From assembly GCF_006345805.1 (NCBI RefSeq), contig NC_043002.1:59272001-59336000 (forward strand): a DNA stretch of 64,000 nucleotides, in the 5' to 3' direction. The stretch comes from Octopus sinensis. Lineage: Eukaryota. Position numbers and translations under genes: made by a program. The first letter of the stretch is position 1; each line of letters begins with the position of its first letter. A model generated the notes under the pieces. It had not been told where the DNA came from and made no database searches. It worked only from the letters and a program-made list of their open reading frames with translations. Below, one piece after another: positions 1-64,000 of the stretch.

Positions 1-726
1 AATAACAGATTATTTTATGGTATTGATCATAACATCTGCATTTCTGAAGCCAGTCTACAGATTTCACTTCTAATTCTGCCACAAAGCCACCAATACTAAT
101 TTCATTGATTTTTGATAATAACTGTAAAAAAATTATGTCTCAACATCACAGGATTTCTCTTTACCTCAAAATGTCTAATAAATTTTTTTATGAGTCTAAA
201 AAATATACATTTTTACGTAATCTTTTGACATCATCAAAGCATTAGCCAATTTAAACATTTTACCATTAGTTCCATTAATAAAATATTTTAATTTTATTTC
301 TTCGATGGTAATTTGGTTTAGATCGAAATAAGTTACCATTCTGATTTTTAAAAAAAATCGCTTTCCAAGGATTCTTTCCATGGAAAAATGTTGGAAAATT
401 TCCTTTCTCTGTTTAAGAATCTGAACTTGTTCGTCCTGCATCTCTTTCAATTATTTGTAGTACCATATTTTCAAAAGATACTTAAAAAAAAAAAGATGCA
501 ATATCAAAAATATTTCGACGCGAAAATTTTTTTCAAGTTTTTCGTTGCTGCATTTATTTGAAAGATATTTTGTTGCTATTTTTCTTTTTTAGCTTAATTT
601 CATTTTGCTTTCCATTTTTTGTTGTGTATATTCCCTGGTCGGTCTGTGGCCTAGATTGCAAGAAAAAACGATTGTAAATTCTTTTATAACTTCCAGTAAT
701 GCATAACATAATAATTGTTACTACTG

Positions 727-905
727 AAGGCACAAGACCCGAAATTTTTGGGGAGGTCCTCGAGTGACACTTGTTTTATCGACCCCGAAAGAATGAAAGG
801 CAAACTCTACCTCGGTGATATTCGAACTCAAAACATAAAACCAGAAGACGTGATCTGAGCGTTTTGTACGGCGCAGCAACGATTCTGTCAGCTTATCGCT
901 CTTAC
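727..905 (-). mobile_element. Degraded SINE, family A
   Basis: Reverse-complement match to the family core ttcaaattccgccgaggtcgactttgcctttcatcctttcggggtcgat seen at 11315, 41750, 42135 and 60065. Confidence 0.7.
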
Positions 906-964
906 CAGCTCACTGCTAATGAAAGCAAAGAAATAAATTTCAGTAATTAGGTCGCGCCACTGTA

Positions 965-2217
965 CGAGAGTGGGCCGAAAAGTTCATAAGCTAACTATGA
1001 AGGAGTGATCTTAGAGATGTGAAATCTTGTCTGAATTAATTTCAATTCATCTTATCAGTAACTCCATTGTTTCTTTCTAGGTAAACTGACATCTGATTGT
1101 TCAAAGAAGACCTCAAATGTAAATAGGAGTGATTTCTCTTGAAAAATGGACAAAAGTACCTGCAGAAAACTGGCTTAACATCCATGGACGTTTATGCTGA
1201 CATGGTGGATACATTAGAGGAGGATGCTCCAGGTTTATCAACAGTGCAAAAATGGGCGGCTGAATTTAGGAACGGGAAGGGAGAGTTTTGTAAACGACCC
1301 AACGTCTGGACGTTTTGCAATGCCACCACCGAGGAAAACGTTGATCGTATTCACCACCACGTGGTGATGGATGACAGATGATTGACTATAAATCAAATAG
1401 CCAATGCTATTAACATATCCTGTGAGAGAGTTGAGAATATTTTGCACAATGCCTTTGGCTTGACCGTTTCTTTCTGCTCGGTGGGTGCCACTTCTGACAC
1501 CTGATCAAAAACACACCCCAGTGTGATTCCCGTGGAGTAATCACGGGAAAATCTGATATTGTTTGAGGCAGATCCAGCTGGTTTCCTTAAACGTCTCCTA
1601 AGGATGAGTTTTGGGTTCATCATTTTGAGGCAGTGATAAATAGGCAATCCATGTAGTGGACACCCTCTCACCTACTCCAAATAAGGTCAAGGTCGTTTCA
1701 TTTGCAGGGAAAGTGATGGCTTCAGTTTTTTTTCGAATACAAAATGTATTGTATTTAATGCCTATCTTTAAAATGGCCACACTGACAATGGAGAGTACTA
1801 TGCCAACTTACCGAGGCAGTTGCGAAAGGCTATCAAGACCAAACGCCTAGAAAAACTGACAGGACAATGCTCCAGCACACGAGTCCTTGCTTTCAATGGC
1901 TGCTGTGCATAGCTGGCCTTAAACTGGTTGATCAACCTTCCTATTCTTTTGATTTGATACCTTCTGACTATCATCTGTTTCCTAACATGACAAAACACTT
2001 GGCTGGGAACCGGTAGAGCAGTGAGATTGACGTTTATACCTGCTTTTTGACTAACAAGATAGAATCTTCTTTACCATTGGGGTACAAGCTCTGCAACACC
2101 AATGAAAGAAGGGTGTGGACCGCAAGGGAGGGGGGACTATGTTAGAAAATAAACCTTAGCTGATCACATTCCATGAGAGTATCTTGGCCAGCCTGTGAAC
2201 TTTTCGGCCAATACTCG
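965..2217 (+). mobile_element. Full-length defective mariner (DD34D-type)
   Basis: TIRs cgagagtgggccgaaaagttcat / gtgaacttttcggccaatactcg with flanking TA. Broken transposase with HTH (TVQKWAAEFRNG), ARWVP, SFAGKVMASVF and PSYSFDLIPSDYHLFP. Confidence 0.92.
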
Positions 2218-2824
2218 TACATAGTTTTAAGGATAAAAAGGACAATCGTTATGATGTTCGACGTTACATGAATTTTATATACTGTCGAAAGAACATAAAG
2301 TAATTATTTGTTAGAATGTTCTCGAAGCACATCGCATAAAGCTATAAATAACAGCATGTAAATAGTGGGCCTATTTTTTCCATGCAAAAGAGTTTCGCAA
2401 CCCAATAATTATATGTTATTATTTATAGCTTTATGTGATGTACTTCGAGATCTTTCTAAAAAGAATCTTTATGAAATAAGAAGATATTCACGTGTATATA
2501 TAATGCGGACAGTGGGAAGGCATACCGTAAAAATGACACAATGTGCAAACGGCATCTTCCAAAAGACGTTTAAAGCAAAAAGTACAGCATTGTCTATGGA
2601 GGACTTATTGAAAAAAATATGAAGCGAAAATATATTAGAGACAGACACAGCATACAAGACTTAAAGTATGAAAGTAGCCGGAAGGTAATCATTAAAACAG
2701 TTTTAAAATTGGTGTTAATGAGTCTACTATTTATATCGTTCCCATCATTTTCACAACAAAGCACGGCAACAATACTTAATTATTAACACGACATGCAGAT
2801 GAGGAGGCTGTGGGGGATTAACAC

Positions 2825-2877
2825 AAACGCAAAGATACACACGCACACACACATACATATGTATATATGTGTGTGTG

Positions 2878-2923
<46 letters not shown>

Positions 2924-2966
2924 TACATACATATATATATATATATACATATATACATATATATAT

Positions 2967-3060
<94 letters not shown>

Positions 3061-3335
3061 GTATATAATGTAACTACATTTAGATTGTTGGCGATTTTTT
3101 TTCCTGCGTCTTTCTTTTCTTTTATATATATATGTATATATATATAATATATATATATATATACATATATATATTTATTTATATATACATACATACATAC
3201 ATACATACATACATACATACATACATACATACATACATACATACATACATACATACATACACACACATATGCGTACACACATGCCACACACCTCAGACAC
3301 TTCTCTCTCTCTCTCACACACACACTCGTATATAT
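2825..3335. repeat. Compound microsatellite (TA)n/(CA)n/(TACA)n
   Basis: Directly visible; explains the low-complexity ORFs here. Confidence 0.95.
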
Positions 3336-5790
3336 ATGATCACTCTAGCTTTGTTCAGAGTATTTCAGTTGAAAAAACTCTCCTCTCAGATCACGACATG
3401 GTACTCTGCAATTTCAATTCCCGACATATAAAAACCAAACCAGCCAATCCCACTCCATGGCACTCATTTGATAACATAAACTTCCACAAAGCGGACTGGG
3501 GAGCAATCAGAAAGGATCTGTCTTTCATCGACTGGTCTTTTACTCTCAATTCCACCCATATTGAGACCGCATGGCAGCACTTTGAAAACATTGTCACATA
3601 TACATGCTCTAAACACGCTCCCACGAAATCTACTAACACAAACAGAAATCGGCTCCCTAAAAAGAAGAAAACACTCATCAGGCGCATCAAAAGACTTAAC
3701 AAAAAAATCAACCAATTAAAATATTCCCACAAACAACATCCACGTTCAACAACAATGAAAAGGCTAGAGCTGGAAAAACTTCATCTGCAGAACGACATGA
3801 AAACCTCCATTGAAAACCAAAGAGCTGCGGAGGAACAGTGGGTAATCAAAAACATCAAACAGAACCCAAAAGTGTTCTATTCCTATGAAAATAAGCATAG
3901 AACCACTGTCTCACCCATTGGGCCATTAATTGATGCTAACGGCATTCCCCAACACGATGCTAAAGAAATGGCAGAAATACTGCAGAAACAATACTGCTCG
4001 GTCTTTAGTGTTCCCACTGATATTGACGTAAGAGAAGCGAACGAAGTTGACTCCCAACATAAAATCTCAGACATAACCTTCACTCCCACTGACATCGTAG
4101 CAGCAATAAATGAGGTCAAATACTACTCTGCTGTAGGCCCTGATAGATTCCCCGCTAGTCTCCTGAAGGAATGTAGACACCAACTTGCAGTCCCTCTGAC
4201 CAACCTCTGGAGAAATTCGTTAGATGCAGGTTATATACCAAAACAGTTTCTATCCCAGTCAGTCATCCCGGTTTTCAAACAGGGAAACAGATCCCTCGCA
4301 CTCAACTATCGCCCAATCTCACTCACCTCCCACATCATCAAAGTGTTTGAAAGAGTGTTAAGATCAAGGATGGCTGACTTCCTGGAGACCCAGAAACTCC
4401 TAAATGCAAATCAACATGGCTTTCGCTGTGGCAGGGACTAACACAGCTCTTACACCACATTGAAGATGTACTCAAAGCCTTGGGAACAGGTTCGAACTCT
4501 GATGTCATATATCTTGACTTCAGTAAAGCGTTTGACAGGGTAGACCATAATATCCTACTCTCAAAATTGGCAAATGTTGGAATCCGTGGAAAAGTTCTAC
4601 ACTGGATCAAGTATTTCCTGGCGAATAGAACACAACATGTTGTAGTTGATGGAGTCCACTCAAGCCCAGCAAAAGTCACCAGCGGTGTCCCCCAGGGGAC
4701 TGTCTTGGGTCCGCTACTCTTCATAATCTACATAAACGACCTTTCCAGTGTCGTACATTACTGCAAAGTGAAAATTGCTGATGACACCAAGCTCCAGCAA
4801 ATCGTCAATGAAGAAGCAGACCGAACTCAACTCCAGTCTGATGTATATGCTGTGGGTCAATGGGCAGACAGAAACAAAATGCAACTGAACGAGGGAAAAT
4901 TTGAGCTGATGCATTTTGGAAGAAACTCCTCACTAAAACAGCCATACTTGCTTCCTTCAGGGGAACCGCTCACAGCCTCTAACAATATCAGAGACCTGGG
5001 TGTAATTGTTGATGACGATCTCAGTTGGAGTGCACACATCAACAAGAAGGTCGATATAGCTCGTAGGATGAGTTCCTGGATCTTAAGAACTTTCCGGTCC
5101 AGAGAACAAGGTGTCATCATACCACTTTTTTCCTCCTTTGTACGGCCACACCTTGAATACTGCTGCCCACTGTGGTCTCCTCACACAAGACAAAACATCT
5201 CCAGAATTGAGTCACCCCAGAGGGCACTCACTAAACGCATTGAAGGCATGGCTGCTCTCGATTATTGGGATCGCCTTAAAGCCTTGAAACTTTACTCCCC
5301 CCAGCGTCGCCGTGAGCGGTACATCATTTGTACGATGTGGAAAATATACCGCCAACTTTGCCCAAACGACCTAAACATTAGCTTCAAGGTTCATCCAAGA
5401 CTTGGACCACGGGCTATACGTCCCCTGCCCAATTCAAGATCACAACATACATGTACACTGCAACATAATTTCTTTTCCTCAACAGGCCCTGCCCTATTTA
5501 ACATTGTCCCGAGAGAGATCAAAGAGGAAAAGGATCCCATCAACTTTAAACAGAGTCTGGATAGATTCCTTCAAAGAATACCAGATAAGCCACCCATAAT
5601 TGGATATAACTCACCCAACAAGAACTCACTACTTGAACAAAACTGGATACAACTCACCCAACAAGAACTCACTACTTGAACAAAACTTGACTTAAACAGG
5701 ATTCGAATAATCCTATCAGGTGGTGCTATTAAGTTAGACATGGCCTGGACTAATCTTTGGTCGAAACATATCTAAGTTTATCTAAGTTTA
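3336..5790 (+). mobile_element. 5'-truncated CR1/Jockey-group LINE (end of APE endonuclease + RT), one frameshift near 4440
   Basis: ORFs 3269-4441 and 4480-5679 contain SDH, GPD, NYRPISLTS, QHGFR, YLDFSKAFD, SGVPQGTVLGPLLF, IADDTK, DLGV and RPHLEYCCPLWSP; 3' tail (tatctaagtt)2. Confidence 0.95.
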
Positions 5791-6730
5791 TTATTTATAT
5801 ACATGCGTATTGACGTTTTGTACTGAGAATATTCTGGTTGTTGTCAACACTCTGTTTAGGCAGAAAAATAAATATAAAACCATCTGGATGCACCCAAGTT
5901 CCGAAGACTGACATCTCATAGATTATATTTTGATCAGAAAGCGTGATATGATTGATGTTTCTAGCGTTCGGGCCAAGAAAGAAGCAGAGAGCTGTTCTGA
6001 CCATCCTCTAGTGCATGGAAAAATGAAATTTTACTATAATGCCCAAATGCGGACAGTCTGCTCCTAAGGGACCCAAAAGGATAGATATTGCAAATTTCAA
6101 ATTACCAAGCAATTTGCAAAGATTCCACGTATCACTCTTGATCCAAACCGTCTATAGCAAGATTTCGAAACGAAAGTATTTCTGGCTACAAGTTCTTCGG
6201 TAGGACTTAAACCGCAAAAGTCCACTGAATGCTTTTCAGACAAATCACCAGAATGTCATGATCTACTTTCAGAAAAAACAAAACTTAGGCAATATACTTC
6301 TTTCTCGGTCCTTGAACCCCAACTTAAACGAAGCTTACAGAAAGCTGAAAGGGAAAGTGCAGACTGCTCTAAGGAAAATTAAACAGGAATGGTGGAATAA
6401 CAGGGCAGGGGGGGGGGTAAGAGGCAGCTGATAGAAATAATGCCAAGGGTTTGTACTCTTACACACACACACGCGCGCGCGCACACACACATATAAATTC
6501 TTTCTTTTGAAACGATATGTACATACTCATTTGCATACACACATACCACACATCTCACATACATCTCATACGCACAAACACACATACACATTTATATACA
6601 TATGATATTAGAAACCACGAGAACTAACTCGAGAAGGTAGAAATCGCTTTGTGAAACTAGATTTGTCGTACTTAGTACGACTTAATCATCTATGTATCTG
6701 TCTGTCAATTCATCAACATTATTATCATTA

Positions 6731-7289
6731 TTGAATGAGAGAGCAGTGCATGCCATCAAAGTAATACTAGGGTAAAATATACGAAGCCCACTATATCCAT
6801 CATGACTACCCGTCTGATAAGGGTAAACTAGGCACATGCATCACAACAATATGTGCGCGACATGGTGATCTCATATCAAGATAATAAGCGCATGACCTTG
6901 CAGGTGGGGCCCAGTTAGAATTTTCTTCTGGTCGAGTAACCCTTCCCGCTCAAAAGGTCCTTGAATAAGGGTTGTTTAAGTATGTTGAACGAAACACTCA
7001 TGTTTCCAGAGGTGAATTATTCAAACCCCAAAGAATCCCACTCAATACTTGGCTATGATGCTCCCCCACTACTTCTGCTCGTGATCAGAGATGCACATAT
7101 CGTCAGCCACTAAGGGACATACTTAACTGGTTATGGTCAAACAACTGACAAGCACATCTGTTGTATTGAGCAGAATATTTGCTGTAGCCCATCTTTTATA
7201 CCAAGACAAAACAATGTACATGATAACACTTCCAATCAGTTAAGATCAGAAGCCACGAGAGCCACTGCCTGGTACTGCATCAGGGCATT
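6731..7289 (-). mobile_element. ~560 bp non-coding interspersed repeat with (AAT)n tail (non-autonomous retroelement)
   Basis: A second copy lies in the opposite orientation at 56921-57443; both end in ctctctca(c/t)tcaataat. Confidence 0.8.
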
Positions 7290-7296
7290 GTGTGAC

Positions 7297-7399
7297 GCTT
7301 ACAGCACCTAGGTTTCTCAAGCGGTCACCCATCTAAGTACTAACTAGGCTTCGGTGATCGGACGAGAACCAGTGCTTTCAACGTGATATGGCCGTAAGC
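7297..7399 (-). pseudogene. 5S rRNA pseudogene with a ~15 nt deletion over box A
   Basis: Reverse complement reads gcttacggccatatcacgttgaaagcactggttctcgtccgatcaccgaag^cctagttagtacttagatgggtgaccgcttgagaaacctaggtgctgtaagc, collinear with metazoan 5S rRNA; the ends can pair as helix I. Confidence 0.92.
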
Positions 7400-7439
7400 A
7401 ATTATTATTATTATTATTATTATTATTGTTATATTATTA

Positions 7440-7479
<40 letters not shown>

Positions 7480-7524
7480 TATTATTATTATATTATTATA
7501 TTATTATTATTATTATCATCATCA

Positions 7525-7568
<44 letters not shown>

Positions 7569-8036
7569 TTATGTTTGACTTTTGCTTTATATTTGTACAA
7601 GTTGACTCCAAGTCTCACCCAGAGACTTCAAGTGACAAGTTAGAAGTTCATGCTGGTGTTATGCCTAGGGTGTCATATATTTGGTTTTGTACATAGTATT
7701 GTTCTAGAGAATGTTTAAGAGAACATCAGAAAATTATGAGTTTACTTTAAAATTTGAGATTACATAGAAAGTATTTCGTGTAGGTTATGGGCAGTTTCCA
7801 TGAGCACTATCTTTTGAATTTCTGCCATTTTGGTGTTTCCTGGTATCTGAGCTAGGTTGGATTCATCCCCTTTTGCTATCATTCGTAGGGCACCTATGAC
7901 AACAGGTATTATTTTAGTTTTGAGGTTCCACATTTTGGCGATTTCTATTTGAAGATCTGTACACTTGCTCAGTTTTTGTTAGGTCTTGACAGATACGTTT
8001 ATATCGATTGGGACAGTCATATCAATGAGGAAGCAT
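7569..8036 (-). mobile_element. 3' fragment of R4/Dong-like LINE (restriction-like endonuclease) inside (TAA)n
   Basis: Minus strand reads CFLIDMTVPIDINVSVKT*QKLSKCTDLQIEIAKMWNLKTKIIPVVIGAL; (TAT)n tracts on both sides (7402-7568, 8036-8132). Confidence 0.85.
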
Positions 8037-8050
8037 TATTATTATTATTA

Positions 8051-8111
<61 letters not shown>

Positions 8112-8180
8112 CATTATTATTATTATTATTACTATGCATAATTGGAAGATGAAGAAACTGATATTTGTCAAATATGAGTG

Positions 8181-8232
<52 letters not shown>

Positions 8233-8425
8233 ATACGCATCTATGTATGTATATATATCAAATTATTCAACACACGCACATACAGACACACACACCCAAC
8301 CCCCATCGCACATTTATACGCGTATGTGTATATGCACATATATGTGTATATATACATACTTTTGATAAATGTCACTTCGTCTATCCACAACAACAATAAC
8401 TACAACAACGACAACAATGATAATA

Positions 8426-8469
<44 letters not shown>

Positions 8470-8470
8470 A

Positions 8471-8530
<60 letters not shown>

Positions 8531-9005
8531 ATCCCCATAACATAAATTGGAATTCAATGTTATATGTTTAGTGAAGGTGATTTAACACTAGTTCCAACAA
8601 TTTGCATTTTTTTAAATAATCATCTTGAAATCATTATATTATAATTTGTGGAGATATCAATTTTAGATTTCAAGTTGGAGAGAAAAGTTTGACGTGAAAA
8701 TCTCTCCAACATTTCAGTTAAGAAGTTGGCTTTTTTTTTTTAATGTCATGGTTCCTTTCGTCTTCTCTGTTTATTTTTTTTGTTTTTACATTTGTCCTTC
8801 AACGGAAACATCATCAGGTCGGATAATATGAAGTGCCAATGTCGGTAACTACATCTCCTTTTTCTCTCTGAATATCCCTCTTTCTATTTCTCTCTCTCTT
8901 TCTCTCCTTCTGTTTCTCTGTCCACACATACGAACACCCCCCCCCCACACAGAGATACAGACATTGATAAAGAAGTAGATACCTAAAAAAGATAGATAGA
9001 TACAG

Positions 9006-9037
<32 letters not shown>

Positions 9038-9039
9038 AT

Positions 9040-9320
9040 TTGAAGTAGATAAATGAATTATCTTATTACGGATAATTCAAATGATAACCGATACCTGGGT
9101 AGCAAAAATTACAACAGAAAAAGCCCGGTTGAAGTTGCGACCATGGGGCATAAAAACAGTGCCTTAGTGCGGAAATTTGAAGTTTTATATATTAAAAGCT
9201 GCAAAATGGACTCCTTATTCAATCCGAATTAGGGACTTTGCAGCCTTCGAAACATATGTAGAAAATAATATAAAGGAATTTTGTTAAATCTTCGTTCAGC
9301 TCCATTTCTTCCTACACTTA
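9040..9320 (+). mobile_element. Penelope-associated pLTR-like repeat fragment
   Basis: Homologous to 43614-43967 (aagtag.tgaattatc, cctgggtagcaaa, cttcgaaacat.tgt, aaaggaattttgttaa); TA-flanked. Confidence 0.55.
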
Positions 9321-9778
9321 ATATATATATGTGTATGTATGTGTATATATATACACGTAAATCTATACACCTCCACACACACACACACACACATATATAT
9401 ACATACACACAGGCACATGTATGTATGTCTCTATGTGTGCACACACACACATAAACACACACATGTTAGACTTTTGAAGACAATAACTATTTGGAATTAC
9501 AAGAACCCAAAAGTAGACAGCTATGGCAAGTTTATAACAAACAGAGCGAAGTTTGTAGTCCTGCAAAGCGCTTAACCCCTGCGTAAATGTGTGCATTTGC
9601 GCGGTTGAGCGTGCGTCTCTTTTGTTAAGAGTTCGAATCGATATAAACATCTTTGAAGTTAGAACACGACACAGAAAACAAATATAAACGTTTTGGACTA
9701 TTTATTTGAAGTCCACAATTTAGTTACTTCGAAAAAATTCTTCAGCTTGAAACAACTGTATTGGAAGTTTTATATGTA

Positions 9779-10136
9779 CAAAAATCACTCGCCATATCGC
9801 GGTTTACCTTTAGCGCCATCAGTACATCGCGGATTTTTCTGGCTAATATATGTAAATTTATATCGCGGGTTTCTGCGGCCGATAAATATTTATATTTTGA
9901 TAGATTTTTATTATTTTTGTGGTAAAACAAGCATTTTCACGCCTAAAAATAAATAAAGATAGAGTACAGTACTGCACTGTATAACACATTAATTAAAATA
10001 TATTAAAACAAAATACGTAGTGTGCCGCTGATGAGTAAACAAAGAATCGCACATACTGTATGGGAAACGAAACTCGGGAGGCGTGTGTATGGTGCTGTTT
10101 TGCATTTATAATAAAATAAATATATACAAATTATAA

Positions 10137-10213
<77 letters not shown>

Positions 10214-10315
10214 TAATAATAAATATACCGTAGAGTACTGTTTCTACTTCGCGGGTTTTCACCTATCTCGGGGGGGGGGTTGGAACTAACACACACGAAA
10301 GTCGAGGGATTATTG
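9779..10315. mobile_element. pogo/Tigger-like MITE with internal (AAT)n
   Basis: Imperfect TIR TA-caaaaatcactcg ... cgagggattattg-TA; no ORF. Confidence 0.6.
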
Positions 10316-10567
10316 TATATATAAAATTCCCGGTGGTGCGCTATACTTTGTCATCAAAGACTCAACACGGATGCTATATCTCTGTTACAATGGAACCATA
10401 TGACCCAGGATATTCAACAAAGAATATCCCATCTCCATCAATTGAGATCTATACAACAAGAAGGTGATGGATTCCTTTCAACGTCTTTTTTCACAACAAC
10501 CACAAACAGGGTGTGTCTCTTCACCTCCAACAATAGGGAGCAGTCGCAATATTTCATTCCACAACTA

Positions 10568-10647
10568 CCGTCTCTGAAGAGCGTAGGGTTACATAATCGG
10601 CTTGTTATCTAACACTCCGTTGAAACCTCTAGTGCGAGTGGTAAGAT
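10568..10647 (+). ncRNA. Degenerate type I hammerhead motif
   Basis: tct-CTGAAGA-gcg..ggtta...taac..cgtt-GAAA-cc...gg-TA-aga; stem II register is off by one base. Confidence 0.45.
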
Positions 10648-10735
10648 TGGCCTTTATGGATATATAGTTCCGTACACTTCGACTAATATATTAGTCGATG
10701 CATTTTCCCTGACTTATGGATTCTTAGACGGTACG

Positions 10736-10769
<34 letters not shown>

Positions 10770-11066
10770 TGATGAACTCTCCTGTCGGAGACGGCGTATG
10801 AGCGTTCAGCTTTTTGCTGAACGACCTGCACAAATGATTCGTTTATAGCGAACAAATATTGAGGCCGCACATTAGCTCACTCTCTCTAAAATCGACGTTA
10901 GCCGAACAGGTGCACAGTGTACCACGTGTCAGTTGTCGAAGTGATCGCAAAGCAACGTGAGATGAAATGTTTTGCCCAAGAACACAACGCACCGCCCAGT
11001 CTAGGAATTGAAATCACGATCGCTAGGTCATAAGTGCCTCTCTAACCACTAAACCACGAGTCCTCA
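10770..11066 (-). mobile_element. tRNA-derived SINE, degraded
   Basis: Minus strand starts with A box tggtttagtgg and B-box-like gatttcaattcc. Confidence 0.55.
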
Positions 11067-11314
11067 TACACCACACACACACACACACACACACATGTAC
11101 AGCTTCGTGTATTTTCATATATGTAGTTTCGAATATTCTTATCCATGATGGTGACGAGAACCAACGTTCCCATGTAGCAGGCTTTATTATTATTGTGAGA
11201 TTCCTCCCTACATGAAACTTCTGGTAGCCTTGTTAATCCACAGATAAAGAATATTTATCCACCCATGCAATGTTACCCGACATTAGCGTAATATGTATCA
11301 TTGTCCTTATTATT

Positions 11315-11532
11315 AAGGCGGTGAGGTGGCGGAACTGTTAGTTCGCCGGGTAAAATACTTAGCGGCATTTCATCCGTTTTTATGTTCTGAGTTCGAATGC
11401 CGCCGAGGTCAATTTTGCCTTTCATCCTTTTGGAGTCGATAACTTAAGTACCAGTAAAACACTGGGGTCGATGTAATCGAATAGGCCCCACCCGCCAAAT
11501 TTCAGGCCTTGTGCCTTTAGTAGAAAAGATTA
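11315..11532 (+). mobile_element. SINE family A, full length
   Basis: aaggcggtgaggtggcggaa ... gagttcgaatgccgccgaggtc ... ggccttgtgcctttagtagaaaag; multicopy in the window. Confidence 0.85.
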
Positions 11533-11723
11533 TTTTGGCAATTTCATTTCTGCGCATACGAGGGGGTACCCAAAAGTAATCGGAAACGTTCTCTCTGGGA
11601 CAAGTTGTATATATTCTTATATATGTGTACTTTGTTTAATGTTTAATATTTATATTTGCATTTTATATCTTCATTTTATATCTTCATAATTGTACTTTAT
11701 AATCTCTGACGAGGCCTTGATAT

Positions 11724-11777
<54 letters not shown>

Positions 11778-11895
11778 CGATTTAGGAGTGACCCCAACAG
11801 GTCACTCGTCCACCAGAAAGAGCAGCCATAACTCACACCGCCAAGTATTATTAATTCAGAAATTAGGTGAAAATTAAAACATTTACCCTAATTCA

Positions 11896-11996
11896 TCTTT
11901 TAGACGTTGCAACGTTTCTGTGTCATTAATGATTAAATTAGCTTAATTAAATTAAATTAAGCCAATCTACCATAGGTTACACTTCATCAGTAAAGA
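11896..11996 (-). ncRNA. Type I hammerhead ribozyme motif, unit 1 (repeated in units 2-5)
   Basis: Minus strand: tcttta-CTGATGA-a gtgt...acac a-GAAA-cgttgcaacg-TC-taaaaga. Confidence 0.7.
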
Positions 11997-14386
11997 CCTG
12001 GAGAGACAAATATACACGAGCGTCTGTATCGAAGCCTACGGGATATCTGACTTAAAATTTTCAAGACTGACGTATTCGCGCCAAACTTATCAACAGTAAA
12101 TATAAACTGCAAATTCATCTCAGAATTATTCAGAAAATTATCAATTAGTCAATTTAGGGTAGCAAAAAATTCAATAGAAATTTATCGCAACCAGCGGCCT
12201 GGTGAAAAAGAGAAAATAGTCATCGACTAAATATATAATATAACGATTTAGGAGTGACCCCAACAGGTCACTCGTCCACCAGAAAGAGCAGCCATAACTC
12301 ACACCGCCAAGTATTATTATTTCAGAAATTAGGTGAAAATTTAAAAACATTTACCCTAATTCATCTTTTAGACGTTGCAACGTTTCTGTGTCATTAATGA
12401 TTAAATTAGCTTAATTAAATTAAATTAAGCCAATCTACCATAGGTTACACTTCATCAGTAAAGACCTGGGAGAGACAAATACACGAGGCGTCTGTATCGA
12501 AGCCTACGGATATCTGACTTAAAATTTTCAAGACTGACGTATTCGCGCCAAACTTATCAACAGTAAATATAAACTGCAAATTCAATCTCAGAATTATTCA
12601 AAATTATCAATTAGTCAATTTAGGGTAGCAAAAAATTCAATAGAAATTTATCGCAACCAGCGGCCTGGTGAAAAAGAGAAAATAGTCATCGACTAAATAT
12701 ATAATATATAACGATTTAGGAGTGACCCCAACAGGTCACTCGTCCACCAAAAGAGCAGCCATAACTCACACCGCCAAGTATTATTAATTCAGAAATTAGG
12801 TGAAAATTTAAAAACATTTACCCTAATTCATCTTTTAGACGTTGCAACTTTCTGTGTCATTAATGATTAATTAGCTTAATTAAATTAATTAAGCCAATCT
12901 ACCATAGGTTACACTTCATCAGTAAAGACCTGGGAGAGACAATATACACGAGGCGTCTGTATCGAAGCCTACGGGATATCTGACTTAAAATTTTCAAGAC
13001 TGACGTATTCGCGCCAAACTTATCAACAGTAAATATAAACTGCAATTCAATCTCAGAATTATTCAGAAATTATCAATTAGTCAATTTAGGGTAGCAAAAA
13101 ATTCAATAGAAATTATCGCAACCAGCGGCCTGGTGAAAAAGAGAAAATAGTCATCGACTAAATATATAATATAACGATTTAGGAGTGACCCCAACAGGTC
13201 ACTCGTCCACCAGAAAGAGCGCCATAACTCCACACAACCGCCAGTATTATTAATTCAGAAATTAGGTGAAAATTTAAAAACATTTACCCTAATTCATCTT
13301 TTAGACGTTGCACGTTTCTGTGTCATTATTAATGATTAAATTAGCTTAATTAAATTAAATTAAGCCAATCTACTAGGTTACACTTCATCAGTAAAGACCT
13401 GGGAGAGACAAATATACACGAGGCGGTCTGTATCGAAGCCTACGGGATATCTGACTTAAAATTTTCAAGACTGACGTATTCGCGCCAAACTTATCAACAG
13501 TAAATATAAACTGCAAATTCAATCTCAGAATTATAGAAAATTATCAATTAGTCAATTTAGGGTAGCAAAAAATTCAATAGAAATTTATCGCAACCAGCGG
13601 CCTGGTGAAAAAAGAAAATAGTCATCGACTAAATATATAAATATAACGATTTAGGAGTGACCAACAGGTCACTCGTCCACCAGAAAGAGCAGCCATACTC
13701 ACACACCCGCCAAGTATTATTAATTCAGAAATTAGGTGAAAATTTAAAAACATTTACCCTAATTCATCTTTTAGACGTTGCAACGTTTCTGTGTCATTAA
13801 TGATTAAATTAGCTTAATTAAATTAAATTAAGCCAATCTACCATAGGTTACACTTCATCAGTAAAGACCTGGGAGAGACAAATATACACGAGGCGTCTGT
13901 ATCGAAGCCTACGGGATATCTGACTTAAATTTTCAAGACTGACGTATTCGCGCCAAACTTATCAACATAATATAAACTGCAAATTCAATCTCAGAATTAT
14001 TCAGAAATTATCAATTAGTCAATTTAGGGTAGCAAAAAATTCAATAGAAATTTATCGCAACCAGCGGCCTGGTGAAAAAGAGAAAATAGTCATCGACTAA
14101 ATATATAAATATAACGATTTAGGGTGACCCAACAGGTCACTCGTCCACCAGAAAGAGCAGCCATAACTCACACCGCCAAGTATTATTAATTCAAAATTAG
14201 GTGAAAATTTAAAAACATTTACCCTAATCATCTTTTAGACGTTGCAACGTTTCTGTGTCATTAATGATTAAATTAGCTTTATTAAATTAAATTAAGCCAA
14301 TCTACCATACTTCAGTCTTGAAAATTTTAAGTAGATATCCCGTAGGCTTCGATACAGACGCCTCGTGTATATTTGTCTCTCCCAGG

Positions 14387-14485
14387 TCTTTACTGATGAA
14401 GTGTAACCTATGGTAGATTGGCTTAATTAATTTAATAAGCTAATTTAATCATTAATGACACAGAAACGTTGCAACGTCTAAAAGA
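14387..14485 (+). ncRNA. Type I hammerhead ribozyme motif in the inverted copy
   Basis: CTGATGA 14393-14399, GAAA 14463-14466, palindrome cgttgcaacg 14467-14476, GTC triplet ending 14478, stem I tcttta/taaaaga. Confidence 0.7.
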
Positions 14486-15085
14486 TGAATTAGGGTAAAT
14501 GTTTTTAAATTTTCATAATTCTGAATTAATAATACTTGGCGGTGTGAGTATGGCTGCTCTTTCTGGTGGACGAGTGACCTGTTGGGGTCCTCCTAAATCG
14601 TTATATTATATATTTAGTCGCTGACTATTTTCTCTTTTTCACCAGGCCGCTGGTTGCGATAAATTTCTATTGAATTTTTTGCTACCCTAAATTGACTAAT
14701 ATATATATATATATATATAATATATATATATATATTATATATAAGTAACTCATTTCTAACTGCATATTACCTCAATACATCTGACTAATATGAGCATAAT
14801 GAGATACCCTTATCTACAGGCTGAAACAGATGTAAGATCCATTTTATATGTATTATTTTTATGGTATTATCTTACTTATTGATGTATATTGTTTTATTCT
14901 GTCTTAATCTGTTGGATTTGGATGTTCCTAGTCAATTAATTAGTTAATAAATTATATGAATTGGTATTATCTGGAAGTTGATGATTGAAAGGAATCTATT
15001 ACTCCATTTTCATATTTTGTATTATGAATTTGAGGTAAAACATTTTACCTTCGCCCATATAATACAATAAATGAACTAATTACAT

Positions 15086-15235
15086 TGCAATTGTAAGCAT
15101 TTATGTATTAGCCTTTTGGGTATTTTACTGGCAGTATATTGGATAAATGATATCCCATAGTGGGTTACAATCATAACCCCTATCTCACTTTGTGCTAGAT
15201 ATATATTACAATCATAACCCCTATCTCACTTTGTG

Positions 15236-15287
<52 letters not shown>

Positions 15288-15396
15288 CATAAAGTGAGAT
15301 AGGGGTTATGATTGTAACCCACTATGGGATATCATTTATCCAATACACTGCCAGTAAAATACCCAAAAGGCTAATACATAAATGCTTACAATTACA
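15086..15396. repeat. ~110 bp inverted repeat around (TA)n, with a 33 bp duplication on the left arm
   Basis: ttgtaagcattt...ctcactttgtgcta versus tagcataaagtgag...aaatgcttacaa. Confidence 0.9.
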
Positions 15397-15624
15397 TGTA
15401 AATTACATGTAAATACATGTAAATTTAAATTTAATATAATAAGGGTGAAAAATTAAATATTAATTTGAATAATATCAATTTAAAACCAGTGGTGTAGCAT
15501 ATTGAAAAGTATGAAGTTTCAGAAAAAATTATATTACATACATATAAGAGGGATGTTCACTTTCAGTTCTATGCCACTTATAATAGTTTCACTATTAAAG
15601 TGAAAGCATTTTGACATTACAATA

Positions 15625-15724
15625 NNNNNNNNNNNNNNNNNNNNNNNNNNNNNNNNNNNNNNNNNNNNNNNNNNNNNNNNNNNNNNNNNNNNNNNNNNNN
15701 NNNNNNNNNNNNNNNNNNNNNNNN
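15625..15724. other. Assembly gap (100 N)
   Basis: N run. Confidence 1.
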
Positions 15725-15924
15725 TAAAATCGACCTCGACGTGATTTGAACTGCAAATGTAAAGAACAACGTATTACTTTATTGCACTGATTCTGGAGCA
15801 GTTCCTCGCCCAACTCTACCCTCGACTTGTACCGAGACCTTTTTTCTTATTATTTCCCCACAACATATTTGGTAGCCCTACCATGTATTACATTACATAT
15901 AACATCGTATCACTGTATCGACTA

Positions 15925-16182
15925 AAGTATAGGATGGTCACAATGCGCTTCCTCGCATTGTTGTAGCTTTTCAATGATACCACCACGCTGGTCAGGTGGG
16001 CGAGCCAACATCATCCCCACCCTACGAGGCACCAGTCCGTCGCAGGTTTTCCCATTCACACCTAGACAAGGTGATTTGCTTAAAAAAAAAACATAAAGCA
16101 CCGCCGGTCTGAGAATCGAAACCGCGATATTGCGATCCTGAATGCAACACTCTACCCCAAAAACACTGGGTCACGCGCCTTT
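15925..16182 (-). mobile_element. tRNA-derived SINE family B, degraded
   Basis: Similar in reverse to 27017-27295 (ggtcacaatgcg, gaatcgaaaccgcgat). Confidence 0.6.
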
Positions 16183-16229
16183 ACACACACACACACACAC
16201 ATACACACGCACATGTCTATCACCCAAAT

Positions 16230-16263
<34 letters not shown>

Positions 16264-16266
<3 letters not shown>

Positions 16267-17537
16267 TTGGGGGGGGGGGAATAAATATTCGTATATGTCA
16301 ACATTATTTATTTAATTTCTAATGAACATAAATGGGATATACCAATACTATATTTGCATACACATGCATAAACTAAGAATATGCAGAAGAAACTAATAAA
16401 TTATTGTAACTAAGGAATTCATATTCAATTATAAATATTTAGGGGTGAAAAAGGTATTCGTACAGAATATAAATAACTGATAATTCTGATTTAATACTTC
16501 GTAGCATAACCATTATTCAGTTCCAATTCAACCAATCTTTTCTTATAGTTCTTAATCAATGACTCGCATGTTTCTTTAGGAATTTTTTCCCATTCTTCTT
16601 GACAGAATTTCTTCAAATCTTCAATGCACGTTGGGGCCCTTGAATGAATTTTAATTTTCAAATAATGCCACAAATTTTCAATGGGGTTCAAGTCAGGTGA
16701 CTGGCTTGGCCATTCTAATAATTTTATATTGTGATCGACAATCCATTTTTTGGTAGATTTCGCCGTGTGCTTAGGATCGTTATCCTGTTGTAAAACCCAC
16801 TCTTCACAAAGCTGGAGCTTTTCTACAGAGTCCCATAAATCATTGTTCAAAATATTTTGGTACATCTCTGGATTCATTCTACCATCTATCACATGAAAAT
16901 TGCCAGTACCATTTGCAGAGAAACACCCCCACACTATGATGTTGCCACCTCCAAACTTTACGGTAGGAATTGTGTTTTTCGGCAAATAGGCGGTGCCATC
17001 TTTCCTCCGAACATGGCTCCAAACAATTCAATTTTCGACTCGTCTGTCCATAGAACATTTTCCCAGAATGTATCAGATTTATCTTTATGTTCATAAACAA
17101 ATTTTAAACCGGCATCTCTATGCCTTTTAGTCAATTAAGATTTCACCGAATTTGTGAGCTCTTTACTTTTCGCCATTATTACGATACTACTTTTTGTTGT
17201 CTTAATGCTGAATGAAGAAGCTAGTGCTTTGACACATAAAAATGACAACTGATAAGATCATTGGAACAAACGAGAAAGTTCTAGTAAAAAAATATATTTT
17301 AACAGTATTTTGTGGCATAGAAAATCATAAATTTATTCTGTACGAATACTTTTTTATCCCGAAATATTTATAATTGTATATAAATTTATTAGTTACTATA
17401 ATTTATTAGTTTCTTTTGCATATTCTTAGTTTATGCATGTGTATGCAAATATAGTATTGGTATATCTCATTTATGTTCTTTAGAAATTAAATAAATAAAG
17501 AATTTTGACATATACGAATATTTATTTCCCCCCACTA
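16264..17537 (-). mobile_element. Tc1 (DD34E) transposon with ~210 bp IR/DR-type terminal repeats, internally deleted
   Basis: ORF 16491-16985: TVKFGGGNIIVWGCFS, QQDNDPKH, WPSQSPDLNPIENLW. TIRs ~16264-16475 and ~17330-17537, each with an outer and inner tattcgta repeat. Confidence 0.95.
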
Positions 17538-17544
17538 TTCATAT

Positions 17545-17582
<38 letters not shown>

Positions 17583-17662
17583 GTATGTAGGTATAATATA
17601 TATATTTGTGTGTGCGCATATGTGTTTGTATATGTGTGTACATAACATACATACATATATAT

Positions 17663-17709
<47 letters not shown>

Positions 17710-18444
17710 GTATACATACAGCATCCCACCATGACCACAGCTTTGAAACTGAAAGAATTCAAAGATTTAAAGATACATACATATATAAATATATCTATAT
17801 ATGTGTTAATATACACACGCACGCGCATGGACACATGAATTCTCTCTATGTGTATATACATAAACACACACACACATATGCATATATATAAATCTATATT
17901 TATATATATATTGACATATTCATACACACAGATATGTACGAGCACACATATATACATTTAAATATTTACATTTCTCTGTCTACGTAAATCCACGTTTGTT
18001 ATGTACACGACAGCGTAATCCAGACAATAGCGAAGACATAATAACATCTTGAAGACGTAACAATAAAAAACAAACAAACAAGAAGATGATATTGCTCTGA
18101 CGAAATATTTTCCCAATACCCGAAGAAAGACCCCGAATAAAGAAAAGAAATTTATGAAAATATACATGAAGGAACATTGACAGCATCAACGAAATGTAGA
18201 AACGATTCCAATATGAAGAGCTACAATACCAACTCTAACAAAATATACAACCTTCAAAGCAGCTTCAAGAATACCAAATACATGAAGAAATATCAGATAT
18301 GATATTGAAACAGCATTAAATTGAACATGCAATTTGTTTATCGTACTAAATGTATATATACCACAAAAAGATATCATGCTGTCGAGTTTGTCTGAGAGAA
18401 AATCTTCATAGGTATCTTGTTTTAAAAATACCATAAATATTGGT

Positions 18445-18655
18445 TTCAAATTTTGGTGTAATGCTAGCAGTTTCGGAGCAGAGAATAAGTTTATTATATC
18501 GACCCCAGCGTTCAGCTCGTACTTATTTTATCAACCCGAAAGGGCAAAAGGTAAAGACGACCGTGGCGGAATTTGAAAGCAGAACGTAAAAAGCAAGTGA
18601 AATGTCGCTAAGCATTTTGCCCGGCGCAGTAACGATTCTGCCAGCATGCCGCCTA
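18445..18655 (-). mobile_element. SINE family A
   Basis: atcgacccc ... aaggtaaagacgaccgtggcggaatttgaa ... ctgccagcatgccgcct. Confidence 0.8.
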
Positions 18656-18743
18656 AAATAAAATAAGATAAAATAAAATAAAATAAAACTAAAAACAAAC
18701 AAGCAAAAAACCACCACCACACACCCACACACACACCACACTC

Positions 18744-18808
<65 letters not shown>

Positions 18809-19504
18809 GAAAGAGGTGACACCGTTCTAGCAGTCACTCAGGAGAACGACAGATGCATTTCGTCCAACTTGGGGGTGTATCAATGCACACCCGGTTGTTT
18901 TTTACTAAGGATACTGAAAATATTTTTACTAGTATCACTGAAAGCTTGCTGGGCAGTAAAAAAACTAGGTGAGCACAAATGAAACAGCATTAAGTAAAAT
19001 TGCCATCTATGTGTCAAACTAAGTGAATATATATCGTTTAAAGTCATGATGCTGAGAATTTTGCCTGAGGGGTAAATCTTTTCATGGATATGACGTGTTA
19101 AAAACACAAGTTTCTCTTCGGTTATTCGGTTGTACGGGCTTTATAGCAACAAACAACACAGGAGATGTAATCAGAGAGAAAAATAATAAAACCTTAGTCG
19201 GTAATACTTTCATCGTATATAGAATTACACACACACACACACTCTCTCTCTTTCACACACACACACGGTCTCTCTCACACACACTCTCTCTCTCTCTCAC
19301 ATACACACTCTCTCTCACACACTCTCTATCTCACATACACATACACTCTCTCACACACACGCTCCCCCTCCTCTCTCACACACACTCTCTCTCTCACATA
19401 CATAATCCCTCTCTCTCATACACACACACACAAATACATACACATACACACTCTCTCTCACACACTCTCTCTCTCACACATACTCTCTCTCTCACACACA
19501 CACA

Positions 19505-19535
<31 letters not shown>

Positions 19536-20869
19536 TCTCTCTCTCACGCACACACACTCTCTCACATACACAAATACATACACACGCACACGTTCTCAAG
19601 TTTTTACAATGGAAGCTTTATTAATAGCGAAAATCAACACACAGATTCAGTACAAGTGAAATGAAATTCGGGGAGAAAACATTTAATCACAACTTGTAAT
19701 ATCATTTACTGCCTACAACGATAAGACAACCATATTTATTATCAGCATCAGCATAACATCTTTCTGGCAGTGACACCGAGAACGTCACGGGACGTTTCTT
19801 TTCCAAAGTAAACAGAAGAGACTTTCCTGTTCCAAAGCAAACATAATAAATTCATTTAAATAATTACAAAATACAAAAGATGTAACTCAAATAAAGATGT
19901 ATATTCATTATAATGTGATAAGTATAAAAAAGCTCTTAGAACACACGCATATACAACATTTAGACACGTGCACACACGCAGATGTAATCCACAGGGTAGA
20001 TTATAATTTTAGCGAGTTATTTTCCATCATATGTTCAGGTTAAATATTTATATTACGTTAGAAAGAAAGTCCTGTCGTGGTTTTGATATGATCATTTTGA
20101 GTTCCTTTTTTTTTTCAGTGAATATAGCTTGAATCTTTTAGATTCTAATGTATTCTTTGTTAGCAGATTACCTTATACCGTAGTGGTTAAATTCATGTAA
20201 CAGCAACGGAAGCGGCAGATTGCTAATTGTGAAGATGTTAAAAATGATTCTGAGTGTTTCCTGGATTCGAAGCCTTAAGAATTTTATACTCGAAGGATCA
20301 ACAATTTCTCGAATAGATGAGATTATGTTATCAATAATGAGCGTAAATATTATCGTGATTAAATGCATTAAGACCAAAGGGATACTGGTTTGTTTGCGAC
20401 CATGATATGCGACAGAACTCTCTTTTCAACTTAATTTAATGTAAAGCATGGATTAAATGCATCTGCGACACAACTCTTTAAAATGCAAGAAATTGACGGC
20501 TATAGTTAACTTCCGATATACGTCATAATAGAAATGTGTATGGTCTTATATCTCATAGCAAGTCCGCCGATAGGGTCTTTTTTTGTTTAGAGAAGTGTAT
20601 CTCTCATAAGACAGTTTAAAACGACCGATCTCAGAGATCAGTCTTTAACTTGCAGCTTTTCGGTAAGTCTGGATAAGGACAAAGGATAAAAATAGTGAAA
20701 AATAATTAATGTTAACCTAAACGCTGAATCAGCTTCTGAAATTTTCAGAAATAGTTGTGCAGAAGTAGTTAGAATATTGAAAATAGAAACAAACATGGAA
20801 TTCTGGGGATAAATAGGAAATATAAGGAAGTAAAAGAGTACAAGAGAGATATGGTTATCTGGACAATTC

Positions 20870-20923
<54 letters not shown>

Positions 20924-21219
20924 CATACATACATATATATACATATATATACATCTATATGCATACATGCATATACATACATACATACGTACATACACAC
21001 ACACACACACACACATACATAATATATATATATTATATATATATAAATATTAAAATTACTAAGTCTCTCTAAAGGAGATTACGGCAGCGTTACTGGATAT
21101 TAGTATGGCGATATATATATATATATATATATATATATCTTTTACTTCCCTTATATTTCCTATTTACCCCCAGAACTCCATATTTGTTTCTATATATATA
21201 TTAATAGTTATATATACTA

Positions 21220-23262
21220 TTAAATGGAATAAATGATAATATACAATTCACGATGGATCATAACGAAGAAGAATTACCATTTTTAGACATCCTCATTAAG
21301 AAAACCGGCAACAAAATAGAGACAGATATCTACGGTAAACCGACAGACTCCAAACAGTACCTACCCTTTGATTCATGCCACCCACGTCCCTTTTTGTTTA
21401 GCTAGAAGGATTTGCACCATAATATCAGACACAAACACCCGACACACACGTCTCCAGGAACTTAGAACCACACTCACAAATAGAAACTATCCATAGCCCC
21501 TAATAGACAGTGCAATCCAAAGGGCACTCAAATTAAGTATAGAAGACCTGAGACAAACAAAACCAAAAAAGAAAGAACAATTAAAAACCCTCCCTACATC
21601 TCTACACACAACCCACTCAACAATGAGGCCTTCAGCACCATACTACAAAGCACAGCCCTGCTAAAGGGAGACCCAAAGATGAACCGGATCCTCGAAACAC
21701 ACACCATCATTAAAAGTAAACGGCAACCAAAATCCTTGAAAAGTTTAACCCAAGCTAAACTGCACTCACATCAACCACAAAACCAGAGGTTAGAAAATGT
21801 GGAAGGCCCAACTGCGGAATCTGTGTCATCTTGGTAGAAGGTTCAGAATTTATACTAGAACAGGCCATCAGTTCACCATTAGAGCAAACTTCACCTGCGC
21901 ATCAGAAATTAATTTACGTCTTAACATGCGCAGGCTGCAATAGGCAGTATATAGGCCATACAAAAAATAGCTTACGTAACAGGATGGTGGTGCATAAATC
22001 ACAAATTAGAAACCCTGAATACCGGAAAATACCGGTCAGCGGACACATAGATAGATGTGCTGCAAATGTAAATCCGAAATTTACAACTTACCCACTTTAT
22101 AAATTCAGTGACAGCGTAACTTCACGCAACGCCAAAATAAAGAACTTTATTTCATCAAAAAATTTAGACCAAGTTTGAACACCCTGGGCCAGGAATATTA
22201 AAACAAAACATTGGTCCTCCGAAAAAGAGAAACGAAATTCTACCACAACCACTACGACTGCCTCAACTCGCACTACTACTACAACCACCGTGGTCACTGT
22301 TGCTACGGCCACAGTGAGAGAATTATAATAATGGAGGTGGGGCGAATTACAATTTCTCAGATCCTTAAACAGTCACTCACGCTGACAGTGATATGTCTTA
22401 GGAAAGGAAAAATTTATAAAAAGATCTCTTTCTCTACGAGCAGATCTAATCCTGATTCGTCAAAAAACTGATGACGTATTACCTCAGTGGTCAAGCTATT
22501 GTCACCCTGCTTGGTCGGTTTCCCCACATGATACAGCTATGGGTCAGACCCGATTCTGATTGGTCAAAACATTGATGAAGTCTCGTTCTGCTGGACTAGC
22601 CACCTAACAGGATACAGTCATGGGTCAGATCTAATTTCGATTCGTCAAAAAAATGATGACGTATTTCTTCCGTGGCCAAACTGTCGTTCCGCTTGGTTGG
22701 TTTCCTAACAGGATACAGTTAGGAGTCTTTTCACTATATTCGTTGAGACTGGGTTTTGATTGGTTTGGAACTATATGACGTCAGTGAAAAATGCAAGTGA
22801 CCACAGCTTAGCTGAGCTGATATAAATCCAACAATCACAAAATTCACCAAAATTATGCGAGCAGACACCGACCAAAAATCATTACTGTTGCTCCCATTGG
22901 AACACAAGGTAAAATCTAAAATGAACTCCTCGCCTTTTCATATTTTTTATATTTGATTCTATTGAATGTATGTCACAATTATGAACTACTACATCATACT
23001 CTTTAAACATATAGCATGGACTCTCTTTATTATATATGAATTTTTTATATTTGACTCTATTGAATATTATATATGAATTTTTTATATTTGACTCTATTGA
23101 ATATATGTCACAATTATGAACTATTACATCATACTCTTTAAACATATAGCATGGACTCTCTTTATTATATATGTTTTTGATAAGGTTCGTCATTTCAAGA
23201 ACCGAAACATGTTAAATTAAAATTTGTCTAATATAGCAGCATTTTCAAACTTCATTTTTTAC
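21220..23262 (+). mobile_element. 5'-truncated Penelope-like element (RT C-terminus + Cys-rich linker + GIY-YIG + 3' pLTR) in (TA)n
   Basis: IQFTMDHNEEELPFLDILI..TDIYGKPTDSKQYLPFDSCHP, CGRPNCGIC and LIYVLTCAGCNRQYIGHTKNSLRNRM; the Cys-rich linker suggests the Neptune clade; stops and frameshifts present. Confidence 0.92.
23172..23218 (+). ncRNA. Decayed minimal hammerhead at the 3' end of the Penelope element
   Basis: ttt-TTGATAA (from CTGATGA)-ggttc...gaacc-GAAA-catg-TT-aaa; perfect 5 bp stem II and palindromic acatgt. Confidence 0.55.
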
Positions 23263-23297
23263 AAATATATATATATATATATATATTTTTTTTTTTT

Positions 23298-23940
23298 CTA
23301 GTTTCAGCTCAGAGCTGCGGCCATGCTGATGCACCGCCGTTTTGTGCTACACTGTTATTGCGAGGAACCTCGTCTATTATGTGGCATTGGTGAAGAATGG
23401 AGTTTGATACAGCTACTCTCATTTACACCTCTTTCCGTGAGGTAGGTTCATCTGGGACTCTTGACAGGAAGATGTCCAGCTTTGATTTAAAAACCACTAC
23501 ATCTACTTTGTGCAAGTTCCTCAGACTCTTTGGGAGAATATTAAAAAAACTGTGGGCCCTTGAAACCCAGGCTGTTGCAGAAGCTGGTCCTGAAGCATGA
23601 TGGCATTGCTGGGATCTTTGGCACTATGCAGTGTCGTCCCGTTCTAGCATTGGTGTAGCTTACAATGCCAAAATTTGGCACAATTCCTTCCAGGATCTTC
23701 CAGACATATATTACTGCATACCTCTCCCGTCTTCTCTCCAGGGAGTAGAGTCTTAGCTGTTTCAACCTTTCCCAGTAGCTGAGCTGTTGCAAAGAGACGA
23801 TCTTCTTTGTGAATCTTCTCTGGATTGCTTCAAGGTCTGCTGTTAATTTTACACTGGTGGGTGACCATAGCTGTGAGCAGTAATCCAGGCGACTGAGGAC
23901 GAATGTCCGCCAGAGGACCATCATGGTTTCCTTATCTCTG

Positions 23941-23941
<1 letters not shown>
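23298..23941 (-). mobile_element. 3' fragment of CR1/Jockey-group LINE
   Basis: ORF 23541-23924: SRLDYCSQLWSP, YWERLKQLRLYSLERRRERY. Confidence 0.9.
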
Positions 23942-23984
<43 letters not shown>

Positions 23985-24015
23985 ATATAGATATATATAT
24001 ATAATTATATTATAT

Positions 24016-26877
24016 TGATTGATTGATTGATTGATTCCAGTTTCAGCTCACGAGCTGTGGCCGTGTTGGGGCACCGCCATTTGGTGTTGCTACATGGTTT
24101 TACTTCACAAATGCTTTTTAGCAACTGCCATTTGGTGCATGAGAGAGTTCGATGCAGCTGCCCTCATCTGCACCTCCTGCCGTGAAGTTGGTTCATCTGG
24201 GATACCTGACAAGAAGAGATCCAGTTTCATTTTAAAGACATCTGCATCCACCCCATGCAGGTCTCTTAGGTTCTTCGGGAGGATATTGAAGAGCTGTGAG
24301 CCTCGGAAGCCCAGGCTATCACAGTATCTTGTCCTACATCTTGATGGCAAATTTGGAGTCCAGCACCACGCAGTGGCGCCCAGTTCTGGCATTTGTGTAA
24401 TCTCGATGCCAAAGTTTGGGACAAGTCCCACCAGGATCTTCCAGATGTATATTATGGCATATCTTTCTCGCCTACGCTCCAAGGAATAGAGTTTTAATCT
24501 CTTGAGTCTTTCCCAGTAGCTTATATTCTGCACAGAGGCTATCTTCTTCGTGTAGCTACGTTGGATCGCCTCAAGTTCTGTGATCAACTTGACACTGGAT
24601 GGTGACCATAGCTAGAGCAATAGTCAAAGTGGCTTAGGACTAGTGTCCTCCAGAGGACCATCATGGTTTCTTGTTCTCTTGTTCTAAAGGTTCTGAGAAT
24701 CCATTAGGCCAGTCGTCTACATTTCATTGCCAATTTAGCAACATGTACACGAAAGGTTGCGTCATGACTCATGTAAATACCCAGGTCACGCACTGACTGT
24801 GCCTCTGGGATTGCAATTCCTCTGGGTCCAGTGTATTCATTGGGTATTGCATTTAGTTTTGCATGCTGATAGTATAAAGCTTAAAACTTTTCAGCATTGA
24901 ACTGAACTGCATGCTATTCTTTTCAGCCCACTTGTATATTTTGTCCAGCTCACATTGCAGGCGTTTAGTGTCCTCAGGGTTCTGTATTGGCTGTGAAACT
25001 TTTGTATCATCTGCATAACTTGTGATCGTGGCTCTCTGCGTGGCTGAGGGCATGTCTGAGAGGGCCATTATGAACAGTAGTGGTCCCAAAACAGTGCCCT
25101 GCGGAACACCGCTCACTATTTGCGTGTTAATGGAAGTGGCCCCATTAGCTACTACCACTTGACTTCTATCTTTCAGAAAGTCATGAAGCCATTCTCCCAG
25201 TTTTCCAACTATGCTAAGATCACGCAGTTTGTGACATATCATTCCATGATCGACTTTATCAAAGGCCTTTGAAAGTCGAGATATATCACTTCCACATTTG
25301 AGTGGTTGAGCGGTCGTTTCAACACCCAGTCATAGTGTTGTAGGAGCTGAGTTAAGCAGCTTCTTCCTGGTCGGAAACCATGTTGGGTGTCAGGCAGCAA
25401 GTTATTTTCTTCAAGGAAGGTGATCAGTTTCCTTCTGACTATTCGTTCCATGACCTTGTTGATGTGTGAGGTTAGAGAGATAGGTCTGTAGTTCTTGGCC
25501 TCCGCTCTGCTACCTCCTTTATGAATAGGGGGCATATTTTACCTTCCTTCAGTTTTCTTGGAAGTTTGCCAGCTGCAAGGAAGCTCTGAAAGAGGAACTG
25601 CAGTGGTCTTGCTAGGACTCTCTTACATACTTTTAGGAGGATTGCCGGGAATCCATCGGGGCCAGTAGCTGAGCCTGTTTTCATTTCATCTATAGCCTTT
25701 ATTACATCGTCTTCCTTTATATCGATGTAATCTATCGTCGCCGCCTCTGATTTTATATCTGCAGTGGTAAAGAAGTCAGTTGGATTGGTGATTTGGAAAT
25801 GCCCAAGGGGTGGAGTGAAAACACTCTTGAAGTGCTCATTCAGTATTTCACTTACCCTCATTGGTTTTCCTGTGAGTGTGCCATCCTTTTCAAGGAGTGG
25901 CCCTATCCTACAGTGTACCGTAGCTGTTTCTTTGGCATACCTGTAGAAAGCTCCGAGGTTAGATTTTATGTTGTCTATAGCCCAGGCTTCTTTGTCTGCT
26001 CTTTCCTTTTCATGGGAGAGTTGCAGACATTTTTCAATTTCCAACAGTTTTATTTTCAGGCAGGACTTTTCACTGCTTTCAATTTGTTTGTTTAGGCGAT
26101 TTGAAATTTTTGTACGTCGTCTCATTAAATTTTTCCTCTCTCTGGGGATTTTGTTCTTGTGTACAGTGGCCTTTCTCTCTGGGACACATTTGTAGCATAT
26201 GGCTTGCATTACAGACATGAATTGTTGAAGTTTCACGTCGATGTCTGGCGAGGAGAGACATTCAGGCCAGTTTTGTTTGAGGATCTCTTTCTCAATTTAT
26301 TTCCAGTTTACCTTATGGAAGTTAAAACTGGAAAGATTCTGAGGGTTTCTTGTAGGCTGCATGTCCATGCTTTCCTTTGGCCCGTACATAGTCAGCTCTA
26401 CCATGTTGTGATCCGAGAGTAGTGTCGGTGTCACTTTCACATTATGGATGAGATCCATATTATTTGCGAAGCAGAGATCCAGTGTCTTACCTGCCCTGGT
26501 TGGTTGGAGTATTACTTGCTCCATGTACAGGGTGTTGATGAGGTTCAGGAGGGACCTCGCCTGTCCTCGTTCACATCTTGTCATTCCTGGGAGAGAAAGG
26601 CCCTCGGGCCATCTGACATTGGGTAGATTGAAGTCTCCCATAAGAAGTACACCTATGTGTTGTTCTAATGTGATTAGAACTTCTTCTATTTTTATAAGGC
26701 AGTCTTCAAACTTGCCTACATGGCTTGGGGCATCTGGAGGGCGATATGTAGCACACACAACTACATCAAGTTGCCTTATATGTACAATTAGTGTGTCACA
26801 CACCGAGTTTGAGTATGACAAAAGGACCTGGGGTGTGAGGTCCTCACAGATGTACATAGCAACTCCTCCATGACTCA
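24016..26877 (-). mobile_element. Near full-length ORF2 CR1/Jockey-group LINE (APE + RT), frameshifted
   Basis: GGVAMY, YRPP, GDFN, PTR..LDL, SDH, NYRPISLTS, QHGFR, SGVPQGTVLGPLLF and YADDTK; (caat)n tail at 24016-24036. Confidence 0.95.
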
Positions 26878-26915
26878 TATATATATATATATCTATATAT
26901 ATATATAATATATAT

Positions 26916-26977
<62 letters not shown>

Positions 26978-26984
26978 CTATATA

Positions 26985-27016
<32 letters not shown>

Positions 27017-27292
27017 GGAGGCGCAATGGCCTAGTGGTTAGGGCAGCGGACTCGCGGTCGTAGGATCGCGGTTTCAATTCCCAGACCTGGTGTTGTGAGT
27101 CTTTATTGAGCGAAAACACCTAAAAGCTCCAGATCCCTGCTGTACTCTTTCACCACTCTTTCTCCCACTCTTTCTTCTGTTGGCCTGCTCGCTTAGCCAG
27201 CGGGGTGGCGTCATTCGAAGGCTAAAACAATGCGAACGCATTGTGACCAGCGATGTGTAACTACATCTGATGGACTGGTCGGCCACGTGATG

Positions 27293-27295
<3 letters not shown>
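27017..27295 (+). mobile_element. tRNA-derived SINE family B in (TA)n
   Basis: A box tggcctagtgg and B box ggtttcaattcc; related fragments at 15925 and 33455. Confidence 0.8.
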
Positions 27296-27329
<34 letters not shown>

Positions 27330-27519
27330 GACCGTTGCCATAGTAACGAAGCTAAAGCACGCAGAGTGAAGCCGCTAGGCAAAGATTGACCTTAAACTAA
27401 GCTGTGCCTGCGCAATAAATTTTAACGTTTTAGCTCCCTTCCGCTGTTTACAGCAGTGCTTGGAAAGAAGGTGTGTAGAGTGTGGTCGTCGCAGTCACCA
27501 TTGATTTCATTATAATATG

Positions 27520-28541
27520 ATACATAAAAAATGTTCCCCGCCTAAATCATTTCCATGGCTGTGGTTTAAAAAAAGACAAGGGCGCAATCCCTCACAAAAC
27601 GGAGTAGTTCCAACTTATTTGGTCTTCATGATCCGAAACTCCGTTTCTCGAAACTCCTCTCCCTACCCCATCGGAAAAAATTTCCTCCACAAATTTCTTT
27701 ATAATCGTAATCTATGACGTTTGAAAGGTATTTACACAAAACTTCATTAAATGAGGGAAAATGTCAGATCGTGTGAATTTTCCGAAACTCCTCTCCCTAC
27801 ATCCTCGAAAAGATTCTGTCCCATAAATTCCTATATACATTCAATCCACATCATCTATGGTATTTGTTGAAAATTTCGTTAGAAAGTGTCCATTTTTCTG
27901 GAAGTTATGAGGCAACAAAGTCGGCATGTGCGTGTGTGTGTTTGTGTGGAGGGCTAACAAATGTAGTTTTGCCAATTTCGTTTGTGTGCTAGCTTGCGTG
28001 CATATTTTTCTGTAATTTAATACAGCCAGACCGGCGCCTAACGGGAAAATATTCTGAAAGTAAGGTACACCTGAAATGTGAATTCAAACAGAATAAAACG
28101 AGTTACGCGTAAATCGGACCACAGATTCCCGAGATAGGGTGGTTTTTAGAGGTACCTTCATAAACAGCCAAATCGGTGCATAATGGGAAAAATACTCTGA
28201 AAGTAACATAACTCAGAAGTGGGAAAATTGCTTCCATTAATTTTATGTTTACGTTATATAACAATTCCGTTTACATTTTTATAGAAATGAGCATATATGC
28301 CATAAATAAATGGAGTTACAGGAGTTCAAGTTTATCCCGGAAGTTATATTTCTATTAGATGCTGTAAATAATCAATAAAACCTTTAAACATGAACTTGTA
28401 AACCAGACCTGTGATGACATGAACTGAAATATTTAACTGAATCATCATAAAATTAACTTTCATTTCAATGCAATGTTGAAATCAGCTTCAATGTTTTATA
28501 ACCTGAACTGTCAGTGACCCAACAGGTCACGGGTAGTCTAG
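27520..28541. mobile_element. Possible non-autonomous Helitron/Helentron-like relic
   Basis: Internal repeats (cgaaactcctctccctac x2); terminal hairpin gtgacc-caaca-ggtcac followed by gggtagtCTAG. Left boundary is uncertain. Confidence 0.3.
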
Positions 28542-28723
28542 CATATATATATATATATACACATATATATATCTTACATATACATGCATACATACACACA
28601 CGCACAAACACATATATGTCTATGTATATTTGTGTGTATCTTTGTGTGTGCAAGCGTGTGTGTGTGAGTGTGTATGTGTGCGCGTGTTTGTACGTGTATA
28701 TGGGCTTGTATATTTCTGTATAA

Positions 28724-28805
<82 letters not shown>

Positions 28806-29057
28806 CTACATGCATGAATATACTAATACATACGCATATAAACATATTTCAATGTTGGTATCTGTTTGGCGGTGTGTGCTTGTGTGCGTATATATAGATT
28901 TATATCATATGTTTATTTGCTTCCACGTTTTACTACGTGCATACGTAACTATTCGGCTATACACACATACAAACACACACACGCACACATACACACGTAA
29001 ATAGATATATACACATATATATGCACACATTATGCATGCGTTTTATTATTCTGCCAT

Positions 29058-29510
29058 CTGTTTCAGCCACTGACTGTGGCCAGACTGGGGCAACACCATT
29101 AATACTAATAGTTGTTTATTCTAGACTCACTACTCGGTCCTGTCTCCGGAACTGGTCCTGGTGAAGTAGTGAGTTGGACAAAGCTGCCCTTCTTGGCGTT
29201 TCCCGTTGTGATTTGGGTTCATCTGGAATATTAGATGAAATTTGTCTAATTGCCCTTTGAACACATTCTCATTTTTCTCCGCGTATATCTCTGAGGCCTT
29301 TTGGAAATGCATTCAAAAGTTGTGGGCCTTTGAACCATAATCTATAACTGTATTGTGTTCTTACTCTGGAAGGAGATGGCAGGATCTTGGTACTATGCCG
29401 TGGCGTCCAGCCTAGTGATTGGTATAACTTTCAATTCCCAAGTTAGATGCTATACTTTCCAGGATCTGCAAAATATGTACCATCTGAGAATCTTACGTGT
29501 TTTCTATATA
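29058..29510 (-). mobile_element. Old 3' fragment of CR1/Jockey-group LINE
   Basis: 3' tail motif tttcagccactgactgtggcc..ggggca and FKGQLDKF / GSKGPQL remnants, as in the 23298 and 24016 copies. Confidence 0.7.
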
Positions 29511-29708
29511 GAAAGCGTAGCCTCGACTCTTTTAACTTCACTTAGTGTTCCATCTTTTGTACCAAGGCTGTATAGTGTCTTTGTGTCTTTGTGTAGTGGC
29601 GTTGGATTGCCTCGTGTTATGCTGTTAGTTCGAAGCAATAGGTGTGCATATGCACAAGCGCTATATACATACATACATACATACATACATACATACATAC
29701 ATACATAC

Positions 29709-29738
<30 letters not shown>

Positions 29739-29739
<1 letters not shown>

Positions 29740-30330
29740 TAGGTTGGCAACTAAGCTGCCGCCGCTTTTTTTAAATTTTGGAATTAATTGCGTTTTTAAA
29801 TTTGGAAATCTATTTTTTTAGAGAATTCTATTTTTTAATCATTTTGTAATATTTTGGTTTTTTTCTAGTTAATTTTAGTGAACTTTTGTTTATTTTCAGA
29901 TCATTAAAATGGAATGTCAAGTTAAGAAAAACGAGCATTTTCGGCACCTCCTTTTTGCTTTTAATCAAGGTTCTAAGGCCGCAAATGCTGCTCGCGACAT
30001 TTGTGCTGTGTATGGAGAGTGTGCCATAGCTGAAAGACTTGCTCATGATTGGTATACCAAGTTCAAACAGGGACATTTTGACCTCAAAGACGCACCTCGT
30101 TCTAGCCGCCCAGGTGAGTTCGATGAAGAGCGATTAAACCAACTTTTGCACGAAAATTCTCGTCAAACTGCAAGGGAACTGACAGCGAAAATGGAATGCT
30201 CTCACACTGCTATAGAGAAGCATCTTCACTCGATGGGAAAGGTACAGAAGAATGGAGCATGGATTCTGCATGCTTAAGTGACAACAACAAAAATCAACGA
30301 GACACAATCTCTGCCCGTTCAGGCAACGTG
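29739..30330 (+). mobile_element. 5' half of a mariner (Hsmar1/SETMAR-like HTH domain)
   Basis: TA-ttaggttggc terminus; ORF 29909-30277 with HFRHLLFAFNQG, AARDICAVYGE, DAPRSSRP and GAWILH; catalytic domain absent. Confidence 0.88.
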
Positions 30331-30983
30331 ACGTAAGAATGACTAAAAACATTTTTGAGAAATGTTTTTATATATCCAATATCATTGAATAGTGAATCTT
30401 ACATAGATCAACCGCTTGTACACACTTAAATAAGTGCTGTAGTGTATATAAGAGAAAAGGTTTCATATTTCCAAGACCGATAACCTGAAAGATGAAACTA
30501 AAACATCAGAATTAATCTCTTTACGCCCGCACATGCGAAATACTTATATAACCTAACGATATTTCAACAATGTCAGTATGAGATCCCAGTGGAACACTGT
30601 TTTCTTTCTCTTCTTTCAGCTCTCCAAATAATATTTCGCGACTAGACTAGTAATAAAGCCAGAATGATTTCTCCTATAAAGAATTTTCTTATCCCTAAAT
30701 AAATAAGGAAGCTGTAATTCAATAAATCAGACCATTTCTTTCGACCAACAAGAATAGGTCGTTTTCTGAAACCGACAGAGAAAAAAAAATTATTTCCTTC
30801 CTTTTTAATAAAGCCACACATCAATCGTCGCTAGAGTGTGTACATTGACATACAGAGTAAAAGAACACACACAAAAAAGAAAAAAAAATACACGCACATA
30901 CAGATACATACACATATATATATACACAAATGCACATATACATACACAAGTTCACGCGCAAAGGAAAATGTAATATAATGTAA

Positions 30984-31094
<111 letters not shown>

Positions 31095-31203
31095 TTATCT
31101 ATCTATCTGTCTGTCTGTCTGTCTGTCTGTATATCTATACACAAGAATAATATGTACACACTCATATGAGACATAATACAATATTCTCACTCACACACAC
31201 ACA

Positions 31204-31302
<99 letters not shown>

Positions 31303-31381
31303 AATATATATGAGTATTCACACACACATACGCACATATACCCACAAAAAACCCATACTGACAAATACATTTATGTATATA

Positions 31382-32623
31382 CAGAGTGTCTTAAAAATAT
31401 ATAAACACATTCAATGACTACAAAGTCAGATTTAAGGAAACTTCATTGCGGTTTCAAATGTGATTGAATCCACACAGAATATAATTTTTGATGAACGCCT
31501 GTTTTCAAACTGATGACTATTCTGCTCGAGACACTGCCGAAAACACGAAGCAATGGAATCGCAAATATCATTAGTACGGTTTTTGTGCGCATGCTCGTTG
31601 AACGGCTGCCCTCAATTCGTCGAATGTTATCATTTTCTACTGAACGTTATATCTTTTAAGTATTCCCTTCAAAAACCTTATAGTGTGTAGTGGTGAAGGT
31701 GGAGGGTGTTCTGTTTTACTTCTTCATCCAATAAACCTGCTTGGCAAAAATCTCATCAAGCTAGGACCTTACAATGCCATAGTAGTGTAGGAGAGTTCCA
31801 TCTTGCTGGAAATAAAACTCCACATCTTCAAAGTCTTGTCGAAAGCTTTGCATGATAGATTATCGCATCGTTCAAGTAAATAAAACCAGTCACAGTACCG
31901 CCAAAAATAAACGGTCCAATTAATCCTTTTTGGTAATAAACCGCACCAAATGCGAATCCTAGTAAATTAATATCATTTGCTCTGTAATATGCGGTCCTCG
32001 GGTCTCCAGTAGGTCCCATTGTTGTATTTAATAGGGTCATTTAATTAAATGTAGCCTCATTATTCCAAACAACCTTTGTTGAAATGTATACATCTTCTAT
32101 AGACATTGCCAAGTATTCTTCGCAGAATTCCACTCTTCCGTCTGGAACATCCTCATTGAAAGCACAGAGAGTTCTTAGAATGTAACTCTCCCAATCACTG
32201 TCCTTCAAATGTAATGTACGCTTGATTTTAAAATTCCTATTCCACTACTCTCTTGTTCCATAGATTTTCTTGAGCCCTGGCAGTACAATTCTAGTGCCTT
32301 TTGTTGCTTTGTGGGACTCATCGAGGTCCCCGGTTTTCTGGAACGTTTCTTGTAGACGTTATGAACAGTTTCATCTGCTACAAATTCATCTCGAATTCAA
32401 GTGACGATAGCTCACGTAAGTGGATCTGTTTGACACTCCGTCCTATACTATCTTTGCATTTATACTGCATTTTAAAACTTCTAGTAGAATTTTGCAATAA
32501 ATATCCTTTCTTCAAATGTTAGTCAGGCTCCCTTTAAAATGACTCATTTATTAAATCGAAAAGGAAATGGAAATTAAGTGAGTTATCTGTTAAAGTGTGT
32601 ATATATGTTTTGGGTACATCCTG
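31382..32623 (-). mobile_element. Highly decayed Tc1/mariner-superfamily element (maT/rosa-like)
   Basis: TIRs TA-cagagtgtcttaaaaatatataaacaca / tgtgtatatatgttttgggtacatcctg-TA; remnants GLIGPFIFGGTVTG and FQQDG. Confidence 0.8.
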
Positions 32624-33689
32624 TAAATATATATATATGTATATGTGTATCATACATAGAACCATTTTCTAAGCTTTTATGTATGTATTTATGCATGCAT
32701 GTATGTATGTATGTAAATGTGTGTGTATGTGTGTACATGTGAGTCAACATATGCAAGGATAATTGTATATTTCGTGTCTGCACATTTATGAATGTAAATG
32801 TAGAATTAAAACGAAATATGACAGAAAAAAATGCTTTCCGAAAATACTAAAAAATTTATTAAAAAAACTTTTTGTTTTGGAAAAATTGTTAATTACAAAT
32901 TTGAAATAAAAAAAAAATATACATATTTCTTGCGTAAGTTTGTTTCAGACATTTGAAATTATTTGTGACAGTCTGCTAGTGAATAAGAAATATTTGCTAA
33001 AGGTAAAAAAAAAATGACATTATGATGTATTGAATAAATATGAGCGAGAAACGAACTCAGAACACGTGAAAACCCGCATCGTGGACACACAATACATGTA
33101 CACATATTCGCATATAAGTATATATATATATATATATTTTATCTTTTACTTGTTCCAGTCATTGGACTGCGGCCATGCTGGGACACCACTTTGAAGGGTT
33201 TTAGTCGAACTAATTGACTTCAGTTTCTAATATTTGTTTTTGAAGGACTAGTATGTCTTCTATCGGGCCTCTTTTACCGAAACCGCTTTGCTGCGATTCC
33301 CTAAATAAACGGAGACAAGCTTCCAAGTAATGTCGTGGGAGTTAGGGAGGCAGACCCACCCCCCAAAACACATACATACGTTACGTACATATATATACAC
33401 CACACACACATATATATATATACATATACACACATACACGCACCTATTTCACTATATCGACCAGACTATCGGATGTTGTTATACGCCGCTGGTCACAGTG
33501 TGCTTCCAATTCTTTCTTGATCGCGTCATTCCTTTCCAACTTGCCCAAATTGTTTAATTAAATCATCTTTCCATCGTCGCAGCTGCACATGTCCACCTAA
33601 TGTCTGGTGACATTGCGACATGTTCAATCCAGCGGAATTTGCGCTTTTGCTATTCTGCAAGGAAACTATGGCACATACATATAAAAAAA

Positions 33690-34850
33690 CTTGATTCGTC
33701 TTTATTGGGCGAAAGACACCTGTTATTTTCTTGTTGTTTGTATTTGTAATTATGTAATATTTTCTCTGTTCTTTTGTTTTTGTTGTCGTACGCATTTACT
33801 TGCTTTCTCCCCCAAAATTTAATGTCTTTAGCTTAGATTTTTGGGGCCAGCCAGATTTGACTGTCTTAAGTGTAACCAGCCAGAACTGTAAGGATGATCT
33901 GGAAACTTGGCTGACGTGAGAAGGCTGCGAATGACCTGTCCTTGTTTTTTCCTGTCCGTCTTTAGTTGTTTCCTTGCCGTTTTTGTTGTTATTCCTGTCT
34001 GTCTGTCTGACCAGATGTTTTATTGTCGTCTGTTGCATTGTTGTTCCATTTTTTATCTATATATACATACAGCGGCGTACGTACACTATTGCTCACCTTA
34101 GTGGCGTACGTACACTTTGGTCTCTTATATGTAATTATATATTTATTTAAATCTTGCACGACTCTATTTTTTCTTTCTATCAGCCTTTTCACGCTTATTC
34201 GTTCACTCCACTCTTTGTTCTTTCGTGCCCCCTCTCTCACATTTCCCTACATTCTCTTCTTACTCACTTTCCATCCTCTTTTCGCTTCTCTGTGTCCCTC
34301 TCATTTTTTTGTCGCCCCTTCTTAATTCTTCTGTCCCTCTGCATCTACCTCTCTCTCTTCTCTCCCCACGTGACCGGTGTTCGGCCAAGCTTGATCTTTC
34401 TTTCTTGGTTCGGCCGTCGTCCATGCAACATCTATATTCCTCCCTGTGCCTGCGCAATCTTGTATCCCTGCCGTAAGGCTTTACTTCCACACACGCCGGC
34501 TTAATTTAATTCGTCCTTAGTCGAAAGACACCTGTTGTTATGTCCTGTTATTTGTATTTGTGTAACATTCTCCGTATTTTTCCGTCTTTGTTTTCCTATA
34601 CATTCGCTGCATTCTTCCAAGGAATCTAATGGTCTTAGCTTAGTTTTTCCTTGGGGCTGGCCAGATTGGAGCAATCTCGAGTATAACCAGCCGAAATTGC
34701 AAAGATAATCTGGAACTCGACTGAGGAAAGAAAACTCCGAATGACCCGTCTTTGTTTACTTAGTATCGTCAATCTGGATGTTTTCTTGTCCCCTTTTTGT
34801 ATCACCTAACTGTCTGGATGTTTTGCGTTCTTGTCCCATTTTGTATTTTT
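33690..34850 (+). repeat. Two diverged ~330 bp direct repeats (33690-34030, 34505-34850)
   Basis: Shared blocks cgaaagacacctgtt, ttagcttag, ccagatt, taaccagcc, atctggaa and cgaatgacc. Confidence 0.7.
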
Positions 34851-35167
34851 ATATATATGCATACATACATACATACACACACACGCACACACACACACAC
34901 ACACACGCACATACACACACACACATATGGAGTGTTTTGGAAGTTCCTTGATACAGTTATAATATTTGGAGAGAAGATATTTTCTCAAAGAGTTAAGATT
35001 GAGAAAAGAACCTTTTTAGAAAGTCAAAAGACACTAACCTTTGGGAAGAGATTTCACATAATATGTGTGGATTTTGCTTTTATAGATGTGCAAGCGCTTT
35101 CAGTTCTGAACGTTTTCAAGCACGTGTTATTGTATATAGTGCTGAAAACGTTAAGAAACAATCTCTC

Positions 35168-35207
<40 letters not shown>

Positions 35208-35221
35208 CATACACACACACA

Positions 35222-36513
35222 CAGGGTGCGGTGAATAAATTCTCGTCTAAATGACGCAAAAATGAAAATAACTCTGACATCTAATTTTAACAGATATATT
35301 TACCAAAATTATATAAAAAATATCTTGAAATACAAATGAGTAAATTTATTCAATAAAATCGCCATTGGCTTCAACTATGGCCTCCAAACGACATCGGAAT
35401 CTCCTGCAACTCTTCTGTTTAAGTTGGTGACTGCTGCCACAGTCGTCGTCTTCAGTTCATCTTTGGTGTAACAAGGAGTTGTGTTGGTCTCTCGCTCAAC
35501 TGAGCCCCACACATAATAATCAAGGAAGTTACAGCCTGGGGAGTTAGGTGGCCCGAAGTTAGGGGTGATGTGGTCTCAGAAATTGTCTGACAGCTATGAC
35601 TGGATTCTCTTGCTTGTGTGACATGGTGTAGAGTCCTCTTGTCAGTCATAAGGTCTTTCAGTAGCTACCCTGTTGACTCAGGGCAGCACTGCTTCCTTCA
35701 GGCACTGGATGTAGACATCTGTGTTGAGTCTGAAGCCGTGTTGGAAGATGAATGGAGGCATAACCTCGCCATCACTAGTGATCACTCCAAACATCATGAT
35801 GTTGACTGGTTGTTTGATTTTGATCACATTTTAATCGTATTTTGGGGACATGGCAAGCCAATGGTTGTTCTGTGTGTTCACCATCTGGTCCTGGCAGAAC
35901 TTTTTCCCATCTGAGAAAAACCAAAGCTTGTTCGGTTGGAGGGAATGCTTGAGTTTGTGCAAAAGCTTCGTAGCGCGGTCTTTCCTCTTGTCCTTGATGG
36001 TTTGGGATAAAAATTGGCCCTTTCTCATCTTGTATGAGGAATACTGAATGTATTGATGCACTACCTACCTGATAAGAAACTCAGACACTCACATGTCCCT
36101 GGCGATGGACCTGACTGACTTGGAGGGATTGTTGTCAATCATGGCCTGGATCTCACCAACAAATTCAGGAGTTCTTTTCTGGTCAGAATGATCAGAGTGA
36201 GTTTTCTGAGCTGCCGTACCTTCGTAATCACCATTAGACTCATCCAACTCTTTCCGAATCCTCTGCACTGTCCTCAGATTAATACTCAAACAATCTGAAA
36301 TGTTCGTACTGGAGCTTCCGGCGGGAATGCTAAGCAGTACAGCATGTTGTTTCCAAATTCCTGGCAAAGTATATTGCGTCATGGTGCTGTTTTTCTCAGA
36401 GACGGTGTCTAACTGATTCTACGACACTGTGTAGTCATTAAAATAAAAAATAAACAACACGCATGTGCGAAATTAAAAATATAAAATGGCGACAATTTAC
36501 CCATTGCAGACTG
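35222..36513 (-). mobile_element. Defective maT (DD37D-like) transposon
   Basis: TIRs cagggtgcggtgaataaatt / aatttacccattgcagactg-TA; fragments LRTVQRIRKEL, NPSKSVRSIARDM, WFFSDGKKF and PPNSPGCNFLDYYVWG. Confidence 0.88.
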
Positions 36514-36874
36514 TATATGTAGACAGTGATCAAGCATGGCCGCGGTCAAATGAATGAAACAAGTAAAGCAATAAAGGAATATATGCAATGAGCTTCCACA
36601 CGGTTTCTTGAACATTCAGACAAGGTGCCGTGCAGTGGAACTGAATCTAGAATATCTATTTATCTGTCTATCTATCTGCCTGCCTGCCTGTCTGTCTGTC
36701 TGTCTGCCTGCATGCCTGTCTGTCTGTTTGTCTGTCTGTCTAATTACCTACCTATACATATATTCTTTTATTCTTTTACTTGTTTCAGTCATTTGAGTGC
36801 GACCATGCTGGAGCAGCGGGGACGTGAACACATCGGCATTGGTTGTCAAACGATGTTCGGAGGACAAACGCAGA

Positions 36875-36952
<78 letters not shown>

Positions 36953-37166
36953 TGACGGGCTTCTTTCTGATTTCGTCTACGAAATCCACTCACAAGGCTT
37001 TGGTCGGCTCGAGGCTATAGTAGAAGACACTTGCTCAGGACAGAACTCGGAGCCATATGGTTGGTAAGCAAGCTACTTACCACACAACCATATATGTATA
37101 TATATATTTTTATATATGTATATATTATATATGTATGCATATATACATAGGTATATTATATATATA

Positions 37167-37221
<55 letters not shown>

Positions 37222-37402
37222 GATATAATACATATATATATATATACATATATAATATTATATATATATGTATATATTATGTAATATATATGTGTATATT
37301 GTCAACTTCTAGGTAAGTGTACATTAATGCACATATCTTTTTCTTGTGATTTACCTTGCATTTACTTCGCATTGTTTTGGCCTTACCCAAGATCCTTTAT
37401 AT

Positions 37403-37438
<36 letters not shown>

Positions 37439-38593
37439 TATTACAATGCACACATACGCACACATCTATATATATATTGCTTTATACACCTATGTGTACA
37501 ATGATATGTCCGCATGCGTATGTTTTGCTCGTAACTAAACTATGCATGTATGGATATATGCATGATTTTTATCTTTTACTTGTTTCAGTCATTAGACTAC
37601 AGCCATATTAGAGCATCCATAGCTGCATTCACGCAAGACAATGATCTGCATTTGATGGCACTGGAAAGGGTTAAAAACAACGATACAGTCAATATAAATG
37701 CTTGCGTTCTGCAAATGCACCAGCTCAGCGAAGCAATCTTGCCGACCAGTGGCACAGGTTCTTCAACGCAACCACACTCATTTGGTAAATTTTGAAAGTT
37801 TTTGAATTATTAGGATTTATGGAAGTTTATTTCATGTAAAAATACTGAAAATTTAGAAAGAAGAAATTCTGAATTCAATCTGATAACCAATATGTAAATT
37901 TTACTGTTACGAAGATGGTTTTTAATTATTTCAACCAGCAGGAATTTGAATTTCACGGAATAGCTCCTATTGTAGAAGACTCAGTTACTGGAAAAATTTT
38001 AGACACTTACAGCATAGTTAAAAATATATTGTGAGTTCATTTCCTTACCACTCCCACCGAGCCCCCCCCCCCCAACAAACAAAAACAAAATCAAGCTGAA
38101 ATATTTCAGAAATAAGTTGAAGTGTAAGTTGGTCGTGAATTCCAATTAAACAGTGATGTAAAGAAAAGGAGCAATTTATTTGCAATAATGGTTCGAACGA
38201 TTTTTGTACATTAAAAGCTAGTTTTGACTGAGGAGATATACAATAAGGTCGAAAGACCCCTTGCGTTAATGAATCGCATATGTTATGGACACACATCATT
38301 ACAAAAGAGGAGATGTTCTCCGATGAAGAAAAACAACGATAAGTATATTCCCGTTCGAATCAGTCAACACGTATCGCGAGTGAATAGAGACATTATAGTT
38401 TGGATTGTACTGTGCTTTTTGGCTGGAATCTGAACACATCAGCAAATAATTTGCTTTATGTTTTTTATAAAGAAGAGTCAGTACTCTCGTTAGATCATTG
38501 ATCTGGGGATAACTTTGACTGAAAAGACACCATAAGGTCGAAACACCGCGTTGTCTCAACGTCCCCACCCTACATCAATGAATCGCGTCTAAA

Positions 38594-38846
38594 GCATTGT
38601 TTCTAAACCATTTTTCCTGCTGACCCCTTTGTTCCCTCTTTTGTTCAGATGGACCATGCTAACGATTCCATGTTTAAAACATCCAATTATTACATTTTTA
38701 TTAAATGTTATTAAGAACTGTATAAAATATTGCTAAAATATTTTGTGTTTTGTTGAATTATAACCGATTTTTTGCAGATAAATTTTAACAAGAAAATCTT
38801 ATATAGACCCCATGGGCCATAAAGAACCCGGTTGAGAAACCACTAG
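38594..38846. mobile_element. hAT-like MITE
   Basis: TIR cattgtttctaaacc / ggttgagaaaccact; a related relic lies at ~51410-51690. Confidence 0.55.
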
Positions 38847-39491
38847 GCGAAAGGGAGGAAATGTTTTCCAATGATGAAAGAAACCCGGCAGCAACCAGCA
38901 TATTGACGTTCGAGCCCATCAAAGCATTTTGGCGAATCAACTGATTGATTCGTTCAACGTTGTTAATACATGGATATATCGCAATCTTTTCAAATAATGA
39001 ATTTAATGTTACAAATGATGCTAAATCACCAGTGGGGGCAACTAGAGTGAAAAGTAGAAAACTGGATCGAAGGAATCCGAAGATAATCTGTGCAGAAATC
39101 ATGTTTGTGGATGTTTCTGAAGAATTAAATTGATCGAATCTTGCAATGTCCACCCTGTTGAGAAAATCTGTCACAGAAGGAACTGAATGACAGAAGAGTT
39201 AATTTATTATTGGATTGGTGGAATATTTAAGGAAGTATTCGTTTAATCCTTGCATGCTAAATTATCTATACATACATATATACATACATAGCTATACATT
39301 ACATATATATACACAAATATATATAATACATCTCTATCTCCTCCCTCTATCTATCTATCTATCTATCTACACATTATTTAAATGTATCACATCCATATAT
39401 AGGTACAAACAAATTCCATACGTTATTTTATGTGAATACAAATATATACACATAAATTTACATATACACATAAGCACATATATATACATGA

Positions 39492-39550
<59 letters not shown>

Positions 39551-39849
39551 GTGTGTGTGTCTGTGAGCGTGTTTGTGTATACGTACATTATACAATATAT
39601 ACATTTCATACATCTAACAATGCATAAACTCATATTCGTATATGGGCTCACATACTTTCCAGGACGTACGCATGTTTATTTGTATGCATGTATGTATGTA
39701 TGTATGTATGTACGTATGTATGTATGTATGTATGTATGTATGTATATGTGTGTGTATGTATATATGTTTGTATGTATGCATGTATGTGTGAATGTGCATC
39801 TATATGTGTGTGTGTATTTATGTGAGTAAAATTATGTATGTATTCATGC

Positions 39850-39945
<96 letters not shown>

Positions 39946-40642
39946 ATATCTATCTTGGCATTCATATGCATGTATACACACACCCATACACACAAGCATA
40001 TGACTACAAATGTATATATACATATACATAAATAAATATGGATGCAGATTCATAAAAATACGTCATATTACTTCACACACATACAAACAAAACATGCAGC
40101 CACACACACATATGAAAACATCACTTCGCAGAAAGAAGTTTTTTGCTTATACGTTCCTTTTATGTGTATATATCTACTTTTCATAGTTCAAGAATTGTTA
40201 TATTATACGTGATGGGAAATCGACGAAAGAAATATTAAAACCGCAACACAACATAATACAACACAACACACAAGAAGATACACACACAAACATGGACAAA
40301 TAACGACACACTCACCAATGGCTTCCATACATGCAGACGTATATAGCCAAAAACATCATCACAAAATAATTCGAAAAAATATCAAAAAATCAACATTGTT
40401 TTACAGTCAGAATATAAATTCTGGCTGCAAAAATTTTATAATTTAAAAATATTGTAATGCGGCAAACGAAAATTTCTTTCTATTCATTGAATATATTTCT
40501 GAAGAAGAAGAACATGAAAAAAACATTAAAATTTAAGTAGCGAACAAACAAACAAACTAACCAGCTAACAAATGTTCTACACAATAATGACTGTATGCGC
40601 GTGTGTGTGTGCGCATGTGTGTGTGTATGTGTGTAGACGTAA

Positions 40643-40683
<41 letters not shown>

Positions 40684-40953
40684 CATGCATATGCTAATAC
40701 TCACATATATCTGTATATGTATATGTATATGTATATGCATATATATATAATACATATATATATATGAAAGGAAATCAATTTATATATACGTATATACATA
40801 TATATGTGTATATCTGTATGTATAATACAACAGATATACGTAATATTACCCATAGATAGAAATTTATGAATAATTCTTATACACATACATTTATATATCT
40901 ATCTACCAATTTATCTATTTATAACTCCATAAATATATGAATATATATGTATG

Positions 40954-41013
<60 letters not shown>

Positions 41014-41118
41014 ATTTATATATGCTTATGTATCTATGTATATATATGTAGCAATGTATATATGTATACATATATCTATCAATATACATATACATACACA
41101 CACACACATATATATATG

Positions 41119-41201
<83 letters not shown>

Positions 41202-41749
41202 ATGTATGTATGTGTCTATATATTGATATGTGTGTGTTTGTGTGAATGTATATCTGTACAGGGAGTCGAAACGTGTCGATAATGACAATATTCTCATGGC
41301 CTTTTGTGATTTTAAATGAGTTTAACTCATCGAAAAATGTGTATGTAAATTAAAGTAATCAAATAATGAAAAAAAAAAGAGAAATGAAGGAATTAGTAAG
41401 ACGAAGAACGAACAAAATAAGTAACCGTTGGGTGCCCCGGGGTTCGCTTTTCTCCATTTTTTTTCTATAGAACAACTACCTACATGCTATCACCTCTAAA
41501 ATCGCCCACACGTTTACATTCGTTAGCATTGCTTATTAGCCACCTCCTATTGTCCAGCTTCATCGTTATACAACCGACACCCCTCCCGTCAAATCGACAC
41601 CGACTTCATTAACCCTCCGTTTATCCAAATCATTTTCATAAGTTTCTCATAAACATCCGCAGTTGTTTTCAGACTTTCAGCTACCCTATGTTTCACGTGT
41701 TCTCACTAACATTGTATTGAGTCAAAAGTTTTGTAATATCTTAGTACTT

Positions 41750-42350
41750 AAAGGCGGCAATATGGTAGAAACGTTAGCACACCGGGCGAAATGCGTAGCC
41801 GTATTTCGTCTGTCGTTATATTCTGAGTTCAAATTCCGCCGAGGTTGACTTTGCCTTTCATCCTTTCGGGATTGATTAAATATGTACCAGTTACGCACTG
41901 GAGTCGATGTAATCGACTTAGTAACTATGTCTGTCCTTGTTTGTCCCCTCTATGCTTAGCCCCTTGTGGGTAATAAAGAAATAGGTATTTCGTCTGTCTT
42001 TACGTTCTTTGCCTTTCATCCTTTCGGGGTTGATAGATTAAGTACAAGTTGCGTGCTGGAGTCGATCTAATTGACTGCCCCCACCCAAATTTCGGGCCTT
42101 GTGCCTAGAATAGAAAAGAATATTTTAGTAACTTAAAGGCGTCGACCTGCAGAAGCGTTAGCATGCGGGCGAAATACTTTGCGGTATTTCGTTTGCCTTT
42201 ACGGTCTGAGTTCAAATTTCACCGAGGTCGACTTTGCTTTCATCCTTTCGGGGTCGGTAAATTAAGTACCAGCTTCGTACTGGGGTCGATCGAATCGACT
42301 GGCTCCCTACCCCAAAATTTCGGGCCTTGTGCCTAGAGCAGAAAAGAATA
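41750..42350 (+). mobile_element. Tandem/nested SINE family A cluster (three cores)
   Basis: Core tttgcctttcatcctttcggg occurs near 41850, 42008 and 42232. Confidence 0.88.
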
Positions 42351-42364
42351 TTTTAGTAACTTAT

Positions 42365-42505
42365 TTGCCTTAAAGTAGAGGTCATCGTGTTGCACCGTCT
42401 GAAGCCAGGTTTTTGCCAGTTTTCTGATCCGACGCTGATACTAGTTCTTCACCGAAACTTCCACCTCTTCGTGGTTGATGAAACGTTGCGAGCGCAGAAA
42501 GGGAG
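42365..42505 (-). mobile_element. Mariner C-terminal fragment
   Basis: FLRSQRFINHEEVEV...IRKLAKTWLQTVQHDDLYF. Confidence 0.55.
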
Positions 42506-43769
42506 CGCAATATGAATATTCCCTTTCCTATATCCCAAGTTGATCTGGTTATTGAAAACAAAAATTGTTACTGTTTATCATGTATGATGCATGGACGCAA
42601 GACAAACATGTCCTCTGAATCACATGATACACGGAACAGGCAAAGAGTTCACGAAAACCTCGTAATGGTAGGGCCATCTTCACAACTTTATCGAATCCTC
42701 AAACAATGCCCTTGAGGCTCAGACTTACTAAGGGATAAAAATTATTTATAAAACAATGAAAAACTAATTTAAACGAATACTAGTGGTAGTAGTCATGTGA
42801 CGTATAATTTTGGGAAGTATACTTTATTTTGGAAATGTATATTTACTTAAATTATAATTCTTGTATTTATGCCATATATCCTGAAATTACAGGGGTCGTA
42901 TCAGGAAATATAGCAGACATACAATAATTATAATTTAAGTTTTATCAAACTTCTTGGTGCTTATACAAAATGATGAAATGACTACTAATTTTCAAAAAAA
43001 AAAAAAAATTTCTTTAAAATAAAAATAAAAAAAGACAATTTTTTTCTCTTTGCATAACTCCTCTCCCATAGTTATTCTGTCATTTCACTCCCTCCTCCTC
43101 CTCCTCCTCTGTCTGTCTATGATTATTTCTCTCTCACTGTGTGTGTACAGCGTTCTTCTACTCATTGCCCACCACCGATCCTATGTGCACTCTTCTTGCA
43201 CTTCGTATGTTAACTCTCGCTGCCTTTCTTTGTCTCAACCAATCACCATTTATAACGGTTATTATTATATGAGGATATTTATGGAAAAAATCATTAAAAA
43301 AAAGAAAGAAAACAGGGAATAATAGTGATATTTACCTTTATCAGATATCCAGGCTCCTCATCACTGGGACTATTTTACTATTTAATAAGTAATTTCTTTT
43401 CTCTTTATTAAATAATACTTATCTCTCGTTCGATTGAGTACATTTTTGTTGCCCCTACAACCAAACGAACAGTCATATATTATCATGGCTACCTAATAAT
43501 TGTCACATATATTTACTGATAAATTCCTCTATTTACATAATGTCGAGGTCTCTTTCATTCTTTTGTTGTCTTACCATTACTATCAGTATATATATATATA
43601 TATATATATATATAAGTAGGTGAATGAATTATCCTATGTTTATAGTCAGCATGGAAAATTCGTTTAACCGAAACCTGGGTAGCAAATTCACGTCAGAAAA
43701 CACGGTTGAAGCGACCTGTCAAGGGTAGAAACTCCGGGTTCAGTGTAGAAATTTGTGTGTTGTATATGA

Positions 43770-43961
43770 ATAAATGAAAGAAAGGAGTCGAACGAAGATG
43801 TTAACAAAATTCCTTTACTCTTGACACATGTTTCGAAGACAGCATATTTCATTCCGAAGGAATGAACCCTTTATTCCTTCGGAATGAAAATATGGTGTCT
43901 TCGAAACATGTGTCGAGAGTAAAGGAATTTTGTTAACATCTTCGTTCGACTCCTTTCTTTC

Positions 43962-43967
<6 letters not shown>
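43770..43967. repeat. Near-perfect ~97 bp-arm foldback palindrome
   Basis: ataaatgaaagaaaggagtcgaacgaagatg...ggaatgaa ccct ttattcc...catcttcgttcgactcctttctttcatttat. Confidence 0.95.
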
Positions 43968-44014
<47 letters not shown>

Positions 44015-44269
44015 CTTGGAAATGGATGCGTGGCGTTCAGTTAAATAATAATATAAATTATACATATATATATATATATATATATAAAATAATAATGATA
44101 ATAATAATAATAATAATAATAATATAATAATAATAATAATAATATAATAATAATAGTAAAATAATAAAATTAATAAAATAAAAAATAAGTAAACTAATTT
44201 AAAATATTTCTAAAAAATGAAAATGTAATAATAATTTAACTTTACTTAAAAAGAAAAGAAAATTTCAAA

Positions 44270-46740
44270 CAATACACCGAATCGCTTGTCCAATGGTTAT
44301 TCTGGAAGCGTGCCCGTCAGGAGGCTGTCAGCCTGACGGCAAAAAATTTTCTAATGGCAGAAAATCTTCCCCGAATACGAACCTGGAATGTCATGTAAAC
44401 GGGATTTGTCCCAAATTAAGCCCCCAAAGTTCACCACCACAACAACCACAAAATCAAAAATGTAAAAGAACTAAATGGAGCCGGGAAGAATATAAAGAAG
44501 TAATGTACGCATATTACTTTGCATTAAGTAGGCCAACCCAAGAGAAACATACCACAAACTCCTTCAGAATTTAGAGGAGCCGGAATTCAGCTAGCAGACC
44601 AAACCTGGATGAAAACAGATTCGCAAATGTTAGAAGAAATATATCTTTAGAAATACCAGATAGAATTTGAAGACCAAATATTTGCTGAACAACACAGAAA
44701 ATCTATCATTGAAATGAAGCAGGAAGTTCTGAATGAGCTTGCAGTTGTAGGGCATACAAATTGGTATGATAGGGAACCACTCCATAAACTCTCAAATGCA
44801 CACCAACATAAAACACAAATAAAAATTGGCAACTGCGTTACACAAGAAATCATCCAACAACTAAAACCCGACCTTAATACGTTAACTGAAATTATTTACT
44901 CTGTTGCTAAGGTAACCGAAAGACGCTGTTTAATGCCCAAAAAGACAACAATACCAAATTCGAAAGGAAAACCAAACTGGAGGAGTAGAATTGAAACTGA
45001 GATTGAATCATTGCGAAAGGAGGTATCAATATTAACTGAGCTAATCTCTGGAAACGGTGTAAGATCAAGAAAAGGCAGGAATATTGTGAGAATATATGGA
45101 CTCTCAACAAGAGAAGAATTAATCTCAGCGAAAGAAACCCTTTAACAAAAATGTTCAAGCAAAAGCCCAGAAAATACGCAGATTTGAGAAAAGAATCAAA
45201 TACTACAAGCAAAATAAGATGTTCAAATCCAATACCAAATCATTTTACAGGGAAATAGGGAAAGAAAAAATAACCATTGAAAAGCCATTCCTAATGAAAG
45301 AAGTTGAAAACTTTTGGAAAGAGATCTGGAGTGATGAGAAACCATACAATGAAAATGCAGACTGGGTCAAACGCACCCAAGGTGCCTACAAAAAGCTACA
45401 AGAAGAGGTATGGGAAGACATCTTAATCGCCGACCTAAGGAGGGCACTAACGAAGGCTCATAAGTGGAAATCCCCTGGTATTGATAGAGTACCAAATTTC
45501 TGGCTCTCATCACTCTCGTTCTCACACAAAATGTTAGTAGTACTATTTAATAATATTATGAAAAACGTGGAAAAAACTCCCCATTGGATGGCAAATGGTA
45601 TTACTTACCTCCTCCCCGCAAACAACAAAACCAAAGACCAAAAAAACTACCGGCCTATAACATGTTTGTCTACTACCTATAAGTGTTTGACATCTATTCT
45701 AGTGGAGAAAACATACGTTTATGGAAGAGAGGCTGATACGGATGCAAAGATCAGCTCCTAATTAATCGCATGATCATTGAGAACTACCATAACAAGCGCA
45801 GAAATCTCAGCTCTTCATGGATTGATTATAAAAAAGCCATTGATAGCATACCATATTCATGGATTCTGAAATCGCTGGACATTTTCAAAATTTCTCCTGT
45901 GATTTCAGCTTTTTTAAATTACATGTCACAATGAACACGAAGCTCCAATGGTACCATTCTAATGGAGTATTGTGCTCAGACAATATTAGCATAAACTCTG
46001 GCATTTTCCAAGGTGACTCACTTTGACCACTAATTTTCTGCATAGCACTAATACCATTCTCGAGTGAACTGAATAGAACAGGGTATGGCTACAAAATTGA
46101 CAACAGGAAAATAAGCCATCTATTTTATATGGATGATTTAAAACTATATGGCTAAGATGATGAAGAGTTTGAAGGACAACTACATATTATGAAAGGATTC
46201 AGTGATGATATCGGGATGGAGTTTGGCCTTGAAAAGTGTGCCAAAGCCACTTTTAAGAAAGGGAAATTGGTAAAGTCGAAACAGTAATAAATAGATGTCG
46301 AAACAGTAATAAAGGAACTTGAGCAGGAACAAACCTATAAATACCTAGGAATAAATGAAGGCTCTGGAATCCAGCTTGCAAGCATGAAAGAGAAGGTTAA
46401 GAAAGAATGTTATAGAAGAGTTCGAGCAGTCATGAAGTCTGAGCTGAATGCATATAATAAGGTGTTAGCCATAAATTCCTTAGCAGTCCCAGTTGTTCTT
46501 TATAGCTTCAATGTGCTTAACTGGAATACCAGTGAAATAATGAAAATTGATAGAAAAATCCGCAAGCTACTGACTTGAAATAAGATGCAGCATCCAAAGG
46601 CAGACGTGGATTGTCTTTACCTACCCAGAGCTCAGGGAGCTCGAGGCTTGATCCAGCTTGAACTTACGTACATAACCACCACAATCGGACTAGCCATAAA
46701 CCTTGAAACAACCAACAATTAGATGCTAAAACTTTCAATT
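44270..46740 (+). mobile_element. R4/Dong-like LINE, N-terminus + RT, 3'-truncated and decayed
   Basis: KWSREEYKEVMYAY, WKSPGIDRVPNFWL, NYRPITCLSTTYK, WIDYKKA, GIFQGDSL, HLFYMDDLKLY, GMEFGLEKCA and YKYLGI; preceded by (AAT)n at 44088-44170. Confidence 0.92.
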
Positions 46741-46939
46741 TCTATTAGTAAGTCATTATATTTACTGATCTTGATATACATCTAACTGTGCACATTAAAA
46801 TCCCCTCCCTCCCCTCTCTCACTACACAGACACAGACACACACACACACACCCACACATATATATGCAAATATACACATATATATATATATATATAATAT
46901 ATGCTTTTGTGTATATATTTGTGTGCATATACATGCATA

Positions 46940-47160
46940 TAAAGTCGGTTTCAAATTTTGGAACACGGTCAGTAAGTTCGGGAGAAGGGCTAAGTCGATT
47001 ATATTGATCCCAGTGCTCAACTCGTACTTTATTTGTCGACCACGAAATGATGAACGTTAATGTCGACCGAGGCGGTATTAGAACTGAGAACGTAAAGCCA
47101 GACAAAATGCTAACCATTTCCTCCCCGGCATCATAACGATTCTGCCAGCTCCCCACCCGA
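46940..47160 (-). mobile_element. SINE family A
   Basis: gtcgaccgaggcggtattagaactgagaacg ... cgattctgccagct. Confidence 0.7.
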
Positions 47161-48015
47161 TATTTGTGTATAATATTAGCAATGCCCAATGCTAACGCAG
47201 CTATAAAACCAATTATTTTCATTGGAAATGTTACGTTGGTCCCCATAATTTTCTTTTAACAAACGAAATGTGCCAGTAACAGCCAGCAATTTTCAACAAT
47301 AAGTTTAATTCGATATGGCTGTAACTAGTTCTTCAAGTGGGAATAATATGTTTATATTCTGCGTATAGTTATTTCAACTTAAATCTTCACAGATATTTTC
47401 TCGGCAAATCTCTTCTCTTTGTGCTTTGCTTGTTAAGCAAAAGAAAGGAAAATTCTCTGCCCTCCATTTTTTCCCGTAATTTTCAGATTTTGCTAAATAA
47501 TCTTTCCAGTAAAATTCCCGTGTGTCTTCGGAAGGAAATTTCTTTTTAACAATTAGGATATTTTACGACCGAATTTTCTTTTCGGTAAAAGTGAATTTGG
47601 TAAATTGAAATCTTCCTCAAAGACGCTTTTTCTCCTAAAGAAATCTGTTTAATGTGTTATAAACAAAACAAAAAAAAATAATGATTTCACTGAGTTGCGT
47701 GATATACTAAAGCAATTCTTAACACCACCCACCCTGTATTCGGTGGAGTAATGAGGAAGACGGTCAGAAATACTATGTTGGGCTAATCTCTTGTTACAGA
47801 CAGGTAAAAACCTCCTTAGTATAAAATTAAACTTAGTACACGCTATATTTAAATTTCATCAAAGCTACTGCTCCTACCACTATTTTCAACGGAAATATAT
47901 ACCTATCTGTTTATTGTGGTAATCAAGAAAACTATAAGTTGAAGTTTCGCTTATCACCATGTGCAGTCTGATCTTTGCAATAAATGCTCAGAAACACTTC
48001 AGTCACCTCTTAAAC

Positions 48016-48369
48016 ATGTTGGTGGACACTGCAAAATTGAATGGTACTACACAAGTGTCGAAACCATAGTGATATCTGTTCGGGCAGCCGATGATGAGAA
48101 TACACAATTGTTATGCTTGATAGTGAATTTCTTATGTTGGTGGACACTGCAAAATTGAATAGTACTACACAAGTGTTGAAACCATAGGGTTATCTGTTTG
48201 GGCAGCCGATGATGAGAATACACAATTGTTATGCTTGATAGTGAATTTCTTATGTTGGTGGACACTGCAAAATTGAATAGTACTACACAAGTGTTGAAAC
48301 CATAGGGATATCTGTTTGGGCAGCCGATGATGAGAATACACAATTGTTATGCTTGATAGTGAATTTCCT
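48016..48369. repeat. Three near-identical 118 bp tandem units
   Basis: atgttggtggacactgc starts at 48016, 48134 and 48252. Confidence 0.97.
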
Positions 48370-48816
48370 ATATTTTAGCCTCGTTATTCAGGATTATCCT
48401 TCATTCTTGTAAAGTGATAGGTATTTGTGGATTCATAGTCTTTGGCGATCACTAACATTGATATTGTTTGGTTTTCTTCATAGGTAACCTAATTAAGCTT
48501 GAATATTGCTTAAATATTGGTGTCTAGTTTTGGGAGGTTCTATGTCATAGGATCAGCAGTCAAATATGAATTTTGGGAAATTTATACAAATCTTCAACTG
48601 GATATGCTTCCAATTTTTGCCTATTATTTCTGCCGTCATAAACACTGGGAAATAATAACGCTCTTAGGCCGGACAACATTTCATTAGAGATCCGGGAGGT
48701 GTATGGTTATCTCTGCAAATAATCACTTCCTAACAAGGGCGCCGAATCTGGAGTATATTTCCCAAAATTTGATGGTTGCAAACATGGCTATCATTTACAA
48801 AAACAAAGGAGATATA

Positions 48817-50055
48817 AGAGGGTGGGACGAAAATGCATAGGTTGACTATAAAGGAGTGATACTAGAGCTGTGAAATCTTGTATACGTTCACTTCAGTTCT
48901 TCTTATTAATAACTGCATTGTTTCTTTCCAGGCAAACTAATGGCTGACTATTCAAAGAAGACTACAAAAATAACTAGTAGCGACTTCTCTTGAAAACTGA
49001 CAAAATTTAGCACCTGTAGAAAAACGGCTTTGGCCTCCTAGGACATTCATGCTGACTTAGCTGCTACAGATGATCCAGCTTTATTAATACTGCAAAAGTA
49101 GACAGCTGAATTTAGGCGAGGAAGAAAGAATCTTGCAGGTGACCCAAGGTCTGGACATCCTGCAGCAGCCACCACCAAGAAAAACATTGATCTTGTCCAC
49201 CATATAGTAATGGATGACAGGCGCCTGACTATAAACCAAATAGCCAGTGCTATTAGTATATCCCACCATGAAATTGGCATGACAAACGTTTCTGCTCGGT
49301 GGGTGTCACGTCTTCAGACACCTTATCAAAAGTGCACCAGGTTCAGCACATCACAAGAAAATCTGACATTGTTTGAAGCAGATCCAGCTGATTTCTTTCA
49401 ACGTTTCCTAAGGAAAGATAAGTGTTGGCTTCATCAATTTGAGCCAGAGACAAAGAGACAACCCATGCAGGGGCAACACGCCTCTTCACCTGCTCCAAAG
49501 AAGGCCAAGATCGTTTCATCTGCAGCGAAGGTGATGTCCCCAGTTTACTGAGATGCAAAAGGCGTTGTGTTTATTGACTATTTTCAGAAAGGTCACACTA
49601 TCAATGAAAAGTACTATACCAACTTGCTGAGATAGTTACGAAAGACTATCAAGATCACACGCCTAGGAAGACTGACAAATGGCGTCTTGTTTCATCAGGA
49701 CAATGCTTCAGCCCACACGTCTTTGATTTCAATGGCTGTTGTGTGTGACTGGCTTTGAACTGCTGATCATCCTCCCTATTCTGACTTGACTCTCATCTAA
49801 GTATCATCAGTTCCCCAACATGAGAAAAACACTTGCCTAGGAACCAGTATCGCAGTGATGATGACGTCATATCTGCTGCTGCTGACTTTTTTGTCCAACA
49901 GGTGGAAAATTCTTCACCGATGGGATCCAAGCACTGCAACACCGATGGAAGCAATGTGTGGAGTGAAAGGGGGACTATATTGAAAAGTGAACTTCATTTG
50001 GTCACATTCCATGAGAGTATTTTGGTCAGCCTATGAACTTTTCAGCCGGCCCTCA
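48817..50055 (+). mobile_element. Second defective copy of the 965-2217 mariner family
   Basis: Collinear with 965-2217; ORF 49210-49551 has DRRLTINQIA, ARWVS, FEPETKRQ and VSSAAKVM; TIR end ctatgaacttttcagccggccctca-TA. Confidence 0.92.
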
Positions 50056-51149
50056 TATGTATGCTCTAACAGTAAAGTTATAGCATACCGGTCCACTACT
50101 AGGATGGTCCTGTCTAAGTTTATGCTCAAACGTCTGCTCCAGGCAATATTAGAAAACATCGGAGCAGAGTTATGTTGTTTCCACTGAGACAGAAACACAA
50201 CCGACTTTTTCTTCTTTGTAAGACTGCTTTAGGAAAAATGCAAGGAGTGACGTGTTTGCGCGAGATTCTGTTTTAAATTGGATAAAACTTATGCAGAAAC
50301 TTTTCTAATGTTGCAGCAAAACTATCTGTGAAGTCTCCGAAGAAGTAAATACTTGTAAAAGTTTGTGCTGCAAGATTCTGAAATAAAAACTTAAACTGCA
50401 ACGTGTTGCCATAATATATGTGAAGCATTTGTTAAGAGACGCAGGGAAAGAGAAAGAAACCATAATCATTCAAAAGTTGTTTAATTGTTCGAACTTTCTG
50501 AATATGTCATAGCAAGTAAAGAAACGTCACCTGCTTTCGTTGTGACAACGTAGTATCAAGCAGGCAGACATACAGACAAACAGACACAGATACACGCATG
50601 CACTCGCGTGCGCGCAAACACACATTCACACATACACACATACACACAAGCACGCACGCACGCACGCGCCATTTCAACTCCCTCAGCCTTGAACCCGGCT
50701 CCATCTCCAGGATGTGACAGGGAGAGAGGAAGAAAGGGTTGTGTAGATTGGAGTAAAGCGAAACGAAACACTTTCCTGAAAGAGACAATGCGCCACCATG
50801 TCCAGGAATTGAAACCACGATATTATCATTGCGAGACAAACACCGATTCATTAGTCCGTGAGCCTTCACACACACACACACACACACCACACACACACAC
50901 ACACATGAAATGCTTAAAGTAATCTTCATTTCTACATGTTACGCTTTCCCCATGTCAGGAGGGACGGATGTCCGCCGTTTATGAGGCAAAGTTGTAACTC
51001 TTCTCGAGAATAGAAGCCACTGCTTACAGGCATCACCTGAAATTCATTGTCGGAACTTGTTCTGATGGCTTTTGATGTGACTGAGTTCTTGCATCTCAGT
51101 CTGGGCCATGGGTTCTCAGTCATTTTTTATACTTATGGACACCTTTGAT

Positions 51150-51405
51150 TACCTTGTGAAAGGTAGGAGAGTCCAGTTTGCTGGACATTGTTGCAGAGCT
51201 GAAAACGAGGCAATTTCTACTCTTCTCCTCTGGAAGCCATCTACTCGCGATACCAGAGGGCGCACACTCTCCTACCCTGATGTAATCTCCAGGGATACAG
51301 GCATCCAGCAACAGGACCTCCGTAATGCTATGATGGACCGTGAAGTCTGGCGTAGCATAGTAAATTCCATTGTCTCGACCACGGTCGAACAATGATGATA
51401 GTGAT
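51150..51405 (+). mobile_element. RTE-clade LINE 3' end
   Basis: RRVQFAGHCCR..LLLWKP..AMMDREVWR followed by a (tga)n tail. Confidence 0.8.
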
Positions 51406-54087
51406 TGATTACTATTTTATACTGATGGACCCCCATAACCATTCGATGTTTGAAAACTAGTTTTATAGAAACCACTTTCAACATTCCCATTTTGTTTTTC
51501 ATCCATTAACTTGTGTAGGTTAAACTATGTAAAACGCTAGAGAAAGAAACTAGCGGTTTCTTGTATTACATACCAATACAAACAACTAAGATTTTTTCAG
51601 GGGCCCTTTTATTATTTCCTTGCATGGACCCCCGCCCAAATCTTATATGGATCATCAGGACCATATGGACGCCAGTTGAGAACCATTGGTCTAGGCTGCA
51701 GAGATCCTGAGATCCTGGAAGCTTCCGCACTTGTTGACTGTATTCAAATATAGATGAGCAATATTTCGTTCACTAATTTATGTATGACGTCCTCTATATA
51801 CAATGCTCAAACGGATATAAACTTAGTTTTTTTTCGTGATACTCTGTGTATAATTTAATGTAAGAAATCTATAAAAAATATGCGATCGATATATTTTTAT
51901 ACAATTTTATATAGTTTGTATTTTCTTTGGTACTGGCCGTTGTATTTCATAGCTCTTTCCTTTGAACTACGCTGTGATTTCTATCTACTAATGCATACTT
52001 AAAACCTGATTGATTCAACAAATTTTTGTGTTAAGTAAACTTTGCTTTGTGAATAATAATAAGAATGGTTTTGTGCTGCGAGGTTTATGAACGGAGGTCA
52101 CAGAGACGCTATGTTTGTTATGAGGTAATAGCTTCACTGGGAGTCATGTAGTTAGAGAGTTGTGGTGTTGATGGTGTTGGTGTTGATGCACAAATGTGAA
52201 ACACAGTCAATGTATTGAGGTAGGAGGGATGTCGTGAGACATATCAGTTTCTAGACACTACCGTCTTAGGTCCTAGGCCTCACAAGACCGGCTACTCGGT
52301 TTCAATGGCGTATAATTGACCACGATCACAATATTCCAACTACGCCTGAATGGGACGCCGATTCGTTACAGGGTTATTCATTACGGCAATGGGGATTGGA
52401 GCGACGTCAAATAAAGTTTGCAGGTTAAGAAAAAATTTCGTTTATTGAATGAAATGCTCAAGAAATAAATGAACACTTCTTTCCTAGTCTGGGAATCGAA
52501 ACCACAATCTTGCGATCATGAGAACATCACACTACATCTAGGCCATGTGAAGCGCCACGGTGATGATAACCCACACTTGAGATTTAGTATTAAAATCAAC
52601 ATGAAACGGTACAAACCCGCCGTGATTATAACATTAATCCTTCAGCATTTAACTCGGCCACATGGGGTCAGATCCGGTCAAAATATTCCATTTGTGTTAT
52701 GCTCAAACTGGCCAGATCTGGCCTCTTACACCAACCCTCTTACAATCTCAGATTTAACAGTTACCTCATCAAAATCTTAGGGCTACAAAAATTATGCAAG
52801 ATTAGCTGAAATCAATGCGAATAAATAAGCATTAATTTGAAATGCTAAAGGGGCGAGGCTGGGATGGTGGACAATGTGTGATGATAACACAACACAAACA
52901 TTGTATCTCACGGTACATGTAATTTGGGATGTGAGATAGTAACCGTAAACATCTGTGAAGTGACGTAATGGACACTTTAAGAAATAATTGCTGTTATGAG
53001 ACATAACTGATATGACACGGTATAAGGTTCTGTTGTGTCAATGACCGTGATGAGGCGCAATCTTTTTTGAAGATGTTCAATGACCGTCATGAAGCTTAAT
53101 TTGTTGTGATGCAAAATAAGGGTTGTGATGCAAAAAAGTGAACAATGACATACGTACATAATATTATAACAAAAACCACAAAAGCCTTGTGAAATGCAGT
53201 CACCCAGAGTTTCCTGGCCAAAATACTTATTGATTTCGATATTGATTAAGCTGTTAAAAACAACAAGGCGGTTTGGTATCTGCGTTCGATGCAATCGAGT
53301 AAGAGCATTAAGAAAAAAAAAAAAGAAAGAGAGAAACACAGGGGAGGTAATTAACTTCACAGTGAATATATCCAGTGCCTTCCGAATATCAAAATTGCAT
53401 AAACCATCACCGGAAAGGTCTACGATGTGTCCGGTGTTTTATTCCAAATTCCCGCTAAGATGTACCTTTTAGAAACGCATATATATATATATATATATAT
53501 AATATATATATATATATACATAAGTACACACACACACGAACGAATCCATGTAAGCAAAGTGAAATGAATGGAAAAGAGTAAAGGGAGAGATACGAGTTTA
53601 TTTCAGACGTTAGTACTGTATCTGTTATAATAAGTCTGGAGATATGAAAGGAAATTATGTTGTTAATTCTTAATGCCAGTATGAATTCAACTATACAGTT
53701 GCGTTAAAGTGATTTGAAATGCAGAAATTTATTGAATATTTTTCAAAATCTCACCAGAATTTTGCAAGTATTACGTAATTTCATTAAACATGCCGCACAT
53801 TTACAAACTAGAAAAAGGACGGCGTGAGAAGAGAAGCAATTTCCATAAAGTCAATATATATACAATGAAACGTCTGAATCTTAATTATAGAGTGCATGCT
53901 TTGAGGCAAACGATAATTTCAATGCTATTTCTAAGTGTGAATATTCATGACTCTGTTATCATCAGTTTTAACATGTGCGATCTTCATGAAGAGCTTTCAA
54001 AATCTAAAGACGTTTTTGATAGCAAGTGGTGGTACTGGAGTTGGTGCAGGCGCAACTGCCGGTGCTGCAGATTGTAATTATTCTTGC

Positions 54088-54137
<50 letters not shown>

Positions 54138-54462
54138 TATTATTATTATTATTATTACTATTATTATTATTATTATTATTATTATTAGTGATCATAATAT
54201 AACAGCAGACATATACAAGCATGTACATATGTAAGTGTTATGTAATAGGTACATAAGCTCCTTTGTCGTCAACGCTTTCTCCTAACTTGCATACGCACAA
54301 ACACATAAAACACACACACACACTCATGTAAGTAGGCGAGTGTGTTTATATGTATGCATGTATCATATATAGGAGTCTTTCTCTCTCTTTCCCTACCCTT
54401 CTTTCTCTCTTTCTCTCTAAGTATACATGTATTAACTTCTGTACATATATTTATAAGTCTAC

Positions 54463-54552
<90 letters not shown>

Positions 54553-54557
54553 GTCTA

Positions 54558-54595
<38 letters not shown>

Positions 54596-54670
54596 AATCT
54601 ATCTCTATCTACCTATCTATCTATTTATCTATCTACCTAATTATCTACCTATCTTTATACCCATCTACCC

Positions 54671-54739
<69 letters not shown>

Positions 54740-54770
54740 AATATATACATATATACATACACATTTCTCA

Positions 54771-54844
<74 letters not shown>

Positions 54845-55148
54845 GTGTTTGATGGATGTATGCATGCATGTATGTATGTATAATAAGCTCAAGCTCTCGG
54901 CACTTACCAATTTTATGCATCAATTTATAGAGATTAATTAAAGCTAAATACCAAAGCTATTTTTACTTTGTTTTATCACATAAAAGAAATCGTTTCAATA
55001 TTGTTCATCAGCATCTGTTTTATTCCTCTGAATAGACACAAACTCACACATAACATTTAATTTATAATTATAAAGTTATTGCATATTATAAACAATATTT
55101 TATGGCAGTTGAGAAGCATACATACACATACATATATGGATATATGCA

Positions 55149-55190
<42 letters not shown>

Positions 55191-55215
55191 ATAATATATA
55201 TATATTATATATATA

Positions 55216-55258
<43 letters not shown>

Positions 55259-55384
55259 TATATACATACATGGATACATATATATGTTAAAGGATGCTTA
55301 CATCTATGTAATTTGTGAATGCTTACTGACTGAACTACATCTAAAAAGTAGATAATTAAAATTGATTAAAATGCTCAATTAACG

Positions 55385-55451
<67 letters not shown>

Positions 55452-55609
55452 CTTTCTCTCTCCCTATGTATGCATGTATGAATGTACCTATGTATGTATG
55501 TATGTATGTATGTATGTATGTATGTATGTATGTATGTATGTATGTATGTATGTATGTATGTATGTATGTATGTATCTATTTATCTATCTATCTATTTATA
55601 CCTATATAT

Positions 55610-56583
55610 GAGGGATAACAACCGAATGTATGTTTATGATTTATATATAAATCAAGTTAACTGCAGAAAAGAACGGTCTAAAACAAATTGAGAAGCAATG
55701 AAGCCAGAAGTTCCTGCATGGACAGTTTATACTCTGAAGCCGAAATGCCGATCTAGACCAAGCAAGAACTCATCAGTGGCTGAGAAGTTCAGGACTGAAA
55801 TCAGAAACTGAAGGTTTCATATTGGTGGCACCTGATCAAAACTTGCTTACCAAAAACTACCAGGCTAACGTTCTTCAAAACGGTTCTGGCCCTAACCGCA
55901 GATTCTGCGATAAATTTGATGAAATAATAGAACATCGTCTGGGGATATTCTGTGCTGACAACAAACGAATAGAAAAATCGCCACGATTGGGCAGTATTTA
56001 CATTAGAAAATATGTAAACACTACAAAATCAGCAACCTTGCTTACTGATATGTACATCATCCTGCACCAATCGTTGAAGGGAAAAATCCACTATCTTCAG
56101 TGGTTTTCCAGTCAATAGTGTCAGAATGATCCAGGCTAATCTACCAGACATAGTCATTCAAGACGAGGAAATGATACATATAGACTAATAAAATATATCT
56201 GCAAAGGAATTTGAAAAACTTAGTAAATATAAGGACCTGGAAATTGAAATACAAAAGATGTGGCATCTTAAAGCAAAGATTGTCCCTGGTATTGTTGGTG
56301 CCCTAAGTATGATACAATGGATGTCCGAAACATCTAGACAACATCCTAGGAGAACCATGTCTCAGAGAAAGATTGCGCTGACAAGTACTGCCCTCATCTT
56401 TAGAAAAACCTCATCAATTTAAATGTATGTGTTGTATTACATGAATCTATTTCGCTATTACTCCAGCCACTTGCCATCCCCAAGCTTTCAGTCATACAGT
56501 AACATCTCTTATCCTTCACTCGCCCCAGGACTTTGGGTGTGTTCCGGCGAGTGAGTGTAACAAACATGCAGATTAAAAGTAAA
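55610..56583 (+). mobile_element. R4/Dong-like LINE 3' part (zinc-knuckle remnant + restriction-like endonuclease)
   Basis: LHGQF, LKSETEGFILVAPDQ, RFC..EIIEH, ANLPDIV and EKLSKYKDLEIEIQKMWHLKAKIVPGIVGAL. Confidence 0.88.
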
Positions 56584-56607
56584 CAACAACAACAACAACA
56601 ACAACAA

Positions 56608-56824
56608 TTTCTATTATAGGCACAAAGCCTGAAAATTTGGGATGGGGATGACTGGTCGATTACATCGACGCCAGTCCTCAACTGGTATTTAGTTTATGAA
56701 CCCCGAAAAGATGAAAGGCAAAGTCGATCTCGGCTGAATTTGAACAGAGAACGTCTTTAAGACGGACGAAATGCCGCTAAGCATTTTGCTTAATGTGCTA
56801 TCGATTTTGCCCACTCGCCGCCTT

Positions 56825-56825
<1 letters not shown>
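56608..56825 (-). mobile_element. SINE family A between (AAC)n tracts
   Basis: aggcacaaagcctgaaaattt ... gatgaaaggcaaagtcgatctcggc ... actcgccgcctt. Confidence 0.85.
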
Positions 56826-56888
<63 letters not shown>

Positions 56889-56920
56889 CAACAACAATAA
56901 TAATAATAATAATAATAAAT

Positions 56921-57567
<647 letters not shown>

Positions 57568-57689
57568 CCTTTCTACTATAATCACAAGGTACTTAATTTA
57601 TTGACTCCGGAAGGATGAAAGGCAAAGTCGACTTTGACAGAATTTGTGTGTGTATATATACATTTAAATATAGACATACACACACACAT

Positions 57690-58250
57690 ATTTCTGTGTG
57701 AGTTAGAGGTTGAGAAACCAACTAAGGGATAGTGTCTATCCAATATACTGCTGGTAGTGTACCCAGTTATTCATACCCAAGTGCTGGTTATTGCGTCGCA
57801 ATCTCGCAATTCAGTGTTATATATGGGCGGGGGTAAAAAGGGGTTTAACCATGATTTATACAGCAAATAAGAAAGTGGAGAGGATACAAAATCTACAGAT
57901 ATCAGCCGGTAAACATTCCAGCATGTCTATTCATTTTAATGTATTAGATGAATACATACACATGTATAAGTGGTACAAAATATCAAATAGAAAGAGTTGG
58001 TAATTGCAAGAACAAGGGTGTGGAAGCATATAAACATACAGGAACAGGGGATGAATTGAGTAAATGAGCGAATGAGTAAATGAACAAATTGTCAGTAAAA
58101 CCGAATGGGTGTGTAGGTGCTGGTTTCTTACGTCCGTTTCTGCCAAGAGGCAACAAATTCTTCCAGATTATCTCCATCTCTTCAGTGTTATGTAGGGATG
58201 AGCAGGTAAGGCTTGGATAATGAATGTGCCTCTAGGCTTCTTCAGCGGTT
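57690..58250 (-). mobile_element. Possible Penelope-like 3' relic
   Basis: Minus strand gggtacactaccagcagtatattggatag resembles 15118-15150; peptide EEMEIIWKNLLPLGRN resembles a GIY-YIG C-terminus. Confidence 0.35.
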
Positions 58251-58509
58251 CTAACTGGTTGGAAGGGCTAACACATATAACATAAAAAAAACAGTTAATA
58301 ATAGAAACACGCTGTAGCTACGGCTCGTGTTTCATTTTGTGGAGTTTTTAAGGTGGTATTAGTGTCTTTTGGCGTCTATTTCTGGCGCGTGGAGAGGCAT
58401 ATAGCCAATCTCATATAATTAAGTATATGATTATTATAATACTCCCACACATATATTATATATATGTAGGTGCAGTTCAATGAGTGAAACGAGTAAATGA
58501 TAAAAAGAT

Positions 58510-58552
<43 letters not shown>

Positions 58553-58809
58553 GCGCATTTTAGGACACAACATTCCGTCCACCAAATTCCATTCACAATG
58601 TTTGCTCAACCTAGAGCTACCATAAGATACAGTTACTCAATATGTTGTGCTGTGAGTCAGAACTTCCGACCTCGTGGTTACTAGGTGAATGGAAATTTTT
58701 CAGTATATAGTCAGGTCCGCGCCATTGGACATACGTTACAAATGTAAGAACATTTATATGCATAAATATATATATGTATATACATATATATATACATACA
58801 TTTATATAC

Positions 58810-58847
<38 letters not shown>

Positions 58848-60064
58848 CCGTCGGTATGTGTGTGGCTTCGTGTGCATACATAAATGTGTGTGTATATATA
58901 TATATATATATGTTTGCATGTGTGTGTACGTGCGCGTGTGTATCTATCTATCTATCTATTTATATATCATATGTATATATATATATACAAATGTGTGTAT
59001 ATTTCATTATATACATACAAACATGTACATGCACATATATATGTATATGTTTATAGACATATACATGTATATCTATGTATGTGTGTGTATATGTGTGTGT
59101 GTGTACACACATATATATATGTATATATATATTTATATATATTTGTAGGCGCATGAATATATATGTATACACATCCATGCATACATAAATGTATTATCAT
59201 ATATTTACCAGTACACATATATACGTATATATGTATAATCTATATATAAACGTACATATATATATGTGTGTGTGTGTGTGTATGTGTGTGTGTGATATAT
59301 ATATATATATATGTGTGTGTATAGTATATATATGTATATATGCACACGTGCGCACATACACACACGTATGCGACTGCATGCGTGTAAGGGATCGAGCAAA
59401 TGTGTGAGCGCGCGTGTGTGTGTTCGTAATATCATGTTTTTTGTACGCTGATATTACTTGACTCATACACGAACCTACACAGATACACAAACATAGTTGC
59501 ACATATAGACATAGATGCAGATACGCACACATACACACACACATACACACACACAACACACACACACACACACAATATGTACGTGTCTTCCCCTGAAGAA
59601 CTATTATATATCAAGCCCCTATGATTGCTATCTTCGTCATTATGTTTAACCGCTGGCTATACTGTATCAGGAAGATCGTTGTGAAGCCTCCCTTGACACT
59701 TTATGTTTGTCCATATCCGTTCCAAACTTATAAATTTATTCAACTTTTATATCAGCTTCTACACTACGTAGCTTTAGTAAGAGAATCAATGGTTTCGTTT
59801 TTATCTTTTGCTTTTCGTGTTTGTTTCAATTTAAATTCAGAATTTGACCTCTATTTTCTTGCCACGACTGCAGAGAACATAAAATTGCTAAGTAAAGTTT
59901 AGAGGGAAACGAGCCGAAAGGTTAACAGGTTCAAATTTTGTCGACGACGATGACGCCCGTTGATGGTGATAAATTTAGTCACGGGTCGAACTCGATTGCG
60001 TCAATAATGTGACCAAAGGCGTTCCAGCTGTCGTGGCCATTTTGTCTTTAGATATGTACATGTG

Positions 60065-60280
60065 CTGGAAAGCTAGCAAAATCGTTAACACGCCGGAAAA
60101 AAAACTACTTAGCTGCATTTCGTTCGTCTCTACGTTCTGAGTTCGAATTCCGCCGTGGTCGACTTTGCCTTTCATCCTTTTGGGGGTCGATAAAATAAAT
60201 GTCAGTTACGCATTGGGGTTCATGTAATCGAATAGTTTCCTCTCTCAAAATTTCAGGCTCTGTGACTATATTAGAAAAGA
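60065..60280 (+). mobile_element. SINE family A
   Basis: gagttcgaattccgccgtggtcgactttgcctttcatcc. Confidence 0.82.
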
Positions 60281-61135
60281 TATGTTTAGGAAAGAATTTT
60301 ACTGTGGATGGTGGTGTGGTGGTGTGGTAAGAACTTTGCTTCCCGACCATCTGGTTTCAGGTTTATTCCCACTGTGTAGTATCTTGGAAAAGTAACTTCT
60401 TGTATAGACACAAGCAAACCGGAGCTTGGGAGTGGATTTGGTTGATGGAATCTTAAAAAAGGGCCTGTTATAATACATGCATACATACATACATACATAC
60501 ATACATACATACATACATACATACATACACATGCATACATCAAGGAATACTGGTGGAATATTCCCATCAAAACTTTTTTGTCAAATGTAAACATAATAGG
60601 GCGGATATTGTTGTTTGAGACTGAGGAGAAAAGGTATGTGCCATCATAGAGGTCAGCTGCCCTAGAAATAGCAAACATCCCTTAAACACACATTACAAGA
60701 CAGGAAATGAAGGAAGGAAAGGTTGGTCATTCCCCTAAAATTCTGTATAAATTCTTAAATATAATTCTTTCTGTATATATGCTTCTAATTATGATTTTGA
60801 TGAACTTAAAATAATTATGAATTTATTTTACTACCTATTTTGAACACGTTCATGTAAACTGTTTAAACAAAAATCCCCTCTCAAAATTTTCTTATCATTG
60901 TCAAAGATTCTATTTTTTAACATTTTCTTATCATTATCAAAGAGTGTATAACTGTGTTTTAATACAACTATGATTACCATATTTTAAGACAACGAAGTTT
61001 ACACAAAGCTTTACATTTTATTTTTGATAATCTTTTTTAAAAAACTGAAACCGGTGATGAAGTCAATAAACATTTTCAAAAGACCTCTGCATTTTCAAAC
61101 CTCTTCGTTTATATATAATAATATATATATATATA

Positions 61136-61168
<33 letters not shown>

Positions 61169-61189
61169 CATATATATATATATATATAT

Positions 61190-61247
<58 letters not shown>

Positions 61248-61249
61248 GG

Positions 61250-61410
61250 ACAGGCGTGGCTGTGTGGTAAGAAGCTTGCTTCCCAAATACATGTTTTCGA
61301 GTTCAGTAACACTGCGTGGCACCTTGCGCCAGTGTTCTTTACTACAGCGACAGGCCAGTTAAAGCGTTATGAATAGACTTGGTAGACAGAAACTGAGAGA
61401 AGCCTGTCAT
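61250..61410 (+). mobile_element. tRNA-derived SINE family C head
   Basis: ggcgtggctgtgtggtaagaagcttgcttcc; relatives at 60313-60470 (+) and 36950-37090 (-). Confidence 0.7.
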
Positions 61411-61864
61411 ATATATATATATAATATAAATTATATAATATATAATATAATATATATACACACATACTTGCATATATGGATACAGGACGTCACCAACAGT
61501 AAACAACATGAAATACGAAAACAAATGAGCTAAATACGCAAATAAAGGAAGAAAAAGGAAACAAGACAATACACAGAATACAATGAACGACCCTTCATCA
61601 GTTGTCGGCTGTCTATCTACTCCCCATTTCGAGCAATCAACGACAATATGAGTCTTCGAAGACAGTTCCTTCCATAAACCTGCAAAGACATCACAAAAAC
61701 AGTTACTCAGAGTTTCATGTGTCGCACAGTTATGGTTGAAAATGGAACAAAAATAAGGTTGTATGTATAAATATACAATTACTTTGATAGATACACATTT
61801 GAAATTGGTTTTGTTTCATTGGTCCTTTCAACTAACAGTCTTATCAATGAATATATATTATGTG

Positions 61865-62075
61865 TCTATGTTTGTCCCCCAATCACAGACGCTTGACGAA
61901 CGATATTGGTGTGTTTACGCCCTCGAAACTGAGCGCTACGGTAAAAGAGACTAATAAAATATGTACTAGGCTTACAAAAAATAAGTCGTGGGGTCTATTT
62001 CTTCGACTAAAATCCTTTAAGATGGTACTCCAGCATGGCCGCAGTTAAATGACTGAAACAAGCAAAACGGTTAAA
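61865..62075 (+). mobile_element. SINE 3' part with LINE-like tail
   Basis: Ends ccagcatggccgcagttaaatgactgaaacaag; relatives at 33140, 36530, 36775 and 37570. Confidence 0.7.
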
Positions 62076-62184
62076 GAACAGATATATCTGCGTGTGTGTG
62101 TTTGAGTGTGTGTATGTGTTTGTGTATGTGTGTGTGTTTGTGTGTGTGTCTGTTTGTGTGTGTGCTTGTGTTTGTGTGTGTGTT

Positions 62185-62218
<34 letters not shown>

Positions 62219-62373
62219 AAAACTGCATTTGTTTTGGTACATGGATGTTGAATTCAAATACGAAATATAGAAAATAATATGACATCACACACGTATACAC
62301 ACATACACAAGCGGCCACAGACAATCACATATATCTAATCGTAATAGATAGGAACACACACACACGCACACAG

Positions 62374-62412
<39 letters not shown>

Positions 62413-62897
62413 CACGCATAAAACATTACTATTCTCAGAAAACGTACGGGAAAAAAGCAAAAGATTCGCTCTGGAAAAATGATATGAAGAAACATTGGAA
62501 AAGATTGAGAACATGAGAAAGCGAGAGAGAGAGAGAGAGAGAGGAGGAGAGAGAGAGAGAAGGGAGGGAGAGGGAGTGAATGGAAATGACTGAGAGAGGA
62601 AGTTAGAGTATGTATGTGTGTGTAAGCGAGGAATGTAGCTGTGAAGGCAGAAAAAAAATGAAGTTGATAATAATATATCGAGAAAGAGAAAACGTGAAAA
62701 AGTTACATATAATGAATACAATTATAATATAATACCAAACCATCTTACCACAAAGAATGAAAAATACGAACGACAAAGTAAGAAATTAAGAAGAAGAAGA
62801 AAATAAAGTGATGCAGTGTGAAGTTAGGTTCGAATTGTATTTATGTGAAGAATTTCTTGGATACAAGGAACGCACGTGGTGAAATAAAAGAGAGGAG

Positions 62898-62980
<83 letters not shown>

Positions 62981-63404
62981 AACGACTGAGTGAAAGGCAG
63001 ATATTGACTATGATATTAATAAGATTATGTAAAGAGACAAAACCTGTTTAAAATATGATGCGTTATAAGTTTTTATTATAAAATATCTTCATACATCGTC
63101 CTTAACTTCACCGAGTTAAAAAAAAATTGATATAAAAAATTGAGATTTTGAGGATAAAGTGAAGGCAGTATACTCCGGTATGTTTTCAAACCTGCTGGGT
63201 TGATCCAGTAAAAAAGAAGAAATATTAAACTGAGTTTAAATTGTTTTTGAAGAACAAGATTCGTAGATTTTTTTTTATTATATTCTGTAAATTCAAAGAG
63301 AAAAGATGGCGTCGTTATAAAATTCTGTGGAAACAAATTAGTTAACCAACAGATTTGGAAAGCTACACTTTATTCATTTATCATCCAGATTGTTACATGC
63401 CCTA

Positions 63405-63863
63405 TATATTTGTTTCAAATTTTGACACAAAGCCAGCAACTCCGGGGGAGGAGGTAAGTCGAATACATCGACCCCCAATTTCCAGCTGGTACTTATTTTA
63501 TCGACCCAGAAAGGATGAAAGGCAAATTCAGCTTCGGCGGCATTTGAACTCAGGATGTAAAGACGAACGAAATGCCACAAACATTTTTTCCGGGGTGCTA
63601 ATGGTTCAGCCAGCTCTCCGCCTTNNNNNNNNNNNNNNNNNNNNNNNNNNNNNNNNNNNNNNNNNNNNNNNNNNNNNNNNNNNNNNNNNNNNNNNNNNNN
63701 NNNNNNNNNNNNNNNNNNNNNNNNACTGGTACTTATTTAATCGACGCCGAAAGGATGAAAGGCAAAGTCGACCTCGGCGGAATTTGAACTCAGAACGTAA
63801 CGGCAGACGAAATACGGCTACGCATTTCGCCTAGGGTGCTAAAGTTTCTGCCAGCTCGCTGCC
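63405..63863 (-). mobile_element. Two SINE family A copies either side of a gap
   Basis: Family core present on both sides of the N run. Confidence 0.8.
63625..63724. other. Assembly gap (100 N)
   Basis: N run. Confidence 1.
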
Positions 63864-63886
63864 TACTACTACTACTACTACTACTA

Positions 63887-63969
<83 letters not shown>

Positions 63970-64000
63970 ATAATAATAATAATAATAATAATAACAATAA

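Follow-up and report, generated by a model that had tools for sequence, protein, structure and literature searches.

How does a short RNA without an open reading frame come to be written into a genome as a tandem array with an inverted copy of itself attached? The question is raised by positions 11775 to 14700 of the window, the stretch of 64,000 nucleotides of Octopus sinensis DNA analysed here, which the initial annotation took in its whole extent for one tandem array with a hammerhead ribozyme in each unit. TRF detects a 466-bp unit repeated 5.5 times at 11764-14309 (95% matches, score 4697), and together with the unit alignment this bears out the array and the motif in all five full units, including the 1-bp palindrome deletion that had been seen in each of units 3 and 4. 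The claimed extent holds as array up to 14309; the remainder, 14307-14700, is an inverted arm and not further array. No ORF of at least 120 aa overlaps the array, as had been reported, the GC content of 12001-14000 is 0.34, and no LTR layout is seen in the element. Differences among the window units comprise 41 gap cells versus 23 substitution cells, the latter number being inflated by misalignment.

Arm A (11775..14309, minus strand) consists of about 5.4-5.5 tandem units in the hammerhead sense. In unit positions counted from the predicted cleavage site, its 3' end lies at position ~130-133, termed site A, and is followed by (AT)n, and at its 5' end the sixth unit stops at unit position 397 and is devoid of CUGAUGA. 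Arm B (14307..14700, plus strand) is an inverted 0.85 unit with a complete hammerhead motif, which begins at unit position 297, takes in the hammerhead and ends at site B (~225-227), where (AT)n follows. The two arms overlap by 3 nt at the centre. The window insertion is therefore made of two arms that point outward, each running into (AT)n. This layout of two arms with two fixed ends is the key feature of the locus and was left undeveloped in the first reading, which named the inverted copy only among its checks. Just 5' of site A lies a hairpin (11786..11807, minus strand), the stem of which varies by paired changes among relatives and which is likely to be part of the initiation signal for the reverse transcriptase (RT). 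A short hairpin word like it adjoins (AT)n at 28516-28545, with the loop oppositely oriented, and is probably unrelated. Inspection by eye also reveals a putative intron-like segment (12200..12354, minus strand; unit positions 17-171) that contains site A and shows a GU donor, a UGAC branch-like motif, a pyrimidine tract and a CAG acceptor, signals that by eye are partly common to families 2 and 3 described below. No spliced copy of a unit is present in 77 loci, where segment 17-171 is always retained. Back-splicing was considered as a source of circular RNA and is ruled out, because it would lose positions 17-171, which are kept in every unit. Elsewhere in the window, three tandem copies of a 118-bp unit (97% matches) occupy 48016-48371, and matches to RVT_1, AP endonuclease and DDE_3 at 4378-5679, 26297-26977 and 16491-17027 represent fragments of other mobile elements.

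Each full unit carries on the minus strand, in order, stem I, CUGAUGA, A, GUGU...ACAC enclosing an internal AU-rich hairpin, A, GAAA, a palindromic stem III, GUC and UAAAAGA, so that the canonical type I core (C3-U4-G5-A6-N7-G8-A9, G12-A13-A14, A15.1-U16.1 and H17) is present. The motif of unit 2 (12364..12464, minus strand; CUGAUGA starting at 12458) is an intact example with predicted cleavage between 12371 and 12370, and its equivalents start at 11990, 12922, 13391 and 13861. The motif of arm B (14387..14485, plus strand; CUGAUGA at 14393-14399) has A/A at 10.1/11.1 and a predicted cleavage site 3' of 14478. The G10.1-C11.1 pair that closes stem II is absent from this family, which has A/A in 588 cores and A/C or A/G in 17. 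According to the available text of PMC4209133, an extra nucleotide after A9 is typical of the hammerheads of Penelope-like elements (PLEs) and the G10.1-C11.1 pair is highly conserved, and weak cleavage persists in an axolotl hammerhead whose stem II starts with U/U (PMC7229834, in part). Position 11.1 is A, C, U or G among the relatives: 10.1/11.1 is A/A, A/C, A-U or, in one locus, G-C in subfamily 1b and G-C in families 2 and 4, and the A/A found in family 3 belongs to a different stem II. Thus, the A/A apposition that had been singled out as unusual is real but is no fixed trait.

A search with hammerhead models, a check that the initial annotation had proposed, found no match to those of Rfam at E values up to 10 in positions 10000-16500. 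Folding predictions place the active hammerhead fold 4.0-4.9 kcal/mol above the local minimum, with a pairing probability of about 0.01 for stem I. As judged from these predictions, the ribozyme is likely to be slow, which would suit a lasting circle. Stem III, with 4 bp and a tetraloop, could fold in a monomer. The conservation of the core across families, together with paired substitutions in stems II and III, supports selection on the hammerhead fold.

The insertion has split another repeat. The left and right (AT)n target tracts, as called by TRF, lie at 11720..11776 and 14699..14743. Outside them are the two halves of a host repeat on the plus strand: the left one (11608..11719) holds the 5' half of a different hammerhead, with CUGACGA at 11706-11712, and the right one (14745..15240) holds the 3' half of that hammerhead, with GAAA at 14823-14826. 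In other copies these halves are contiguous across bare (AT)n. Among 11 other host-repeat loci that were fetched, the left anchor is present in 10, 9 of which continue into the right flank, and the right flank is present in all 11. Because the flanks are contiguous across bare (AT)n elsewhere, the window holds one clean insertion of ~2.9 kb. The (AT)n of the host repeat sits in the stem II loop of its own hammerhead, and this loop is longer than 100 nt. The host repeat is itself a hammerhead-bearing family with 994 candidates and is likely to be a landing site for other (AT)n-targeting elements. Next to the insertion, 15077-15405 is an inverted repeat with 130-nt arms (94%) around (TA)25, which looks like two host-repeat ends facing each other, and a 41-bp tandem duplication at 15165-15247 is possibly one of tail length. 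The only Rfam matches are to microRNA models, on the (AT)n palindrome at 15206-15317. Across the loci described below, 65 of 75 A-motif hits and 40 of 49 B ends pass a cut of 0.7 for TA/AT; the ends that fail mostly have shorter (AT)n, and two of the A hits look spurious.

A search of the 2.72-Gb assembly with the unit returned 873 candidates, 39 of which were scored to give 225 matches, with 92-100% identity among the 150 matches listed. An exact 21-nt core has 588 matches in the genome, as opposed to none for the reversed control. Given these counts and relatives that keep the core while changing the stem pairs, the hammerhead is not a chance motif, and the two lines of evidence that had been named as checks, genome-wide copy number and stem covariation, both came out in its favour. 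The proposal of a young non-autonomous element is supported by the high copy number and by the identity among the matches listed. The unit length, in contrast, had been counted among the unusual points, whereas retrozyme units range from 51 to 972 bp in the available text of Li et al. 2026 (bioRxiv 10.64898/2026.07.22.740005). The closest relative, subfamily 1b, is marked by a paired double change in stem III (647 cores; 82-95% identical in the 7 loci compared). Three further relatives, families 2, 3 and 4, keep the core (with U4C in family 3), have paired substitutions in stems II and III and carry C or A at H17; family 3 aligns with family 2 at ~60%. Family 3 (L198, L201, L202 and others; 1953 candidates) combines U4C and A/A with a non-palindromic loop III, and more hammerhead families with a long branched stem II and varied 10.1/11.1 occur in L150:8260-9370, L152:7300-8200, L202, L210 and L222. 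An autonomous PLE with an endonuclease domain (EN+) was tried as an identity for the element and ruled out, as there is no ORF with RT and GIY-YIG. By the features that could be tested, the sequence classifies the element as a non-LTR retrozyme inserted by a Penelope-type route.

The two fixed ends of the window insertion recur throughout the family. We compared 78 loci, comprising the window, 35 loci from among the best hits, 2 loci from a variant search and 40 loci taken in genome order from the first 100 of the 588 core matches, the last sample being biased to intact cores; L066-L068 were left out as duplicates of L065. Two arms are present in 54 of the 78 loci, and all are divergent. In 51 of these 54, one arm ends at A and the other at B, ~95 nt apart, and the other three (L059, L187 and L191) have one odd end each; A/A or B/B pairings do not occur among the 54. 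If each arm chose its site independently at even odds, 51 mixed pairs out of 51 would have a probability of 4e-16. The genome-order sample alone gives A/B in 26 of 28 two-armed loci. The B ends are sharp, three adjacent positions covering 43 of 49. The 24 single-armed loci end at A in 20 cases and at B in 4, and in some of them a very short second arm, of the kind found in L176, may be concealed. In 25 of 50 loci arm A exceeds arm B in length; the window was mis-clustered in this count, and arm A is longer there. The same layout is seen in 6 of 6 complete loci of subfamily 1b and, by eye, in 13 of 30 loci of family 2, which has a few odd short arms and no A/A pairing.

The second regularity is that each insertion carries one haplotype. 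Clonality was counted in 399 segments of the 78 loci for locus-variant pairs covered by at least 3 units, which gave 132 singleton, 183 fixed and 7 partial pairs, as compared with 527, 6.8 and 215, respectively, in 200 shuffles. Substitution distance is 0.28% within an arm, 0.34% between the arms of a locus and 2.05% between loci. Of the fixed variants, 14 each occur in a single locus out of the 78, 8 of them across both arms; the private variant of the window, at unit positions 259-260, is found in 5 of 5 units. In a genome-wide pattern search, C at 11.1 is confined to one locus, where it fills 14 units in both arms, and G at 11.1 to one other locus, with 3 units in both arms. Because a new variant arises in one unit, the filling of a whole array requires a bottleneck of one monomer followed by re-expansion. 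The 5' ends are spread over the unit, with 2 of 132 lying within 3 nt of the cleavage site versus 2.0 expected. The cleavage junction is unscarred, one of three haplotypes being found there in 203 of 210 cases; at control positions the commonest form accounts for 192/213, 171/190, 135/167, 146/159 and 193/203. Taken together, these patterns fit best with a covalently closed monomer as the template. The suggestion of the initial annotation that the concatemer reflects copying round a monomer circle is thus strengthened by clonal units without a pile-up of 5' ends or a scar at the cleavage site, and its mention of a Penelope RT as the possible copier is strengthened by Penelope-type insertion anatomy across the loci. 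Against this stand the 7 partial variants and one terminal unit of L146 with another haplotype; moreover, in both arms of L058:2550-6733 successive units switch almost regularly between two forms at unit position 16, which may reflect a dimer circle or a polishing effect. Many of the singletons and indels may be sequencing errors.

The genome contains a candidate for the enzyme, though it is a candidate only. Intact young PLEs encode 781 aa with RT, a CxxC linker and GIY-YIG, and run into (AT)n at either of two sites that lie 44 nt from each other; the only two two-armed loci visible among 32 both pair the two sites. In L154:3239-6939 and L151:2674-6374, the young PLE is Neptune-like and has a separate 479-aa frame upstream of the RT frame, with a 44-nt tail. 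No hammerhead was recognised in the UTR of the young PLE itself. The GIY-YIG scan scored 150 of 5029 candidates, with one family dominant. Apart from one fusion with family 3, no autonomous PLE sharing the unit sequence was found in 38 GIY-YIG loci and 20 upstream regions. This fusion (L154:6955-7630, in 1 of the 20 upstream regions) joins a family 3 arm, the opposite arm of which ends at site A, to the 5' end of an intact PLE, and arose either by insertion of one element into the other or by switching of the template between the RNAs of PLE and retrozyme. L154 was considered as a PLE with a homologous pLTR and rejected, as its 5' part is a family 3 retrozyme fused at a short shared AT-rich word. 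Likewise, hammerheads nearby in L150 and L152 do not belong to the PLEs but to further retrozyme-like insertions.

The reading that we favour, with a probability of roughly 0.6, is that an RT/GIY-YIG enzyme of the Penelope type nicked both strands of the (AT)n tract and, with A and B on a single circular RNA of ~470 nt as priming sites, copied round this circle from both. Multimeric transcripts would be cut by the slow hammerhead, perhaps as a dimer or with the help of proteins, and a host ligase would join the cut monomers into circles. The Penelope-type enzyme would then nick both strands of an (AT)n tract and prime at the two fixed internal sites of one circular monomer, each cDNA would roll through a variable number of turns, and the two cDNA 3' ends would be joined head to head via short complementarity, often at hairpins of the RNA. 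Overlaps of a few bases are common at the centres. Possibly the enzyme works as a dimer whose two active sites engage A and B, respectively. The parts of this scheme are not equally firm: that a PLE enzyme made the insertion is highly probable, a monomer circle as template is quite probable, twin priming at A and B is probable to a slightly lesser degree, and hammerhead cleavage as the source of the monomer is somewhat favoured. In LINE-1 twin priming, a second nick primes a second cDNA, which leads to a divergent inversion with a microhomology join; there the second site varies, and each arm is copied from its own stretch of a linear RNA, with no overlap between the two. In the window family, by contrast, the second site is fixed, and one and the same unit is copied over and over into both arms.

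The two arms could also arise from a single priming event, if the 3' end of one RT arm folds back and is copied into the inverted arm, while the tandem units may still be derived from a circle; such self-priming has been argued, in outline, for the inverted junctions of Penelope (PMC3846280, in part). One haplotype in both arms would follow automatically, the first three units of L058 read G, A, G outward in both arms, several centres coincide with a palindrome or hairpin of the unit, and centres no more than 20 nt off symmetry number 15 out of 54 as compared with 4.7 expected (p=4e-5). However, two same-sense cDNAs pair only at local inverted repeats, so that their annealing predicts near-symmetric centres equally well, and in the other 39 loci the centre is off symmetry by more than 20 nt. 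Which arm is longer varies between loci, variants shared by 2 of n units (L061 and L146) are not at mirror positions, and a copy of an A-primed arm would pass many A sites, yet A/A is found in 0 of 54 loci. Fold-back is thus unlikely. A template other than a circle is doubtful to a similar degree. If the hammerhead were largely inactive, A and B would be primed either on a linear multimer of the source array or on a cut monomer with repeated jumps within the same molecule. The weak predicted fold and the A/A apposition, to which family 3 adds U4C, are consistent with this, as are an anole PLE that works in vitro without the need for cleavage (PMC11167929) and the cleavage of 1 of 9 Xenopus retrozyme dimers (Li et al. 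2026), both as given in the available text. A linear multimer, however, cannot fix a new variant over up to 14 units or lengthen arrays, and many haplotypes each fill whole arrays, with 7 partial variants where 215 are expected; the cleavage site shows neither scars nor a pile-up of 5' ends, and the core is kept and the stems covary across families ~60% alike.

Growth of the satellite type, in which a short insertion is amplified by unequal crossover and homogenised, or plain assembly errors, would account for tandem units at a single locus. Differences among the window units are mostly gaps, as in long-read errors, three fetched scaffolds duplicate one locus, and local amplification is suggested in the available text of Li et al. 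2026. Nevertheless, the unique flanks rebuild an intact empty site, homogeneity crosses the inversion, none of the 7 partial variants is confined to one arm, and polishing would draw units to the family majority and not to private letters. Contigs of other sequencing runs (8 of 22 runs, the RNA origin of which is not on record) also hold the unit, the unit-to-unit joint and opposite-strand joints; their strand, ends and level are not readable, and the lack of a spliced joint among them is not informative. We consider this explanation very improbable, and copying of one monomer circle from both A and B remains the preferred reading.

Like metazoan non-LTR retrozymes, the window family consists of tandem units of low GC content that encode no protein, bear one type I hammerhead apiece and are dispersed over many loci (Cervera and de la Pena 2020, PMC7229834; Li et al. 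2026; both in part). For these retrozymes a circular RNA has been proposed as the intermediate that a PLE RT copies to tandem cDNA, and in the available text of PMC7229834 the step from circle to tandem DNA is a proposal without direct test. The window family differs from them in its long branched stem II and its A/A base, and divergent arms, two fixed 3' ends and clonality per insertion are not described for non-LTR retrozymes in the available text of PMC7229834 and Li et al. 2026; the word 'inverted' is absent from the former and occurs in the latter once, in the title of a reference. Nor do cephalopods appear in these two accounts as far as their text is available. The literature covered, mostly without subscription papers or Repbase and in part, describes no cephalopod retrozyme family, no two-armed retrozyme arrays, no strict pairing of start sites and no clonal arrays as evidence for circles, and a giant squid paper, in the part available, only counts 235 hammerhead matches. 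Homology of the window family to the pLTR of an autonomous PLE was not found in the 38 GIY-YIG loci and 20 upstream regions, and in the available text of Li et al. 2026 24 of 57 Xenopus retrozyme families match a known TE.

The insertion anatomy has its closest parallels among EN+ PLEs, which, in the available text of Craig et al. 2021 (PMC8557442) and Arkhipova et al. 2013 (PMC3846280), share a head-to-head inverted arm, extension at one end, partial tandems, microsatellite or AT-rich targets, junction microhomology, a hammerhead and possibly a retained intron. The window family differs from them in having no ORF and in that both arms can be multi-unit arrays; its tail is ~95 nt long versus 30-40 nt in the described EN+ PLEs, and the tail rule, strict here (51/54), is optional or frequent in those papers. 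The anole Poseidon PAc, as described for in vitro reactions in the available text of Frangieh et al. 2024 (PMC11167929), likewise has two internal RT starts, close to a stem-loop, at the limits of the tail; it nicks both strands of an AT-rich target, extends each of them and is predicted to form a dimer. In that system the start sites are alike between strands and a linear RNA is used, whereas in the window family each insertion event links one site to one strand and the second site to the opposite strand, and the template is probably circular.

The retrozymes, the inverted arms and the tails are already known, and what was not found in print is the strict A/B pairing together with clonality. 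Each ingredient taken alone has precedents, so that what is gained is a sharper view of mechanism and not an element of a new class. The origin of inverted copies and one-ended tails of PLEs is called unresolved in the available text of PMC8557442, PMC3846280 and PMC11167929, and the many natural insertions of this family follow two strict regularities, A/B pairing and a single haplotype in each insertion, which separate twin priming from fold-back and a circle from a concatemer. For in vitro work, these regularities also specify a short RNA with its two start sites and an (AT)n target. We tentatively propose that an RT dimer holds one circle at two fixed start sites, one for each nicked strand, and rolls from both at once. 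If so, a single scheme would account for three features of PLEs, namely their inverted copies joined head to head, their tails at one end only and their partial tandems, and its record would be kept in hundreds of insertions of a retrozyme with a hammerhead that can do without a closed base of stem II.
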